From positions 288,001-352,000 of the forward strand of contig CBDDEL010000016.1 in NCBI GenBank assembly GCA_965226885.1: a stretch of DNA of 64,000 nucleotides. The letters are read 5' to 3'. Shown here piece after piece: positions 1 to 64,000 of this stretch. The notes under the pieces were generated by a model. It saw nothing but the letters and a program-made list of their open reading frames with translations, ran no database searches and was not told the DNA's origin. The stretch is from Opitutales bacterium. Lineage in GTDB: Bacteria; Verrucomicrobiota; Verrucomicrobiia; Opitutales; UBA2987. A program made the translations under genes and the position numbers. Each line of letters starts with the position of its first letter. Position 1 is the stretch's first letter.

Positions 1-1347
1 CTCACCGATACGATCGGGTTTGTCACCATATTGCTGATCAAGATCGAAGTCATCCAGGAACTGGCCAAGTCGGCCAGCCTGGGTGTGGCCACGGTATTTT
101 TCACTACCCTGGTGCTTTTGCCCGTGCTCCTTTCCTATGTCAGACTGAAGCCCGAATATTTGAAAAAGGTGGAGGAGCAAAAAAAATACACCGAAATTTT
201 CGCGAGGAAACTGGCGCGCATTTCGGAACCCCGCATATCCTTGGTCATCATCGTTATAGCGATCGGGCTTTTCGTCGCCGGTTATCGCCGGGCGAGCGAA
301 ATAAAAATCGGCGATCTCAATGCGGGCGTGCCGGAACTGCGCGAGAATTCCCGCTACAACACCGACAGCGCCACCATTACCGACAATTTCACCATCGGAG
401 TGGATTTACTCTCCGTCATTGTGGAAACTGTGCCCGATGGGTGCATTGATTATAACGTCATGTCCAACATGGATCGTTTCGAATGGCATATGCGCAATGT
501 GGAAGGAGTGCAGTCGGTCATTGGGCTGGCCGGATTGGCCAAAGTCATCAATGCCGGTTGGAACGAAGGCAGCCCCAAGTGGCAAATCCTGCCCCGCCAC
601 CCCGCGGTTCTGGCCCAGTCCATCAGCCCTGTCGATACCTCCAGCGGTCTCCTCAACGCCAATTGCGACGTTATGCCGATTCTCATTTTCCTCGAAGATC
701 ACAAAGCCGAAACCATCGAAACGGTGATCATCGCCATCAAAACCTATGCTGCCGAGAACAATAGCGAAAACCCGAAAGTAATCTTCAACCTGGCCAGCGG
801 CAATGTGGGCGTTATGGGGGCCACCAACGAAGTAGTCAGCGCCGCCCAGTTTCCCATCCTGCTCTATGTATTTGCCGCCGTTATCATCCTCTGTCTGCTG
901 GCCTTCCGCTCCTGGAAAGCGGCCTTTTGCATTGTCGTCCCGTTGGCTTTGGTCTCCGTCCTCGCTTATGCCCTCATGCAATACCTCGAAATCGGTTTGA
1001 AAGTTTCCACCCTGCCGGTGGTGGCCCTGGGGGTGGGCGTGGGAGTCGATTACGGCATCTACCTTTTTTCCAGACTGCAAATCCTCCTCCGCACAGGCGC
1101 CCATTTCCAGGATGCCCTGACCCGCGCCTATGAACTGACCGGAAGCGCCGTCGTCTTCACCGGGCTGACCCTGGCCGTCGGCGTCAGCACCTGGATCTTT
1201 TCCGAACTCAAATTCCAGGCCGACATGGGCATCCTGCTCACCTTCATGTTTTTTCTCAACATGCTCGGGGCCATGCTCCTGCTGCCCGCCATCGCCCGCT
1301 GGCTATTCAGACACCGCAGCCAGGCCGAGGCCGGGGAAACGGATTGA
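1..1347 (+). CDS. MMPL/RND-family transporter (5'-truncated by window edge)
   Basis: Frame is open from base 1. Multiple TM segments, the second-repeat motif GVGVDYGIYL and the TGSAVVFTGLTLAVG segment are typical of MMPL/RND permeases. Confidence 0.85.
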   Translation, partial: LTDTIGFVTILLIKIEVIQELAKSASLGVATVFFTTLVLLPVLLSYVRLKPEYLKKVEEQKKYTEIFARKLARISEPRISLVIIVIAIGLFVAGYRRASEIKIGDLNAGVPELRENSRYNTDSATITDNFTIGVDLLSVIVETVPDGCIDYNVMSNMDRFEWHMRNVEGVQSVIGLAGLAKVINAGWNEGSPKWQILPRHPAVLAQSISPVDTSSGLLNANCDVMPILIFLEDHKAETIETVIIAIKTYAAENNSENPKVIFNLASGNVGVMGATNEVVSAAQFPILLYVFAAVIILCLLAFRSWKAAFCIVVPLALVSVLAYALMQYLEIGLKVSTLPVVALGVGVGVDYGIYLFSRLQILLRTGAHFQDALTRAYELTGSAVVFTGLTLAVGVSTWIFSELKFQADMGILLTFMFFLNMLGAMLLLPAIARWLFRHRSQAEAGETD

Positions 1348-1348
1348 T

Positions 1349-2461
1349 TTAAATCACCGATTCGAGTTTGTGGCAGGGCAGGGAGAATGCATCGGCCACG
1401 CCTTGGTAGGTTATTTTGCCCCGCACGATATTGACGCCCATGGCGATTGCCCGATGTTTTTTCACGCATTCGGGAAAACCGGTATTGGCGATCTCCAATA
1501 TATAACGGAAAGTGGCATTGGTCAGGGCCACGGTTGAAGTCTTGGGCACGGCCCCCGGCATATTGGCCACCCCGTAATGGACGACCCCGTCCACTTCGTA
1601 GATCGGATTGTCGTGTGTGGTTGGGTGGATGGTTTCGACACAGCCCCCCTGGTCCACCGCCACATCGATGATGACCGAGCGTTTCTGCATCAAGCCAAGC
1701 ATTTGCCGCGTAATGAGGTTGGGCGCCTTGGCCCCTGGAATGAGGACGGCTCCTATGACCAGGTCGGCCCGCTCTATGGCGCGGCGGATGTTGGCCGGAT
1801 TCGACATAATGGTTTTCACATTGGCCGCCATGACATCGTCCAGATAACGCATCCTGGGCAGGTTAACATCGAGAATGGAAACACGGGCGCCTATTCCGGC
1901 CGCGATTTTGGCCGCATTGGCCCCCACCACCCCGCCACCGAGTATAACCACGTTGGCGGGCTCCACACCGGGCACACCACCGAGCAGCACGCCAATACCG
2001 CCGTGGGGGTGCTCCAGGCAATCCGCCCCCACCTGGATGGACATGCGCCCGGCCACCTCGCTCATGGGAACGAGCAAAGGCAGCGAGCCATCCTCGGCTT
2101 CCACCGTTTCGTAAGCGATCGCAATGCACCCGCTGTTCTGAATGCCTTTGATCAATTCCAGTGAGGCTGCGAAATGAAAATAAGTAAAAACGATCTGGTT
2201 TTCCCGAATCAGGGAATACTCCTCCGGCAAAGGCTCCTTGACCTTGACGATCATATCCGCGACGGCATAGATTTCCGTCGGAGTGTCCACAATCTCGGCC
2301 CCGTAACGCCTAAAATCCCCATCCGAAAAGCCACTTCCGTGCCCGGCCCCGGTTTCCATTAGCACCCGATGCCCGGCCGCCACCAGTAATTCCACCCCGG
2401 CGGGCACCAATGCCACCCTGTTTTCCAAAATTTTTATTTCCTTCGGAGTCCCGACAATCAT
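1349..2461 (-). CDS. ald: alanine dehydrogenase
   Basis: MIVGTPKEIK..ENRV N-terminus, PMSEVAGR, Rossmann GGGVVG, DVAVDQGG, VANMPGAVP. AGGAGG RBS upstream of ATG 2461. Confidence 0.95.
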   Translation of the reverse strand: MIVGTPKEIKILENRVALVPAGVELLVAAGHRVLMETGAGHGSGFSDGDFRRYGAEIVDTPTEIYAVADMIVKVKEPLPEEYSLIRENQIVFTYFHFAASLELIKGIQNSGCIAIAYETVEAEDGSLPLLVPMSEVAGRMSIQVGADCLEHPHGGIGVLLGGVPGVEPANVVILGGGVVGANAAKIAAGIGARVSILDVNLPRMRYLDDVMAANVKTIMSNPANIRRAIERADLVIGAVLIPGAKAPNLITRQMLGLMQKRSVIIDVAVDQGGCVETIHPTTHDNPIYEVDGVVHYGVANMPGAVPKTSTVALTNATFRYILEIANTGFPECVKKHRAIAMGVNIVRGKITYQGVADAFSLPCHKLESVI

Positions 2462-2554
2462 AATCAACCTCCTCTAAAAGTAGTAGTTGTATTTATTTTG
2501 GCAAAAGTAAGGGACAAATTGGAAATTCTGTAAATCTCCTTTTTCACCAGAAAA

Positions 2555-3565
2555 ATGAATAAAATTCTCGCTATCCGGTTCAAGTATTTGGGGGACGTGG
2601 CGGTCACCATTCCGGCCCTGCGGGCGATTGTGGAAAAGCTGCCCAATGCGGAACTTCATGTGGTGGTGGCCGAGGAGGCTGTGCCCCTTTTGCGGCATCT
2701 CCCCTGGATTGACCGGTTGTGGGCCTTCCCGCGCGCGAGGGGGAAAGCCCGGTTGCGGCGCTCCCTGCCCCTCATTCGGGAATTGCGCCGGGAGCGTTTC
2801 GATATTTCCATAGATTTTTCGGGCAATGACCGGGGCGCCATTTTAAGCCTGCTGGCGGGCTCCAAACTACGGGTCGGCCCCATCGCGCCAAGAGGGTTTT
2901 TTGGCAGGAAGCATTGTTATCACCGGCCGGTTGAGGAATTGCCCTATTATCATCATGAACTGATTCGCAATTTTCACCTGGTCACTTTCTTGGGCATTGC
3001 ATCCCCGGAAAAACCGCAATTGGAAATGCGCTCCGATCCCACCCTGGCGGAGAAAGCGCAAGCGCTGCTGGGCGATCATGAATACATCTGCCACCTTTCC
3101 ACCAGCCGCGAAAAGAAGGAGTGGCCGCTGGACAACTGGATTCAATTATTCCACAAAGCCGCTGCCACCGGCGCCAAGCTCATATTTTCCAGCGGTCCGG
3201 CCGAACGCGAGCAATCCCTGCTCAAGAACCTTTTGGGAATGGACCCTTCATTGCCGGTCCTTCCGCTCACTGAGTCCCTCGATTTGTTTCTGGCCGTTTT
3301 GAATAAAGCCAGGGGATTTATTTCGGGAGACACCGGCCCGCTGCATTTCGCCGCCGGATTGGGAGTTCCCACCATCGGCATGTTCGGCCCTACCGACAGT
3401 GGACGCTGGGCCCCGCCCGGCCTCATCCATCAAAGTGTGCAAGGCGGGTTCTGCCCTTGCAGCGGGCACGCCTCCACTTGCCGGTATGAAAAACCATGCA
3501 TAGAAAAAATCATCCCGGATCAAATCTTTGAATGCTTCCAGAAAATGAGGAGCGTGGAAGAATAG
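2555..3565 (+). CDS. glycosyltransferase family 9 (LPS heptosyltransferase-like)
   Basis: KILAIRFKYLGDV N-terminus and DTGPLHFAAGLGVPTIGMFGPT motif. Adjacent to waaP-like gene. Confidence 0.9.
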   Translation: MNKILAIRFKYLGDVAVTIPALRAIVEKLPNAELHVVVAEEAVPLLRHLPWIDRLWAFPRARGKARLRRSLPLIRELRRERFDISIDFSGNDRGAILSLLAGSKLRVGPIAPRGFFGRKHCYHRPVEELPYYHHELIRNFHLVTFLGIASPEKPQLEMRSDPTLAEKAQALLGDHEYICHLSTSREKKEWPLDNWIQLFHKAAATGAKLIFSSGPAEREQSLLKNLLGMDPSLPVLPLTESLDLFLAVLNKARGFISGDTGPLHFAAGLGVPTIGMFGPTDSGRWAPPGLIHQSVQGGFCPCSGHASTCRYEKPCIEKIIPDQIFECFQKMRSVEE

Positions 3566-3587
3566 GGCCTGTAAACACTTTCTAAAC

Positions 3588-4430
3588 TTGCTACTGGAAC
3601 TCTCACCTTTTCTTCAGAAAAATCTGCCCCATGGAGTGGATCAGTTTGACCGTTTGATGGAGTGGCCGGGCGAAATTTTCAGGCAGTTGGCCAACCGGCG
3701 AACGTTACGATTCGAAATCGGGAACAGGTCTTTTTTTCTAAAGGCCCACCGGGGTGTTGGCTGGGGGGAAATTTTTAAAAGCCTGTTAAACTTAAATCTG
3801 CCTGTGACAAGTGCCCGCAATGAATACGAAGCCATCAAAGCGGTGCAGAAAACGGGTGTGGCCACGCTGCAAATTGCCGGATTCGGCATTCGCGGGCTCA
3901 ATCCGGCGGCCCGGGAATCATTCCTCATCACGGAGGAACTGAAAAACAAAATCAAGCTGGCCCATATCGAGGAACATTGGATTCATCTGCCTAAAGAGCA
4001 AATTTTCCTCATTCGCTCAATCCTACTCAAGGAGGCGGCCGTGCTGGCTTCAAAAATTCACCGTCACGGCCTCAATCATCGGGATTTTTATCTGGACCAC
4101 CTAATGGTCGAAAACCGCGATTGGGCCGAGTGCCGGAATGGAGAACCTATAACGCTCCACCTCATCGACCTGCATCGTATGCAGAAAAGGGGTAAAGTCC
4201 CCCGGCGCTGGCTGATAAAGGATCTGGGAGGCCTGCTTTTTTCCGCCATGCACCTGGAATTGACGACTGCGGAACTGGCCCTGTTTATCAGGTATTACAG
4301 CGGTCGCCCGGCGGGCCGCGAACTGAAGGCAAACCCCTTATTCTGGAAAAAAGTCCTGCTCAGGGCCATCCGCATGTATAAAAAACATTACGGGAAAACC
4401 CCGCCCTTGCCTCCTCAATTCAAACCCTGA
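3588..4430 (+). CDS. rfaP: LPS core heptose(I) kinase
   Basis: RRTLRFE, FLKAHRGVGWGEIFK, NHRDFYL.H, LIDLHR and RWLIKDLGGLLFS match WaaP/RfaP. Confidence 0.88.
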   Translation: MLLELSPFLQKNLPHGVDQFDRLMEWPGEIFRQLANRRTLRFEIGNRSFFLKAHRGVGWGEIFKSLLNLNLPVTSARNEYEAIKAVQKTGVATLQIAGFGIRGLNPAARESFLITEELKNKIKLAHIEEHWIHLPKEQIFLIRSILLKEAAVLASKIHRHGLNHRDFYLDHLMVENRDWAECRNGEPITLHLIDLHRMQKRGKVPRRWLIKDLGGLLFSAMHLELTTAELALFIRYYSGRPAGRELKANPLFWKKVLLRAIRMYKKHYGKTPPLPPQFKP

Positions 4431-4492
4431 AACAAGATCGCGGAGGTCACGGAGAAATATAGTGAATCAGTTTTGGCGGCGCCTCCGGGCAA

Positions 4493-4540
4493 TTTGTCAA
4501 ACTGCGGGTTCCATTGTTTGTCAAACTGCGGGTTCCATTG
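4493..4540. repeat. perfect tandem duplication 2 x 24 bp
   Basis: TTTGTCAAACTGCGGGTTCCATTG twice, intergenic. Confidence 0.95.
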
Positions 4541-4575
4541 TTGTAATACTGGTTTAAACTGTTAACTATAGGCTT

Positions 4576-5940
4576 ATGCTTAAATTCATCGGATTGGAAA
4601 AGGGGCTGGTATTTTTTAAAAAAATCTCGGTGGGCTTGCTGGCCGCTTTTGTTTTTGGCGGCGGGCTGCAAGCCGGTGGGGTGAAAGACCTCGTGCGTGA
4701 GCGGGTGGATGCCGAATACGCCAGCCTGGAAACTCTTTACAAACATTTTCATACCCATCCGGAACTATCCAACCAGGAGACGGAATCGGCCAAACGAATT
4801 GCCAGCGAGTTGCGCAAGGCTGGTTACGAAGTTACGGAGGGCTTTGCCGGGACCGGCCTGGTGGCTATTTTGCAAAACGGGGAAGGCCCTACCGTACTCT
4901 TGCGCGCCGACATGGATGGATTGCCCGTGCGTGAGCAAACCGGTCTGGATTACGCCAGCACGATAAAAAGGATGGACCCGGACGGAAACGAAGTTTACGC
5001 CATGCACGCTTGCGGTCATGACGTGCACATGACGGTGTTGGTGGGGGCCGCGCGGGTGCTTTCCTCCCTCCGGGATCACTGGCAGGGGACGCTGGTTTTA
5101 ATCGGCCAGCCAGCGGAAGAAATCGGGCAAGGCGCCAAGGCCATGCTTAAAGCGGGTATATTTGAAAAATTTCCAGTGCCCGATTACGCCTTTGCCTTTC
5201 ATGTAAATGCCAGCCAGCCAGCGGGAAAAATCGGCTATGTGAGCGGGTACGCCCTGGCTAATGTCGATTCCATGGACATTTATGTCAAAGGCGTCGGGGG
5301 CCACGGAGCCTGGCCGCATGCAACGAAGGATCCGATAGTATTGGCCAGCCGGATTGTGACCTCCCTGCAGACCATTGTCAGCCGGGAGACCTCGCCCCTG
5401 GACTCCGTGGTTGTGACAGTGGGGTCCATTCATGGCGGAACGAAGCACAACGTCATCCCCGACGAGGTGCATTTGCAGTTAACCATCCGTACTTACTCCG
5501 ATAAGTCCAGGACTAGCACCATCGCAGCCATTCGCCGTATCGTGGAGGGGCAGGCCCTGGCGGCGGGTTTGCCCAAAGACCTTTATCCCGAAGCCGTCCT
5601 CATGGATCAATACACCCCAGCCCTCTATAACGACCCCGAACTGGCCGGTCGGCTGGCCGGAACTTTGACTAACTGGATAGGGGAAGGCAATGTGGTTGCG
5701 GTGGATCCGGTTATGGGCGGGGAAGATTTTGGTCGATACGGGAGAACCGAACATGAGGTGCCCATCAACCTGTTTTGGCTGGGCGCCGTCGAACCGGATA
5801 AATGGCGGCAGAGCCAGGAGCAGGGAACCGCCCTGCCCTCCCTGCACTCATCCCTTTTTGCCCCGTTGCCCGAGCCCACCATCCGCACGGGCGTTATAGG
5901 CATGGCCGCGGTTGTCCTGGATTTGGCTCCACCTCGTTAA
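4576..5940 (+). CDS. M20D-family amidohydrolase, probably exported
   Basis: HPELS, LRADMDGLP, MHACGHDVH, QPAEE, GGHGA.PH, MGGEDF and LHS motifs. Hydrophobic N-terminus; start codon uncertain. Confidence 0.9.
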   Translation: MLKFIGLEKGLVFFKKISVGLLAAFVFGGGLQAGGVKDLVRERVDAEYASLETLYKHFHTHPELSNQETESAKRIASELRKAGYEVTEGFAGTGLVAILQNGEGPTVLLRADMDGLPVREQTGLDYASTIKRMDPDGNEVYAMHACGHDVHMTVLVGAARVLSSLRDHWQGTLVLIGQPAEEIGQGAKAMLKAGIFEKFPVPDYAFAFHVNASQPAGKIGYVSGYALANVDSMDIYVKGVGGHGAWPHATKDPIVLASRIVTSLQTIVSRETSPLDSVVVTVGSIHGGTKHNVIPDEVHLQLTIRTYSDKSRTSTIAAIRRIVEGQALAAGLPKDLYPEAVLMDQYTPALYNDPELAGRLAGTLTNWIGEGNVVAVDPVMGGEDFGRYGRTEHEVPINLFWLGAVEPDKWRQSQEQGTALPSLHSSLFAPLPEPTIRTGVIGMAAVVLDLAPPR

Positions 5941-6053
5941 TTGCGCGCTTTTCCATTCAGGTCGATGTTGATTTAGCGGGCTTTTATTGCTGGTTTTAAT
6001 AAATTTCTGTGGTAACCTTTTTCCTGAACCTACCTGAATAAACTTTCTGCGAT

Positions 6054-6512
6054 ATGAGTTCAGATGTCCTCGAGTCAACCCATGGGGAACCGATATGGCA
6101 GCTTTCCGTTTTTGCCGACAACAAGGTGGGCCGGCTTAACGACCTGCTCAAGCTGTTAAGTGCCCATGATTTACATGTCATGGCTTTGAGTACGCAGGAT
6201 ACCACCGATAGCACCATTATCCGCCTTGTCCTTGATTATCCAATAAATGCGCGAAGCCTGCTGAAAGAAAAAGGGTATTTTTTCACCCAATGTCAGGTTG
6301 TGGGGGTGGAGTTCGATAGTGAATCGAAAATCAAAGAGATCACGGCAGCCCTCTTGCAAGCGGAGATCAATATCTACTACGTCTATCCCTTTATCATGCG
6401 CCCTAATGGGAAGTGCGCGCTCGTCATCAGCCTGGAAGATATCGATATGGCATCCGATGTCCTTCAAGAGTATCAATTCAAGGTGCTCAGCCAGTCCGAT
6501 ATTACGCGCTGA
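6054..6512 (+). CDS. tandem ACT-domain protein
   Basis: QLSVFADNKVGRL and EINIYYVYPF pattern of the two-ACT-domain family. Confidence 0.8.
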   Translation: MSSDVLESTHGEPIWQLSVFADNKVGRLNDLLKLLSAHDLHVMALSTQDTTDSTIIRLVLDYPINARSLLKEKGYFFTQCQVVGVEFDSESKIKEITAALLQAEINIYYVYPFIMRPNGKCALVISLEDIDMASDVLQEYQFKVLSQSDITR

Positions 6513-7131
6513 TCTAAATCAAGCTATTTGCTTGTCATCACGAAAACCCCGTCCCAGTCCTCACCCGGCGGGTTGGCTTTCATGCTCACAGTTCTCTCTA
6601 TAAAGACAACCGAGGGGGTGGTTGGGGCGTAAGGATTTAATTCGGGCCGGTTGGGTTCCAGCCGGGACGCCTCTTCAAAAAGTTCGATCGCTTTGTCCCA
6701 ATTTTGCGCAAGGTAGTTTTTCATCGCTTCATCGTAAACACCCAGGCACTGGAAGGCTTCTTCGCTCATATCTTCACGTAAACCCATGATCTCGTGCATT
6801 TCCGCTGGCTGGGTGCGGCCTTTGACGATAATTTTATCCAGGAAACGAAAAACGCAAGCATCGCCAAACTTTTCCGCCTCCTCTTTGGTTTCCCCCGTTA
6901 CCATGGTGTAAACGCCATAGGCTTTGGCTCCGCTTTCGCAGCGGGCGGCCAGGTTCACGGTGTCCCCCATCATGGTGTAGTTGAAGCGTTTTTCCGAGCC
7001 CATGTTGCCGACCGTGGCAGGCCCCGTGTTGACGCCCATGCGGGTTTGCATCTGGCTCACGATGGGCGGCCATTTGTCCCCCTCGGTCTTCCATTTTTCC
7101 CTCAGCTCGACCTGCATTTTCTGCATCAGTT

Positions 7132-7151
7132 GGGAAGACACGGGAAGACAC
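7132..7151. repeat. perfect tandem duplication 2 x 10 bp (frameshifts the cyclase)
   Basis: GGGAAGACAC twice. Confidence 0.9.
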
Positions 7152-8323
7152 GCAAGCCTTCAGGGCATGGTCCTTCAATTCCACCGGAGCATTAAAAATA
7201 CCCACGATGGCATCGCCGATGTATTTGTCCACATAACAACCCTCGTCCATCAGAATATCGGTCATAGCGGTGAGGTATTCATTCATCAGGTCAACGAGTT
7301 GTTCGGGGCTCAGTTTTTCGGAAAATGCGGAGAAGCTTTGCACGTCGCTGAAATAGGCGGAGACTTCCGCCGTTTTTCCGCCCAACTGGGGCTCATCGCC
7401 CGATTCGATCATGCTGGTGACCAGTTCCGGCGACAGATAGGTGCCGAACATGCCTTTAATGCGGCCCTTCTGCTTTTCTTCGATCAGCAGTTGCACCATG
7501 GCGCCGATGAGGCTGGCGGATATGGCGGAACCGAAAGGGGTAATCAATGGTATGACGCGGTGATATTCCGTGAATTGCCAGAAAACAATAAAAACGTAGC
7601 CGAGGAGGAAAAGGCCGCCCCCCAATTTTGCGGTGGTGCCGCTCTTTCCCGTTGTGGTAACCATCATAGCCACCAGGACGGTCAGCAAAAAAGTCAGCGC
7701 AATTTTTACCCACCGGGGCATCCTCTGGATATAGAGCCCTGAAAAAATCGTTTTGACCACATTGCCGTGCACCCCGACCTTGGGCACCGGGCTGTCGTCA
7801 AAGGGGCTTGGAGCAATGTCCTGCAAGAGGGGATCGGTCGGGCCTATCATTACGATGGCATCGTTGAAATCCGAGAAAAATCTCTCCGCCTCGGCCTTTT
7901 GTTCTTCATCACCCTCGCTTAACAAGGCGAAAGCCTGGGCTACCGTGAACATGCCGTAACGGGTATTCTTTTCGGAATACCATTTGGAGAAATAATTCAC
8001 CTCCAGCATCTGCTTTTCCCACACTGGAATATTGATGAGAATATTGCCTTCCCCATCCACCATTTCAATACGGTCGTCATAGCGTTTAATCGAATCAGTG
8101 GGCAAACCGTAGCTCGCTCGCGCCAGTTGCAGGGCAATCTGGTAATAGGTCAGAGTTTTGCTGAAGGGACCGGCGTCGAGGTAAGTTTCGGCAAACATAG
8201 GCACCCAGCGAGGGATTTGCCCTCCGCTCAGGTTGACGTCCACATTGATCAGTCCCATCTGCTCGATATTGATGTGCACTGGAAAAAGTGGACACGAGAT
8301 TCTCCTAAATGGAGAATCGAAGC

Positions 8324-8620
8324 ATGGGAAGAAGACGCTTTAGTATAGAGTTCAAAAATGAGGCAGTTCAACTGATGATACTCGATGGTCTGAGCGCCAC
8401 CGAGGTATCGACCAAACTTGGGGTCAACACCAACCAATTGTATAGGTGGAAGAGGCTCTATCTGGACGATCAGCAGGGCGAAGCCACCTCAAAGCGACAG
8501 AGCAGTCCGAAGGAGATGGCGGCCGAGATAGATCGTCTTCGCAAAGAGCTGCGCCGCTCGGAGCGGATCAACCAGATACTAAAAAAAACGGTGGGCTACT
8601 TTGCCAAGGACGAACAATGA
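8324..8620 (+). CDS. IS3 transposase OrfA
   Basis: [16 protein letters not shown] and leucine zipper. A8C slippery run near 8581; stop overlaps the orfB ATG (ATGA). Confidence 0.9.
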   Translation: MGRRRFSIEFKNEAVQLMILDGLSATEVSTKLGVNTNQLYRWKRLYLDDQQGEATSKRQSSPKEMAAEIDRLRKELRRSERINQILKKTVGYFAKDEQ

Positions 8621-9534
8621 AGTACCAGTTTGTCAAAGACAACGAGGGGCGCTTCAAGATCGAGGAAATATGCTCGGCGATGGGGATTTGTCGCAGTGGC
8701 TATTACTGCTGGAGGCACCGAGCGCCCTCGGCCCGGCGGATCGAGGACGAGGGAATCAAGGGGGCGATCCTGAAGGTACACAAAGAGGCCAAGGGCCGCT
8801 ATGGGCATCGGCCAATGCACCGCCATCTGAAGGATGATGAGGGCATCGATTGCGGCCGTGACCGGGCTCTGCGTCTGATGCGTGAAATGGGAATCAAAAG
8901 CACCCAGAGTAAACGCTTTAAGCCATTAAAAACCAACAGTAACCATCCCTATGGTTACAGCCCCAATGTGCTTAAAAAGCATGGCCAGCCGACCCATATC
9001 GACGAGGTCTGGGTGGCGGACACGACCTACCTACGGACCCTGGCCGGTTGGATGTACTTGGCCACGGTGATGGACCTGTTCAGCCGACGCCTGCTGGGCT
9101 GGAGCGTTTCCAACCACAACGACGCGAAGCTGGTTGGCAAGGCCCTCAAAGCCGCGGCCATGACCCGCGGCACACTGCGCACCGGGATTATTCATCACAG
9201 CGATCGGGGCAGCCCCTACGCCAGCGACGACTATCAGAGGCTGGTCTCTGAACTAGGCATGAAGCCGAGCATGAGCGCCCAAGGCAACTGCTACGACAAC
9301 GCGGCCATGGAATCGTTCTACGGCCGCTTCAAGACCAGCACGATTCGAGGCCGCCACTTTGCCGACGAGCGCGAACTGCGATCAACTGTCTTCGAATACG
9401 TGGAAATCTTCTACAACCGATATCGCAAACATTCCTCTCTGAGTTACCAAAGCCCAGTCCAATTCGAGGAAAATATTTGCCCCCCATGGGGGGCAACGAG
9501 AAAACAAAACCCTTTACCAAAACAAGCCGCCTGA
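8617..9534 (+). CDS. IS3 transposase OrfB (rve/DDE)
   Basis: WVADTTY, HHSDRGS.Y, GNCYDNAAMESF. Confidence 0.93.
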   Translation: MKYQFVKDNEGRFKIEEICSAMGICRSGYYCWRHRAPSARRIEDEGIKGAILKVHKEAKGRYGHRPMHRHLKDDEGIDCGRDRALRLMREMGIKSTQSKRFKPLKTNSNHPYGYSPNVLKKHGQPTHIDEVWVADTTYLRTLAGWMYLATVMDLFSRRLLGWSVSNHNDAKLVGKALKAAAMTRGTLRTGIIHHSDRGSPYASDDYQRLVSELGMKPSMSAQGNCYDNAAMESFYGRFKTSTIRGRHFADERELRSTVFEYVEIFYNRYRKHSSLSYQSPVQFEENICPPWGATRKQNPLPKQAA

Positions 9535-9818
9535 CACACTAATCAATAAACAATGAATATAAGAGAATCCCGTGTCCAACAAATCCAGTACACGTCAATA
9601 TCGACAAACCTGGGGTGAGGCGTTTCCGGAAGATCATTCGTTTTCAAGTCGTAGCGATCCCCCATCAGATAAATAAGCGGCACCTCGTCGCCTTCCGAAT
9701 AAGCGGTGGCCAGGATTATGTTGGGGTAGTAGCGGGTAACATTGGCAAATTCCTGCACATCCATATCAACCAATTCCTGCGGAACCAGGATAGAGGCGGC
9801 GAATTTCGACATGACTAA

Positions 9819-11385
9819 CCCGGATATTTCGTAAAAAAAGTATCGTTGATATGCTTAACTGCTGATATACAGCAGGATAGATCAATAATTAAAGCAATAT
9901 CAGCGATGACAAAAGGTAAACAATTAAAGCTACAGTTGACAAGGGTAAAAGGCCGCCGTGTGCGGGTTGATTTCAAGGGCGGAGAGGTTACTTCGGATGC
10001 CGGACTGCTTTTGATTCGGGAAGTGGATCGGCAGTTGGGCTTGACCGAACGAGCGGCCCGACAGTTAGTGGACAAACGGCAGAAGGGCAAAGTACGCCAT
10101 GAGGTATTGGGGATGCTGCGGCAGCGCGTTTACGGGCTGGTGGCGGGCTATGAGGATTTGAACGACTTTGATACCCTGCGCCACGATCCATTGTTGCAAA
10201 CGGTAACGGGGCGCATTGAAACGTTGGCCAGCGCGCCGACTTTGTGTCGTTTTGAAAACGGGCAGGATCGGCGGGCGGCCTTTGCGGTAAACGAGCTGTT
10301 GGTCGAACAGTTCATGGGCTCCTTTGCCGAGGAACCCGAAGAGATCATCCTGGACTTTGACGCCACCGACAATCCGGTGCACGGGCTCCAGGAGGGACGT
10401 TTTTTCCACGGTTATTATGATCATTACTGTTTTCTGCCGCTATATGTTTTTTGCGGTGATCAGCTGCTGGTGGCCTACCTGCGGCCGAGCAAGATCGATG
10501 CCAGCAAGCATGCCGGGGCCATCCTCAAATTGCTGGTTAAACGGATTCGCCAAAGCTGGCCCCGTAAGCGGATTATTTGGCGCGCCGACAGTGGATTTTG
10601 TCGAGACCGGATACTCTCTTGGTGCGACCGCAACGAAGTTAGTTACATCGTGGGGATGGCTCGCAATGCACGCTTGCAGCAAGACGCCCAGCAGTTGCAA
10701 AAGCAGGCCAAAGAATGGTTCGAACTAAGGGGTAAAAAACAACGGTTATTCCAGGACTTCGTCTATGCTGCCGATTCGTGGCGATGGCTGCGGTTGGTCA
10801 TCCATAAAGCCGAACACACCGCACAGGGGTCCAACCCGCGCTTCGTGGTGACGAACCTGCCGGGCGATCCCCAGGAGCTTTACGACAAGGTATACTGTGG
10901 CCGCGGTGAAATGGAGAACCGCATCAAGGAACAGATGCAATTGTTCAGCGAGCGCACCAGCGCCCATCAATGGTTGGCCAATCAGTGGCGATTGCTCTTG
11001 TCGGCGCTGGCCTACACCTTGATGGAAGCCATGCGCCGGTTAGCCTTAAAAGGGACGAAGTGGGCGCGGGCCCAATGGCACACCCTGCGGCTCAAATTAA
11101 TCAAGATCGGAGCGGTCATCGTGCGCAACACCCGAACGATTCACTTTCACCTAAGTGAGAGTTATCCTTGGGCCAGTCTTTTCAACCATGCGCCCCGCCG
11201 ATTGGTGCCAACCTAAAGGGTGCATTGGTGCTGCCCCCGGCACTACCGAACCAATGGGGGAAAGGGGGCAGTGTCTCTACACCCTGAAAAACACCTAAAA
11301 ATCAAGACGATCTGCTCAAAATACAAAGAAATCCATCTCCAATAGCAATAACGAGCCAAACTTTACCCTTCATGAATTATCCGGG
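9819..11385 (+). mobile_element. IS1380-family element copy 1 (intact, 1567 bp)
   Basis: CCCGGATA(T/A)TTC IRs, 4-bp TSD CTAA. Confidence 0.95.
9906..11216 (+). CDS. IS1380-family transposase
   Basis: F.GGEVTSDAGLLL, GYEDLND, LDFDATD, HG.QEG, RADSGF, RGEMENRIKE. Confidence 0.95.
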   Translation: MTKGKQLKLQLTRVKGRRVRVDFKGGEVTSDAGLLLIREVDRQLGLTERAARQLVDKRQKGKVRHEVLGMLRQRVYGLVAGYEDLNDFDTLRHDPLLQTVTGRIETLASAPTLCRFENGQDRRAAFAVNELLVEQFMGSFAEEPEEIILDFDATDNPVHGLQEGRFFHGYYDHYCFLPLYVFCGDQLLVAYLRPSKIDASKHAGAILKLLVKRIRQSWPRKRIIWRADSGFCRDRILSWCDRNEVSYIVGMARNARLQQDAQQLQKQAKEWFELRGKKQRLFQDFVYAADSWRWLRLVIHKAEHTAQGSNPRFVVTNLPGDPQELYDKVYCGRGEMENRIKEQMQLFSERTSAHQWLANQWRLLLSALAYTLMEAMRRLALKGTKWARAQWHTLRLKLIKIGAVIVRNTRTIHFHLSESYPWASLFNHAPRRLVPT

Positions 11386-11849
11386 CTAAATCGAATCCGA
11401 CTGCCTTGGCTTTGCCGAAATAAAGAAGAATTTCCGCAATCTTTCCAAATTCCGACCTTGGCCAGGGTTTCTCACCCGTATATTTGCGAAAGGCCTCCGC
11501 ATCCAGATCGACATAGATGAGCTTGACCGGGGCGTCGATTTCTCCCCGCACTCGGAATCGCCAGTCCATGGCCTTGTTCTCCAAAAAATTAAGAAACCCG
11601 AAATGCCATAGAACCAGCCATATCGCCGGGATCGGTAAAATGAGCAGCAATCGCTTTAAAATATCTGACCAACCCTTAAGCATCGTCTTTCACACAGGTT
11701 CGACCTGTCATGCAAAAAAAGAATTGTCGTCGGCAAAGAACAAAAAAGCAATCCCGGAACTCAAAGAAACCGCTTCGAACGACAAGCCGTTAGAAAATCC
11801 GGAAACTTGCCCTAACAGCTTTCGGAAAATGTTGGCCTACAAGTCCAGG

Positions 11850-12887
11850 CTAACCTGGGACCTGTGAGAAATTATCAAGTGCCCCCAAGTGTATTGGTGG
11901 GATTGATATCCTGCGGATTATCCGGCAGAGGGGGGGCGGTGTCGGCGGACCTGGACCACCTGGATCGCCTGGATCGCCTGGATCGCCTGGATCGCCTGGA
12001 TCGCCTGGATCACCCGGATCGGGATCAGGATCGGGATCAGGCTCCCCGTCGCCATCGTCTCCATCGTCTCCGTCGTCGCCATCGTCGTCGCCATCGTCGT
12101 CGTCACCATCGTCGTCTCCTTCGTCGCCACCCTCCTGCACATCTTCTAAGGCGTCATTGGCTTCCTTGACGAGTTCGGCGACTTCAGCGGCAATTTCCGG
12201 GATCAGGGTTTCCACTCCGGATACTTCGATTCCGATCAGTGCTCCATCATCGTCGAGTGTAACAGTGATGGAGATTTGAGAGTCATCTCCAATGGATGGA
12301 GGGATCTGGGTGATATCGGCTCCTGTCGGGGTGAATACGGCTGACCCCTGGAGGACAGCGATAATGGCATCGAATTTACCGGGGGCGATCTCCTGCAATT
12401 GCACATACCAGTCGGTGCCGCGGATTCCGGCTATGCCGACCGGGGTTTCGACTTCATAGGTGGAGCGTGCCTGCAGCCTCTTGGTGCTTCCGATAATTTT
12501 GCCGTAATCGAGTTTAAGGCGAGTTGTGGATACGCTGGGCTCTCGCCGCAGTTGGCTAATCAGGCCCGTTTCGGTGTGGGGTTCCTGCGTAAACTGGGCT
12601 ACCTGCAGCTTGCTGTTTTCCGCGACCGTAACGCTGGAACCGCTGGTAAAAAGCAATATAACGCTGGAGTCGGCGCCCGTTTCAACGGTGTAGTTTTGCG
12701 TTATTTGGGTCCCGTTGACTCCCGGGGCGGATTCGCCGGTGGCGTCATTGGTAACCGTCACGCTTCCCTCCACATTGGCAAGGACGATTAGGTTGATGGT
12801 CTGCGAGAAGACTTGGGCAGGCAGGGCCAATAACAAGGTGATAAAAAATATCGCCGTCGGCATCGGCAGAGAACGAATTGAGGGCAT
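11850..12887 (-). CDS. FecR-domain exported protein with acidic and Pro-rich tail
   Basis: Signal-like N-terminus, VETGADSSVIL.F..GS and YEVETPVGIAGIRGT FecR motifs. The tail has DDG/DP/GDP repeats. The extreme C-terminus may be frameshifted in a C-run. Confidence 0.82.
   Translation of the reverse strand: MPSIRSLPMPTAIFFITLLLALPAQVFSQTINLIVLANVEGSVTVTNDATGESAPGVNGTQITQNYTVETGADSSVILLFTSGSSVTVAENSKLQVAQFTQEPHTETGLISQLRREPSVSTTRLKLDYGKIIGSTKRLQARSTYEVETPVGIAGIRGTDWYVQLQEIAPGKFDAIIAVLQGSAVFTPTGADITQIPPSIGDDSQISITVTLDDDGALIGIEVSGVETLIPEIAAEVAELVKEANDALEDVQEGGDEGDDDGDDDDGDDDGDDGDDGDDGDGEPDPDPDPDPGDPGDPGDPGDPGDPGDPGGPGPPTPPPLCRIIRRISIPPIHLGALDNFSQVPG
11959..12125. repeat. coding microsatellites (CTGGATCGC)n, (GGATCR)n, (CCATCGTCG)-like
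   Basis: About six 9-bp units encoding GDP, 6-bp units encoding DP, and degenerate DDG units. Confidence 0.85.
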
Positions 12888-12907
12888 CTAAAATACTTTG
12901 GTTAAAT

Positions 12908-15678
12908 TTATCGGGCCAATAATTTCTTTTCTAAGGCTATCGCATTTTGGTAGTGTATTAAGTAGGAATGGTGGCTAATTCTTGATTATATTGATGAATG
13001 AAAAGTCTCAGACAGGTTTCATGCATACTCTTAAGCTTGGAAAAGGAGAGGGTTTTGCGTGTGAAACGACCCAGTCGTTGGCGCAGGGTATTGTTCCATC
13101 GTTCCACATGGGCCGTTTCACCGGTTTCTTTTCCCACGGATCGGTTATGAGGAAAGACTTCATCATAAGTGCTCCAAAAGTCGCTGTAGGTGGCACATCT
13201 TTTGTAGGCCCGTGGCAGACGCTCGTAAAGTTCCCGGCAACGATACCACTCCCGAGGCCCAATGGCATAGGAGAGGATTTGACGGGTGCGTCGGCAAAGA
13301 GCGATCCAAACCCATTGGGCATCGCTCTTGCGCCCCACAAAAGACCACAGTTCGTCCAGTTCAATGACATCATGGCGGCGGGCCGCAAGAATCGTGCTTT
13401 TGAGCGGTCGCAGCGATTGTCGTTTTTTTTAACCAACTCAAAACGGTGTTGGGACTCACCCCGAAGGCGCGCTGTAAACCGCGTAGACTGCTGCGTTCCT
13501 GATAGACTCGAAGGATCATTTCTTTTTGCTCTTCGGTGTATTTCACTGTGGGGTTTTCGCGGCTTTGTTTACCACAATCATGGCAGCGGTAGCGCTGTTT
13601 ATGGTTGGGCGTCTTGCCAAATTTAATGATATTCTCACTTCCACAGTGCCGACAATTAATAATTTTAGTAACCATGCACTAAGAATAAACTGCCTAACGC
13701 TATTTGTACAGCTAAAAATACAAAATAACATTCTTTTTTTATACACTACCCGCATTTTTACTGCCAGGGTCAAGCTTTAATGATTGCTCCACCGCCGCCA
13801 GCGCTTCCCCCGTCCTGGCGGGATGGCGGCTCAGGAAATCGGCGTAATAATTCCAGGCGGCAACTTTGGTGGGCGCCAGCTCAATGGCCTGCAAAAAGTT
13901 TTTCTCGATTTCCGGGGTGCCCCCCCCTGCCCCGGCCAGTTGCTGGGCCATGCCAAGATAAGCGTAGGGCGCCCATTGCTGGTCGCTTATGGAGATGGCA
14001 TTTTCAGCGCAGAAGCGGGCTTTGTCAGCGATTTGCTGGATATTATCGGGGTCCAGGTAGTAGGTTTGCAAGACGACAAGGGCCAGGTCGCTCCAGGCCC
14101 AGCCATGCTCAGGATCCCAACGGATGGCCTCTTCGTATTTTTGAATCATTTTCTCAACATAATCGCGGTCGTCGCGATAGAGGGAAATATCCTCCAGGTA
14201 TTTTTCGCGCATGTCTTCGGCCTCAAGGTAGCGCCAGGAGGCCATAAAGGTGGTCGTTCCACGCGCAGCGAGCAAGCCTCCGCAAATAAGGCAAAGGCCG
14301 ATGTAGGATGCCAGGACGGGCTTGCCGCGAAGGCGAATCCCTTTCCATTTTTTATCGGTCGAGGAAACAACGATCAACCCCAGGTAGAGGGCAACCGTAA
14401 AAAGAAGAGCGGGTATCTCGAAGTGGAAATCCACAAACAAATGCAGGCCGAACCCGATAAAGGCAATCAACAGCCCCCCAGCATAACTTTGGAAAACGGC
14501 GTTATGCGCCTCTTCTGGCACGCCGTTTTGATCACCACCTTGAAAGGTTTTTTCCTCCACTGGGACCATCCTTTCCATAGGATCCGGAAACCGGGAATGT
14601 AGAATAATAAAAATCCCAGGATACCCAGATCGCTCAGGGTGTTGAGGTAGTCGTTGTGGGCATAAAGTGGAGAAATTTGGGCCTCCGGGATCCGGTATCG
14701 TTCAAATAAAAGCGGGTAACTGGCTGTTCCGCTGCCGAAAATGGGATGATCTTTGAAAATATCCCAACCCGCCTGCCACATCCATTTGCGGGTGGGTTCG
14801 CCCCGGCTCTCGATAAGTTGGTCCACCCGCAATTGCACCAGGTCCACCGTAAGGTAGAGGACCGTGGCCAATACCGCCGTTCCTATGCCCATGGCAGCCC
14901 AGCCGGCCAGCCGGTAACGCCAATTGCTGGTCAAAAAATAGGGGAAGCTGAGGAAGGCTGCGACTATGCCGATCCAGCCCCCACGGCTGCCCGAAGCAAC
15001 CAGTCCGGCCCCGAAGAGCAACCCGGCAAAACCGCACAGGATACGGGCAGCCAGGGAGAAACGGTTGGCGGCGGCGGCAAAAAGCAGAAAAGTGGAGAGC
15101 AATCCCATAAAAGCCCCGAAATGAGTGGGAGCCCCGAATGAACCGGATGCTCGGCCAATATATGAATATTGAAATCGGCCCATGGGCAGCCATTGGGGGT
15201 TTTCGACATGCTGGTAGCAGGCGACCAAAAAGGTCATCAAGCCGCTCAGAGAAATCAAGGTGATGAGCAGGAGGACCTGTTTTCGATTACGCAGGTGGTG
15301 GATCGCCACCCAGAAAATCACCCAGCCCTGACATAGCACGAGTAACTCCTGCCAGGCCCTCCAGGGCATGGGAGACAGGTAAACGGTTCGCAGCGCGGCA
15401 TAGCCGAGGAATGGCAAAAAAAGGAGCCCCTGCCCATGGATGCGGCGTGAGCCCGGCGGCCGCAGTAACATGAAAGCCCCATGCACGACCAACAAAACAC
15501 CCAGCATCCAGCTCTGCTCCAATTCCGCCTTGGGGTGATGCCCCCCGAGGTGATAAACCGCATAAGCAACGATCAACCCGAGCAGACAGGTGATGAACCA
15601 GTCTCCCCAATCGCTGATCGATAGATTCCCGGATTGGTCAATTCTGTCCAATCGGGACTGCCTTTTTTTCATTGGCAT
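12908..15678 (-). pseudogene. O-antigen ligase (Wzy_C) family membrane protein with C-terminal TPRs; frameshifted and clipped by IS1
   Basis: RASGSFG.P.HF, SGSRGGW, PIFGSG, YAHNDYL, H..VDF motifs and TPR-like tail. One G appears missing in a G-run at 14474-14479. The native end (KNA|IALEKKLLAR*) lies beyond IS1. Confidence 0.8.
12949..13750 (-). mobile_element. IS1-family element copy 1 (802 bp)
   Basis: GGTAGTGTAT IRs, 8-bp TSD CGCATTTT. insA 13370-13675 (CxxC...CxxC zinc ribbon) and insB ([22 protein letters not shown]) ending at 12958. Confidence 0.95.
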
Positions 15679-15861
15679 TGATTGTGCTTTTGGTAAAGGC
15701 TTACTACATTCAATAACAAAACAACGGAGGAATAATGGTGCAATTACCATTAGCCGCCATTTTAATAGTCCATATCAAGCAAAATAGAGGCAGGTGCATT
15801 ATTTCATAAATGCCCTCCTCGCACAATCTGATCCACACCCTAAAAAGGAAAGCAAGTAAGT

Positions 15862-17271
15862 ATGACCCCAAAAGAAGTAATCGCCTTGAGTAAAGAAAAG
15901 GAGGTCAAAATGGTTGATCTCAAATTTTGCGACATTCACGGAGCGTGGCAGCATTTCACGGTACCGGTCAGTGAATTAACCGAAGACATCTTTGCCGAGG
16001 GGCTTGGTTTTGACGGCTCCTCCATTCGCGGCTGGAAGGGCATCGAAGCCTCCGACATGCTCGTCCTGCCCGATGCCACCACCGCTTTTATCGATCCATT
16101 TGTGGAAGCCACCACCCTGAGCCTGATTTGCGATATCGAAGAACCCATCACACGCGAGCCCTACAATCGCTCGCCCCGCGGGATTGCCAGAAAAGCAGGC
16201 GACTACCTGCGCTCGACCGGCATGGCAGACACCGCCTATTTCGGCCCCGAAGCGGAGTTCTTCATCTTCGACGATGTGCGTTATGGCACCGAATCCAATG
16301 AATCCTTTTACTCGGTCGATTCGGTCGAGGGCATCTGGAATACGGGGCGGGACGAATCCCCCAACCAGGCTTATAAAATACGCCTCAAGGAAGGCTATTT
16401 GCCCGTTCCCCCAGGCGATCAAAGCATGGACCTGCGCAACGAGATGGTCCTGACCATGATCGACCTGGGCATTGATGTGGAGGCCCAGCACCACGAAGTG
16501 GCCACCGGCGGCCAGGCCGAAATCGACCTGCGGTTCAAAACTTTGCTGACCATGGCCGACCACCTCTCCCTCTATAAGTATGTGGTCAAAAATGTGGCCT
16601 TCAGAAACGGCAAGACGGCTACCTTCATGCCCAAACCGATATTTGGCGACAACGGCTCCGGCATGCATATCCATTCCTCCCTTTGGAGAGACGGCCAGCC
16701 CTTGTTTGCCGGCGATGGCTACGCCGGTTTAAGCCAGGAAGCCATTTGGTACATCGGCGGCCTGCTCAAACACGCACCCGCCCTGTGCGCTATTTGCAAT
16801 CCCACCGTAAACAGTTACAAACGCCTCGTGCCCGGCTTCGAGGCTCCGGTCATCCTGGCCTACTCGGCCCGCAACCGATCGGCCATTTGCCGCATCCCGA
16901 CCTACAGCCCCAGCCCCAAGGCCAAGCGGATCGAATTTCGCTGCCCGGACCCCTCCAGTAATCCTTACCTGGCTTTTCCAGCTCTCCTCATGGCCGGTCT
17001 GGACGGCATCGAAAACAAGATCGATCCGGGTGAGGCGATGGACAAGAATCTTTACGACCTGCCCCCGGAGGAGGCGACCAACCTGCAATACGTTCCCGAT
17101 TCCCTGAGCGGCTCCCTTGAAGCGTTGGCAGCGGATCGCGACTTTCTGCAAAAGGGCGATGTTTTTACCGAGGATTTTATCGATAATTACATCGAGCTTA
17201 AGATGGCGGAATACGACGAAGTGCGGCTACGCACCCACCCCTACGAATACTTTCTCTATTATGACGTTTGA
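15862..17271 (+). CDS. glnA: glutamine synthetase type I (beta)
   Basis: [47 protein letters not shown] and the adenylylation motif [12 protein letters not shown]. Confidence 0.98.
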
Positions 17272-17297
17272 GAAACCGTCGCATAGACGCTAGGACT

Positions 17298-17337
17298 AAA
17301 ACGGTGGTGTTTCCATGGAAGCGCCGCCGTTTTTTTT
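17298..17337 (+). terminator. Rho-independent terminator after glnA (possibly bidirectional)
   Basis: AAAACGGTGGTGTTTCC-AT-GGAAGCGCCGCCGTTTTTTTT hairpin with U-tract, between convergent genes. Confidence 0.8.
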
Positions 17338-17399
17338 GACCATCCCGAATTCGCTGATGGCGATATTTGGAGAGTAAACTCCGGCCTGGTGCCCAACTC

Positions 17400-18707
17400 T
17401 TAACCGAGGATGGTTCCGGCCACGGTAGCGTTGATAAGGGTGGCAATGGTGGCCCCGGCGAGCGCATAGAGCACATACCGGGCGCAGTTTTCGCGTTGGC
17501 CGGGGGCCAGTGTGGAAATGCCCCCGATAATAATTCCACAAGATGTAAAGTGAGCGAAGCCGCACAAAGCGAAGGTGGAAATGAAAATGGCTTTGGGATT
17601 AGTCAGAACGCCGTTGGCAATCATATCGCCCAATGCCAGGTAGGCCACGAACTCTGTCACGGCCAGCCTTTCCCCGAGGAGTCTTCCCACCAGCAAGGCA
17701 TTTTCGAGGTCCACCCCGGCCAGCCAGGCCACGGGGAAAAATATGAGGGCAAAAACAAATTGCAGGGTCAGCCCCTCGAAATTGCCGTCGGTTTTCGAGA
17801 CGATCAATTCGTTCAAACCGGTCCAGCCGCCGAGCAGGTTGAGCATGAGGTAATTGACCATGTGAATGAGGGAGATGAAGACGATGAGCAGCGCCGTAAC
17901 GGTTACGGCCAGCTTGACGCCTTGGGTAACTCCGTTGGTCAAGGCGTCGAAAAAATTCACCCCGATCGACTCGCGGGAGACCTTTAAATCGCGGTTGATC
18001 TCCTCCCTTTCCGGGTAAATTATTTTGGAAACGACGATGGCGATGGGAGCCGCCATAATGGAAGCCGTGATGAGGAATTTGCCCGCCTGAACGGTTTTTT
18101 CGTGGTCCCCGCCGCCCACGATGGTCATATAGATCCCCAGGATGGTCCCGGACATGGTAGCCATGCCGACGGTCATCAAACAAACGATTTCCGAACGGGT
18201 CATACGCTCCAGATAAGGCCGCACGACCAGGGGCGCTTCCGTATAACCGATGAACACATTGGCCGCCGCGGAAAGGGTTTCAGCGCCGGAGAGCTTCATC
18301 GTGCGGTGCATGACCCAGGCAAAAACGTATACGATTTTTTGCAGAATACCGAGGTAGTAGAGGATCGAACTGAGGGTGGCGAAAAAGATGATGGACGGCA
18401 TGACGCGAAACCCAAGGGTCGCCTCATGTATGTTTTCCGGATCGTTGGCCAGCTCGCCGAAAAGGAAACTGGAACCGACCAGGGAAAAATCCAGCACCAG
18501 TTTGAATAAGATCGCCACCCCTCCCACGCAGGTCTCCACCAACGGGATTTTGAGCATGACAAATGCGAGGACCAACTGAATCAAAATGCCGGAACCGACC
18601 AAACGCCAGTTGATGCTGCGGCGGTCCACACTCAGCCCGTAGCAGATCAGGAAAAAAACAAAAACGCCGAGCAACCCGTGAAGAACATTTACTACAATTT
18701 CTTCCAC
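17400..18707 (-). CDS. CNT/NupC-family nucleoside transporter
   Basis: INWRLV, IIFF.....ILYYLGILQ, SGAE, FIG.TEAPL..RPYL, ALCGFA. Confidence 0.93.
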   Translation of the reverse strand: MEEIVVNVLHGLLGVFVFFLICYGLSVDRRSINWRLVGSGILIQLVLAFVMLKIPLVETCVGGVAILFKLVLDFSLVGSSFLFGELANDPENIHEATLGFRVMPSIIFFATLSSILYYLGILQKIVYVFAWVMHRTMKLSGAETLSAAANVFIGYTEAPLVVRPYLERMTRSEIVCLMTVGMATMSGTILGIYMTIVGGGDHEKTVQAGKFLITASIMAAPIAIVVSKIIYPEREEINRDLKVSRESIGVNFFDALTNGVTQGVKLAVTVTALLIVFISLIHMVNYLMLNLLGGWTGLNELIVSKTDGNFEGLTLQFVFALIFFPVAWLAGVDLENALLVGRLLGERLAVTEFVAYLALGDMIANGVLTNPKAIFISTFALCGFAHFTSCGIIIGGISTLAPGQRENCARYVLYALAGATIATLINATVAGTILG

Positions 18708-18748
18708 GGTTCTTGCGGTTGGATGGTGCCTGCGTGAAATTTATGGCT

Positions 18749-20047
18749 TCAGGAAATGGCGCCTGCGATGGAGGCGGTCATAAGAGTGGCGCAGGTTCCC
18801 CCCACCACGGCGCGAAAGGCCAATTTCGCCAGATTTGATCTTTGGCCCGGAGCGAGTACGGAAATACCGCCGATCTGAATGCCCATGCTGGTAAAACTGG
18901 CAAAACCGCAAAGGGCATAAGTCGAAATGAGGATGGCTTTGGCATCGACCAGGTGCCCCGCTACGATAAAATTCCTCATCGACAGGTAGGCCACGAACTC
19001 ATTGAGCGCCAGCTTTTCCCCAAATAGCTGCCCCACAACCATCAAACTGCCCGGTTCCACTCCGACCAGAAAAGCGACCGGAGCAAAAAGTATCCCGAAA
19101 ACGAATTTCAGCGTCAACCCATCGAAAACGCCATCTGTGCTGTTTGAAATGAGAGCGTTTAACCCTGTCCAGGAGCCGATCCACTCCTTGGTCATGAAAT
19201 CCAGCATGGCCATGAGGGCGAGAAAAACGAGAACGATAGCCCCCACATTGACGGCCAGCCGCACACCCTGGGTGGTGCCGCTCGTTACCGCGTCGAAAAC
19301 ATTGATGCCGATGGACTCCTTGGCCACCTTCAAGTCGGTATCGATCTTCTCTCGCTCCGGGTAAAGCATTTTGGCGCAAATAATGGCGCCGGGGGCAGCC
19401 ATGATGGAGGCGCTGATGAGGTGCTTGCCGACCTCGATTTTTTTGGCCACATCGTCTCCCCCCAGAATTTCCATATAGGCGACCAGCACCGCGCCCGCTA
19501 TGGTAGCAAAACCGCCCGTCATCAGGCAGACGAGTTCCGAACGGGTCATGCGCTCCAGATAAGGCCGGATAACGAGCGGGGCCTCCGTTTGCCCGATGAA
19601 CACGTTGGCCGCGCAAGCCAGGCTTTCGGCCCCGGAAAGCCTCATGGTCTTATGCATGATCCAGGCAAATACGTAAACGATCCGCTGCAAGAGGCCCAAA
19701 TAATAGAGCAATGAACTCAAGGCGGAGAAAAAAACGATGGAAGGCAGCACCCGGAATGCGAATTGAGCCCCGTAAGAACTATCGGTCGGCAATTTCCCGA
19801 AAATGAATTCGGAACCTACCACCGAAAATCCCAATAAACTGACAAAAAATCTCGATACACCATCAATTACAGTGCTGACCCCGGGAACTTTGATGACGAG
19901 CACGGCAATGGCCAATTGCAGTAAAAATCCTCCGCGTACCAATCGCCAGTTGATATTCTTGCGGTCCTTGCTGAAATAATAAAGGAACGCATATATTCCG
20001 ACCAAACCGATTACACCGCGAAGTAAATTATACGCAATTTCACCCAT
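18749..20047 (-). CDS. CNT/NupC-family nucleoside transporter (paralog)
   Basis: GQTEAPL, GFATIAG, KLALNEFVAY, ALCGFA, GIQIGG. Confidence 0.93.
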   Translation of the reverse strand: MGEIAYNLLRGVIGLVGIYAFLYYFSKDRKNINWRLVRGGFLLQLAIAVLVIKVPGVSTVIDGVSRFFVSLLGFSVVGSEFIFGKLPTDSSYGAQFAFRVLPSIVFFSALSSLLYYLGLLQRIVYVFAWIMHKTMRLSGAESLACAANVFIGQTEAPLVIRPYLERMTRSELVCLMTGGFATIAGAVLVAYMEILGGDDVAKKIEVGKHLISASIMAAPGAIICAKMLYPEREKIDTDLKVAKESIGINVFDAVTSGTTQGVRLAVNVGAIVLVFLALMAMLDFMTKEWIGSWTGLNALISNSTDGVFDGLTLKFVFGILFAPVAFLVGVEPGSLMVVGQLFGEKLALNEFVAYLSMRNFIVAGHLVDAKAILISTYALCGFASFTSMGIQIGGISVLAPGQRSNLAKLAFRAVVGGTCATLMTASIAGAIS

Positions 20048-20124
20048 ACAGGCAGAGGTTGCACAAAGTTCAAACGATGCACAACCAAAACTTTTTGCCC
20101 TTCCGGTCCTACCTCACGGTCTTC

Positions 20125-22977
20125 TTATTTAAGGAGGCTTTTGATATCTGCCAAACTGACTTTCGATGCCGCAACGGCGCTCTCGTCCAGTAAGTCGCGT
20201 AAGAGCGCCAACTTGGATTGCTGCATTTCCAGCACTTTTTCTTCAATGGACTGCGCCGCGATCAGTTTTATGTTGGTGACCACTTTTTTCTGCCCAATGC
20301 GGTGGGCGCGGTCGGTTGCCTGGAGTTCCACGGCGGGGTTCCACCAGGGATCGAAGTGCACAACGGTATCCGCGCCAGTGAGATTGAGTCCCGTGCCGCC
20401 CGCTTTGAGGGAAATCAGAAAAACCGGAATACTTTCGTCATTGTTAAACCGGTCGCAAACATTCTGCCGATTGCGCGTCTGCCCATCGAGGTAGCAATAG
20501 GCGTGGCCGCGTTCCTCAAGCGCCTCGCGGATAAAATTCAATACGGTGACGAATTGAGAAAATAAGAGGATGCGATGCCGGTCATCCAGCGCTTCATCGA
20601 GGATTTCGAGAAACGCGCCCAGTTTGGCCGATTCTTCGCTTTTGAATTTTTGTTTTAGCAGACGCGGTTCTGCACAAATTTGCCGCAGCCGGAGGAGATG
20701 CGTCAATGCGGTCATCCGCAATTTTCCTTCTCCCGCGCCGGACATCTCCATATTAAAAATTTCCTCGCGCGCCTTTGTCGTGAAATCATCATACAATCGC
20801 CGCTGGTCTGTTTCCATACGGCAGTAAACCACCTGTTCGATCTTCTCAGGCAATTCCGGGGCAACCTGGGCTTTGGTCCTTCTCAGGATATAAGGCAATG
20901 CCTGCTGCCGATGTCTTTCGCGGTACCAGGCACGTTCATCAAGGCTCGCGTGCGAGGGCAGCTTGGCCAGGTAGCCGGGCAATATGAATTCGATCAACGA
21001 CCTCAGGTCGTCGAGACTGTTTTCAATCGGTGTGCCTGTCAGAACAAAGCGAACGCCCGCCCGCAGGCTTCTTAGAGCTCGCGCATTGCGTGTGCGTCGA
21101 TTCTTGATATGCTGGGCTTCGTCCGCAACTACACCTTGAAACTCGACCGTTTGAAATAATTGCAGATCTCTTACCAGCGTGCCGTAGGAGGTGATCGTCA
21201 GGTCATAGTGATCGAACGCGGTGGCATCTTTCAACCGGCCGCTCCCATGATGCACAAATACTTTCAGCCATGGAGTAAACCTTGCCGCCTCCCGACGCCA
21301 GTTCTCTAAAAGGCTGGCGGGACATACTACCAGACAAGTCTTCTTATCCGCATTAGCCTTTTGCAGACTCGCCAGCAAAGCCAACGCCTGGATGGTCTTG
21401 CCCAAGCCCATTTCATCGGCCAATATTCCCCCCAGGCCGCTTTTGAAGAGGTGGTGCATCCAGGCAACCCCTATGCGTTGATAGCCGCGTAGTTGGTCGT
21501 CCAGGTCATTGTCGATCGGGGCCGGCCGCAGATGAGCTACGCATTTCAGGGCGGCGCTGCGTTTCTTCCATGTTTCGGGTGTGGTGATGGAATCCGCAAG
21601 AGGTTCGAACAGTTCTTCGGCGTCGCGCAAAGATGTGGAATCCAGCCGTTGACGATAACGGGTCGAAAAAGTTCGGCGGGAGTCGCCGCTCAAGGAACGC
21701 TGAGCTTGCCCGAAAAGTTCAAGTTTCGATGGTTCCAGCAGGTAAATCGCCTCGCCGTCCGACACATAGGATTGCCCCTTTTCAACCGCCTGCCTCAATG
21801 CCTCCTCATCGGCGCCCCCCGCCTCAAGTCTGGCTTCCAGGACAAACCCTTCGTCAATCTCCCTGGCTTCCGCAATAATGTTTCCATATCGGAGATGGGT
21901 AGTTCTGGTCTTGAAATTGTCTGTCAACTTTGCCTGAAAATCACTTTTCAGAACCTCCAGGTATTTGGCCAGGAAACTCAGGGTCTTGTGCCTATCCCGC
22001 AACCACCATTTTCGATTGGAAGGTTCAAGCACAAAACCGTTTGCTTTAAGGAGGTCGAGCACGTCCGGGTATTCCTGGCTTTCGCGCGAAGGTAGCGTAA
22101 TGGCCAGGTATTGCGTCGAACCATCCACGACCATGCGAGTCAGGCCGGCGGCTCGCGGCGTGAAAGATAGCCTCTGTTTAACCTTTTCGGGCGCCTGTTC
22201 AGGTTCATTTGCGCTCTCTTCCTCTGCGGTGAGAAATTCATGAACTCCCGGTAACGCCTCGCCATCCCAACTCAATGAGGTCTGTGGCTTATTAATCCAA
22301 AAAACCACGGGCAGACCGGCCAAGCTGTTTAAAAGGTCTTGCAGTTGAGCGCGCTTGAGTTGCAAGAGCCCGTAGAGTCGTCCTGCGCACCATTTTTCAA
22401 CCAGGGCGGCGGCTTCGTAAAAGCCCTTTTCGAGACGATAAGCACGCCCCCGGTCTAGTTTCTCGGGAGCCATCTGCTTGTGGTCAAGAACCGCCTCGAG
22501 TTTGACCATGATGGCATCCCGCTCGGCCACGGCAGATAAGTTGGGAGGCAGGTAGAGGTTGAAACGCAATTCCATCCATTCCATCCCTTTGCCTTCGGAG
22601 ATCACCAGTGAACGCACCTCCAAGGCCGCCTCGGCAACCTCTTCAATTTCGCTCTTTTGGTCTTCATCAGCTGATTCCGCTGCCTCGATTTTATGGATGC
22701 AGAGGGCAATGGCATGGGCACAAATCATTCCCTGCTGACCTTTGCGGCAATTGCATTTATTTTCAGCGAAGGTAACCGATATCAGATTAAGTCGAGGAAA
22801 GTATTTTACGCCGCCCATCTGAATCATCCCTTTGAGGATGGGCGCTTCCCAAACACATTCCTTTATCACCTTGGCCTCCACCAGTCCACGGGCTTCCTTG
22901 AGAACGGCCCAGCCGCCAAGGTCCACCAGGTCGCCCTTTTTGAGTTCGGGGAAAGGCCGTTCAGCTTCCACTGTCAT
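20125..22977 (-). CDS. SWIM zinc-finger SNF2-family helicase/ATPase
   Basis: CNC...CAH SWIM motif, LADEMGLGKT, DEAQHIKN, LTGTPIEN, LKAGGTGLNL, WWNPAVE.QATDRAHRIGQ. Confidence 0.95.
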   Translation of the reverse strand: MTVEAERPFPELKKGDLVDLGGWAVLKEARGLVEAKVIKECVWEAPILKGMIQMGGVKYFPRLNLISVTFAENKCNCRKGQQGMICAHAIALCIHKIEAAESADEDQKSEIEEVAEAALEVRSLVISEGKGMEWMELRFNLYLPPNLSAVAERDAIMVKLEAVLDHKQMAPEKLDRGRAYRLEKGFYEAAALVEKWCAGRLYGLLQLKRAQLQDLLNSLAGLPVVFWINKPQTSLSWDGEALPGVHEFLTAEEESANEPEQAPEKVKQRLSFTPRAAGLTRMVVDGSTQYLAITLPSRESQEYPDVLDLLKANGFVLEPSNRKWWLRDRHKTLSFLAKYLEVLKSDFQAKLTDNFKTRTTHLRYGNIIAEAREIDEGFVLEARLEAGGADEEALRQAVEKGQSYVSDGEAIYLLEPSKLELFGQAQRSLSGDSRRTFSTRYRQRLDSTSLRDAEELFEPLADSITTPETWKKRSAALKCVAHLRPAPIDNDLDDQLRGYQRIGVAWMHHLFKSGLGGILADEMGLGKTIQALALLASLQKANADKKTCLVVCPASLLENWRREAARFTPWLKVFVHHGSGRLKDATAFDHYDLTITSYGTLVRDLQLFQTVEFQGVVADEAQHIKNRRTRNARALRSLRAGVRFVLTGTPIENSLDDLRSLIEFILPGYLAKLPSHASLDERAWYRERHRQQALPYILRRTKAQVAPELPEKIEQVVYCRMETDQRRLYDDFTTKAREEIFNMEMSGAGEGKLRMTALTHLLRLRQICAEPRLLKQKFKSEESAKLGAFLEILDEALDDRHRILLFSQFVTVLNFIREALEERGHAYCYLDGQTRNRQNVCDRFNNDESIPVFLISLKAGGTGLNLTGADTVVHFDPWWNPAVELQATDRAHRIGQKKVVTNIKLIAAQSIEEKVLEMQQSKLALLRDLLDESAVAASKVSLADIKSLLK

Positions 22978-22989
22978 AACGGGCGAAGC

Positions 22990-24318
22990 TCAATGATTTA
23001 GCTCAGGCAACCTGCCGTTTTTCCTCACGAAGGCGATAACGGGGTCACGGGCCTGGACAGGTATGGGATGAAGGCTGTCTTTTGGCAGGTTGAAGCGCTC
23101 GGCAAGCTCCCGGGCGGCAAAACTATTGGTGATCAAGGTGTAAGTGGATTTCTCCCTCATAAATTGATTTTTTTTCAGGATTTCGCCGATTTGCTCCTGA
23201 ATCATATCCAGGATGACGAGGGTGTTTCCCCAAGGCATAATTTCATAAAAGTCACGCACTTCGATAGGACCGGCAGGAAGGTCTTGCATATTAGCGCCGG
23301 GGTTTTGCCAACCAAAATCGGTTTGGTAGGCCTCCTTCCAAACTTGGGCGACCATGGACCTCAACTCTATGTCACGCCGGAGAAAGCGTTGGGATTCACC
23401 GATCACGATGTTCATTTCCGATGCTAATTTCCCCTCCCAAAAGTCGATTCTCTCCTGGGTTGCGGTATCCGCGGGCAGGTCATTAACCGGGATGGCAATG
23501 AGATTCCATTTATAATCGAGAATGCCGTTGTTTTCGGGATCAATCTTCAAATCCAGCCGCCCAACGTAATGGCCGAAAGCGCCCGCCTGTACGATTAGAA
23601 CGCCTTCGATTTCCTTTGCGGATTCCATCAGCGTATGGGTGTGGGCGCCAAGGATAAGGTCGAGCCCATCGGTCTCCTTGGCCAATTCCTGGTCGCGGTC
23701 CAAACCAAGGTGGGAGAGAGCGATCACCAAATCGGCCTTTTTCTTCAACTCCTTTATGTGCCGGGAGACGGCAGCGGCGGGATGCTCGAAATCGAGTGCG
23801 TCCTGGTAAACCCATTGGCTTGTGGCCAAGCCGATAAGGCCAATTTTCAACTTTCCCGCCGGGAGCAGGAGGGTCTCCGCGTCGCCCACTGGTTCACCTA
23901 CGCGCTGAATATTGGCTGCCAGGAGTGGAAAATCGGCAATTTGGAGAAATTTGGCGGTTTGTTCGAGTCCAAGGTCGAACTCGTGGTTGCCCAAAACGGC
24001 GGCATCGTAACCGGCCGCGTTCATTACCTCGAAGATGGGCTCACCCTGAAAAACCGAGCTGACAACAGTTCCCTGGATCATGTCGCCACCGTCGAGGATG
24101 AGCACCGCGCCTCCATCCGCCTCGACTTTTGATTTTACGGTTCTGAAATAGGCGGCGATGTTGGCCCAACCTCCCCTGCCCTCCTTGTCGGGCAAAAGAC
24201 GGGCATGGACATCATTGGTATATAGAATAGTCAGGTGAACCGGTTCACCGCCGAAAAGCGAATTAGAAGCGATACCGATCAGAGCCAACAATAACAAAAG
24301 CCTCATGGCAGGACTCAA
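22990..24318 (-). CDS. bifunctional metallophosphatase / 5'-nucleotidase
   Basis: Signal peptide, TNDVH, LDGGD, LGNHEFD, LSHLG and GAHTH motifs, shortened C-terminal domain. Confidence 0.88.
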   Translation of the reverse strand: MSPAMRLLLLLALIGIASNSLFGGEPVHLTILYTNDVHARLLPDKEGRGGWANIAAYFRTVKSKVEADGGAVLILDGGDMIQGTVVSSVFQGEPIFEVMNAAGYDAAVLGNHEFDLGLEQTAKFLQIADFPLLAANIQRVGEPVGDAETLLLPAGKLKIGLIGLATSQWVYQDALDFEHPAAAVSRHIKELKKKADLVIALSHLGLDRDQELAKETDGLDLILGAHTHTLMESAKEIEGVLIVQAGAFGHYVGRLDLKIDPENNGILDYKWNLIAIPVNDLPADTATQERIDFWEGKLASEMNIVIGESQRFLRRDIELRSMVAQVWKEAYQTDFGWQNPGANMQDLPAGPIEVRDFYEIMPWGNTLVILDMIQEQIGEILKKNQFMREKSTYTLITNSFAARELAERFNLPKDSLHPIPVQARDPVIAFVRKNGRLPELNH

Positions 24319-24367
24319 AGGCGCAAGTCTTGCCGGGTCGATCCTTTATTGAATCGTCCTTTCAATT

Positions 24368-24419
24368 TCGCCCTTTTAAGTATTTGATAAATATCGCCCT
24401 TTTAAGTATTTGATAAATA
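24368..24419. repeat. perfect tandem duplication 2 x 26 bp
   Basis: TCGCCCTTTTAAGTATTTGATAAATA twice. Each unit contains an IHF-consensus match (TATCAAATACTTA, minus strand). Confidence 0.95.
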
Positions 24420-24446
24420 AAAAAATTAAATTAGATACTGATACTT

Positions 24447-25451
24447 ATGATAGAAAACATTCCTAATTGGCACCCGTTATTCGTTCATTTTCCGATAGGG
24501 CTTTTTATGGGCTCCATCGTATTGCACGGTATCGGATTTTTTATCTCAAAGGAAGAAACCAGAGGAAACCTGCGTATCGCAGCCAACTGGATGCTGTGGT
24601 CAGGCGCGGCGGCAACCGTATTCACTCTTTTGAGCGGATGGCTAGCTTCTATGGTTGTTGCCCATACCGACGAATCCCATGCCGAGATGATTCTTCACCG
24701 CAATTGGGCTATTTCGGCTTCGGTAATCTTCTTTATACTGACGGCCTGGTCCATCCACCATATGCGAAAAGGCCGGACGCTTCCCAACCTGTTCTACGGG
24801 CTGCTCCTGCTGGGCGGAATTTTGCTGGGAATAACCGGCTGGGAAGGCGGCGAACTCGTTTACGAGCATGGCATGGGCGTCGAGCCAATGGAGAAGATAA
24901 TAGGAGATAGCCATGACCACGACGGGCACGATGCCGACGATGGTGAGGAGGAAGAGTCGGGCCACGGTCATGACTCCGAGACGACCGAAAGCGAGGATGG
25001 CCATCATCATGACAGTGAACCTGCTAAAATGGAACATACGGAAGAAGAGGATGATCATCATCATGTCATCGATGAAAGCACACCGGCGGGAGCCGTGGAC
25101 AGCTTCCACAATGCCCTCACCCGTGGGGATAAAGAGGCGGTTTATCGCCTTCTGGCGGAGGACGTCCTCATATTTGAAAGCGGCGGAGCGGAGCGATCCC
25201 TGGAGGAATACGCCGGGCACCACATGCCGCTGGACATGGAATTCTCCAAAAACATGAAACGGGAAGTGACCGCGCAATCCATTCAAGAGTCAGGGGACAC
25301 GGCCATTGTTTTCAATGAAAGCCAGACCGAGGGCACATTCAAAAACAAAAAATACAACCTCCTGGGAAAAGAAACCGTCATTCTCAAACGCAACGAAGGC
25401 CAATGGAAAATCACCCACATCCACTGGTCTTCCATGCCGGACAATAAATAA
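24447..25451 (+). CDS. DUF2231-like membrane domain + His/acidic linker + NTF2/SnoaL (DUF4440-like) domain
   Basis: HPLFVHFPI...GGELVY membrane domain, multiple His clusters, C-terminal ETVIL.....WKITHIHWS. Confidence 0.75.
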   Translation: MIENIPNWHPLFVHFPIGLFMGSIVLHGIGFFISKEETRGNLRIAANWMLWSGAAATVFTLLSGWLASMVVAHTDESHAEMILHRNWAISASVIFFILTAWSIHHMRKGRTLPNLFYGLLLLGGILLGITGWEGGELVYEHGMGVEPMEKIIGDSHDHDGHDADDGEEEESGHGHDSETTESEDGHHHDSEPAKMEHTEEEDDHHHVIDESTPAGAVDSFHNALTRGDKEAVYRLLAEDVLIFESGGAERSLEEYAGHHMPLDMEFSKNMKREVTAQSIQESGDTAIVFNESQTEGTFKNKKYNLLGKETVILKRNEGQWKITHIHWSSMPDNK

Positions 25452-25573
25452 ATAATAGAGGTCTACACTGTAGCAAGGAAGACACTGATGACATGCTATA
25501 TCTGAGTCGGCAAGATTAAGTGGATTTCTTTTGAGACAGATAAATCAATGCTACTAAATCTCATATATTTGAT

Positions 25574-26904
25574 CACTAGTGTCCAGTTAAAAGCCCTTGA
25601 GCATCAACTGGTTGTGTAATGCTAAGTTTGGCTTTCTTGTTTCGAACTTTGCAAGTAGTTGATATACAGGATCTTTTTGAAAGACGTTCACACTCAAAAC
25701 TTGCAGAATCCGACTCAGACTTTCAGTGACTCCATGCACTTTTTTCAAACAGGCGACCATGAGATAAACGCATATGGCTACCCAAATTTGGGTCTTCACG
25801 GCGTTTTCGGTGGTGCCGTAGAAAGCCTTGATGCGGAGGTTTTGCTTGATCCACTTAAAGAACAGCTCAATGCGCCAGCAGAACAGCTCAATGCGCCAGC
25901 GGCTTTTGTAAATGGCCGCGATAGTCAAGGCGGGCAAGGTGAAGTTGTTGGTGAGGAAGACCAGCCTCTGGCCAGTTGCGCCATCGCGGTAGCGAATGCG
26001 CCGGAGCTTGCCGGGGTATTGGCTTTTGCTTTTGGCGACTTTCAATCCGATGATCTGGTCGCAACTGATTCCGCTGGATCGGTCCACGGGTTGGGAAGCA
26101 CTAACGTAAAAACTCATATTGCTTTTGGCGCGGGTGACGAAGAAGGCAGCAGCCAAATGGATGCGAAAGAGCCGCTGAAAATCGACGTAACCACGATCCA
26201 TTACGTAAATGCTTGCGGGTTCAAAAGCCAGTTCATCAAGGATGTTCACGTCATGCACGCTTGCGTCTGTAATACTGATGAATATAGGGATGGAGCCACG
26301 CAAGTCCATCATCGTATGCAGTTTGATGGCCGCCTTGGTGCGGCGAAATGTTGCCCACGAAAACAACGACAGGCACAGGTCTATGGTCGAGGCATCCAGG
26401 GCATAAACCATCTCGTCTACATTCAATCCAATCGCGTCTTGGGCATACAAACGGCGCGCCTTGGCGATGAGCACTTGAGCCAATGCTTCGTAAAGGCGCC
26501 AGTTGCGATGCTCGTTGGCGTAGGCCAAGTTCGTGCGTGTCACATTGCCCCGGATTCCCATCGCATACAAGTGAGGACTTCCCCGCAGACACGCCTCGAT
26601 GTCACGCAAACTCTCACGGAATGTCATTTGCGCAAAGGCCATGCTCAAGAACTGATCACGGGCACTGAAACTACGACTGGTTCTTGGCATGGGATAAAGA
26701 CTAACGCAGCGTTCGAACTGTTCGCGATGGAGCAAATCCATCGCCTGCGTGAATGCAAGGCGGCCTTCGTTCATGCTGCCCAGTCTCAAAAAGGGTGCGG
26801 AAAGCGCCAGCTAACTTCAAATGCGTCACATCCATGTGGCTACTCAACAAACACATCATCAACGAAATACGACTTTAGACTGGCCGCTTAACTGGACACT
26901 AGTG
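25574..26904 (-). mobile_element. IS4-family element
   Basis: Perfect 17-bp IRs CACTAGTGTCCAGTTAA, 9-bp TSD ATATTTGAT. Confidence 0.95.
25587..26789 (-). CDS. IS4-family transposase (in-frame 7-aa duplication at the catalytic Glu)
   Basis: DASTIDL, KLH, MDRGY, Y..RW.IE.FFKWIKQNL. The 21-bp duplication at 25859-25900 gives WRIELFC-WRIELFF. Confidence 0.92.
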   Translation of the reverse strand: MRLGSMNEGRLAFTQAMDLLHREQFERCVSLYPMPRTSRSFSARDQFLSMAFAQMTFRESLRDIEACLRGSPHLYAMGIRGNVTRTNLAYANEHRNWRLYEALAQVLIAKARRLYAQDAIGLNVDEMVYALDASTIDLCLSLFSWATFRRTKAAIKLHTMMDLRGSIPIFISITDASVHDVNILDELAFEPASIYVMDRGYVDFQRLFRIHLAAAFFVTRAKSNMSFYVSASQPVDRSSGISCDQIIGLKVAKSKSQYPGKLRRIRYRDGATGQRLVFLTNNFTLPALTIAAIYKSRWRIELFCWRIELFFKWIKQNLRIKAFYGTTENAVKTQIWVAICVYLMVACLKKVHGVTESLSRILQVLSVNVFQKDPVYQLLAKFETRKPNLALHNQLMLKGF

Positions 26905-26993
26905 ATATTTGATAAAAACTATTTTGTCTTTTATATTAATATTAATTCTTCTTAATATAGGAGAATTAATATATACTATTCTCTTCGGGTGCG

Positions 26994-28321
26994 TGATGTG
27001 CACTGGAAAAAGTGGACACGAGATTCTCCTAAATGGAGAATCGAAGCATGGGAAGAAGACGCTTTAGTATAGAGTTCAAAAATGAGGCAGTTCAACTGAT
27101 GATACTCGATGGTCTGAGCGCCACCGAGGTATCGACCAAACTTGGGGTCAACACCAACCAATTGTATAGGTGGAAGAGGCTCTATCTGGACGATCAGCAG
27201 GGCGAAGCCACCTCAAAGCGACAGAGCAGTCCGAAGGAGATGGCGGCCGAGATAGATCGTCTTCGCAAAGAGCTGCGCCGCTCGGAGCGGATCAACCAGA
27301 TACTAAAAAAAACGGTGGGCTACTTTGCCAAGGACGAACAATGAAGTACCAGTCTGTCAAAGACAACGAGGGGCGCTTCAAGATCGAGGAAATATGCTCG
27401 GCGATGGGGATTTGTCGCAGTGGCTATTACTGCTGGAGGCCCCGAGCGCCCTCGGCCCGGCGGATCGAGGACGAGGGAATCAAGGGGGCGATCCTGAAGG
27501 TACACAAAGAGGCCAAGGGCCGCTATGGGCATCGGCCAATGCACCGCCATCTGAAGGATGATGAGGGCATCGATTGCGGCCGTGACCGGGCTCTGCGTCT
27601 GATGCGTGAAATGGGAATCAAAAGCACCCAGAGTAAACGCTTTAAGCCATTAAAAACCAACAGTAACCATCCCTATGGTTACAGCCCCAATGTGCTTAAA
27701 AAGCATGGCCAGCCGACCCATATCGACGAGGTCTGGGTGGCGGACACGACCTACCTACGGACCCTGGCCGGTTGGATGTACTTGGCCACGGTGATGGACC
27801 TGTTCAGCCGACGCCTGCTGGGCTGGAGCGTTTCCAACCACAACGACGCGAAGCTGGTTGGCAAGGCCCTCAAAGCCGCGGCCATGACCCGCGGCACACT
27901 GCGCACCGGGATTATTCATCACAGCGATCGGGGCAGCCCCTACGCCAGCGACGACTATCAGAGGCTGGTCTCTGAACTAGGCATGAAGCCGAGCATGAGC
28001 GCCCAAGGCAACTGCTACGACAACGCGGCCATGGAATCGTTCTACGGCCGCTTCAAGACCAGCACGATTCGAGGCCGCCACTTTGCCGACGAGCGCGAAC
28101 TGCGATCAACTGTCTTCGAATACGTGGAAATCTTCTACAACCGATATCGCAAACATTCCTCTCTGAGTTACCAAAGCCCAGTCCAATTCGAGGAAAATAT
28201 TTGCCCCCCATGGGGGGCAACGAGAAAACAAAACCCTTTACCAAAACAAGCCGCCTGACACACTAATCAATAAACAATGAATATAAGAGAATCCCGTGTC
28301 CAACAAATCCAGTACACGTCA
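26994..28321 (+). mobile_element. IS3-family element type A, copy 2 (orfA 27048-27344, orfB 27341-28258)
   Basis: 1328 bp, near-identical to copy 1. No TSD visible. Confidence 0.95.
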
Positions 28322-29256
28322 GTCATCACCAGCATATTTCAAGATGTTAAATATCCGATTGTCTGGTTTTGATGCCTTCGCCTGAAACACTTCTACCGGT
28401 TCTTCATCTGTAGTAGTCATGATTTATCTCTAACCCGGATATTTCGTAAAAAAAGTATCGTTGATATGCTTAACTGCTGATATACAGCAGGATAGATCAA
28501 TAATTAAAGCAATATCAGCGATGACAAAAGGTAAACAATTAAAGCTACAGTTGACAAGGGTAAAAGGCCGCCGTGTGCGGATTGATTTCAAGGGCGGAGA
28601 GGTTACTTCGGATGCCGGACTGCTTTTGATCCGGGAAGTAGATCGGCAGTTGGGCTTGACCGAACGAGCGGCCCGACAGTTAGTGGACAAACGGCAGAAG
28701 GGCAAAGTACGCCATGAGGTATTGGGGATGCTGCGGCAGCGCGTTTACGGGCTGGTGGCGGGCTATGAGGATTTGAACGACTTTGATACCCTGCGCCACG
28801 ATCCATTGTTGCAAACGGTAACGGGGCGCATTGAAACGTTGGCCAGCGCGCCGACTTTGTGTCGTTTTGAAAACGGGCAGGATCGGCGGGCGGCCTTTGC
28901 GGTAAACGAGCTGTTGGTCGAACAGTTCATGGGCTCCTTTGCCGAGGAACCCGAAGAGATCATCCTGGACTTTGACGCCACCGACAATCCGGTGCACGGG
29001 CTCCAGGAGGGACGTTTTTTCCACGGTTATTATGATCATTACTGTTTTCTGCCGCTATATGTTTTTTGCGGTGATCAGCTGCTGGTGGCCTACCTGCGGC
29101 CGAGCAAGATCGATGCCAGCAAGCATGCCGGGGCCATCCTCAAATTGCTGGTTAAACGGATTCGCCAAAGCTGGCCCCGTACGCGGATTATTTGGCGCGC
29201 CGACAGTGGATTTTGTCGAGACCGGATACTCTCTTGGTGCGACCGCAACGAAGTTA

Positions 29257-30387
29257 TACCAAATCGCAAAAGGATTGATAAAGATTAAAAAACAGCTATA
29301 AAGGCGGAATGAGAAGATATATGGGAACCGATGAAGACCGTGAACGTATCAAGAAATTGCTCAACAAAGAGGCTGTCGGCTGGCGTAAAGAGCGTTTGGT
29401 GGCATTAAAAATGGGCTTCCAGCCGCACCACAGCATTGATGAAATTGGAGCCATCGTGGGCCGAGGCAAAGCGACGATCCAGCGTTGGTTTGACAAATAT
29501 CGTGCTGCAGGGCTCGGGGCGGTGCTTACACGCGCCTACAAAGGCGGGATCAAAAGCCGTTGCGACAAAGAGGTGGAGGCCTTCTTGCTCAATGGTTTGA
29601 AGGTCGCGCGCTGGAACACAGCCGTTCAGGCGGGGCAAGAGCTGGAGCGACATTTCGGGCGCTCCTTCGCCTACAAGACGGTGTGGCGATGGCTAAAAAA
29701 ATGCGCCGGGGTGCTTCGAGTCCCTCGCCCCGTGCATGAGAAACGGGACTCGGCAAAAGCGGAAGCGTTCAAGCGAGACTTTTTTAAGATCCTCCAGGAG
29801 CTTTCCCTCACCCGAGGCAATCGGGTTCGGGTGTGGTTTGCCGATGAAAGCCGTTTTGGTTTGCTTCCGGTGTACCGCCGGTGCTGGACGCAAAGAGGGC
29901 TTCGGCCGCACAAAAAATATCAGACAAGATACCAGTGGAGCTACTGTTACGGAGCCCTCGACGTGGTCAACGGCGAGATGGTATGCATCCAAACCCCTAG
30001 CACGAATCTACAGTGGACGGAGGCTTTCCTCCAACAGATCAAAAAGCAATATCCTGAGGAGGAACATGTGGTTGTATGGGACGGGGCAGGCTTCCATCCG
30101 CACGACTCGGAGCACCCCAACGTCCCCCCGGGCATACATATCGTGAATTTGCCGCCGTATAGTCCTGAACTCAACCCGATTGAAAGACTTTGGGATATGA
30201 TACAGGATCAAACGGCCAACAAACTGTGGCCGAGCATTGAGCGACTCGAAGAAGTCGTCGCAACCCATCTCAAAGACTGGTGGGAGGACACTGAAAAAGT
30301 CCTCTCTTTAGTTGGCGGAGGCTGGCAGCACATTCAAGCAAACGCTTCTGCCAAATAATTTATTATCATACCTAATGAGATTTGGTA
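29257..30387 (+). mobile_element. IS630-family element copy 1 (1131 bp)
   Basis: TACCAAATC/GATTTGGTA IRs flanked by TTA on both sides. Confidence 0.95.
29309..30358 (+). CDS. IS630-family transposase
   Basis: WFADESRFG, VWDGAGFH, LPPYSPELNPIERLW. Confidence 0.95.
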   Translation: MRRYMGTDEDRERIKKLLNKEAVGWRKERLVALKMGFQPHHSIDEIGAIVGRGKATIQRWFDKYRAAGLGAVLTRAYKGGIKSRCDKEVEAFLLNGLKVARWNTAVQAGQELERHFGRSFAYKTVWRWLKKCAGVLRVPRPVHEKRDSAKAEAFKRDFFKILQELSLTRGNRVRVWFADESRFGLLPVYRRCWTQRGLRPHKKYQTRYQWSYCYGALDVVNGEMVCIQTPSTNLQWTEAFLQQIKKQYPEEEHVVVWDGAGFHPHDSEHPNVPPGIHIVNLPPYSPELNPIERLWDMIQDQTANKLWPSIERLEEVVATHLKDWWEDTEKVLSLVGGGWQHIQANASAK

Positions 30388-30886
30388 TTAGTTACATCGT
30401 GGGGATGGCTCGCAATGCACGCTTGCAGCAAGACGCCCAGCAGTTGCAAAAGCAGGCCAAAGAATGGTTCGAACTAAGGGGTAAAAAACAACAGTTATTC
30501 CAGGACTTCGTCTATGCTGCCGATTCGTGGCGATGGCTGCGGTTGGTCATCCATAAAGCCGAACACACCGCACAGGGGTCCAACCCGCGCTTCGTGGTGA
30601 CGAACCTGCCGGGCGATCCCCAGGAGCTTTACGACAAGGTATACTGTGGCCGCGGTGAAATGGAGAACCGAATCAAGGAACAGATGCAATTGTTCAGCGA
30701 GCGCACCAGCGCCTGTAAACGCCGGGATGAAACCGGTACGGGGGTCGGGGTAAAACCGGTACGCTTGGAATAAGGTTTAGGTTAGTAATTGCAGGTACGT
30801 CAAGGTTTAGGGTTTGGGAGTTGGTTTTGGGGATTGGCTTGGGGTCGGTGAGAAGGCCGGAGGCCGACGAGCCGGGCCCAAGGCGT

Positions 30887-31655
30887 TTATTGTTTTGGGC
30901 CACGGCGACGGCGTCGAGCATCGCGCAAGCGGTAGCTTTGCCCGTTGGCTTCGAGGATATGCACCCGATGGGTGAGTCGGTCCAGCAGAGCTCCGGTGAG
31001 CCGTTCGGAACCGAGCACTTCGATCCAGTTCTCAAAGGGCAGGTTGGTGGTGACGATGAGACTGGTGCGCTCGTAAGCGCGGCTGACCACGTCGAAGAGC
31101 AGTTCGGAACCGGTCTTGGAAAAAGGGACGTAACCGAGTTCGTCGAGGATGAGTAGGTCGAGCCTTTCGAGTTGCTTCATGAAGCGCTGCAGGTCGTGGT
31201 TGTCGCGTTGCTCGAGCATATGGGTAACCAGGGCGGTGACCCCCGAAGAAACGGATCCGCCGGCCCTGGGCACAGGCGGCAAAGCCCAGGGCGGTGGCCA
31301 GGTGCGTTTTACCGGTACCGGCGTTACCGAGGAGCAGCACGTTTTCGCGCTGGTCGACATACTCCCCGCGCATGAGCTCTCGGATGAGCGCTTCGTTGAT
31401 CGAGGGCTGCGCTTCAAAGGCGAAGCTCTCGAGGGTCTTGAGCACGGGGAAACGGGCGTTTTTGATCCGCCGCTGGGCGGCCCGCTGTTCGCGTTCAATG
31501 AGCTCCCGTTCGACCAGATGCAACAAAAAGGCGGCGTAATCGAGCCGGTCCCGGGAACAAGCCGCGGCCACCGCCGGCCATTCGCGCAGGATGGTGGGCA
31601 ACTTCAGTTTCTTGAGGTGATGGTGTAACAGCAGCTGGTTTTTTTCTTCCTTCAT
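30887..31655 (-). pseudogene. istB: IstB ATPase, frameshifted
   Basis: GNAGTGKTHLA in one frame; LLILDELGY, TTNL.F and ALLDRLTHR in another. Confidence 0.88.
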
Positions 31656-33165
31656 AAAGCCCCTCCTGGAATCTTGAGCAGTTCGCTGTAGGCACCGAGG
31701 TCAGGGGCGGCCACACGGACGTGACGCAGGTGTGGATGGCCGTCCAGCCGGAAGGTTCTGCTCCCGTAGTCTTCCTGAGGATAGAGATACTGGGCGATGG
31801 CCTCACGAGTCAGTCCCCCCCCACCCGCAGGGCCGAGACGACGGCCTGCTGCAAGTCCGCCATGGGGTGTTTCTCCAACAGCCGCAGCACCCGGATATAC
31901 TCCCGGGTGCCTTCGCCCCCGCATTGGCTTTCGAGGCCGGCGTCTGAGGACCTGCAGGCACTGCGGCAACTGCCAGCCCGAGAGTGGGCGGGCGAAGTCC
32001 CAAAGCGCCCCGGTTTTTTCTCCAGCAAAGCCAGGTAGTGCACCGGCTCGAAAGAGACTTGCTCTTTATCCCAAATGCGGCGGTGCCGGGCCACCTCTTG
32101 GCCCCCACAGAAGATCATCACCTGCCGACAGGACCCTTCCACCACCACCGGATGGTGGGCGCAGCGCACCGGCACCGAATAGTCGTTGCACTCGAAGCGC
32201 ACCAGCGAGAGGCTGCTGACGCAGGTCGAGCGTTTGCGGCTCGCTTCAAAGGGTATGGGCGGCAACGCCAGCATGACGGCGCGCTCCTCGGCCAGCAGTT
32301 CCTTTTTCACCGCCCTTTTCCCGCGTAATTTACGCTCCATGTCCCGCTCACATGCCTCCAACAGCTTTGCGTTGAGTTCCTCCAGGTCCCGAACCTGCGG
32401 TACCGGTACCAGGAAGTTGGCCCGGGCATAACGCACGATCCCCTCGACCACGCCCTTCTCGTTGGGCCGGGCGGGCAGACAGAAGTGTTCCTCGAACAGG
32501 TAATGGCTCTGTAGCTGCAGAGAAACCCGTCGGTCAGCTTGCGTTCATGCGAACCGATAATCTTACCCACCGCCACCTTCGAGTTGTCATAGGCTGATGC
32601 GCCGGGGCACCGCCCCGAAAAACTCAAAAGCTCGCAGGTGCCCCTCCCAGAAGCTCTCCGTGCACTCCCGTTCGAACACCTGCACGAAAAAGGCATCGCT
32701 GTAGGGCAGGCTCATGGCAAAAAATGGCCGCCTACGCAATTGCCCCGCCTCCTTCACCAGGGCATGACCGAAGTCCACCTGTCCCTCCCCGGGGCGGTGC
32801 TCCAGCGGCACGAACACTTCCCGCCGCCTCGCTCGCAGCTCGGCCACCACCTCCTTGACCGCCGTGTAGCCCCCTTGGTAGCCCTTCTCCCGACCCAAAC
32901 GCTGGTAGATCCGTTTGGCCGTATGGCGCTGCTTCTTGGGCACGTTCCGGTCCGCTTTGAGCACCTCCTCGATCCAGCCCACATACGGATCGATCTTGCG
33001 CTCTCGCCTCTTCTTGCGCCGGTCTCCCGGCGGCTGGGAATAGGCCAGCATCTTTCCCAGGGTCTCCCAGTGCAGTCCCTCTTCTCGCATTACAGAGCGC
33101 TTGCTCTGCTTGTCCCGCAGCACTTTGTGCCGCACTCTTGTCCATTGCTTCATATCTCGATACAC
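31652..33165 (-). pseudogene. istA: IstA transposase, several frameshifts
   Basis: KQRHTAKRI, GQVDFG, YDN and VEGIV.Y fragments across frames. Confidence 0.88.
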
Positions 33166-33596
33166 TCCTCCTTTCTAGGATAAGCGTACCGGTTTTAAAG
33201 CGCCCTCTTTACCGTACCGGTTTTTCCCCGGCGTTTACAGCTGCTCTTCGCTGAAAAACTTCGAGGCCCGCTCCAGGGTGCTTTTGGAGATGCCCCTGAT
33301 GCCATCGATCTGCCGGACACCGGCAAAAGTCGGCCAACAGATCGCTGCTGCCCAGAGCCCGCGACAAATGCCGAAACGAAATCCCTCCGAGCAGACGGCC
33401 CAGCGTATCCATGCGCAGTGCCTTGATGGGCAAAACTGGCCCGCTGCCGCCGGGCCTTTAGACCCATTGGCTGCCACCCCTCCAAGGCCAGCTCAATGGC
33501 CTGCGATTCCACCTCCGAGTCGATCAGCAGCCGATCGATTCGATCAATGGTGGCGCGGAAGTTATCGTAATCGAGGCACCGGTCGACCACAGTTAA

Positions 33597-36297
33597 CCCG
33601 GATATTTCATGAAGGGTAAAGTTTGGCTCGTTATTGCTGTTGGAGATGGATTTCTTTGTATTTTGAGCAGATCGTCTTGATTTTTAGGTGTTTTTCAGGG
33701 TGTAGAGACACTGCCCCCTTTCCCCCATTGGTTCGGTAGTGCCGGGGGCAGCACCAATGCACCCTTTAGGTTGGCACCAATCGGCGGGCCGCATGGTTGA
33801 AAAGACTGGCCCAAGGATAACTCTCACTTAGGTGAAAGTGAATCGTTCGGGTGTTGCGCACGATGACCGCTCCGATCTTGATTAATTTGAGCCGCAGGGT
33901 GTGGCATTGGGCCCGCGCCCACTTCGTCCCTTTTAAGGCTAACCGGCGCATGGCTTCCATCAAGGTGTAGGCCAGCGCCGACAAGAGCAATCGCCACTGA
34001 TTGGCCCACCATTGATGGGCGCTGGTGCGCTCGCTGAACAATTGCATCTGTTCCTTGATTCGGTTCTCCATTTCACCGCGGCCACAGTATACCTTGTCGT
34101 AAAGCTCCTGGGGATCGCCCGGCAGGTTCGTCACCACGAAGCGCGGGTTGGACCCCTGTGCGGTGTGTTCGGCTTTATGGATGACCAACCGCAGCCATCG
34201 CCACGAATCGGCAGCATAGACGAAGTCCTGGAATAACCGTTGTTTTTTACCCCTTAGTTCGAACCATTCTTTGGCCTGCTTTTGCAACTGCTGGGCATCT
34301 TGCTGCAAGCGTGCATTGCGAGCCATCCCCACGATGTAACTAACTTCGTTGCGGTCGCACCAAGAGAGTATCCGGTCTCGACAAAATCCACTGTCGGCGC
34401 GCCAAATAATCCGCGTACGGGGCCAGCTCTGGCGAATCCGTTTAACCAGCAATTTGAGGATGGCCCCGGCATGCTTGCTGGCATCGATCTTGCTCGGCCG
34501 CAGGTAGGCCACCAGCAGCTGATCACCGCAAAAAACATATAGCGGCAGAAAACAGTAATGATCATAATAACCGTGGAAAAAACGTCCCTCCTGGAGCCCG
34601 TGCACCGGAGTGTCGGTGGCGTCAAAGTCCAGGATGATCTCTTCGGGTTCCTCGGCAAAGGAGCCCATGAACTGTTCGACCAACAGCTCGTTTACCGCAA
34701 AGGCCGCCCGCCGATCCTGCCCGTTTTCAAAACGACACAAAGTCGGCGCGCTGGCCAACGTTTCAATGCGCCCCGTTACCGTTTGCAACAATGGATCGTG
34801 GCGCAGGGTATCAAAGTCGTTCAAATCCTCATAGCCCGCCACCAGCCCGTAAACGCGCTGCCGCAGCATCCCCAATACCTCATGGCGTACTTTGCCCTTC
34901 TGCCGTTTGTCCACTAACTGTCGGGCCGCTCGTTCGGTCAAGCCCAACTGCCGATCCACTTCCCGGATCAAAAGCAGTCCGGCATCCGAAGTAATACCAA
35001 ATCTCATTAGGTATGATAATAAGTTATTTGGCAGAAGCGTTTGCTTGAATGTGCTGCCAGCCTCCGCCAACTAAAGAGAGGACTTTTTCAGTGTCCTCCC
35101 ACCAGTCTTTGAGATGGGTTGCGACGACTTCTTCGAGTCGCTCAATGCTCGGCCACAGTTTGTTGGCCGTTTGATCCTGTATCATATCCCAAAGTCTTTC
35201 AATCGGGTTGAGTTCAGGACTATACGGCGGCAAATTCACGATATGTATGCCCGGGGGGACGTTGGGGTGCTCCGAGTCGTGCGGATGGAAGCCTGCCCCG
35301 TCCCATACAACCACATGTTCCTCCTCAGGATATTGCTTTTTGATCTGTTGGAGGAAAGCCTCCGTCCACTGTAGATTCGTGCTAGGGGTTTGGATGCATA
35401 CCATCTCGCCGTTGACCACGTCGAGGGCTCCGTAACAGTAGCTCCACTGGTATCTTGTCTGATATTTTTTGTGCGGCCGAAGCCCTCTTTGCGTCCAGCA
35501 CCGGCGGTACACCGGAAGCAAACCAAAACGGCTTTCATCGGCAAACCACACCCGAACCCGATTGCCTCGGGTGAGGGAAAGCTCCTGGAGGATCTTAAAA
35601 AAGTCTCGCTTGAACGCTTCCGCTTTTGCCGAGTCCCGTTTCTCATGCACGGGCCGAGGGACTCGAAGCACCCCGGCGCATTTTTTTAGCCATCGCCACA
35701 CCGTCTTGTAGGCGAAGGAGCGCCCGAAATGTCGCTCCAGCTCTTGCCCCGCCTGAACGGCTGTGTTCCAGCGCGCGACCTTCAAACCATTGAGCAAGAA
35801 GGCCTCCACCTCTTTGTCGCAACGGCTTTTGATCCCGCCTTTGTAGGCGCGTGTAAGCACCGCCCCGAGCCCTGCAGCACGATATTTGTCAAACCAACGC
35901 TGGATCGTCGCTTTGCCTCGGCCCACGATGGCTCCAATTTCATCAATGCTGTGGTGCGGCTGGAAGCCCATTTTTAATGCCACCAAACGCTCTTTACGCC
36001 AGCCGACAGCCTCTTTGTTGAGCAATTTCTTGATACGTTCACGGTCTTCATCGGTTCCCATATATCTTCTCATTCCGCCTTTATAGCTGTTTTTTAATCT
36101 TTATCAATCCTTTTGCGATTTGGTATAACCTCTCCGCCCTTGAAATCAACCCGCACACGGCGGCCTTTTACCCTTGTCAACTGTAGCTTTAATTGTTTAC
36201 CTTTTGTCATCGCTGATATTGCTTTAATTATTGATCTATCCTGCTGTATATCAGCAGTTAAGCATATCAACGATACTTTTTTTACGAAATATCCGGG
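33597..36297 (-). mobile_element. IS1380 copy 3, interrupted by IS630
   Basis: Both IRs present, TSD TTAA, transposase split at GGEV|TSDAG. Confidence 0.95.
34995..36125 (-). mobile_element. IS630-family element copy 2 (transposase 35024-36073)
   Basis: 1131 bp, identical protein, flanked by TAA/TAA. Confidence 0.95.
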
Positions 36298-36322
36298 TTA
36301 AAGCTGGACGCAGGAGGCATTG

Positions 36323-36366
36323 GATGGCTATATTTTTCATAGAAGATGGCTATATTTTTCATAGAA
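36323..36366. repeat. perfect tandem duplication 2 x 22 bp
   Basis: GATGGCTATATTTTTCATAGAA twice, spanning the old transposase start codon. Confidence 0.95.
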
Positions 36367-36470
36367 AGGGCTATATTGATTTTCGCTAACTCAATTATAG
36401 AACCCTTTTTTGGCCGGATCGAGCAAAAACTTGCTCTTTCCGGCTCTTTTTATCAACGTCATCCAGTTGA

Positions 36471-36710
36471 CTATAAAATCTTTATATTTTTGGGACAGCC
36501 TCCAACTAATTCTAAAGTGTTAAAAGGTCCATCAAGAATCCAATGAATACCAGGATGCGGATAAGGCTCTTTGCGCGGTTCTCCACCGAAGACGGGCTTT
36601 GCAAAGGTTTTTTCTTCTATGGCATACACACAAGCGTAATCGAAATCAGGGTCCCCTGAACCGATAACATAAAATTTTCCAGGTGTGAGTTTTGCAGGCT
36701 GTTCGATCAT
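36471..36710 (-). CDS. small hypothetical protein
   Basis: 79-aa ORF with plausible composition in an AT-rich segment. No family recognised. Confidence 0.4.
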   Translation of the reverse strand: MIEQPAKLTPGKFYVIGSGDPDFDYACVYAIEEKTFAKPVFGGEPRKEPYPHPGIHWILDGPFNTLELVGGCPKNIKIL

Positions 36711-37342
36711 TGCGTATAGAGAGCTTGCTTTGTTTTTACACTATTTATTGTGTCCACATTCCCTATCAGATTACGCGCCGCCAATGGGATTTCAAGGAAT
36801 CTCGCAAGGGGGCAGTCCTTTTCCTTTATCTCGTTCAAAGGCAGGAACGCATGATCGCCACATATAGCCTAGAACCCCGCAGAAAAGCCGCTAGCATGGA
36901 TGTAAACCGAAATGAGGGATATGGATAGCCTTTGAGGCCGAAAATGCTTTGTGGGTGGAATATCCTATATTTATCAATAGAATACGGATATTTTATTCTA
37001 ATATAGGGGATTATCCCTATTTAATCCATTTTGGGGGATGATATATTTATCAAATTAAATTTGACAAAAAATGAATGGTGATTGCCCCCGATGTTTCATT
37101 CTGGGCATTCACCCCTTAAACCGCCACAAATTCCCTTGGAAGAAGCCCCCCTGCCCCTCTTACGGCATCAATTATCTCAATCCAGGGGCCAAAGTCATCC
37201 GTCCGGGTGTAAGGTTCCCATACCTACACCTGATTGAGGAATGTCGCTGGGCTCGGATCAGGTTTCAGTATTCGACACACCTCGAATCACGCATCTTGTA
37301 TCCAGAATCCTCTATCATTCCTACAATCTTCCCTCCGGGTAT

Positions 37343-37843
37343 TTATTTTCTTTTGGCGGAAAACAAGGATATGGCGAAACTGGAGTCGATACTGCGCAGC
37401 CTCATGCTAATTTCTCGAGCCAGATTCGTTAGGATGAGGGTATAAATCTTGGGATGCCTTTTCCAGATATGGGACAAGCTTTTTGAGGAAAGAACCAGCA
37501 CGATTGAATCTTTGAGCACTCGCACGGTGGCGGCGCGGGTATGCAACTCGATAATCGCCATTTCACCGAAGGTTTCCCCAATCCCGAGGGTGGCAATCTG
37601 CTCGCTATTGTCGTTTCCTGTATCCGGAACGATTTTGAGAATCTCAACAGAGCCCTCGACAATTAAAAAGAGGCAATTTCCCGGATCCCCTTCGACGACG
37701 ATTTTAGCACCTTTGGGATATTCTTCCTGCCTCATGAAGGTGAGGAATTTAATCAATTCTTCATCTTCAAAACCGCCAAACAGGGCATGGGATTGAAGAA
37801 ATTTCAAACTGACGGTACTGGCGAATTTTTTCGGCTTCGGCAT
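37343..37843 (-). CDS. stand-alone cyclic nucleotide-binding domain protein
   Basis: IVVEGDPG..LFLIVEGSVEI, GETFGEMAII, RAATV. No C-terminal HTH. Start chosen at MPKPKK. Confidence 0.88.
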   Translation of the reverse strand: MPKPKKFASTVSLKFLQSHALFGGFEDEELIKFLTFMRQEEYPKGAKIVVEGDPGNCLFLIVEGSVEILKIVPDTGNDNSEQIATLGIGETFGEMAIIELHTRAATVRVLKDSIVLVLSSKSLSHIWKRHPKIYTLILTNLAREISMRLRSIDSSFAISLFSAKRK

Positions 37844-37916
37844 TAGGTAAAAGTGATTGTTATCCAAGAATTCCCATATGAACATTCATAATCGTTGAAA
37901 ATAGCGCCTTTCAATA

Positions 37917-37946
37917 CGCTTTGGCAATCGTCGCTTTGGCAATCGT
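37917..37946. repeat. perfect tandem duplication 2 x 15 bp
   Basis: CGCTTTGGCAATCGT twice. Confidence 0.9.
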
Positions 37947-38033
37947 CAATCCGCATCCAGTGATAGCTTGCCAGAAAGGGATTCAACACAATCCCAAAGC
38001 CCTTGCCGCCCGTTCACTCGCGGTTCTGAAATT

Positions 38034-38525
38034 TCAGGAGCCTTTTTGCATCGCAGCCATTTTGCGGAAGATACCAGGGCCATGAATTTGACGAAGCATT
38101 TTCCGACGGAGGGCCACAGCCAGTTTAAAGGCTTTTTCCTCCCCATATTTGCGGATGGAGATTGAAGTTGTTTTCAGTACATTGGGGGAAGGGTTCCAAC
38201 TGACCATGTAAATTTCGCTTATTTTCCCGGTAGGGCTTTTCCTTGCCGTGCGGCAGACTCCCAACACTCCGGTAGTATTTCGGGTATTACGAGAAATGAT
38301 CGTCCGACCTCGGGGCTTGGTGGGAATTTGGGCAAGCTTTTCGTAAAGCTCATCCCGGAACTGACGGGCTGCCTGCTGCGCCTTTATTTTACCCCCGCAC
38401 TTCAGGTCGCTGAAACATTTGGAATAGATTTTACCGTTTTTATACCCTTTCACATCCCATCTATGGACTGTTCCCGAATCAATGCGGGTGATTCCTTTAT
38501 TTCTTGGGTTTTTTCCTTTAGCCAT
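38034..38525 (-). CDS. basic protein with two AP2-like DNA-binding repeats
   Basis: GITRID....W......K.FSD...GG...A...A...RD, then NTTGVLGV....W.......SIRKYGEEKAFKLA...R. Confidence 0.7.
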   Translation of the reverse strand: MAKGKNPRNKGITRIDSGTVHRWDVKGYKNGKIYSKCFSDLKCGGKIKAQQAARQFRDELYEKLAQIPTKPRGRTIISRNTRNTTGVLGVCRTARKSPTGKISEIYMVSWNPSPNVLKTTSISIRKYGEEKAFKLAVALRRKMLRQIHGPGIFRKMAAMQKGS

Positions 38526-38549
38526 AGCCTATATGCTTGGCCGGTCTTT

Positions 38550-39343
38550 TTAAGCCTGCAAAAGTTTGGGCTTGTTCATTTTCCAAGCGGCAGCCCCAGC
38601 CAACAGGGTCATCAATACGATGATGCCCCATTCGTTTAGAGTGGGGATAGCCTGCACCGGCTCGGCGATTCCCGTTGAACCTGGATTAATGATGCCGTCT
38701 TCATAGGCCCAGTCGTGGATGGTGAGCGAGGAACTGTTTGCCGCAACGCTGACCTGGACCCAGCCATAGAGCAAACTCCCTGTGCCACCCGGGGAATTAT
38801 TGATAAATCTGACGCCGATAAATTTGCCTACGACACCAACGGGGAAATTACCAAAATAGGCATTGGAGCCAGATCCAAGTACACCGAAGTAAATACCAGG
38901 CGTGTTATACATCCAGAATCCGGGATTAGAGATGTTGGCAATATTGTAGTTTGTGGTCAAGACTTTGGGAAAGAAGTAAGATCCAGACGTGGCAAGGACG
39001 CCCGCATTAGTTGGGCCTGGACGGATGAGTTTGAAGGGATTGTAGTAACCAGCGTTGTTGGTAGAATAAATGTCAGTATCTCCGTCCCCGTCCAAATCGA
39101 TGGCGGTCGTGGCGTTCGAAGGCGACTGCACAACAATATCTGGCGGGTCGGTGTACTGTATGTGGCAGCCTCTGCCGCAGGGACGACAGCCAGGGCGGCA
39201 CCACCGGCAGCAGCGCTAGCCAAGGCGAGATTGCCGGGCCTTGCTGACCCTTTCCCCGCTGCAAGGGCCGATGCACGGTAGGCCTCAAGCTTGTCCTGTA
39301 AATCAATGATTTTCTTAACTGCTGGCTTTATTCTTTTTTCCAT
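38550..39343 (-). pseudogene. IPTL-CTERM sorting-domain surface protein, frameshifted near 39162
   Basis: Long leader ending AEAA, a 2-nt frame disruption, then IQYTDPPD...DLDGDG...YGWV...IHDWAYE. C-terminal IPTLNEWGIIVLMTLL + basic tail. Confidence 0.8.
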
Positions 39344-39547
39344 AATTCATCCTCATCAATGTTCAAAATAAAGGTGGCGTCTTTGAAATACCCATCCAAC
39401 CAATTTTGCATCATAGCTTGCTGCCAACATAAGTCAATCAGTTTGTGTCCGGCTCTTTGCCCTCACCGCAAGGGATGACACAATACAAGGTTCATTCCCC
39501 CCTTTTACAGAAAAAATTTTGATCGGCATTTGAATAATACATGTATG

Positions 39548-39575
39548 CTTCCTGAAACCCCCTTCCTGAAACCCC
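39548..39575. repeat. perfect tandem duplication 2 x 14 bp
   Basis: CTTCCTGAAACCCC twice. Confidence 0.9.
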
Positions 39576-39828
39576 TTTTGTAAAATTTCTGGGATGGAGG
39601 GTTTAACCAATACGTATATCGCCACCAGGGAAATGCATCGACCCCCGCCCCCCCTTCGGCAGTCCTGACATTTTCCTATCAAATAACAGCCATTCCTATC
39701 AAGTTTCTGGCCGTTCCTTGCCGTTTAGTTCCTTTCAATGCACAAGCTATGAATGGCATGTAAGCCAGTAAACAAGCGGGATACCCGATGAATAAAGGGC
39801 TAGAAGCTGGTTTTTGATTGGCCATGTT

Positions 39829-40445
39829 GTCGGTTTGACCAACCGGCCTAATATTCCGGGCGAACCGATTGCCGCCCCGGCGCAGCGAAGGGCTTTAAAT
39901 TCTGAAATTAATCCCAAACTAAGGAGAAATATAATGATCGAAAAAATCACCGATAAATTGGGCCTTTCGCCCGATGCCAATGAGGAGGATATCCTGCAAA
40001 CGCTGGAAAGTCTCCTTGATGACAGCCGCCAGTGGAATGAAGCTGGGGCCGTTACCGCCAATCAAGCGGAAACCCTGCGGATGGAGACGAAGCGTCTGCA
40101 AAACCGGGTCAGCGAGGCGCGCGCATTGAACTGATTTTGCAGGGGGCGCTGCGGGAGGCCCGCATCTGGCCGGCGGAAAAGGAGGAATGGGAAAGCCAGC
40201 TAAGGGAGAATTTCGATGAATCCGTGGAAGTCCTGGCCAATGCGCAGCCGATTCTCAATACCCACAGCCGCACGGCAGAGCTCGCAGGGAGCCATTTTAA
40301 AATGAGCCGCCAGGAGCGATTTCTGGAGGTGGTCAACGACCGCATGGACCGCACCGGAGAGGACTTCACAACGGCCTGGTCGAACTGCAAAAGGGAGCGC
40401 AGCGATCTGTTTGAACGATTGGCGCAACCCGACCGCAGCCGTTGA
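39829..40445 (+). pseudogene. 3' remnant of Mu-like prohead protease/scaffold (gpI/Z-like) gene
   Basis: Starts at the protease C-terminal motif VGLTNRPNIPG. Internal AAGGAG RBS + ATG at 39934 (KLGLSPDANEEDIL). A frameshift in a (GC)n run near 40116-40124 leads into ALREARIWPAEKEEW. Confidence 0.7.
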
Positions 40446-40533
40446 AGAGGAAGATTTTTCAGCAATTCATTCCATTTATTAGAATCATGGAAATGAATTT
40501 ACCACTAACCATCAAAAATAAAATACCAAAACA

Positions 40534-41197
40534 ATGACAACAATACTCCTGATTAGCATGACAATTGCCTTCGCCTTGATCGCGTGGGTCGTTCTGGAAA
40601 AAGTAAAAGGAGCCTCCCGGCCACGATTTTCCAATGTGACCGAAGGCACTCACGAGGGCAGCATCACGAAAAAAACTGACGCCGCCCTGAGCACCCGTTT
40701 CTCCCTCGTAAAAATCGGCAGCGACGCTGATCACATTGCCGTGTGCGGAGCGGGCGACCGGCCCCTGGGAATCGCCACCGATGAAGCGGAGGCGGCCGAG
40801 GACAACCTAAATGTGAACCTGCTGGGCTCCTCATCTAGCACCCAGAAAGCGGTTGCCAGCGAGGCCATCGCGGTGGGCGACTCCGTCTTCACGGCGGCCT
40901 CGGGCAAGGTGCAAAACGAACCCGGCGGGGCCGGGACCTACTACCTGGTGGGGAGGGGCCTTGACGGCCGCCGGAGCCGATGGCGAGGTCATAGAGATCG
41001 AGCCACAGGCGCCCCAGCGTACGGTGGTCATCGCCACCCTTGGAAACACCGATGCGGAAATCGGTGGTTTGACCATCGGGGGAACCTACACCCAGTCCGA
41101 AGTTGAAGCCCTCCGGGACAAGGCGGAGGAACTGGCGGACGATGTGCGCGCCCTGGCAACGGCGCTGTCCGAGCCCTCATTAGTGAAAGTCCTCTAG
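40534..41197 (+). CDS. capsid decoration/cement protein (DUF2190-like) with hydrophobic leader; one apparent frameshift near 40955
   Basis: RFSLVKIG...PLGIA...VASEAIAVGD.V.TAASGKV...VGRALTAA.ADGEVIEI once one G is removed from a G-run. Lies between scaffold and capsid genes. Confidence 0.75.
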
Positions 41198-41265
41198 TCG
41201 AGGATGGAGAACCGAAATTAAAAAAAATCTGCAAACAACCAAAAAAAAGAAAGAGAACCTGTTTT

Positions 41266-42240
41266 ATGAAAACCAATATCAATCCCTACTTCCCCGCCAT
41301 GCCTCTGGCCGTCGATGACGGTATGCAGGCGCCGGGGATCATTTGCGCGGCCAATGAAAGCCGTTTCAACGCCGCCCATCTGTCCGAGCCGCTGACCGCT
41401 TTCACGGTGGGCTGGCAAGACCCCGAAAACCTGCGCGAGCTGCTCGATTTCATCGCCCCGGTGGTGCTGGTGGGCCGTCGTTTCGAGTTCAAAAAAGCCG
41501 TCAACGCGGAAGCATTTTTGTCCGAAACGGATGATGTGCGGGCCATCGGCTCGGCCTTCAAGCGGGTCGAGTACAGCGGCGAAACGGTGAATGAAAAGAC
41601 CTTTAACAAGGGGCTGACCATTCGCATCGACCACGATGAAGAGGTGGGAGCCGAATGGCAGGAACGCAATGTGCAATTGCTCTTGCAGCGGCTTTACCGC
41701 AACGAGGTGCGCCGAGCCATCACCGCCCTGGACGGGGCCGACACCAATCTGGCCAAGACCTGGGACGGCAGCTCGAATCCGGACGCCGATGTGCGGGCCT
41801 CCCTCATCCTTGCAACAAGTGCTACCGGCGCCCGCCCCAACCGGGCGATCTTCGGCGAGGGGGCCTGGGATATCCGGGCCAATGCCTACGATGGGCAAAA
41901 CAACGCGGGAGCCTACCGTTCGGCCGGGCTCACCCCGGAGGAATTGGCGCGCAAGCTGTTCATCAACGGGGTGCGCGTGGTGAGTGCCCGCTACCAATCT
42001 TCCGCATCCGCCAAGAGCAAGATACTGGGAGACACCGTTTACCTGTATTATGCCCTCGATGGGCAGATGAAGGATGAGCCATCCAACATCAAACGATTCG
42101 TCACTCCTTCAGAGGAGGGGCATTTCCGGGTCTATGTGGAAGACCATAGCAAATTCACCGATATCACAGTGGAGCATTACAGCAATGTAGTCATCACATC
42201 CTCACTGGGAATACGCAAACTCACCGTCTCTGCATCCTGA
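41266..42240 (+). CDS. probable phage-type major capsid protein (HK97 fold), intact
   Basis: 324 aa in the canonical position after protease/scaffold and decoration genes. LT.F.VGW, F.APVV.V, E-loop RAIGSAF, KTW..SSNP.AD, RPN.AIFG..AW, LARKL. Confidence 0.75.
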   Translation: MKTNINPYFPAMPLAVDDGMQAPGIICAANESRFNAAHLSEPLTAFTVGWQDPENLRELLDFIAPVVLVGRRFEFKKAVNAEAFLSETDDVRAIGSAFKRVEYSGETVNEKTFNKGLTIRIDHDEEVGAEWQERNVQLLLQRLYRNEVRRAITALDGADTNLAKTWDGSSNPDADVRASLILATSATGARPNRAIFGEGAWDIRANAYDGQNNAGAYRSAGLTPEELARKLFINGVRVVSARYQSSASAKSKILGDTVYLYYALDGQMKDEPSNIKRFVTPSEEGHFRVYVEDHSKFTDITVEHYSNVVITSSLGIRKLTVSAS

Positions 42241-42297
42241 TCCCCAACACGACAACACTAAATGACACATGCCGGAAACGATCCGCATGGGTCAACG

Positions 42298-42326
42298 GAA
42301 GGGGCCTTCGGTCCCCTTCTTTTTTT
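42298..42326 (+). terminator. Rho-independent terminator after capsid gene
   Basis: GAAGGGGCC-TTCG-GTCCCCTTC followed by T7. Confidence 0.85.
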
Positions 42327-42482
42327 CTGGAAACTTTCTGGAAACTATTTGAAATCACACCTTAAATAAGAATTTTGCGAAATTATCGAAACCAGAGCGG
42401 CGAGTTCATTGTTAATAGGCAATGTAAAAGCGGGCTCGACAAGACAGCCAATATGCAAACCCAATTCAAGTTATTCAGCTTT

Positions 42483-42893
42483 ATGAAACGATTACTATTC
42501 CTTCTTCCGGCATTGTTTCTGCTCTCGGCGTGCAGCAAAGATATGCAGCTGGTTGAATTCAAATCCGGGGCCAGGGCAGAAGGATTCTGGGACTCGGGCA
42601 AACGAGAGCTGCGGATTTATCTGGAGGATGGCGAGATACTGACCGGCAAATTCATCAAAATGAGCCAGGCCCGTTTTCGAATTACAACCGGGGTAGGATT
42701 CGGGGGCCGCCACACGCGGGCCGGGGTTTACCCGTCCATCGGCATTGATGGCCAGGGCAATATTTACGCGCTACTTGAGGACCCCAAATCCCATTTGGTA
42801 ATGGAGGTGGTGGCCGATTACAACTGGCTCGGGGGGGGAGGACACGGCGAGGCCCGGACCAACGACGGCCGCGTTTACAAGATGGTTTTTTAG
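42483..42893 (+). CDS. putative lipoprotein
   Basis: MKRLLFLLPALFLLSAC lipobox. C-terminal G.GEARTNDGRVYKMVF. Confidence 0.75.
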   Translation: MKRLLFLLPALFLLSACSKDMQLVEFKSGARAEGFWDSGKRELRIYLEDGEILTGKFIKMSQARFRITTGVGFGGRHTRAGVYPSIGIDGQGNIYALLEDPKSHLVMEVVADYNWLGGGGHGEARTNDGRVYKMVF

Positions 42894-43131
42894 AAGCCTG
42901 AGGCCGTTTAGTGGATCTCAAGGTTCTTGCCATGCCCGGTGGGCATCAATTGGATTTTCGTTTACCCGCTGTTAAGCAAATATCAGCCCGTTGGAAGGGC
43001 CCATAATCAAGTTCGAGGAAGATGTGGAAAAAACGATTGCCTAGAGCTTATCATAAGGCTAAATCGTTTTTATTCTAAGAACTTCGTTATTTGTCCGATA
43101 TTTATTTAACCTCTGCGCCGACCATATAAAA

Positions 43132-43506
43132 ATGGGTATGAAAATTCTCACCATAGACGATTCCAGGGCCATTCGGCTCATTCTCAGGAAAGCCTTCAAA
43201 GGGTACGATTGCGAAATTATGGAAGCCACCAATGGGAAAATCGGTCTGGTTGCGGCGGAGAAAAAGCCGGACTTGATAATCCTCGATGTGACTATGCCGG
43301 TGATGGATGGCATCACCATGCTAAAGAAGTTGAAGGAACATGAGGTTTTAAGGTCGATTCCGGTTATCATGCTAACCTCTGAAGGTGGGCGGTCCATTTT
43401 GGAGGAATTACAAAAAATCGGCATCAGCGACTATATTCAAAAACCCTTCAATGCCGCTCAAATAATTGAAAAAGCGCGGCCGTTCATTACGGTTGAAGCA
43501 AGTTAA
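43132..43506 (+). CDS. single-domain response regulator (CheY-like)
   Basis: KILTIDDS, PDLIILDVTMPVMDG, PVIMLT, KPF. Confidence 0.93.
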   Translation: MGMKILTIDDSRAIRLILRKAFKGYDCEIMEATNGKIGLVAAEKKPDLIILDVTMPVMDGITMLKKLKEHEVLRSIPVIMLTSEGGRSILEELQKIGISDYIQKPFNAAQIIEKARPFITVEAS

Positions 43507-43649
43507 TGGACATCGGGGAATTGAAGGAACCGTTCCCCCAATACACCGATATCAGCAATTCTTTCCTTTTTAATACTGCTCCGGGCCATGCCTAGGGCAT
43601 TGCAATTCCCTGCTTTTTTTCAAAAAACTTATCCACTGGGAGCTTGTAA

Positions 43650-44780
43650 TACCAAATCTCATTAGGTATGATAATAAGTTATTTGGCAGAAGCGTTTGCT
43701 TGAATGTGCTGCCAGCCTCCGCCAACTAAAGAGAGGACTTTTTCAGTGTCCTCCCACCAGTCTTTGAGATGGGTTGCGACGACTTCTTCGAGTCGCTCAA
43801 TGCTCGGCCACAGTTTGTTGGCCGTTTGATCCTGTATCATATCCCAAAGTCTTTCAATCGGGTTGAGTTCAGGACTATACGGCGGCAAATTCACGATATG
43901 TATGCCCGGGGGGACGTTGGGGTGCTCCGAGTCGTGCGGATGGAAGCCTGCCCCGTCCCATACAACCACATGTTCCTCCTCAGGATATTGCTTTTTGATC
44001 TGTTGGAGGAAAGCCTCCGTCCACTGTAGATTCGTGCTAGGGGTTTGGATGCATACCATCTCGCCGTTGACCACGTCGAGGGCTCCGTAACAGTAGCTCC
44101 ACTGGTATCTTGTCTGATATTTTTTGTGCGGCCGAAGCCCTCTTTGCGTCCAGCACCGGCGGTACACCGGAAGCAAACCAAAACGGCTTTCATCGGCAAA
44201 CCACACCCGAACCCGATTGCCTCGGGTGAGGGAAAGCTCCTGGAGGATCTTAAAAAAGTCTCGCTTGAACGCTTCCGCTTTTGCCGAGTCCCGTTTCTCA
44301 TGCACGGGGCGAGGGACTCGAAGCACCCCGGCGCATTTTTTTAGCCATCGCCACACCGTCTTGTAGGCGAAGGAGCGCCCGAAATGTCGCTCCAGCTCTT
44401 GCCCCGCCTGAACGGCTGTGTTCCAGCGCGCGACCTTCAAACCATTGAGCAAGAAGGCCTCCACCTCTTTGTCGCAACGGCTTTTGATCCCGCCTTTGTA
44501 GGCGCGTGTAAGCACCGCCCCGAGCCCTGCAGCACGATATTTGTCAAACCAACGCTGGATCGTCGCTTTGCCTCGGCCCACGATGGCTCCAATTTCATCA
44601 ATGCTGTGGTGCGGCTGGAAGCCCATTTTTAATGCCACCAAACGCTCTTTACGCCAGCCGACAGCCTCTTTGTTGAGCAATTTCTTGATACGTTCACGGT
44701 CTTCATCGGTTCCCATATATCTTCTCATTCCGCCTTTATAGCTGCTTTTTAATCTTTATCAATCCTTTTGCGATTTGGTA
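43650..44780 (-). mobile_element. IS630-family element copy 3 (transposase 43679-44728)
   Basis: 1131 bp, identical protein, flanked by TAA/TAA, intergenic. Confidence 0.95.
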
Positions 44781-44823
44781 TAAGACTTAAAATCCTTGGA
44801 AATCTTCCGAAATCCTAAGAGAT

Positions 44824-45444
44824 ATGAATCTGGCAATGGTAAAAGTAACCCCCTTGCATTTTATAGAGAAATTTGAAGAATGCATGATGCAGGACATCAC
44901 CAATGGTGAATTGCCCATTTTTTATGGCGCTGTTTTCAGACGATTTCTGAATTTTCCAGAAAGTAAGGCCAAAATCTGTATTTACGATAATAAGGACGAA
45001 GAAATACTGGCCAAGGTCGAGATTTACGAAGTAGCGGAACGTGGAAAGAGATCGGTCCTGAAGGGGGTAATGGTAAACTTTACCGAGGAAAATGAGAAAA
45101 ACCTGTTTATACTCATGAATGGGACCGGAAACCTGGCCATTGAGGCTTACAAGTCTTATCAGGACTTCAAATGCCTGTTTGGAATTGGGCCGGCTGCCGG
45201 TGATTCGGCCGAAGAAGACGAATCCGACGAGCCTACAGAGGAGGAAATTGCCAAGATTCTCGATCTTTCCGGTTCCAGCGATGATTCGGATGCAGTTTCG
45301 GAGGATTTCCTGCAAAGTGTCCTGCAGGAAGCGGAAGAAAGTAGCGAAGCGTCATCTGATTTCGTATTGGAAGAGAAAAAGGTTGGAGAATACTCGGTCA
45401 CCCTATCGCCCGATGATCTTCTCAAAACCATACAGAATGACTGA
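44824..45444 (+). CDS. hypothetical protein with acidic C-terminal half
   Basis: 206-aa ORF with D/E/S-rich tail. No family recognised. Confidence 0.6.
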   Translation: MNLAMVKVTPLHFIEKFEECMMQDITNGELPIFYGAVFRRFLNFPESKAKICIYDNKDEEILAKVEIYEVAERGKRSVLKGVMVNFTEENEKNLFILMNGTGNLAIEAYKSYQDFKCLFGIGPAAGDSAEEDESDEPTEEEIAKILDLSGSSDDSDAVSEDFLQSVLQEAEESSEASSDFVLEEKKVGEYSVTLSPDDLLKTIQND

Positions 45445-45590
45445 TTCCTAGTCGTCAAAGTATCACTTTCCGCTGGCTGGATGCCTCATTCCGGCTGCAA
45501 AAATTTCAATTGAGGTAATCCGCTCCGGCAGGGCTATGAATTAAATGCGTTGCGTGGGGCTCCGATGTCGTTAAAAGATTGCATTCTATG

Positions 45591-45620
45591 TTTGGGCACA
45601 TTTGGGCACATTTGGGCACA
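45591..45620. repeat. perfect tandem repeat 3 x 10 bp upstream of glnE
   Basis: TTTGGGCACA three times. Confidence 0.95.
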
Positions 45621-45654
45621 GTTTTCCAATGGCCAGAAAAAGTTTTACCGGACA

Positions 45655-48500
45655 ATGGCTTTCGTAGAAGAGCTGATCAAAAAATTGCAAAATAACCAGA
45701 CGAGCCTGCCGGGGGTTCTCGGTGAACAGTCGGCTATAGACCGCCTGGAAAGATTGGCCGCATACTGTCCTGTTTATAAGAATTTTCTGACGCAATTTCC
45801 TCAATACGCAATCTGGCTGGAAGATCCAGCCAATCGAGACGAAACCTTTCGCTACAGCGCGTTTAAAAATACATGGGAAGAGGATTTCACCGAAAAAGGG
45901 GATTCCGTGAGTAGTTTCCTGAGCAGGCTGCAAAGGTTCCGCCGGCAGATGTCCATGCGAATCGCCTATCGGGAGATCAACAAATTATCGACGGTGGGAG
46001 AATCCATGCTGGAACTCACATTGCTGGCGGAATTCTGCCTGAAACTGGTTGCCTCCCGAACCCAGGCCGATTGGCAAAAGCGCCTCGGCCAGCCTTGGGA
46101 TGAGGCCTTGGACCGGCCGGCCGCCTATTGTGTTCTGGGTCTCGGCAAACTGGGCGGCAGGGAGCTGAATTTCTGTTCCGATCTCGACCTGATTTACTTG
46201 TTCGATGGCGAGGGGCACTGCCGAAAAGAGGGCAAGCCAACCACGGCAAGCAACGAATATTTTTTTACCAAAATGTTTCAGACCATGACCGGGACTTTGC
46301 AAAAGCGCAGCCACTCCGGCTTTCTTTACAACATCGATTTGAGGCTGCGACCAGAGGGTTCCACCGGTCCCATAGTGAGGCCCCTGTCGGCCATGGAGCA
46401 TTATTATTACACCAGAGGGCAAGCATGGGAACGGCTGGCAGAGGGCAAGCATGGGAACGGCTGGCCTTGCTGCGGGCGCGGCCGGTGGCCGGGATTTTGA
46501 GTCTGGGGGAAGAGTTTTTCGAGAACGTAAATCCTTTTCGCTACCCGAGGCATCCGCCGGAAGAGATGATTTCCGATGTGGCCGGCGTGAAAATTAGAAT
46601 TGAGAAGGAACTGGCAGGTGAACTCCAGTTAAAAAACGACCTCAAAACCGGGTATGGCGGCATCCGGGAAATTGAATTTTTTGTGCAAACCCTGCAATTG
46701 CTGCACGCAGGCAAAAACCCTTTTTTGCAAGTGGAAAGCACTCTGGAAACTATCCAGCTTCTTACCCGCTACAAATTGCTCGGCGGGAGTGAAGCCACCT
46801 TTCTGTCGGAGGCGTATCATTTCCTGCGCACAGTGGAGCATCGCCTGCAAATGAGAGAAGAAAAACAAACCCACACTCTGCCCGATGATGAGTCCGCATT
46901 GGAAACCCTGTCCCGCTTGCTCGGTTTCCGTGATTATGCAGAATTAGAAAAACGCATGCTGCCATTGAGAGATAAAGTGCGAGCTATCTACAGCAGCCTC
47001 TTCAAAGGGGACGACCGTGAAAATGAATTACAGGACTGGACCGTTTTTTTATCCGGAAATGCCGCCTCCCCTCAAATCCGGCAATCCCTTGCCAAATGGT
47101 TCCGCGGAATCCCGGAAAAGGAAGCCGAAATCCGACTGCGGACTTTCGCCCTGGGCAGCCCCAATTACGCCGTGACGCGTGAACAGGCGCAACTGTTTTT
47201 GAACCTGGCGCGTCAATTCGAGGTGGTGCTGCCTCAACTGGCGCACCCATTGCTTTCTCTCGAAAGAGTGTCCCGATTTGCCGAAAGCTACACGGCGCGG
47301 AAATTTTTCTTCAAAACCTGCGCCGAAAATCCTAGTTTCTTTCATTCCCTGTGTCTGTTGCTCGACCGCAGTCAATTCACCACCCAACTGCTCTGCCAGC
47401 ACCCAGAGATAATGGAGGAAGTCCTCGTCATCCAGAGCCATAGGCACAAATCGCCGGCTCGTATTTTGAAGGAATTAGGAGAGCTTCCTGGCGGTGCGGA
47501 ATTTCCCCGATGGCTCTGGCTCTATGTTAAAGCGGAGCAGGTGCGTCTTTCCATTTTGCAATTAACGGAGGATTGCAGGGTCGAGGAATTGGAGCAAAAG
47601 CTCACTCTGCTAGCCGATTCGGCCTTGCAATACACGCTCAAGATGATCGATCCGCAAGAGCGCCTCACCGTCATCGGGCTGGGAAAACTCGGTGCGCAAG
47701 AAATGACCTTGGGTTCCGACCTCGACCTGCTCATTTTAACCGATGAAAAAGACAATGCGTCCACCGCCAAAACAGCACAGCGATTACTCGCTATTTTGGG
47801 ACACCGCCACCCGTTGGGGCCCAACTTCGAGATCGACTTGCGCCTGCGCCCCCACGGCCGGGACGGCCCTCTCCTTACCTCCTTGAAGGCTTTCGCCAAA
47901 TACCATCAAAAATCGGCCCAGACCTGGGAAAAACAATTGCTGACCCGCTCAAGATTTATTGCCGGCAATGAACAAATTGCACGCGGCTTTGTCGAACTTC
48001 GACACAAACTGCTTTATTCAGCGCCTCTTAAAAAAGAGGAATGGAGTGATATCCTGAAGATGAAAAATCGCCTCGAAAATACGAATATCCCGCCGGACAA
48101 CCCCTACCGGGCCTTTAAAAAAGCTCCCGGCGGTCTGATCGGAATTGAGTTTGCCTGTCAAATGGCAGTTTTAAAATACGGCGCAGCAATTCCGCAGCTT
48201 GTTCAGGCCAGCACCCGCTAAGTACTGAAGAAATTGCCGGAACTAGGCTTACAGGAATCCGGTCAAAACCTGATCCTGCAAAAAAATTACGAAACTCTCA
48301 GAACCGTGGAACTCCATTCGAGAAGGGAAACCAACAAGGCCGTCGATACCCTATCGAAAAAGCCTGAAACCCAGGAGGTCTTGGCAAAATGGATGGGTTT
48401 TAAGGATCGTGAAGCATTTTGGGCCCAGCATCAAAAGGGCATGCTGGATAACAAAAAGATTGTAAAAATCCTTATAAATGAAATAATTAGCACACACTAG
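45655..48500 (+). pseudogene. glnE: glutamine synthetase adenylyltransferase, disrupted
   Basis: Two NT domains (GLGKLGGRELNFCSDLDL / GLGKLGAQEMTLGSDLDL, IDLRLRP.G) and K.G.GGIREIEF. A 26-bp duplication at 46413-46464 frameshifts it and there is an in-frame TAA at 48219-48221. Confidence 0.9.
46413..46464. repeat. perfect tandem duplication 2 x 26 bp (frameshifts glnE)
   Basis: CAGAGGGCAAGCATGGGAACGGCTGG twice. Confidence 0.95.
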
Positions 48501-48605
48501 CTCTCCGTTTTTAAACCCCCTGTAAATTCAAATTCAGCTCATTTAAACAAATTTTTCAGCGTAGAGGCCGACTTATAATATTCACCAGAAGCAGACCACC
48601 GAAGA

Positions 48606-51215
48606 ATGATAGAACCAACCCAATTGATCAGAAAGATCGCCGCAAATGCACTCTTTTACGGCAGGATACGAGAGCATTGTATAGCCATTCTCATAGCCGT
48701 GGGCGTGGCCGGAGTAGCTATGGAGGCGACCGCCAAGGAATTTGTGGTCCAACGGGGCGATCTCGTGCAAATGCTGCAGGAGACCGAAAAAGCCATCAAC
48801 TACCTGCAATGGTATCATTACAAAAAAGAACCGATCACCAGGATCGACCAGGAGGAAATGCTGGTCTCCTACATGGAGGAGCTGGATTACAACCGCCTGT
48901 TTTTCCTACAAAGAGACAAGGAGGAAATCCTTGGACGTTTTGGCAACACGCTCATAGAAAGCTATTTCCGGCAGGGCAAATGGCTCTACCCGGCCTTTCA
49001 GGTATTTCAATTTTACCGTCAAAACGCCATCGCCCGCTTGCAATGGGTTTCCCAGCGGCTGGAAGGTGAATTTGATTTCACAACCGATAATTCAATCAGG
49101 CCAGACCGCTCGGAAGCCGAATGGCCTAAGGATTCGGATGAGGCCAACGATCTGTGGGAAAAACGGGTGACTTTCGATCTGCTGCAGGAAATCCTGAACG
49201 GGGAAAAAGAGGAAAGAGCGAAGGAAAAAGTGGGTCGCAGGTATCGGCGCACCTTGCGCTACATCGAGGGCCTTGAACCGCGCAATGTGCAGGAAATTTT
49301 TCTCACTTCCTTTGCCCAGATGTACGACCCGCACTCCACCTTTTACTCGCCCGATACCTGGGACGACTTCAATATTGCCATGCGCAATTCACTGGTCGGC
49401 ATCGGGGCTCTATTGCGCGATGAGGATGGATACTGTGTCATCCAACAATTGCTCCCCGGCGGACCGGCCGAATTGAGCAACCGGTTTCACCCCGGCGATA
49501 AAATAGTCGAAGTGCGCCAGGAAGGCGAAAAACCGGTCGATGTCATCGACATGAAGCTGCGCAATATTGTGGAGAAAATCCGCGGTCCAAAGGGCACCAA
49601 AGTGCACCTAACCATCATCCCGGCCAATGCCACTGATCCATCCGAACGCAAAGAGGTCACCTTGGTGCGGGAGGAAATAAAATTAACGGAAAACCTGGCC
49701 AGCGCCGCCATTTACGAGGTTCCGCTGGGAGAACATCGAACGATCGCGGTGGGGGTTATCGACCTGCCATCATTTTATGGTTCTACGGTGGGCGAAAAAG
49801 TCGAATCGAGCACCACATCCGATGTCGAGGAACTGATCGGCAAACTTAAAAAAGAGGGCATCGAAGGGCTCGTGCTGGACCTTCGCCGCAATGGCGGGGG
49901 GCTCCTCAGTGAAGCCATCAAGCTGACCGGATTATTCATTCCCAAAGGTCCCGTCGTTCAGGTCAAAGATACCACGGGGCAAATCCGGGAAGACTGGGAC
50001 AACGATCCCAAGATAGTTTATGAAGGCCCCCTGGTGGTCCTCGTTTCCCGGCGCAGCGCTTCGGCCAGTGAAATCGTGGCGGGAGCCCTCCAGAACCATC
50101 ACCGGGCATTGATTGTGGGAGATTCCTCCACCCACGGCAAAGGAACGGTCCAGCAAATTTTCGAACTCGACCGAAAATCGGGCCTGTCCATATTCAACCG
50201 GCCGAAAAAGGAAAAACTGGGCGCCACCAAAATCACCATTCAAAAATTCTATTTGCCCAACGGAGATTCCACCCAGAATAAAGGCGTCGTTTCGGACATC
50301 GTGCTGCCCTCCATCAATGAAATCCTGCCTATAGGAGAATCCGACCTGCCCAACGCCCTCATCTGGGACACCATCGAACCACTGCGCTGGAACCTCCAGG
50401 ATACGATCGGCCCCAACGGAAAACTGATCGATGAAAGCACCGTTTCTTTCCTTAGAAAAGGCAGCCAGACGAGGCAGGATACGCTCGAGGAATTTGCCTA
50501 TCTAAAACGGCAAATAGAATGGTTTCAGAAAAAGCAGGATCAGAAAGAATATTCCCTCAACCTGGAAATCCGCCGTTCTCAGCGCAACGAAGATGATAAA
50601 CTAAAGGAAGAAATGGAGGATCTCCGGGAAACCCTCAGCCGCAATTATTTCAAATGGCGGGAGGTCGTCCTGGACGTCAGCCGGGAAAAAGAGGACCAGC
50701 ATCAGTTGAAACTGCGAAACTCCTTGCTGCCCAACGGGAAAAACAAGGCCAACACCTATTATCAGAAAATCTTTTATTTCCAACCGCAGGAAGACAGCCC
50801 CATCAAGGAAATCTGGGTCGAATCGATCAATTACGAAAAATCGCTCAAACACAGTGAGGAAATCGCCGGCGAATTATCACAACTTGCCGGCGTCTCCATT
50901 CCCGAACCCCAAGTGAACGATTTGTTGAGTTATTTGAAAAACGCTGAAACCAGCGATGAATTTAATATCGAACGCGCTTTTGCCGAATATTTGGGAGACC
51001 AACTCGATAAAGAAGCGATTGAGCAAATCCTTCCGGGGTTTTTCACAAAACTGGTTCATCTGGACCCGGAACTGTTGTTGGAAAAACCCTCTCTTGACAT
51101 TGCTCTGAGGGAAAGTAATCGCATCCTGGCTGATTGGGTGGTCCAACAGCAGGAATCGATAAACTCAGGCACCATTGCCGAACTGGAACACCAGGAAGCC
51201 TCCCGGACGGATTGA
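48606..51215 (+). CDS. prc: carboxy-terminal processing (tail-specific) protease, S41A
   Basis: YDPHS, GIGA.L, PDZ with IRGPKGT, DLRRNGGG.L, SASASEI, GKGTVQ, STQ.KGV.SDI. Confidence 0.9.
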   Translation: MIEPTQLIRKIAANALFYGRIREHCIAILIAVGVAGVAMEATAKEFVVQRGDLVQMLQETEKAINYLQWYHYKKEPITRIDQEEMLVSYMEELDYNRLFFLQRDKEEILGRFGNTLIESYFRQGKWLYPAFQVFQFYRQNAIARLQWVSQRLEGEFDFTTDNSIRPDRSEAEWPKDSDEANDLWEKRVTFDLLQEILNGEKEERAKEKVGRRYRRTLRYIEGLEPRNVQEIFLTSFAQMYDPHSTFYSPDTWDDFNIAMRNSLVGIGALLRDEDGYCVIQQLLPGGPAELSNRFHPGDKIVEVRQEGEKPVDVIDMKLRNIVEKIRGPKGTKVHLTIIPANATDPSERKEVTLVREEIKLTENLASAAIYEVPLGEHRTIAVGVIDLPSFYGSTVGEKVESSTTSDVEELIGKLKKEGIEGLVLDLRRNGGGLLSEAIKLTGLFIPKGPVVQVKDTTGQIREDWDNDPKIVYEGPLVVLVSRRSASASEIVAGALQNHHRALIVGDSSTHGKGTVQQIFELDRKSGLSIFNRPKKEKLGATKITIQKFYLPNGDSTQNKGVVSDIVLPSINEILPIGESDLPNALIWDTIEPLRWNLQDTIGPNGKLIDESTVSFLRKGSQTRQDTLEEFAYLKRQIEWFQKKQDQKEYSLNLEIRRSQRNEDDKLKEEMEDLRETLSRNYFKWREVVLDVSREKEDQHQLKLRNSLLPNGKNKANTYYQKIFYFQPQEDSPIKEIWVESINYEKSLKHSEEIAGELSQLAGVSIPEPQVNDLLSYLKNAETSDEFNIERAFAEYLGDQLDKEAIEQILPGFFTKLVHLDPELLLEKPSLDIALRESNRILADWVVQQQESINSGTIAELEHQEASRTD

Positions 51216-51235
51216 GGCAGGAGGCGGCATCTGCA

Positions 51236-52093
51236 TCAATCCTGGCTGCTCCATAGCAAAATAAAGCGATTACGCCTTGGCAGGTCTTTTAACGACTCGA
51301 TTTTTCGATAGCCGTTTTTGGCCGCCCTTGCGGTGATAGATTCGTGCTGATCGGGACCGGTTTCGAACGCCACCAGTCCTCCAGGCGAAATGTAGGCCCC
51401 GGCCTCTTCCACGATTTGATTTAAACATGCCAGGCCCGAATTTTCGGCCACCAGGGCTTCGCGGGGTTCGTGCTCCCGGACCTCCGGTTGAGCGCTTTCC
51501 CACTCATCGGCGCTGAGGTAGGGAGGATTCGAGATAATGAGGTCAAAAGTTCCGTCCACATTCTCAAACCAGTGGGAGCGGCAAATAGCCACTCTCCCGG
51601 CGAGCCCGGCGGAGCGAATATTTTCCTCCGCCAATTCCAGCGCTGTGGGGCTGCTGTCCGCCGCCACCACACGGGCATCGGCAAAATGCCTGGCCAAAGC
51701 TATGGCAATGGCCCCGCTTCCCGTGCCCGAGTCGAGAATCCGTTGCGGAGGACTGGCTTTAAGCCTGGCAATCACCAGTTCGACCAATTCCTCGGTTTCC
51801 GGGCGCGGGATGAGGGCGCGGTTATCGACTTTCAGGCTGCCATTGAAAAAATCGGTTTGGCCGATGATGTATTGCCAAGGCTCCCGCCGGGAACGCCGCC
51901 CAACCAGTGGCCGCAACGTAGACAGTGTTTCCTCGCTCATGGGCAATTCAAACTGCAGGTAGAGATCGAGGCGTTTGCATTTCAAAACATGGGCAAAGAG
52001 CAGCTCGGCATTGAGACGAGGATTCTCCATGTCTTTACCCTCGAAAAACAGAGTCGTCTTATTGAGCGCTTCCAGTAATGTCAGCATGGGCAA
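51236..52093 (-). CDS. prmC: release factor glutamine methyltransferase
   Basis: REP.QYI.G, LIPRPETE, D.GTGSGAIA, SNPPY. Confidence 0.95.
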   Translation of the reverse strand: MPMLTLLEALNKTTLFFEGKDMENPRLNAELLFAHVLKCKRLDLYLQFELPMSEETLSTLRPLVGRRSRREPWQYIIGQTDFFNGSLKVDNRALIPRPETEELVELVIARLKASPPQRILDSGTGSGAIAIALARHFADARVVAADSSPTALELAEENIRSAGLAGRVAICRSHWFENVDGTFDLIISNPPYLSADEWESAQPEVREHEPREALVAENSGLACLNQIVEEAGAYISPGGLVAFETGPDQHESITARAAKNGYRKIESLKDLPRRNRFILLWSSQD

Positions 52094-52204
52094 TAGTTGA
52101 TGCGGCAGGGTAAGCTTCTTTTCAATGAAATTGTAATTGCGAATTTCTTTTGTAAGGAAACTTTATTCCGATAGTCTAAAATTAAGACCAGAATAATTAT
52201 CAAG

Positions 52205-52489
52205 ATGCTGAAAAGGTGGTATAATAAAATGATTGCCGGGCTGACGCCTAGCTGCCGGGAGTTGGCGCGCCTGTCTTCCGAGTCGCTGGAACGCAAACTC
52301 TCCCTGCGCGAGAAGCTGCTCATTCGCCTTCACAATACAGTCTGTAGCTGGTGCAGTCGCTACGAAAACCAACTGCAATCCATTCACCAGGCAGTCGAGG
52401 GAAAGGGAGACGCATTATGCGATGAGGCCGATCTTTCCATGTCACAGGATTGCAAAGAGCGCATGAAATCCATTCTCAAAGATGAATAA
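52205..52489 (+). CDS. zf-HC2 zinc-binding anti-sigma factor
   Basis: C......S...ERKLS..E......HNTVCSWC (HxxxCxxC). Confidence 0.85.
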   Translation: MLKRWYNKMIAGLTPSCRELARLSSESLERKLSLREKLLIRLHNTVCSWCSRYENQLQSIHQAVEGKGDALCDEADLSMSQDCKERMKSILKDE

Positions 52490-52551
52490 AGAAATGATGT
52501 TCGCAATTGGGTTTGGGGAAATTGGGGGAAATAGAGTTCCCGCTGCCTAAT

Positions 52552-52699
52552 TATCAAGAGTTTACGAATCGGGTCCGGCCTTGAATCCGGGAAAATTCAA
52601 GTTTGGCACTTTTTGGGCTGTTTTATACGGTTCGCATGGGGCTGGCACCCTTTCTTTGTCAACATACGGGGTTTTGCAATGAGGTTTGGCACTTTTACA
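52552..52699 (-). mobile_element. possible orphan transposon/Mu-like end
   Basis: Minus strand starts TGTAAAAGTGCCAAAC. AAAAGTGCCAAAC recurs at 52601-52613 with a degenerate third copy near 52641-52653. IHF-consensus match TATCAAGAGTTTA at 52552-52564. Confidence 0.35.
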
Positions 52700-52726
52700 G
52701 TGTCAATGCGTAGATTGGGCGAAGGC

Positions 52727-52785
52727 CGTTAACGCTCAAGCTCAGTGGCGCGCGTCAGCACGTCCACTGGAGCGCCTTGTTATGT
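52727..52785 (-). other. integron attC site (59 bp)
   Basis: Minus strand ACATAAC-AAGGCG-CTCCAGTGG...CCACTGAG-CTTGAGC-GTTAACG: AAC/GTT cores, L boxes with one extra base, central hairpin. Confidence 0.85.
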
Positions 52786-52902
52786 GATCGATCTCTGACA
52801 CAATACATCGTACGATAACAACGCCATTTATCCAATCCGCTTTTGAAATGGTTAGCATTTAAAACAATGTTTCGAACTTGAACGCGTTCACCCCGGCCCT
52901 AT

Positions 52903-54471
52903 CTACCGGATGTAATGCGGGACCGTGATGTTGTTCCCCGAACCGTCCGTAGTGAGCGTATAGCCGCCGGCAACCCATTGCAGTGGGTTGGAACCGGATC
53001 GGCGTGAAGTGTTGTAGTCGCCCCAACGCGTCACGGACCTGGTACTCAAGGTCGGATAGTAGACAACGAAGTCGCCCCATACACCCACCGCATGGTTACC
53101 GTGATAGGGGCCGCCGCCAAACGCGACGGACATGCCGAGTTCACCCCCGGAATTGGTGGACAGAAATGCATCCTGGAAAGCAAAGCCGGGATTCCAAATC
53201 TGGACCTGCTCCTGAAAGGCAAAGTTCGAGGCATTAAGGCGAACCATTTGAACGTGCGGATGCGGAAAACCGCCGCCACTTCCTGCCTGCCAGGCGAACC
53301 ACACGTTCGTTAAGTCCTGCAACGCATTTCCATAGATGTAGGTGGTGATACCGCCTTCCCACTGCATCCAATCCGTACCGTCCGGAGTGATCGATGACTC
53401 CGAACCGTTCGGCCAACTGTTGATGTTGACGGTTCGCCAATAATAGGAATTGTCACCATCCGGCCAATTGTAGACGCGCAGCTGGCTGGTATCGACGTGA
53501 CCCGCCCAATAGACTTGATTGTTGGGGTTTTGTGTAATGTGCGAGAAGATCGCATTGGTCCCCCATCGCATTGGTCCCCCCTGTGTACCGATAGTTCACG
53601 GTCGCGCGCCTGGCAAGCTGATCAAGTGGTAGCCGGACGACGATCCGTCCGCCCGCGATCATGCTCGTCCAGTAGAGGGATTTCGACTCGCGGTCATGTC
53701 GTTGTAGTCGAGGGATCCTAGCGCACTGAACACATTGCTGGGGAAGTCCCAATACGTCCATGCGGTGCCGTTGGAGCTACGGACGCCTTCAGTCGATTCC
53801 ACGGCGACGCGAATGCGGTTGTCATTGGTGCCATCGCCGCCCTTCGCGCTCCGATACTGCATCAGCCACACGAACAAATCGTACTGCGGCACGTACAGGA
53901 CGATTTGGTCGCAGCAAAGACCGCCATCATCCTGCGGAAAGACCGTCGTCGGATTGATATATGTGAAGGTTCCCCCGGCATCTTCAGAAAACGCCATCCA
54001 TGTATTGCCAGTCATGATGATCGTTTCGCCGTTCTCTGCGACACTCACTTCACCAAGGCTGCCAATATTGGGAAGAACATCGTCAACTTCGGCATAATCG
54101 TCGAAATCAAGTTCCTGGGAAGGCTCTTCGTCTTTGGCTGCTATCTTGATCGCCGGATTTTTCGGCTCGATGTCCCCTCTTAGCGGCCCGACCGGAATCG
54201 GCGGGAAATTGATGTGTTCCTCATTCGGTATGAAGGTAGACTCGATGACGGGCTCCACTGGCGGATACGGCGCGCCTTCGGTGCGTTTGGGATCGATGGC
54301 CCCGCCCTTGCTCTCCTCGCGAACTTCTGGGCCGACCACTCCTATCCCATCATCGGGCTTTCCGATATCCCGATCACATGCACAAACGAAAAACCAGTAC
54401 AGCAGGCCTACGAGGAAAAGCGCGGCAACCAACGCTAGAATCGCCAAGGCACCATGCAGTATTGATTTCAT
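52903..54471 (-). pseudogene. gene-cassette ORF: membrane-anchored/secreted beta-rich hypothetical protein, two frameshifts
   Basis: N-terminal TM, Pro-rich linker, GGLCCDQ.V.Y motif. Continuous protein-like text across three ORFs with a shift near 53690 and a 16-bp duplication at 53549-53580. Confidence 0.7.
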
Positions 54472-54537
54472 ATTCACTCCCCCTGCTGTTCACGTACGAA
54501 CAGGCAATACATTTGAAAATTCCAACATGTATTCCTT

Positions 54538-54579
54538 GCTATACATAACATATAGTAGGCTATACATAACATATAGTAG
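54538..54579. repeat. perfect tandem duplication 2 x 21 bp containing the cassette 5' core site (attI-like)
   Basis: GCTATACATAACATATAGTAG twice. Each unit carries GTTATGT on the minus strand, complementary to the attC R'' ACATAAC. Confidence 0.85.
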
Positions 54580-54607
54580 GTAGCGTCTACGCGGCCTGTG
54601 ATTGGGT

Positions 54608-54635
54608 ACGATAAAAATTTTGGCGAAATTTGCAA
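54608..54635 (-). promoter_or_regulatory. candidate sigma70 promoter facing the cassette
   Basis: TTGCAA-16 nt-TATCGT on the minus strand with AT-rich upstream sequence. Confidence 0.35.
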
Positions 54636-54777
54636 GAAAATTTTTAATTTTTTGGCAGAGAAGAGGCTTATTAGGTTTTCCCTAATTTATTGCCAATTTT
54701 TAGCGATGCGTGGGTGCTGAAGGTGTGCTATTCATCACCTAGCCAAAGAAAAAGGAATGAAACCCCTTCAGGGTTTT

Positions 54778-56909
54778 GGTAGTGTATAAAAAAGAATGTT
54801 ATTTTGTATTTTTAGCTGTACAAATAGCGTTAGGCAGTTTATTCTTAGTGCATGGTTACTAAAATTATTAATTGTCGGCACTGTGGAAGTGAAAATATCA
54901 TTAAATTTGGCAAGACGCCCAACCATAAACAGCGCTACCGCTGCCATGATTGTGGTAAACAAAGCCGCGAAAACCCCACAGTGAAATACACCGAAGAGCA
55001 AAAAGAAATGATCCTTCGAGTCTATCAGGAACGCAGCAGTCTACGCGGTTTACAGCGCGCCTTCGGGGTGAGTCCCAACACCGTTTTGAGTTGGTTAAAA
55101 AAAACGACAATCGCTGCGACCGCTCAAAAGCACGATTCTTGCGGCCCGCCGCCATGATGTCATTGAACTGGACGAACTGTGGTCTTTTGTGGGGCGCAAG
55201 AGCGATGCCCAATGGGTTTGGATCGCTCTTTGCCGACGCACCCGTCAAATCCTCTCCTATGCCATTGGGCCTCGGGATTGGTATCGTTGCCGGGAACTTT
55301 ACGAGCGTCTGCCACGGGCCTACAAAAGATGTGCCACCTACAGCGACTTTTGGAGCACTTATGATGAAGTCTTTCCTCATAACCGATGACGTGTACTGGA
55401 TTTGTTGGACACGGGATTCTCTTATATTCATTGTTTATTGATTAGTGTGTCAGGCGGCTTGTTTTGGTAAAGGGTTTTGTTTTCTCGTTGCCCCCCATGG
55501 GGGGCAAATATTTTCCTCGAATTGGACTGGGCTTTGGTAACTCAGAGAGGAATGTTTGCGATATCGGTTGTAGAAGATTTCCACGTATTCGAAGACAGTT
55601 GATCGCAGTTCGCGCTCGTCGGCAAAGTGGCGGCCTCGAATCGTGCTGGTCTTGAAGCGGCCGTAGAACGATTCCATGGCCGCGTTGTCGTAGCAGTTGC
55701 CTTGGGCGCTCATGCTCGGCTTCATGCCTAGTTCAGAGACCAGCCTCTGATAGTCGTCGCTGGCGTAGGGGCTGCCCCGATCGCTGTGATGAATAATCCC
55801 GGTGCGCAGTGTGCCGCGGGTCATGGCCGCGGCTTTGAGGGCCTTGCCAACCAGCTTCGCGTCGTTGTGGTTGGAAACGCTCCAGCCCAGCAGGCGTCGG
55901 CTGAACAGGTCCATCACCGTGGCCAAGTACATCCAACCGGCCAGGGTCCGTAGGTAGGTCGTGTCCGCCACCCAGACCTCGTCGATATGGGTCGGCTGGC
56001 CATGCTTTTTAAGCACATTGGGGCTGTAACCATAGGGATGGTTACTGTTGGTTTTTAATGGCTTAAAGCGTTTACTCTGGGTGCTTTTGATTCCCATTTC
56101 ACGCATCAGACGCAGAGCCCGGTCACGGCCGCAATCGATGCCCTCATCATCCTTCAGATGGCGGTGCATTGGCCGATGCCCATAGCGGCCCTTGGCCTCT
56201 TTGTGTACCTTCAGGATCGCCCCCTTGATTCCCTCGTCCTCGATCCGCCGGGCCGAGGGCGCTCGGTGCCTCCAGCAGTAATAGCCACTGCGACAAATCC
56301 CCATCGCCGAGCATATTTCCTCGATCTTGAAGCGCCCCTCGTTGTCTTTGACAAACTGGTACTTCATTGTTCGTCCTTGGCAAAGTAGCCCACCGTTTTT
56401 TTTAGTATCTGGTTGATCCGCTCCGAGCGGCGCAGCTCTTTGCGAAGACGATCTATCTCGGCCGCCATCTCCTTCGGACTGCTCTGTCGCTTTGAGGTGG
56501 CTTCGCCCTGCTGATCGTCCAGATAGAGCCTCTTCCACCTATACAATTGGTTGGTGTTGACCCCAAGTTTGGTCGATACCTCGGTGGCGCTCAGACCATC
56601 GAGTATCATCAGTTGAACTGCCTCATTTTTGAACTCTATACTAAAGCGTCTTCTTCCCATGCTTCGATTCTCCATTTAGGAGAATCTCGTGTCCACTTTT
56701 TCCAGTGCACATCACGATCCGTGGGAAAAGAAACCGGTGAAACGGCCCATGTGGAACGATGGAACAATACCCTGCGCCAACGACTGGGTCGTTTCACACG
56801 CAAGACCCTCTCCTTTTCCAAGCTTAAGAGTATGCATGAAACCTGTCTGAGACTTTTCATTCATCAATATAATCAAGAATTAGCCACCATTCCTACTTAA
56901 TACACTACC
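54778..56909 (+). mobile_element. IS1-family element copy 2, interrupted by IS3
   Basis: Same IRs as copy 1, 8-bp TSD AGGGTTTT, insA 54852-55157, insB split at PHNR|SVGK. Confidence 0.95.
55387..56714 (-). mobile_element. IS3-family element type A, copy 3 (orfA 56364-56660, orfB 55450-56367)
   Basis: 1328 bp, 3-bp TSD CGA by comparison with the intact IS1 copy. Confidence 0.96.
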
Positions 56910-57009
56910 AGGGTTTTCATATATTAATCATAGGTCCAAGTGTCCAGAGGTTGCACTCCTGGCTGGCGAATAGAGCACCTTCAGGGCAGTGTACTAAACA
57001 TTGGCCTGT

Positions 57010-58726
57010 TTATACATCAGCCTCCTCCACATACGTCACGTTAAAGAAGAGATGGTCGCGGAGGTCCAGTCGGATCCTCTCTGCTACCTTCATTGCACTG
57101 AGTGTGCGAATACTCTCAGCAGCTGTCCTTTGACAGTATTCCGACCATTGTTCCGTTTTACTACGCACTATCGTTGAAGTGGACGGGGTTGTTTGGACAA
57201 TTTTGACGTGGGATTAAGGTGGAAATCGTGTTCATATTATTTTTTAAAAATATATTTTGTCCTTAGCCAAAGACGGGCACGCAGGTGCCCGCAAGCTGTA
57301 TTGGCGGGGAGGGTGGTTTTGCTCCGATTGCATGGACTTCGGCCGGGGTCCGGTAGCCCAGGGCTTGGTGGGGGCGCAGGTGGTTGTAGAAGTCCAGGTA
57401 GCGGGCTATCCCTTCGCTGGCTTCCTTTGCCGTGGCGTATTCGCGCAGGTAAATGTCTTCATACTTGAGGGTTCTCCAAAAGCGTTCAACAAATATGTTG
57501 TCCAGGTAGCGGCCACGCCCGTCCATGCTGATGCGCACCCCGGCTTGCCCCAGCACCGAGGTGAACTCGCTGCCGGTAAACTGGCTGCCTTGATCGGTGT
57601 TGAAGATTTGAGGTTGGGCCCGCCTCAGAGCTTCCTCCAGGGCGAGCACACAGAAGCGGCTCTCCAGGGTGTTGGAAAGCTGCCAGCTCAACACGTAGCG
57701 GCTGAACCAGTCCAACACCACGGTCAAGAAAAGGAATCCTCGGCTCAGCCGCAGGTAAGTGATGTCGCTGCACCATACCTGGTCGGGCCGCTCGACCGCC
57801 AAACCCCGCAGCAGATAAGGGAAAATGCGGTGCTGCCGGTGCCCCTGGCTCAAGTTTCGACGCGGATAAATAGCCTCCAGGCCCATTTGGCGCATGAGCC
57901 GCTGGATGCGGCCTCGTCCCACTGCATGGCCCTCTCGACGCAGCCACTGGGTCATCCGGCGAGAACCAAAAAACGGATATTGGGTGTAGAGCTCATCCAT
58001 GCGATGCATGTAGAGAACGTTCTGCTCGCACTGGGCACGGGCCCGATAGTAATAGCTGCCGCGGGCCAGCCCCAGCAACTGACATTGCCTGCCGATACTG
58101 ATTTTTCCTTGAAGTGGTTGCACCATCTTGCGCCTCTCACCAACCGAATTGTTCAGACTTTTTTTTTAGCCAATCGCATTCTACTTTCAGCTTTCCAATC
58201 TCCTGGTAAAGGTGATCTTTTTCCGTCTCGTTGTCCTTGCTGAGAGTCTGCCGCTGGCGCGAAAACAGCTCCGTTGCTCCCTGCAAAAGCTGCTTCTTCC
58301 ATTGGGTCACCTGGTTGGGATGCACCTCAAAACGACCGGCGATCTCGTTGATGGTATGAGCGCCCCTGATGGCTTCCAGGGCCACTCGGGCTTTAAACTC
58401 AGCACTGTATTGTCTTCTCTTTCGTGATTTAATAACATTCATAGGTTAGCGGATTTAGTGGTTCAAGACCACCTTATTCCACTGTCCAGTTTTCCCCGTC
58501 CATTTCACGTATCCCATGACCATACTCCTGGGGGCTCGTCCCTCGAACTCGGGATCACTCCTATGATACCGTCATCAATCACGACCCAGACTTCTCCACC
58601 TAGAATCGCTTGCCCGGAGTCTGCGATTGCCTGGAGCGCAAATATAACATCCGCTCTTCGCCATGCGTACTCTCCATCTGCATCCTTAAACGCGGAGGCT
58701 TTAACTTGTTTCGGGAGGTCGCTCAT
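57010..58726 (-). pseudogene. Imm40-like immunity protein split by IS3
   Basis: Removing the IS rejoins MSDLP..GEYAWRRAD..ILGGEVW..WSWDT|IVRSKTEQWSEYCQR..LFFNVTYV*. Family call is by motif recognition only. Confidence 0.65.
57175..58507 (-). mobile_element. IS3-family element type B (orfA 58137-58442, orfB 57263-58126)
   Basis: TGAA(A/G)TGGACGGGG IRs, 3-bp TSD CGT, A9G slippery site, WCSDITY / NTDQGSQFT / DNIFVERFWR. Confidence 0.95.
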
Positions 58727-58778
58727 GTATGTCGATAACTCATTATTGAGGGTACTTTTGTGATATTTGCGGACCCCT

Positions 58779-59372
58779 CTATTTGCCGGGGGCGAACCAG
58801 TGGATTTCCAGGCATTGGCGCAGGGCCATGCGGGCGCGGTGTAGAATGGTCCAGAGGTTTTGCTTGGATATGCCAACAATTTCGCAGATTTCGGGGCTGG
58901 AATAACCATCCACTTCCCGCATTAAAAACACTCGCCGGATTTTTTCGGGTAATTGGTCGGCGCAGGAGTTGAACTGTTCGCGAAATTCTTTGCGGTCCAT
59001 ATTGGTCACCTGCTCGGGGCTCAACTGGGAGGGATGGCCGGACATATCGGCTCGCCAGTGACCGTCCTCCTTAAATGATTTTCCCGATTCATCTTCGTAA
59101 AAGGAGGAGAGTTCGCTGAAATTGGTGACCCGGGAATTCTTTCGATAATGATCGATGATTTTGTTTTTGAGGATTCCCGTCAGCCAGGTTTTGACGGAAG
59201 CCTTGCCCTTGAACCGGTCGAGCGACTTGATCGCAGCAAGGAATGTATCCTGCACAAGGTCCTCCGCCAAGGCCGTATTGTTGACCCGGTATTGGGCAAA
59301 GCGATAGAGAGAATCCCCGTAATCATCCACCCACCGGGCTGGATCCGGTTTTTCTGCATTTGGGGATTCCAT
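58779..59372 (-). CDS. ECF sigma-70 factor
   Basis: AEDLVQDTFLAA, TWLTGILKNKIID, region 4 with LHRARMALRQCLE..WF, a type usually paired with zf-HC2 proteins. Confidence 0.92.
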   Translation of the reverse strand: MESPNAEKPDPARWVDDYGDSLYRFAQYRVNNTALAEDLVQDTFLAAIKSLDRFKGKASVKTWLTGILKNKIIDHYRKNSRVTNFSELSSFYEDESGKSFKEDGHWRADMSGHPSQLSPEQVTNMDRKEFREQFNSCADQLPEKIRRVFLMREVDGYSSPEICEIVGISKQNLWTILHRARMALRQCLEIHWFAPGK

Positions 59373-59414
59373 ACTGGTATTCCGGGAATGTTATGAGGCC
59401 AGTGGAAGTTTTCC

Positions 59415-60509
59415 TTATTCCTCGCCGCCCGGATTGAGAATTTCCTGGATTTTTGCCTCCCGGTCGGAGGTTTGCAGGGCCTCCAGCAACTCCGCGATTT
59501 CCCCGTCCATAAATTGGGGCAGGCTGTGCAGGGAAAAACCGATGCGGTGGTCCGTGACCCGGCTCTGGGGGAAGTTGTAAGTGCGTATACGCTCCGAGCG
59601 ATCGCCCGTACCGACCTGGCTTTTGCGGTCTGCCGCATATTTGGCCCGCTCCTCTTCTTCCTTCGCTTTGAGGAGCCTGGCCCGGAGCACTTTGAGGGCT
59701 TTATTCTTGTTCTTCAACTGCGACCGCTCATCCGCGCAGGTAACCGTTATGTTGGTCGGCAAATGGGTTATCTGGACGGCCGAATCCGTGGTATTGACGC
59801 TTTGGCCGCCCGGTCCGCTGGCCCGGCAAACGGTGATTTCGAGATCATTGGGGTCGATCTGCACATCCACTTCTTCGGCTTCCGGCAACACCGCCACGGT
59901 GGCGGCGGATGTATGGATGCGCCCGTTGGTTTCCGTAACCGGTATGCGCTGCACCCGGTGCACCCCGCTTTCAAATTTGAGGGATTTGTAGGCCTCCTCT
60001 CCGGTGACCAAAAAAACCACCTGTTTGAACCCGCCGCTTTCCGATTCGCTGGCCCCCAGGGGCTCGATCTTCCAGCCCCGGTTTTCCACGAACCGACAAT
60101 ACATACGATAAAGATCGGCCGCGAACAGGCTGGCCTCATCCCCTCCCGTGCCGGCCCGAATTTCCATCACCGTATTGCGTGAATCTGAAGAATCCGGGGG
60201 AATCAAGGCGGTCAGGATTACCTGGCGCAAGTCCTCCAGTTGCTCCTCCAAAGCGGGAATTTCTTCCCTGGCCAGAGCGGCAAACTCTTCCTCGCTCTCG
60301 GGATCGCTGATAATGGCACGGTGTTCGGCCAACTCTCCCTGCACCTCGATCGAGCGTTCATGCGCCTCCAAAAGGCGGTTCAACTTCTGATGTTCGCGGG
60401 AAAGTCTGGCCACTTTGCGCTGGTCTTGAAAAAAATCAGGCTGCGCCATGAGCGCATCGATTTCCGCGAAGCGCCTCCGAAAAGGAGAAATATCCGGAAG
60501 ATTTTCCAT
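59415..60509 (-). CDS. prfA: peptide chain release factor 1
   Basis: [24 protein letters not shown] (PxT), [23 protein letters not shown]. Confidence 0.97.
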
Positions 60510-60621
60510 TATTGAATCACTTTTGAATATATTCGCTAAAGTTGCCTCCCAGCGGCAAGCCAATATACGGACAATTTGTCCATCTTTAAATCGGTAGGGC
60601 CGGGAGCAAAACCGATCCGGG

Positions 60622-60659
60622 AAAAAAGGCGGCTCCCCTAGGATAATGGGGGAGCCGCC
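60622..60659 (-). terminator. Rho-independent terminator
   Basis: GGCGGCTCCCC stem with T6 on the minus strand. Confidence 0.8.
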
Positions 60660-60871
60660 CTGTATAATTGCATTTCATCCTAGCGCCAACTAAATGAACC
60701 TGCAAAGTCATTTTTCCCGACATCGAAAAAGCTACAAGCCGAAAAGGTAGATTTACCCATTGTTAATCGCAAAATGCTTGTCAATAAAAAATATTTAGAA
60801 ATTTACAGATGGGTCCTTTAGCGCAACGATTCCCCGTGTGAAAATAGGAGTCCAATGAGGCCCGATTTATT

Positions 60872-61141
60872 TCAAAGCATCCCGCCGATGGTTCGCTCAT
60901 ACTCGGGAAAATACCTGCCGATGAGGGGAAGGTCGAAGCGCGCCAATATCATCGTGTTGCTTTCCCGGGCCAGCAAGAATTGGAACGACTTCTCGATCAA
61001 TACCTCCGGGGTGACACGGCCAGCGGTTAGCTTTTTGTAGTATTCGTCCGCCAGGGAAACATTGTGGGAAGTGGTGCTCCCAGCCTCAACGGTGACCTCA
61101 TAGGATTGCCCGGAGCTCTTTTTCACAGTAATTTTTGCCAT
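60872..61141 (-). CDS. small conserved-looking hypothetical protein
   Basis: 89 aa, T.H.V.....Y..L......E.LI..SF.FLL.RE....IL..FDL..I.RYFPEYE. Confidence 0.7.
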   Translation of the reverse strand: MAKITVKKSSGQSYEVTVEAGSTTSHNVSLADEYYKKLTAGRVTPEVLIEKSFQFLLARESNTMILARFDLPLIGRYFPEYERTIGGML

Positions 61142-61302
61142 AACACCACTATGCCGGATAAACGCCCCGGCCACAAATAAAATCACTTGTAATAATCAGG
61201 CAGTAATATTATATATTTCTATAAGGCCAAGAGGCCAAGGCCAATAATTGCCAATAGCAACAGATTGGAAGCCTCGGAGGGAAGCCTCGGAGCATAGTAA
61301 AA

Positions 61303-62079
61303 ATGGTCGCCTCGAAAACCAAAGCAGCCTTTTGGATCGGCATTGCCACACTCAGCTTGTTGAGCAAGATTCAAGCAGTGGTTATCCAGGACGGCCTTAT
61401 TGCCCATTGGACAGCCGATGACACGGGGGAGGATGCCACCACAAATAACAATGACGGCACTTTGATTGGAAACACTACTTACACCACGGGAGTAATCGGA
61501 AGCGCTTTCTCCTTTGACGGTTCCGGCGACTACGTGCAAGTGCCCGACAGCAGTTTGTGGACATTCACCGGGGACTTCACGATTGGACTTTGGGCCAATT
61601 TCGCCAGCAATCCGGGAGGATCGGTGGGACAAGCCGGAAGCATTTTTATCGGCCACGACGAAGGCGGCGGAACCCAGAACAAGTGGTGGTTCGGCCTCGG
61701 AGGCGGCCAACTCAACTTCCACATCAATGGGCCCGGAACGGGGTTGGCTTTTCTCGCCCTGACCGATTTCAACCCCAATCTCGAGCAATGGTATCATCTG
61801 TCCGTAACCAGATCGGGAAACAATTTTACGACCTACATTGATGGAACCGCCGGAACCGTCCAGAGCGGCACACTGGCGATCCCCAATGCCAACACCTTCA
61901 TCACCATCGGTCAGGCCGAAGGGTTTTTTCACCACGGCGCCATCGACGACATCACCCTATACGACCGCGCTCTCTCTCTTTCTGAAATTAACACCCTGGC
62001 CACCATCCCGGAACCCACCTCAGCCCTCCTCCTGTTGCTCGCCGCTCCATTGCTCCTTTGGCGAGGTTCCAGGAGTTGA
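61303..62079 (+). CDS. LamG-like jelly-roll protein with PEP-CTERM sorting signal
   Basis: Signal peptide, AFSFDGSGDYV, WYHL.VTR, YIDG, GAIDD..LYDRALS..EI, then IPEPTS + TM + Arg. Confidence 0.9.
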   Translation: MVASKTKAAFWIGIATLSLLSKIQAVVIQDGLIAHWTADDTGEDATTNNNDGTLIGNTTYTTGVIGSAFSFDGSGDYVQVPDSSLWTFTGDFTIGLWANFASNPGGSVGQAGSIFIGHDEGGGTQNKWWFGLGGGQLNFHINGPGTGLAFLALTDFNPNLEQWYHLSVTRSGNNFTTYIDGTAGTVQSGTLAIPNANTFITIGQAEGFFHHGAIDDITLYDRALSLSEINTLATIPEPTSALLLLLAAPLLLWRGSRS

Positions 62080-62188
62080 CTGATATTGGGGTATGGCTCC
62101 GAACAGCGTGAATTTAAAGCCAAATCGAATTTTCTTCCTTCTTCCTCTTTGTAATCGACTGTCGGTTTGGAATACCTAAACTTAAAAA

Positions 62189-62389
62189 ATGAAAATCGAG
62201 ATCGAACAGGAGGATGATGGACGGTGGATAGCTGAAGTTTCTGATCTCCCAGGTGTCATGGTGTATGCTGAAGATAGGGAGCAGGCCATTGCGAAGGTGG
62301 AAGCGCTTGCACTCAGAACCATTGCTGACCGCCTCGAACACGGGGAGGACATTCCTGATCTTAACGGCGTGTTTTCCATTGTCACATGA
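62189..62389 (+). CDS. hicB: HicB-family antitoxin (short, no DNA-binding domain)
   Basis: IEQEDDGRWIAEV.DLPGV..Y....EQA. Confidence 0.85.
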   Translation: MKIEIEQEDDGRWIAEVSDLPGVMVYAEDREQAIAKVEALALRTIADRLEHGEDIPDLNGVFSIVT

Positions 62390-62601
62390 GCCAATGGGGA
62401 TCTGCTAAGGCTCGAATTGTTTTGCGGGCGCTATTGCGCATCGGATGGCAGATTAAACGGTCACGGTCTGGATCTCACAAGATTTTATCAAAAGAGGGAT
62501 GGCCCGATTATGTATTCTCCTTCCATGACGGTGAAGAATTAGGTCCAAGAATGTTGGCCCGAATCGCTAAGAAGACGGGACTGAATCCCGAAGATTTATG
62601 A
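62386..62601 (+). CDS. hicA: HicA-family mRNA interferase toxin
   Basis: L.RIGW..KR..GSH, FHDGEELGPRMLARIAK.TGL.PEDL. Confidence 0.88.
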   Translation: MSQWGSAKARIVLRALLRIGWQIKRSRSGSHKILSKEGWPDYVFSFHDGEELGPRMLARIAKKTGLNPEDL

Positions 62602-62894
62602 ACAATTTGCTTTGCATACATCCTGGTGAACATCTTCTTGAGGATTTTCTCAAGCCTCACGGTATTACACAGTATCGTTTAGCCAAGGATATTGGCGTTT
62701 CGGCGATGCGGATACATGAAATCATTAAAGGCAAGCGGGCCATAACAGCCGATACGGCGTTGCGGCTGGGCAAGTATTTCGGTACTACTGCACGGATATG
62801 GATGCGCCTGCAAGCACGCTACGATTTGGAAAAGGCGCAGCTTGCAGTCGGCAAAAAAATAGAGGAAGAGGTGCCGGCGTTAAACTCGGTTTAG
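62598..62894 (+). CDS. higA: HigA-family antitoxin (Xre HTH)
   Basis: IHPGE.L.EDFLKP.GITQYRLA, GKRAITADTALRL.KYFGT....W..LQ..YDL. Confidence 0.92.
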   Translation: MNNLLCIHPGEHLLEDFLKPHGITQYRLAKDIGVSAMRIHEIIKGKRAITADTALRLGKYFGTTARIWMRLQARYDLEKAQLAVGKKIEEEVPALNSV

Positions 62895-62900
62895 GACTAG

Positions 62901-64000
62901 CCCGGATATTTCATGAAGGGTAAAGTTTGGCTCGTTATTGCTATTGGAGATGGATTTCTTTGTATTTTGAGCAGATCGTCTTGATTTTTAGGTGTTTTTC
63001 AGGGTGTAGAGACACTGCCCCCTTTCCCCCATTGGTTCGGTAGTGCCGGGGGCAGCACCAATGCACCCTTTAGGTTGGCACCAATCGGCGGGCCGCATGG
63101 TTGAAAAGACTGGCCCAAGGATAACTCTCACTTAGGTGAAAGTGAATCGTTCGGGTGTTGCGCACGATGACCGCTCCGATCTTGATTAATTTGAGCCGCA
63201 GGGTGTGCCATTGGGCCCGCGCCCACTTCGTCCCTTTTAAGGCTAACCGGCGCATGGCTTCCATCAAGGTGTAGGCCAGCGCCGACAAGAGCAATCGCCA
63301 CTGATTGGCCCACCATTGATGGGCGCTGGTGCGCTCGCTGAACAATTGCATCTGTTCCTTGATTCGGTTCTCCATTTCACCGCGGCCACAGTATACCTTG
63401 TCGTAAAGCTCCTGGGGATCGCCCGGCAGGTTCGTCACCACGAAGCGCGGGTTGGACCCCTGTGCGGTGTGTTCGGCTTTATGGATGACCAACCGCAGCC
63501 ATCGCCACGAATCGGCAGCATAGACGAAGTCCTGGAATAACCGTTGTTTTTTACCCCTTAGTTCGAACCATTCTTTGGCCTGCTTTTGCAACTGCTGGGC
63601 GTCTTGCTGCAAGCGTGCATTGCGAGCCATCCCCACGATGTAACTAACTTCGTTGCGGTCGCACCAAGAGAGTATCCGGTCTCGACAAAATCCACTGTCG
63701 GCGCGCCAAATAATCCGCGTACGGGGCCAGCTTTGGCGAATCCGTTTAACCAGCAATTTGAGGATGGCCCCGGCATGCTTGCTGGCATCGATCTTGCTCG
63801 GCCGCAGGTAGGCCACCAGCAGCTGATCACCGCAAAAAACATATAGCGGCAGAAAACAGTAATGATCATAATAACCGTGGAAAAAACGTCCCTCCTGGAG
63901 CCCGTGCACCGGATTGTCGGTGGCGTCAAAGTCCAGGATGATCTCTTCGGGTTCCTCGGCAAAGGAGCCCATGAACTGTTCGACCAACAGCTCGTTTACC
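62901..64000 (-). mobile_element. IS1380 copy 4 (runs off window; transposase ends at 63070)
   Basis: Right IR preceded by CTAG. Sequence near-identical to copies 1 and 3. Confidence 0.95.

Follow-up and report, generated by a model that had tools for sequence, protein, structure and literature searches.

Positions 39829–42326 of the 64-kb stretch of DNA analysed here (the window) raise the question of why a phage capsid gene should persist intact in a bacterial genome without the rest of a phage. Three co-oriented head genes lie on the plus strand, where the preliminary description had placed them: the remnant of a protease/scaffold gene, a cement (decoration) gene and an intact gene for a capsid protein of 324 residues, followed by a terminator. 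That description treated them as an orphan head module and offered two explanations, the relic of a prophage or a capsid system that has been domesticated. Here we find that the module belongs to a cluster of approximately 11 kb and 12–13 genes seen in relatives, of which it is one piece. We propose, at a probability of about 0.72, that the window holds the non-functional relic of a compact, phage-derived cluster resembling a gene transfer agent (GTA) and ancestral to much of the order.

The first gene retains its C-terminal (scaffold) part, which is Mu gpI-like and spread over the open reading frames (ORFs) 39814/39934–40134 and 40137–40445; it matches PF10123 (E = 2.7e-7) at profile positions 118–205 of 330 only, and also phrog_328. 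Part A (39829..40134) corresponds to residues 189–292 of the intact protein of a genome of the same genus (G001), contains an internal ATG at 39934 preceded by an AAGGAG motif and, owing to a downstream frame change, stops at TGA 40132–40134. Part B (40110..40445) continues in another frame and corresponds to residues 306–418. The cement gene (40534..41197) matches Phage_cement_2 (PF09956; E = 2.4e-5) and phrog_673. The capsid gene (41266..42240), described as intact and found to be so, is present in single copy in this genome, matches the major head protein family phrog_1005 (E = 4.9e-9) and has its own ribosome-binding region and terminator, the latter being the expected intrinsic-terminator-like hairpin (42297–42320) with a T run to position 42327. 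Directly 3′ of the capsid gene, both in this genome (G000) and in the three other genomes of the genus that carry the capsid (G001, G002 and G004), is a plus-strand lipoprotein gene (42375..42893), which marks a conserved downstream host flank.

Pfam scans of 61 ORFs in the 64 kb bore out the reported lack of further phage genes: no terminase, portal, tail, phage-type integrase or transposase, repressor, lysis or replication gene was detected. A match to the C-terminal domain of the phage Mu transposase (PF22483; 31810–32451) adjoins an IstB gene and therefore fits an IS21-type element.

The 324-residue protein is, by prediction, an HK97-fold major capsid protein. An AlphaFold2 model (pLDDT 69, pTM 0.68; the N-terminal ~115 residues are poorly predicted) matched, at E ≤ 0.001, 225 chains in the PDB and 168 models in BFVD, with capsid proteins of the HK97 fold leading, in agreement with the fold anticipated for it. 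In the PDB, 3BJQ (BB3626, a phage-related protein of Bordetella bronchiseptica) ranks first by structure and is alone in matching by sequence; it shares the HK97-like fold (Foldseek E = 1e-9, TM about 0.55–0.6; profile E = 7.6e-4) but only 12–16% identity and is a proteobacterial prophage protein. The window protein matched no Pfam capsid family at E ≤ 1, and 15 aligned orthologues gave a single weak match to Phage_capsid_4 (1.1e-3); neither they nor the window protein were detected by Pfam as members of the Mu gpT family. Among INPHARED phages there was one distant match, to an Akkermansia phage (24% identity, E = 6e-4). Related capsids at 38–56% identity occur on IMG/VR contigs with the appearance of genuine phages, indicating that the family is still viral somewhere and that some genomic copies may be prophages. 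Four IMG/VR entries match a host locus exactly, so the host cluster is itself filed as a virus in catalogues of viral contigs.

In relatives, the cluster begins with a small ORF, a Mu gp27-like small terminase, the large terminase, a Mu-type portal and the gpI-like protease/scaffold gene, and continues with cement, the HK97-fold capsid, a head–tail adaptor, two proteins of ~130–155 residues, a fibre-like protein, a baseplate hub and one more gene. The corresponding ORF clusters recur in the order c8-c4-c3-c0-c1-c2-c6-c9-c7-c10-c5-c11 at 18 loci and at 51 further loci (those of at least 14 kb among the best 80 of 142 relatives); because the simple ORF caller often read genes of high GC content on the antisense strand (clusters x1, x2 and c12), these gene-order data under-count c2, c3 and c0. 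Pfam and PHROGs name the large terminase, Portal_Mu (PF06074; E = 3e-61 to 3e-63), the Mu-like_Pro protease (PF10123; E = 3.5e-26), Phage_cement_2 and the fibre-like protein, and homologues of c6 on viral contigs match head–tail adaptor phrog_195. The pairing of Portal_Mu with Mu-like_Pro that characterizes a Mu-like head module is thus found in the relatives; the window keeps the partial PF10123 match and no portal. Sequence searches with c5 found no match in Pfam or in PDB profiles, and an Atlas search returned viral hypothetical clusters only; the fold of its model (pLDDT 77.6) matches baseplate hubs, namely AlgoCIS (E = 7e-14), Mu gp44, T4 gp27 and VgrG. This hub gene is missing from the subclade that holds the genus studied here. 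No tape measure or recognized tail tube was seen in the cluster.

The surroundings of the intact clusters are those of host genes. In one 0.8-Mb genome, the flanks encode housekeeping proteins (Fe-ADH, ComM-like, Ppx and RluD-like), and GalK, GalE, UDPGP, PurH and HemA are common to 6–10 of the gut-group loci. No integrase, phage-type transposase, repressor, lysis or replication gene was found in relatives' loci with Pfam- or PHROGs-annotated flanks. The intact cluster therefore consists of structural and packaging genes, with no genes for integration, replication or lysogeny, and an intact or inducible prophage is rejected both for the window and for these annotated relatives.

Capsid orthologues are present in 33 of 61 relatives and in 160 of the 401 genomes sampled from the order Opitutales/Puniceicoccales, mostly as one match per genome. 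Some families are rich in them (32/34, 13/17, 19/23, 14/16 and 12/14 genomes in f3, f4, f8, f12 and f19) and others poor (0/33, 2/34 and 3/33 in f23, f22 and f30). Prevalence reaches 80–94% in several families with genomes of 0.8–1 Mb, where the gene sits between housekeeping genes. A phylum-wide sample of 301 genomes gave 15 matches, four of them outside the order (three scoring below the orthologues and one weak). Capsid and RpoB trees of 26 genomes have 10 of 23 splits in common, compared with 0.26 on average and at most 3 over 2,000 label permutations; the other 13 splits differ, the Mantel rho of 0.36 was reached by 72 of 5,000 permutations and one genome (G052) is clearly misplaced. Six multi-member families are each monophyletic, flanks are conserved within families, and the sister family (G032) holds a capsid orthologue in both trees. 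As the gene is missing from many families, repeated loss, or else several gains, must be assumed.

In one pair of termite-gut metagenome-assembled genomes, all ten cluster genes have dN/dS values of 0.07–0.12, at a dS near saturation, and the capsid gene has values of 0.081–0.093 within the genus (0.082 between the window and G002), indicating purifying selection on the structural genes. Taken together, these genomic comparisons suggest that, in much of the order, the cluster has been conserved, passed on largely by vertical descent and held under purifying selection. Of the properties proposed for checking a domesticated origin, selection and a mostly single match per genome were recovered, whereas the evidence on vertical inheritance points both ways (10 of 23 splits shared, 13 differing). 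We infer that the intact cluster would act in the manner of a GTA, yielding small DNA-filled particles and moving host DNA: on the portal, capsid protein would be assembled by the protease/scaffold protein, packaging by the terminase would load the head, and a short tail would consist of adaptor, hub and fibre.

In the genome of the window, pieces of this cluster lie at three places. By tblastn, contig C11 carries the small terminase and the large terminase, with an insertion sequence (IS) of ~1.27 kb inside the latter, and contig C17 carries the adaptor, c9 and the N-terminal part of the fibre gene; portal, c7, c5 and c11 gave no tblastn match. Portal_Mu likewise had no match in this genome (completeness 96.3%) but did match in G001, G002 and G004, which served as a positive control. 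Searches with the Terminase_6C and Phage_portal families were blank; as the Terminase_6C model failed on the IS-split large terminase, which tblastn does detect, such blanks carry little weight. The small terminase (157 residues), c9 (156 residues) and the capsid gene are open frames, and c8 is the only head or packaging gene besides the capsid that is still open; the gene set is accordingly neither complete nor unbroken. The proposed search for separate clusters elsewhere in the genome found terminases and adaptor–fibre genes but no portal, and 'dispersed' is apt in part, in that the adaptor–fibre genes of the genus are on contigs other than the capsid's.

The two frameshifts upstream of the capsid, which had been suspected to be errors, are real. 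The first, with its junction at 40110/40111, is a deletion of 70 bp by comparison with G004, the nearest relative; it shifts the scaffold frame of a gene from which the entire protease domain is missing as well. The second, a single additional base in a G-rich run (~40954–40955), breaks the cement frame. Logan contigs of run X1 from one study and of runs X2 and X3 from another span both lesions without differences or gaps (deletion site, 39690–40674 in X1 and 39960–40349 in X2 and X3; extra base, 40846/40854–41275/41300 in all three), which rules out sequencing error; a divergent minor strain in the runs is without the extra cement base. Among the 14 runs listed for the stretch there was no RNA run. 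As the cement gene is unbroken in G001 and G002 (220–222 residues), a programmed shift is not ancestral and this explanation is also ruled out. The cluster of G004 has its own lesions: c8, c4, c3 and c0 are each interrupted by one nonsense codon, and c1 has a deletion of 28 bp. The in-frame stops (TGA, TAG, TAA and TGA) stand at W, E, Q and W positions, ruling out recoding.

Homology to the intact genes of the genus starts exactly at position 39829, at residue ~189 of the 418-residue G001 protein, which makes this position a rearrangement breakpoint; in run X3, a loose end at 39835 runs on into upstream coding sequence that is intact and belongs to a co-occurring relative. A non-coding stretch (39135..39828) that abuts the breakpoint, upstream of a minus-strand gene for an IPTL-CTERM protein (38550–39131; PF18203), belongs to a repeat family of 4–15 copies with 77–86% identity between copies (35 blastn matches in the genome), and contig depth in the sequencing runs is raised at 39600–39790. 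The 2.5 kb of the module are IS-free, as had been stated, but the surroundings are not: two identical IS630-like copies bracket it on the minus strand. The upstream copy (34990..36128) encodes a 349-residue DDE_3 transposase (ORF 35024–36073; PF13358, E = 3.3e-26), and the downstream copy (43646..44783; ORF 43679–44728) is not at this site in G004. Thirteen near-identical full copies are present on contig C16 alone, the interval 34801–36300 used as query gave 719 blastn matches across the genome, and at least 12 ORFs in the window are IS-related.

With the terminase split, no portal found, the protease deleted and the scaffold and cement genes broken, no particle can come from these genes in this genome. 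The module is a relic here because the partners needed for a head are missing or broken; the first half of the alternative offered earlier thus holds, although not as an ordinary, patchily distributed prophage, and the GTA-like idea fits at the level of the clade (structural genes only, conserved, largely vertical and under selection) rather than for this broken copy. We envisage that IS-driven rearrangement scattered the cluster to three places and destroyed it, the window module being the surviving middle piece. The capsid gene is most probably still intact because the decay is recent and not because it has a new job. On our rough estimate, if the remaining genes of the cluster carry about one lesion per kilobase, a gene of 975 bp would escape in both this genome and G004 with a probability of about 0.14, which is within chance. 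A bolder version, which we hold tentatively and at somewhat less than even odds, would make the intact cluster an independently domesticated, Mu-derived GTA that even symbionts with genomes of 0.8–1 Mb retain for exchanging or repairing DNA, and the window its death in an IS-flooded lineage, the capsid possibly outlasting the rest through a second use.

Co-option of the capsid alone in the lineage of this genome and G004, as a shell, nanocompartment or anti-phage decoy selected while its partners decay, is the best of the alternatives and still improbable. It would account for a capsid gene that is intact in both genomes while its neighbours bear independent, lineage-specific lesions, that has its own expression signals and that shows a dN/dS of 0.081 between the two (dS 0.23), not above that of deeper comparisons. 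The neighbouring pseudogenes, however, have low ratios against G004 as well (0.17 for scaffold part B and 0.16 for cement), so that the lesions are recent and a low dN/dS is uninformative on the time since; the chance escape estimated above also weakens the case. Ordered assembly of HK97-type capsids normally depends on a scaffold, and the scan of window ORFs found no cargo or defence gene beside the capsid. Nothing specifically supports either the nanocompartment or the capsid-interference defence considered earlier.

An ordinary Mu-like prophage remnant, left by a recent infection of the lineage and never domesticated, is slightly less probable again. The GC content of the module (0.57–0.60, against 0.41–0.51 in neighbouring kilobases), the related capsids on phage-like IMG/VR contigs and the failure to find the capsid in four genomes of the host family's other genera (g2 and g3) would suit such an origin. 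Against it stand the three further species of the genus that share the locus and its downstream flank, the orthologue in the sister family, the annotated loci free of integrase, phage-type transposase, repressor, lysis and replication genes, and a prevalence of 80–94% in several families with purifying selection on every gene. A dispersed GTA still working in this genome, its frameshifts bypassed by programming or suppression, is very improbable: pieces do persist at three places with three frames open, and both frameshift sites lie in G/C-rich runs, but the portal is found by neither tblastn nor Pfam model, an IS interrupts the large terminase, no protease domain is left, what passed for the first frameshift is a deletion of 70 bp and the cement gene occupies one frame in G001 and G002.

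Compared with known systems, the relic that we favour and its intact relatives differ from encapsulins, with which the capsid protein shares the HK97 shell fold (Foldseek E about 1e-5). Encapsulins rank below many phage capsids in the fold search, neither the window capsid nor its aligned orthologues gave an encapsulin Pfam match, and an encapsulin nanocompartment is rejected because the orthologues sit among terminase, portal, scaffold and adaptor genes with no cargo gene beside them. The cluster resembles phage Mu in Portal_Mu, Mu-like_Pro, a weak gp27 match, Mu gene order and a hub fold like that of gp44; in Mu the I and Z genes are nested, and a possible nested scaffold start recalls gpZ. 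Unlike Mu, it has no transposase, contractile tail genes or early region, and its capsid is not detectably in the Pfam Mu gpT family. Its portal, at about 400 residues, is also shorter than those of the related phage-like contigs (520–580).

RcGTA-type GTAs of Alphaproteobacteria consist of chromosomal head, packaging and short-tail genes only, in some lineages at separate loci; they are largely vertical, under purifying selection and kept even in small symbiont genomes. The Opitutales cluster is similarly structural-only, selected and present in small genomes, with parts lying apart, and its descent may likewise be largely vertical. It differs in its independent origin (Mu-type portal, gp27-like small terminase and gpI-like protease/scaffold), in a capsid without a match among the Pfam capsid families, in having no recognizable tape measure or tail tube and in its phylum; the window copy is, moreover, broken. 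That a cluster of ~11 kb under purifying selection takes up more than 1% of a genome below 1 Mb argues for a real host benefit, and because cultured carriers exist (Cerasicoccus maritimus, C. frondis, Intestinicryptomonas porci and Puniceicoccaceae bacterium Marseille-Q1082), the GTA idea is directly testable. For annotation, the case shows that such an element may be legible only through one remaining capsid gene.

Our literature search found no GTA described for Verrucomicrobiota, Opitutales or Puniceicoccaceae, and very few are known outside Alphaproteobacteria, according to the FpGTA report (PMC12946183). FpGTA of Faecalibacterium comprises a structural operon of ~10.5 kb and a second operon elsewhere, packages fragments of 8.4–8.9 kb and was first recognized through genus-wide conservation (PMC12946183). 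The likeness to the Opitutales cluster, itself known from genes, is one of description: both lie outside Alphaproteobacteria, and what the window preserves looks like an undescribed GTA-like element that is dying in this particular genome.

The head module at 39829-42326 is a broken fragment of a compact, Mu-derived cluster of structural genes only, which is widespread among relatives, mostly single-copy and flanked by housekeeping genes. Of the two readings offered in the preliminary description, the relic is the right one for this module, given the broken genes and the missing portal described below; it is no working orphan system. The gene content had been read correctly: Pfam and PHROG matches agree on three genes, on the + strand and in head order. 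These are a protease/scaffold remnant in two frames (39814/39934-40134 and 40137-40445; Mu-like_Pro PF10123, E 2.7e-7, limited to profile positions 118-205 of 330; also PHROG 328, head maturation protease), a cement gene in two frames (40534-41197; Phage_cement_2, E 2.4e-5, and phrog_673) and an intact capsid gene of 324 aa (41266-42240; phrog_1005 major head protein, E 4.9e-9; no Pfam family matched), with a terminator formed by a hairpin and T run at 42297-42320. Among 61 window ORFs searched against Pfam there is, as claimed, no terminase, portal, tail, phage integrase or lysis gene; those named by Pfam are host genes and IS transposases.

An AlphaFold2 model of the capsid built from 15 orthologues (pLDDT 69, pTM 0.68; first ~115 residues poorly predicted) matched 225 PDB chains at E ≤ 0.001, with 3BJQ (1e-9) at the top, numerous phage capsids below it and encapsulins ranking lower, and 168 BFVD models at the same threshold. 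The predicted fold is HK97-like, as previously proposed. Upstream, the scaffold portion of the protease/scaffold gene opens with an internal ATG preceded by a purine-rich motif (AAGGAG in the window; 39920-39936), and the Met that it encodes is conserved across the genus and in two further genomes, G032 (sister family) and G017 (loci L024, L026, L028 and L029). The arrangement points to a possible nested scaffold protein of the kind known from Mu, where gpZ lies inside gene I.

The damage to the module is real. Aligned with G004, the nearest genome of the same genus (capsid 96% identical), the scaffold gene lacks 70 bp at 40110|40111 and the cement gene carries one extra base at about 40954-40955. 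Logan contigs from sequencing run X1 and from X2/X3, which come from another study, span both sites with zero differences and zero gaps, so the earlier suspicion of errors in simple repeats does not hold; the extra base is missing from a diverged minority strain seen in X1 and X4. Homology to G004 and to G002, also of this genus, starts exactly at 39829, a breakpoint, and the window protease/scaffold matches the congeneric G001 protein (418 aa) from residue ~189 onward only, so the protease domain has been lost. The DNA left of the breakpoint (39135-39845) is a member of a 4-15-copy repeat family in the window's own genome, G000; this non-coding stretch, with an AP2-domain protein and an IPTL-CTERM/FG-GAP protein (38034-39131), makes up a multi-copy family with copies 77-86% identical on contigs C10, C16 and C17.

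The module had been described as IS-free, which holds inside it and not for its surroundings. Identical IS630-like copies lie on either side (about 34990-36128 and about 43646-44783, the second absent at the same site in G004), at least 12 window ORFs are IS-related, and a 1.5-kb probe around one IS gave 719 blastn matches in the 5.48-Mb genome. The rest of the genus spans 3.4-4.3 Mb, and the larger size of G000 suggests IS expansion. Elsewhere in the window, a DDE_Tnp_1_4 transposase gene (28461-29288 and 30312-30773) is interrupted by an IS630-like copy (29309-30358), and three identical IS3-like transposase ORFs of 362 aa lie at 8446, 27170 and 55450. A Pfam hit to the 'Mu transposase C-terminal domain' (31810-32451) was rejected as a phage Mu transposase: the adjoining IstB-like ATPase (31032-31655) fits an IS21-type element better. 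The housekeeping gene GlnE (glutamine synthetase adenylyltransferase; 45550-48221) also looks frameshifted in G000, with two overlapping frames of 316 and 697 aa where G002 has one 939-aa ORF.

The complete cluster emerged from 18 genomic contexts of up to 20 kb from relatives, whose clustered ORFs showed a recurrent order: a small terminase resembling gp27 (PF11985, a sub-threshold match at E 1.2e-5), the large terminase (Terminase_6N/6C), a portal (Portal_Mu, E about 1e-61 to 1e-63), protease/scaffold (Mu-like_Pro), cement (Phage_cement_2) and capsid, then three proteins of 130-155 aa (adaptor, c9 and c7), a fibre-like protein, a ~578-aa protein (c5) and a ~190-aa protein (c11). Viral-contig homologues of the first small protein match phrog_195, which identifies it as a head-tail adaptor. 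Sequence searches with c5 against Pfam and PDB profiles gave no match, and its structural model (pLDDT 77.6) matched baseplate hubs and central spikes (65 PDB matches at E ≤ 0.001, including AlgoCIS at 7e-14, Mu gp44, MuSo2, T4 gp27 and VgrG). Neither a tape measure nor a tail tube was recognised in the cluster. The flanks hold housekeeping genes: in a 0.8-Mb genome, Fe-alcohol dehydrogenase and a ComM-like gene to one side, with Ppx and a pseudouridine synthase to the other, and in a group of gut species GalK-GalE-UDPGP and PurH/HemA, each flank cluster being common to 6-10 gut-group loci; in these flanks no gene for an integrase, a repressor, replication or lysis adjoined the cluster. Comparison of loci L024, L025, L043, L045 and L066 with L022 and L023 distinguishes two architectures, one with c7, the hub c5, c11 and a fibre protein of 470-640 aa, the other without the hub and with a fibre-like protein of 770-1014 aa directly after the adaptor.

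Within the genus, G001 and G002 retain intact genes from small terminase to capsid, directly followed by the lipoprotein gene and further downstream genes that also follow the capsid in the window, and their adaptor-c9-fibre genes lie on contigs other than that of the capsid. A hub profile found nothing in G000, G001, G002, G004 or G032, with four of five control genomes positive; together with the separate adaptor-fibre locus, this indicates a two-locus, hub-less variant in the genus. That separate clusters might exist elsewhere in G000 proved partly correct. Searched by tblastn with cluster proteins from four relatives, contig C11 carries both terminases, the large one containing ~1.27 kb with a 325-aa IS-type ORF, and contig C17 carries, beside IS copies, a shortened adaptor, c9 and the first ~250 residues only of the fibre protein; portal, c7, c5 and c11 gave no match. 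Portal_Mu was likewise not found in G000 (96.3% complete) and was found in G001, G002 and G004. The G004 locus is whole, with one nonsense codon each in the small terminase, large terminase, portal and protease/scaffold genes (the stop types vary and fall at W, Q, W and E residues; L026, reverse strand about 2811, 5431, 6459 and 8267), a cement gene missing 28 bp and an intact capsid gene. Because no lesion was shown to be common to G000 and G004 (the scaffold stop site of G004 falls in the 70-bp deletion of G000 and is not comparable), the two lineages, on this evidence, lost the system independently.

Recent decay is the most probable reason why the capsid gene is still whole; a separate role of its own is an unlikely alternative. 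Its dN/dS between G000 and G004 is low (0.081; neighbouring host genes about 0.13), and that is also true of the adjoining pseudogenes (scaffold part B 0.17, cement 0.16), which places most of the time since the split under selection and makes the lesions recent. At roughly one lesion per kb elsewhere in the cluster, we estimate a probability of about 0.14 that a 975-bp gene escapes in both lineages, so its intactness needs no special explanation.

The capsid occurs in 33 of 61 relatives' genomes and is single-copy within G000. A pattern scan with one genome per species returned 142 relatives; all but one of the best 80 are recorded under Opitutales, Puniceicoccales/Puniceicoccaceae, Opitutia or unclassified Verrucomicrobiota, the exception being an 'uncultured bacterium', and they include many termite-gut MAGs along with cultivated bacteria, among them Cerasicoccus maritimus. 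When the order was sampled evenly, the capsid was present in 160 of 401 genomes (E ≤ 1e-10), with capsid-rich families (32/34, 13/17, 19/23, 14/16 and 12/14, several with 0.8-1.0-Mb genomes) and capsid-poor ones (0/33, 2/34 and 3/33); in the host family it was found in the window's genus only (three of four other genomes there, none of four in two other genera). In a sample across the phylum 15 of 301 genomes matched, four of them outside the order (three below orthologue scores, one weak). Some genomes of one family (G197, G250, G133, G080 and G324) have a second, far more divergent copy (E about 1e-75 to 1e-84 vs 1e-150 for the main copy), which may represent true prophages of the related phage group described below.

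Vertical inheritance, raised with single-copy status and purifying selection in the preliminary description, has partial support. Capsid and RpoB trees for 26 shared genomes have 10 of 23 splits in common (label permutation, 2,000 trials: mean 0.26, maximum 3) and differ in 13, and the Mantel rho of 0.36 was reached by 72 of 5,000 permutations. All six families with at least two members are monophyletic in the capsid tree, and both trees join the host genus to one and the same sister family. The capsid of G052 is misplaced, grouping with a distant family, and is a candidate for horizontal acquisition; its locus (L034/L086) lies amid numerous short ORFs without assignment, and one of seven genomes in its family has the capsid. 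Purifying selection is evident within the genus (capsid dN/dS 0.081-0.093) and in one termite-gut MAG pair (0.07-0.12 for all 10 cluster genes; Nei-Gojobori, with dS of 1.0-2.3 near saturation).

Capsid relatives occur on 43 IMG/VR contigs. Four (L179, L180, L212 and L216) are identical to the host chromosomal copy L033, meaning that the host cluster has been catalogued as virus. Others, at 38-56% capsid identity, look from their sequences like real phages, with portals of 520-580 aa, longer terminases, extra genes and proteins of 800-1100 aa; by comparison, the host cluster seems to derive, in reduced form, from a phage group that still exists. A curated phage collection gave one distant capsid match only.

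By analogy with known systems, we infer that the intact cluster would act like a gene transfer agent, making small DNA-filled particles for its host. The relic points to an apparently undescribed element of this kind in Opitutales/Puniceicoccales; our literature search found no gene transfer agent or viriform element for Verrucomicrobiota, Opitutales, Puniceicoccales/Puniceicoccaceae, Cerasicoccus or Coraliomargarita. The accessible text of a symbiont catalogue preprint lists two Opitutales families as exclusive to symbionts and refers to gene transfer agents for alphaproteobacterial endosymbionts only (10.1101/2025.05.29.656868). In the available portion of another, very few gene transfer agents are known outside Alphaproteobacteria, and Faecalibacterium has a gene transfer agent operon of 10.5 kb (PMC12946183).
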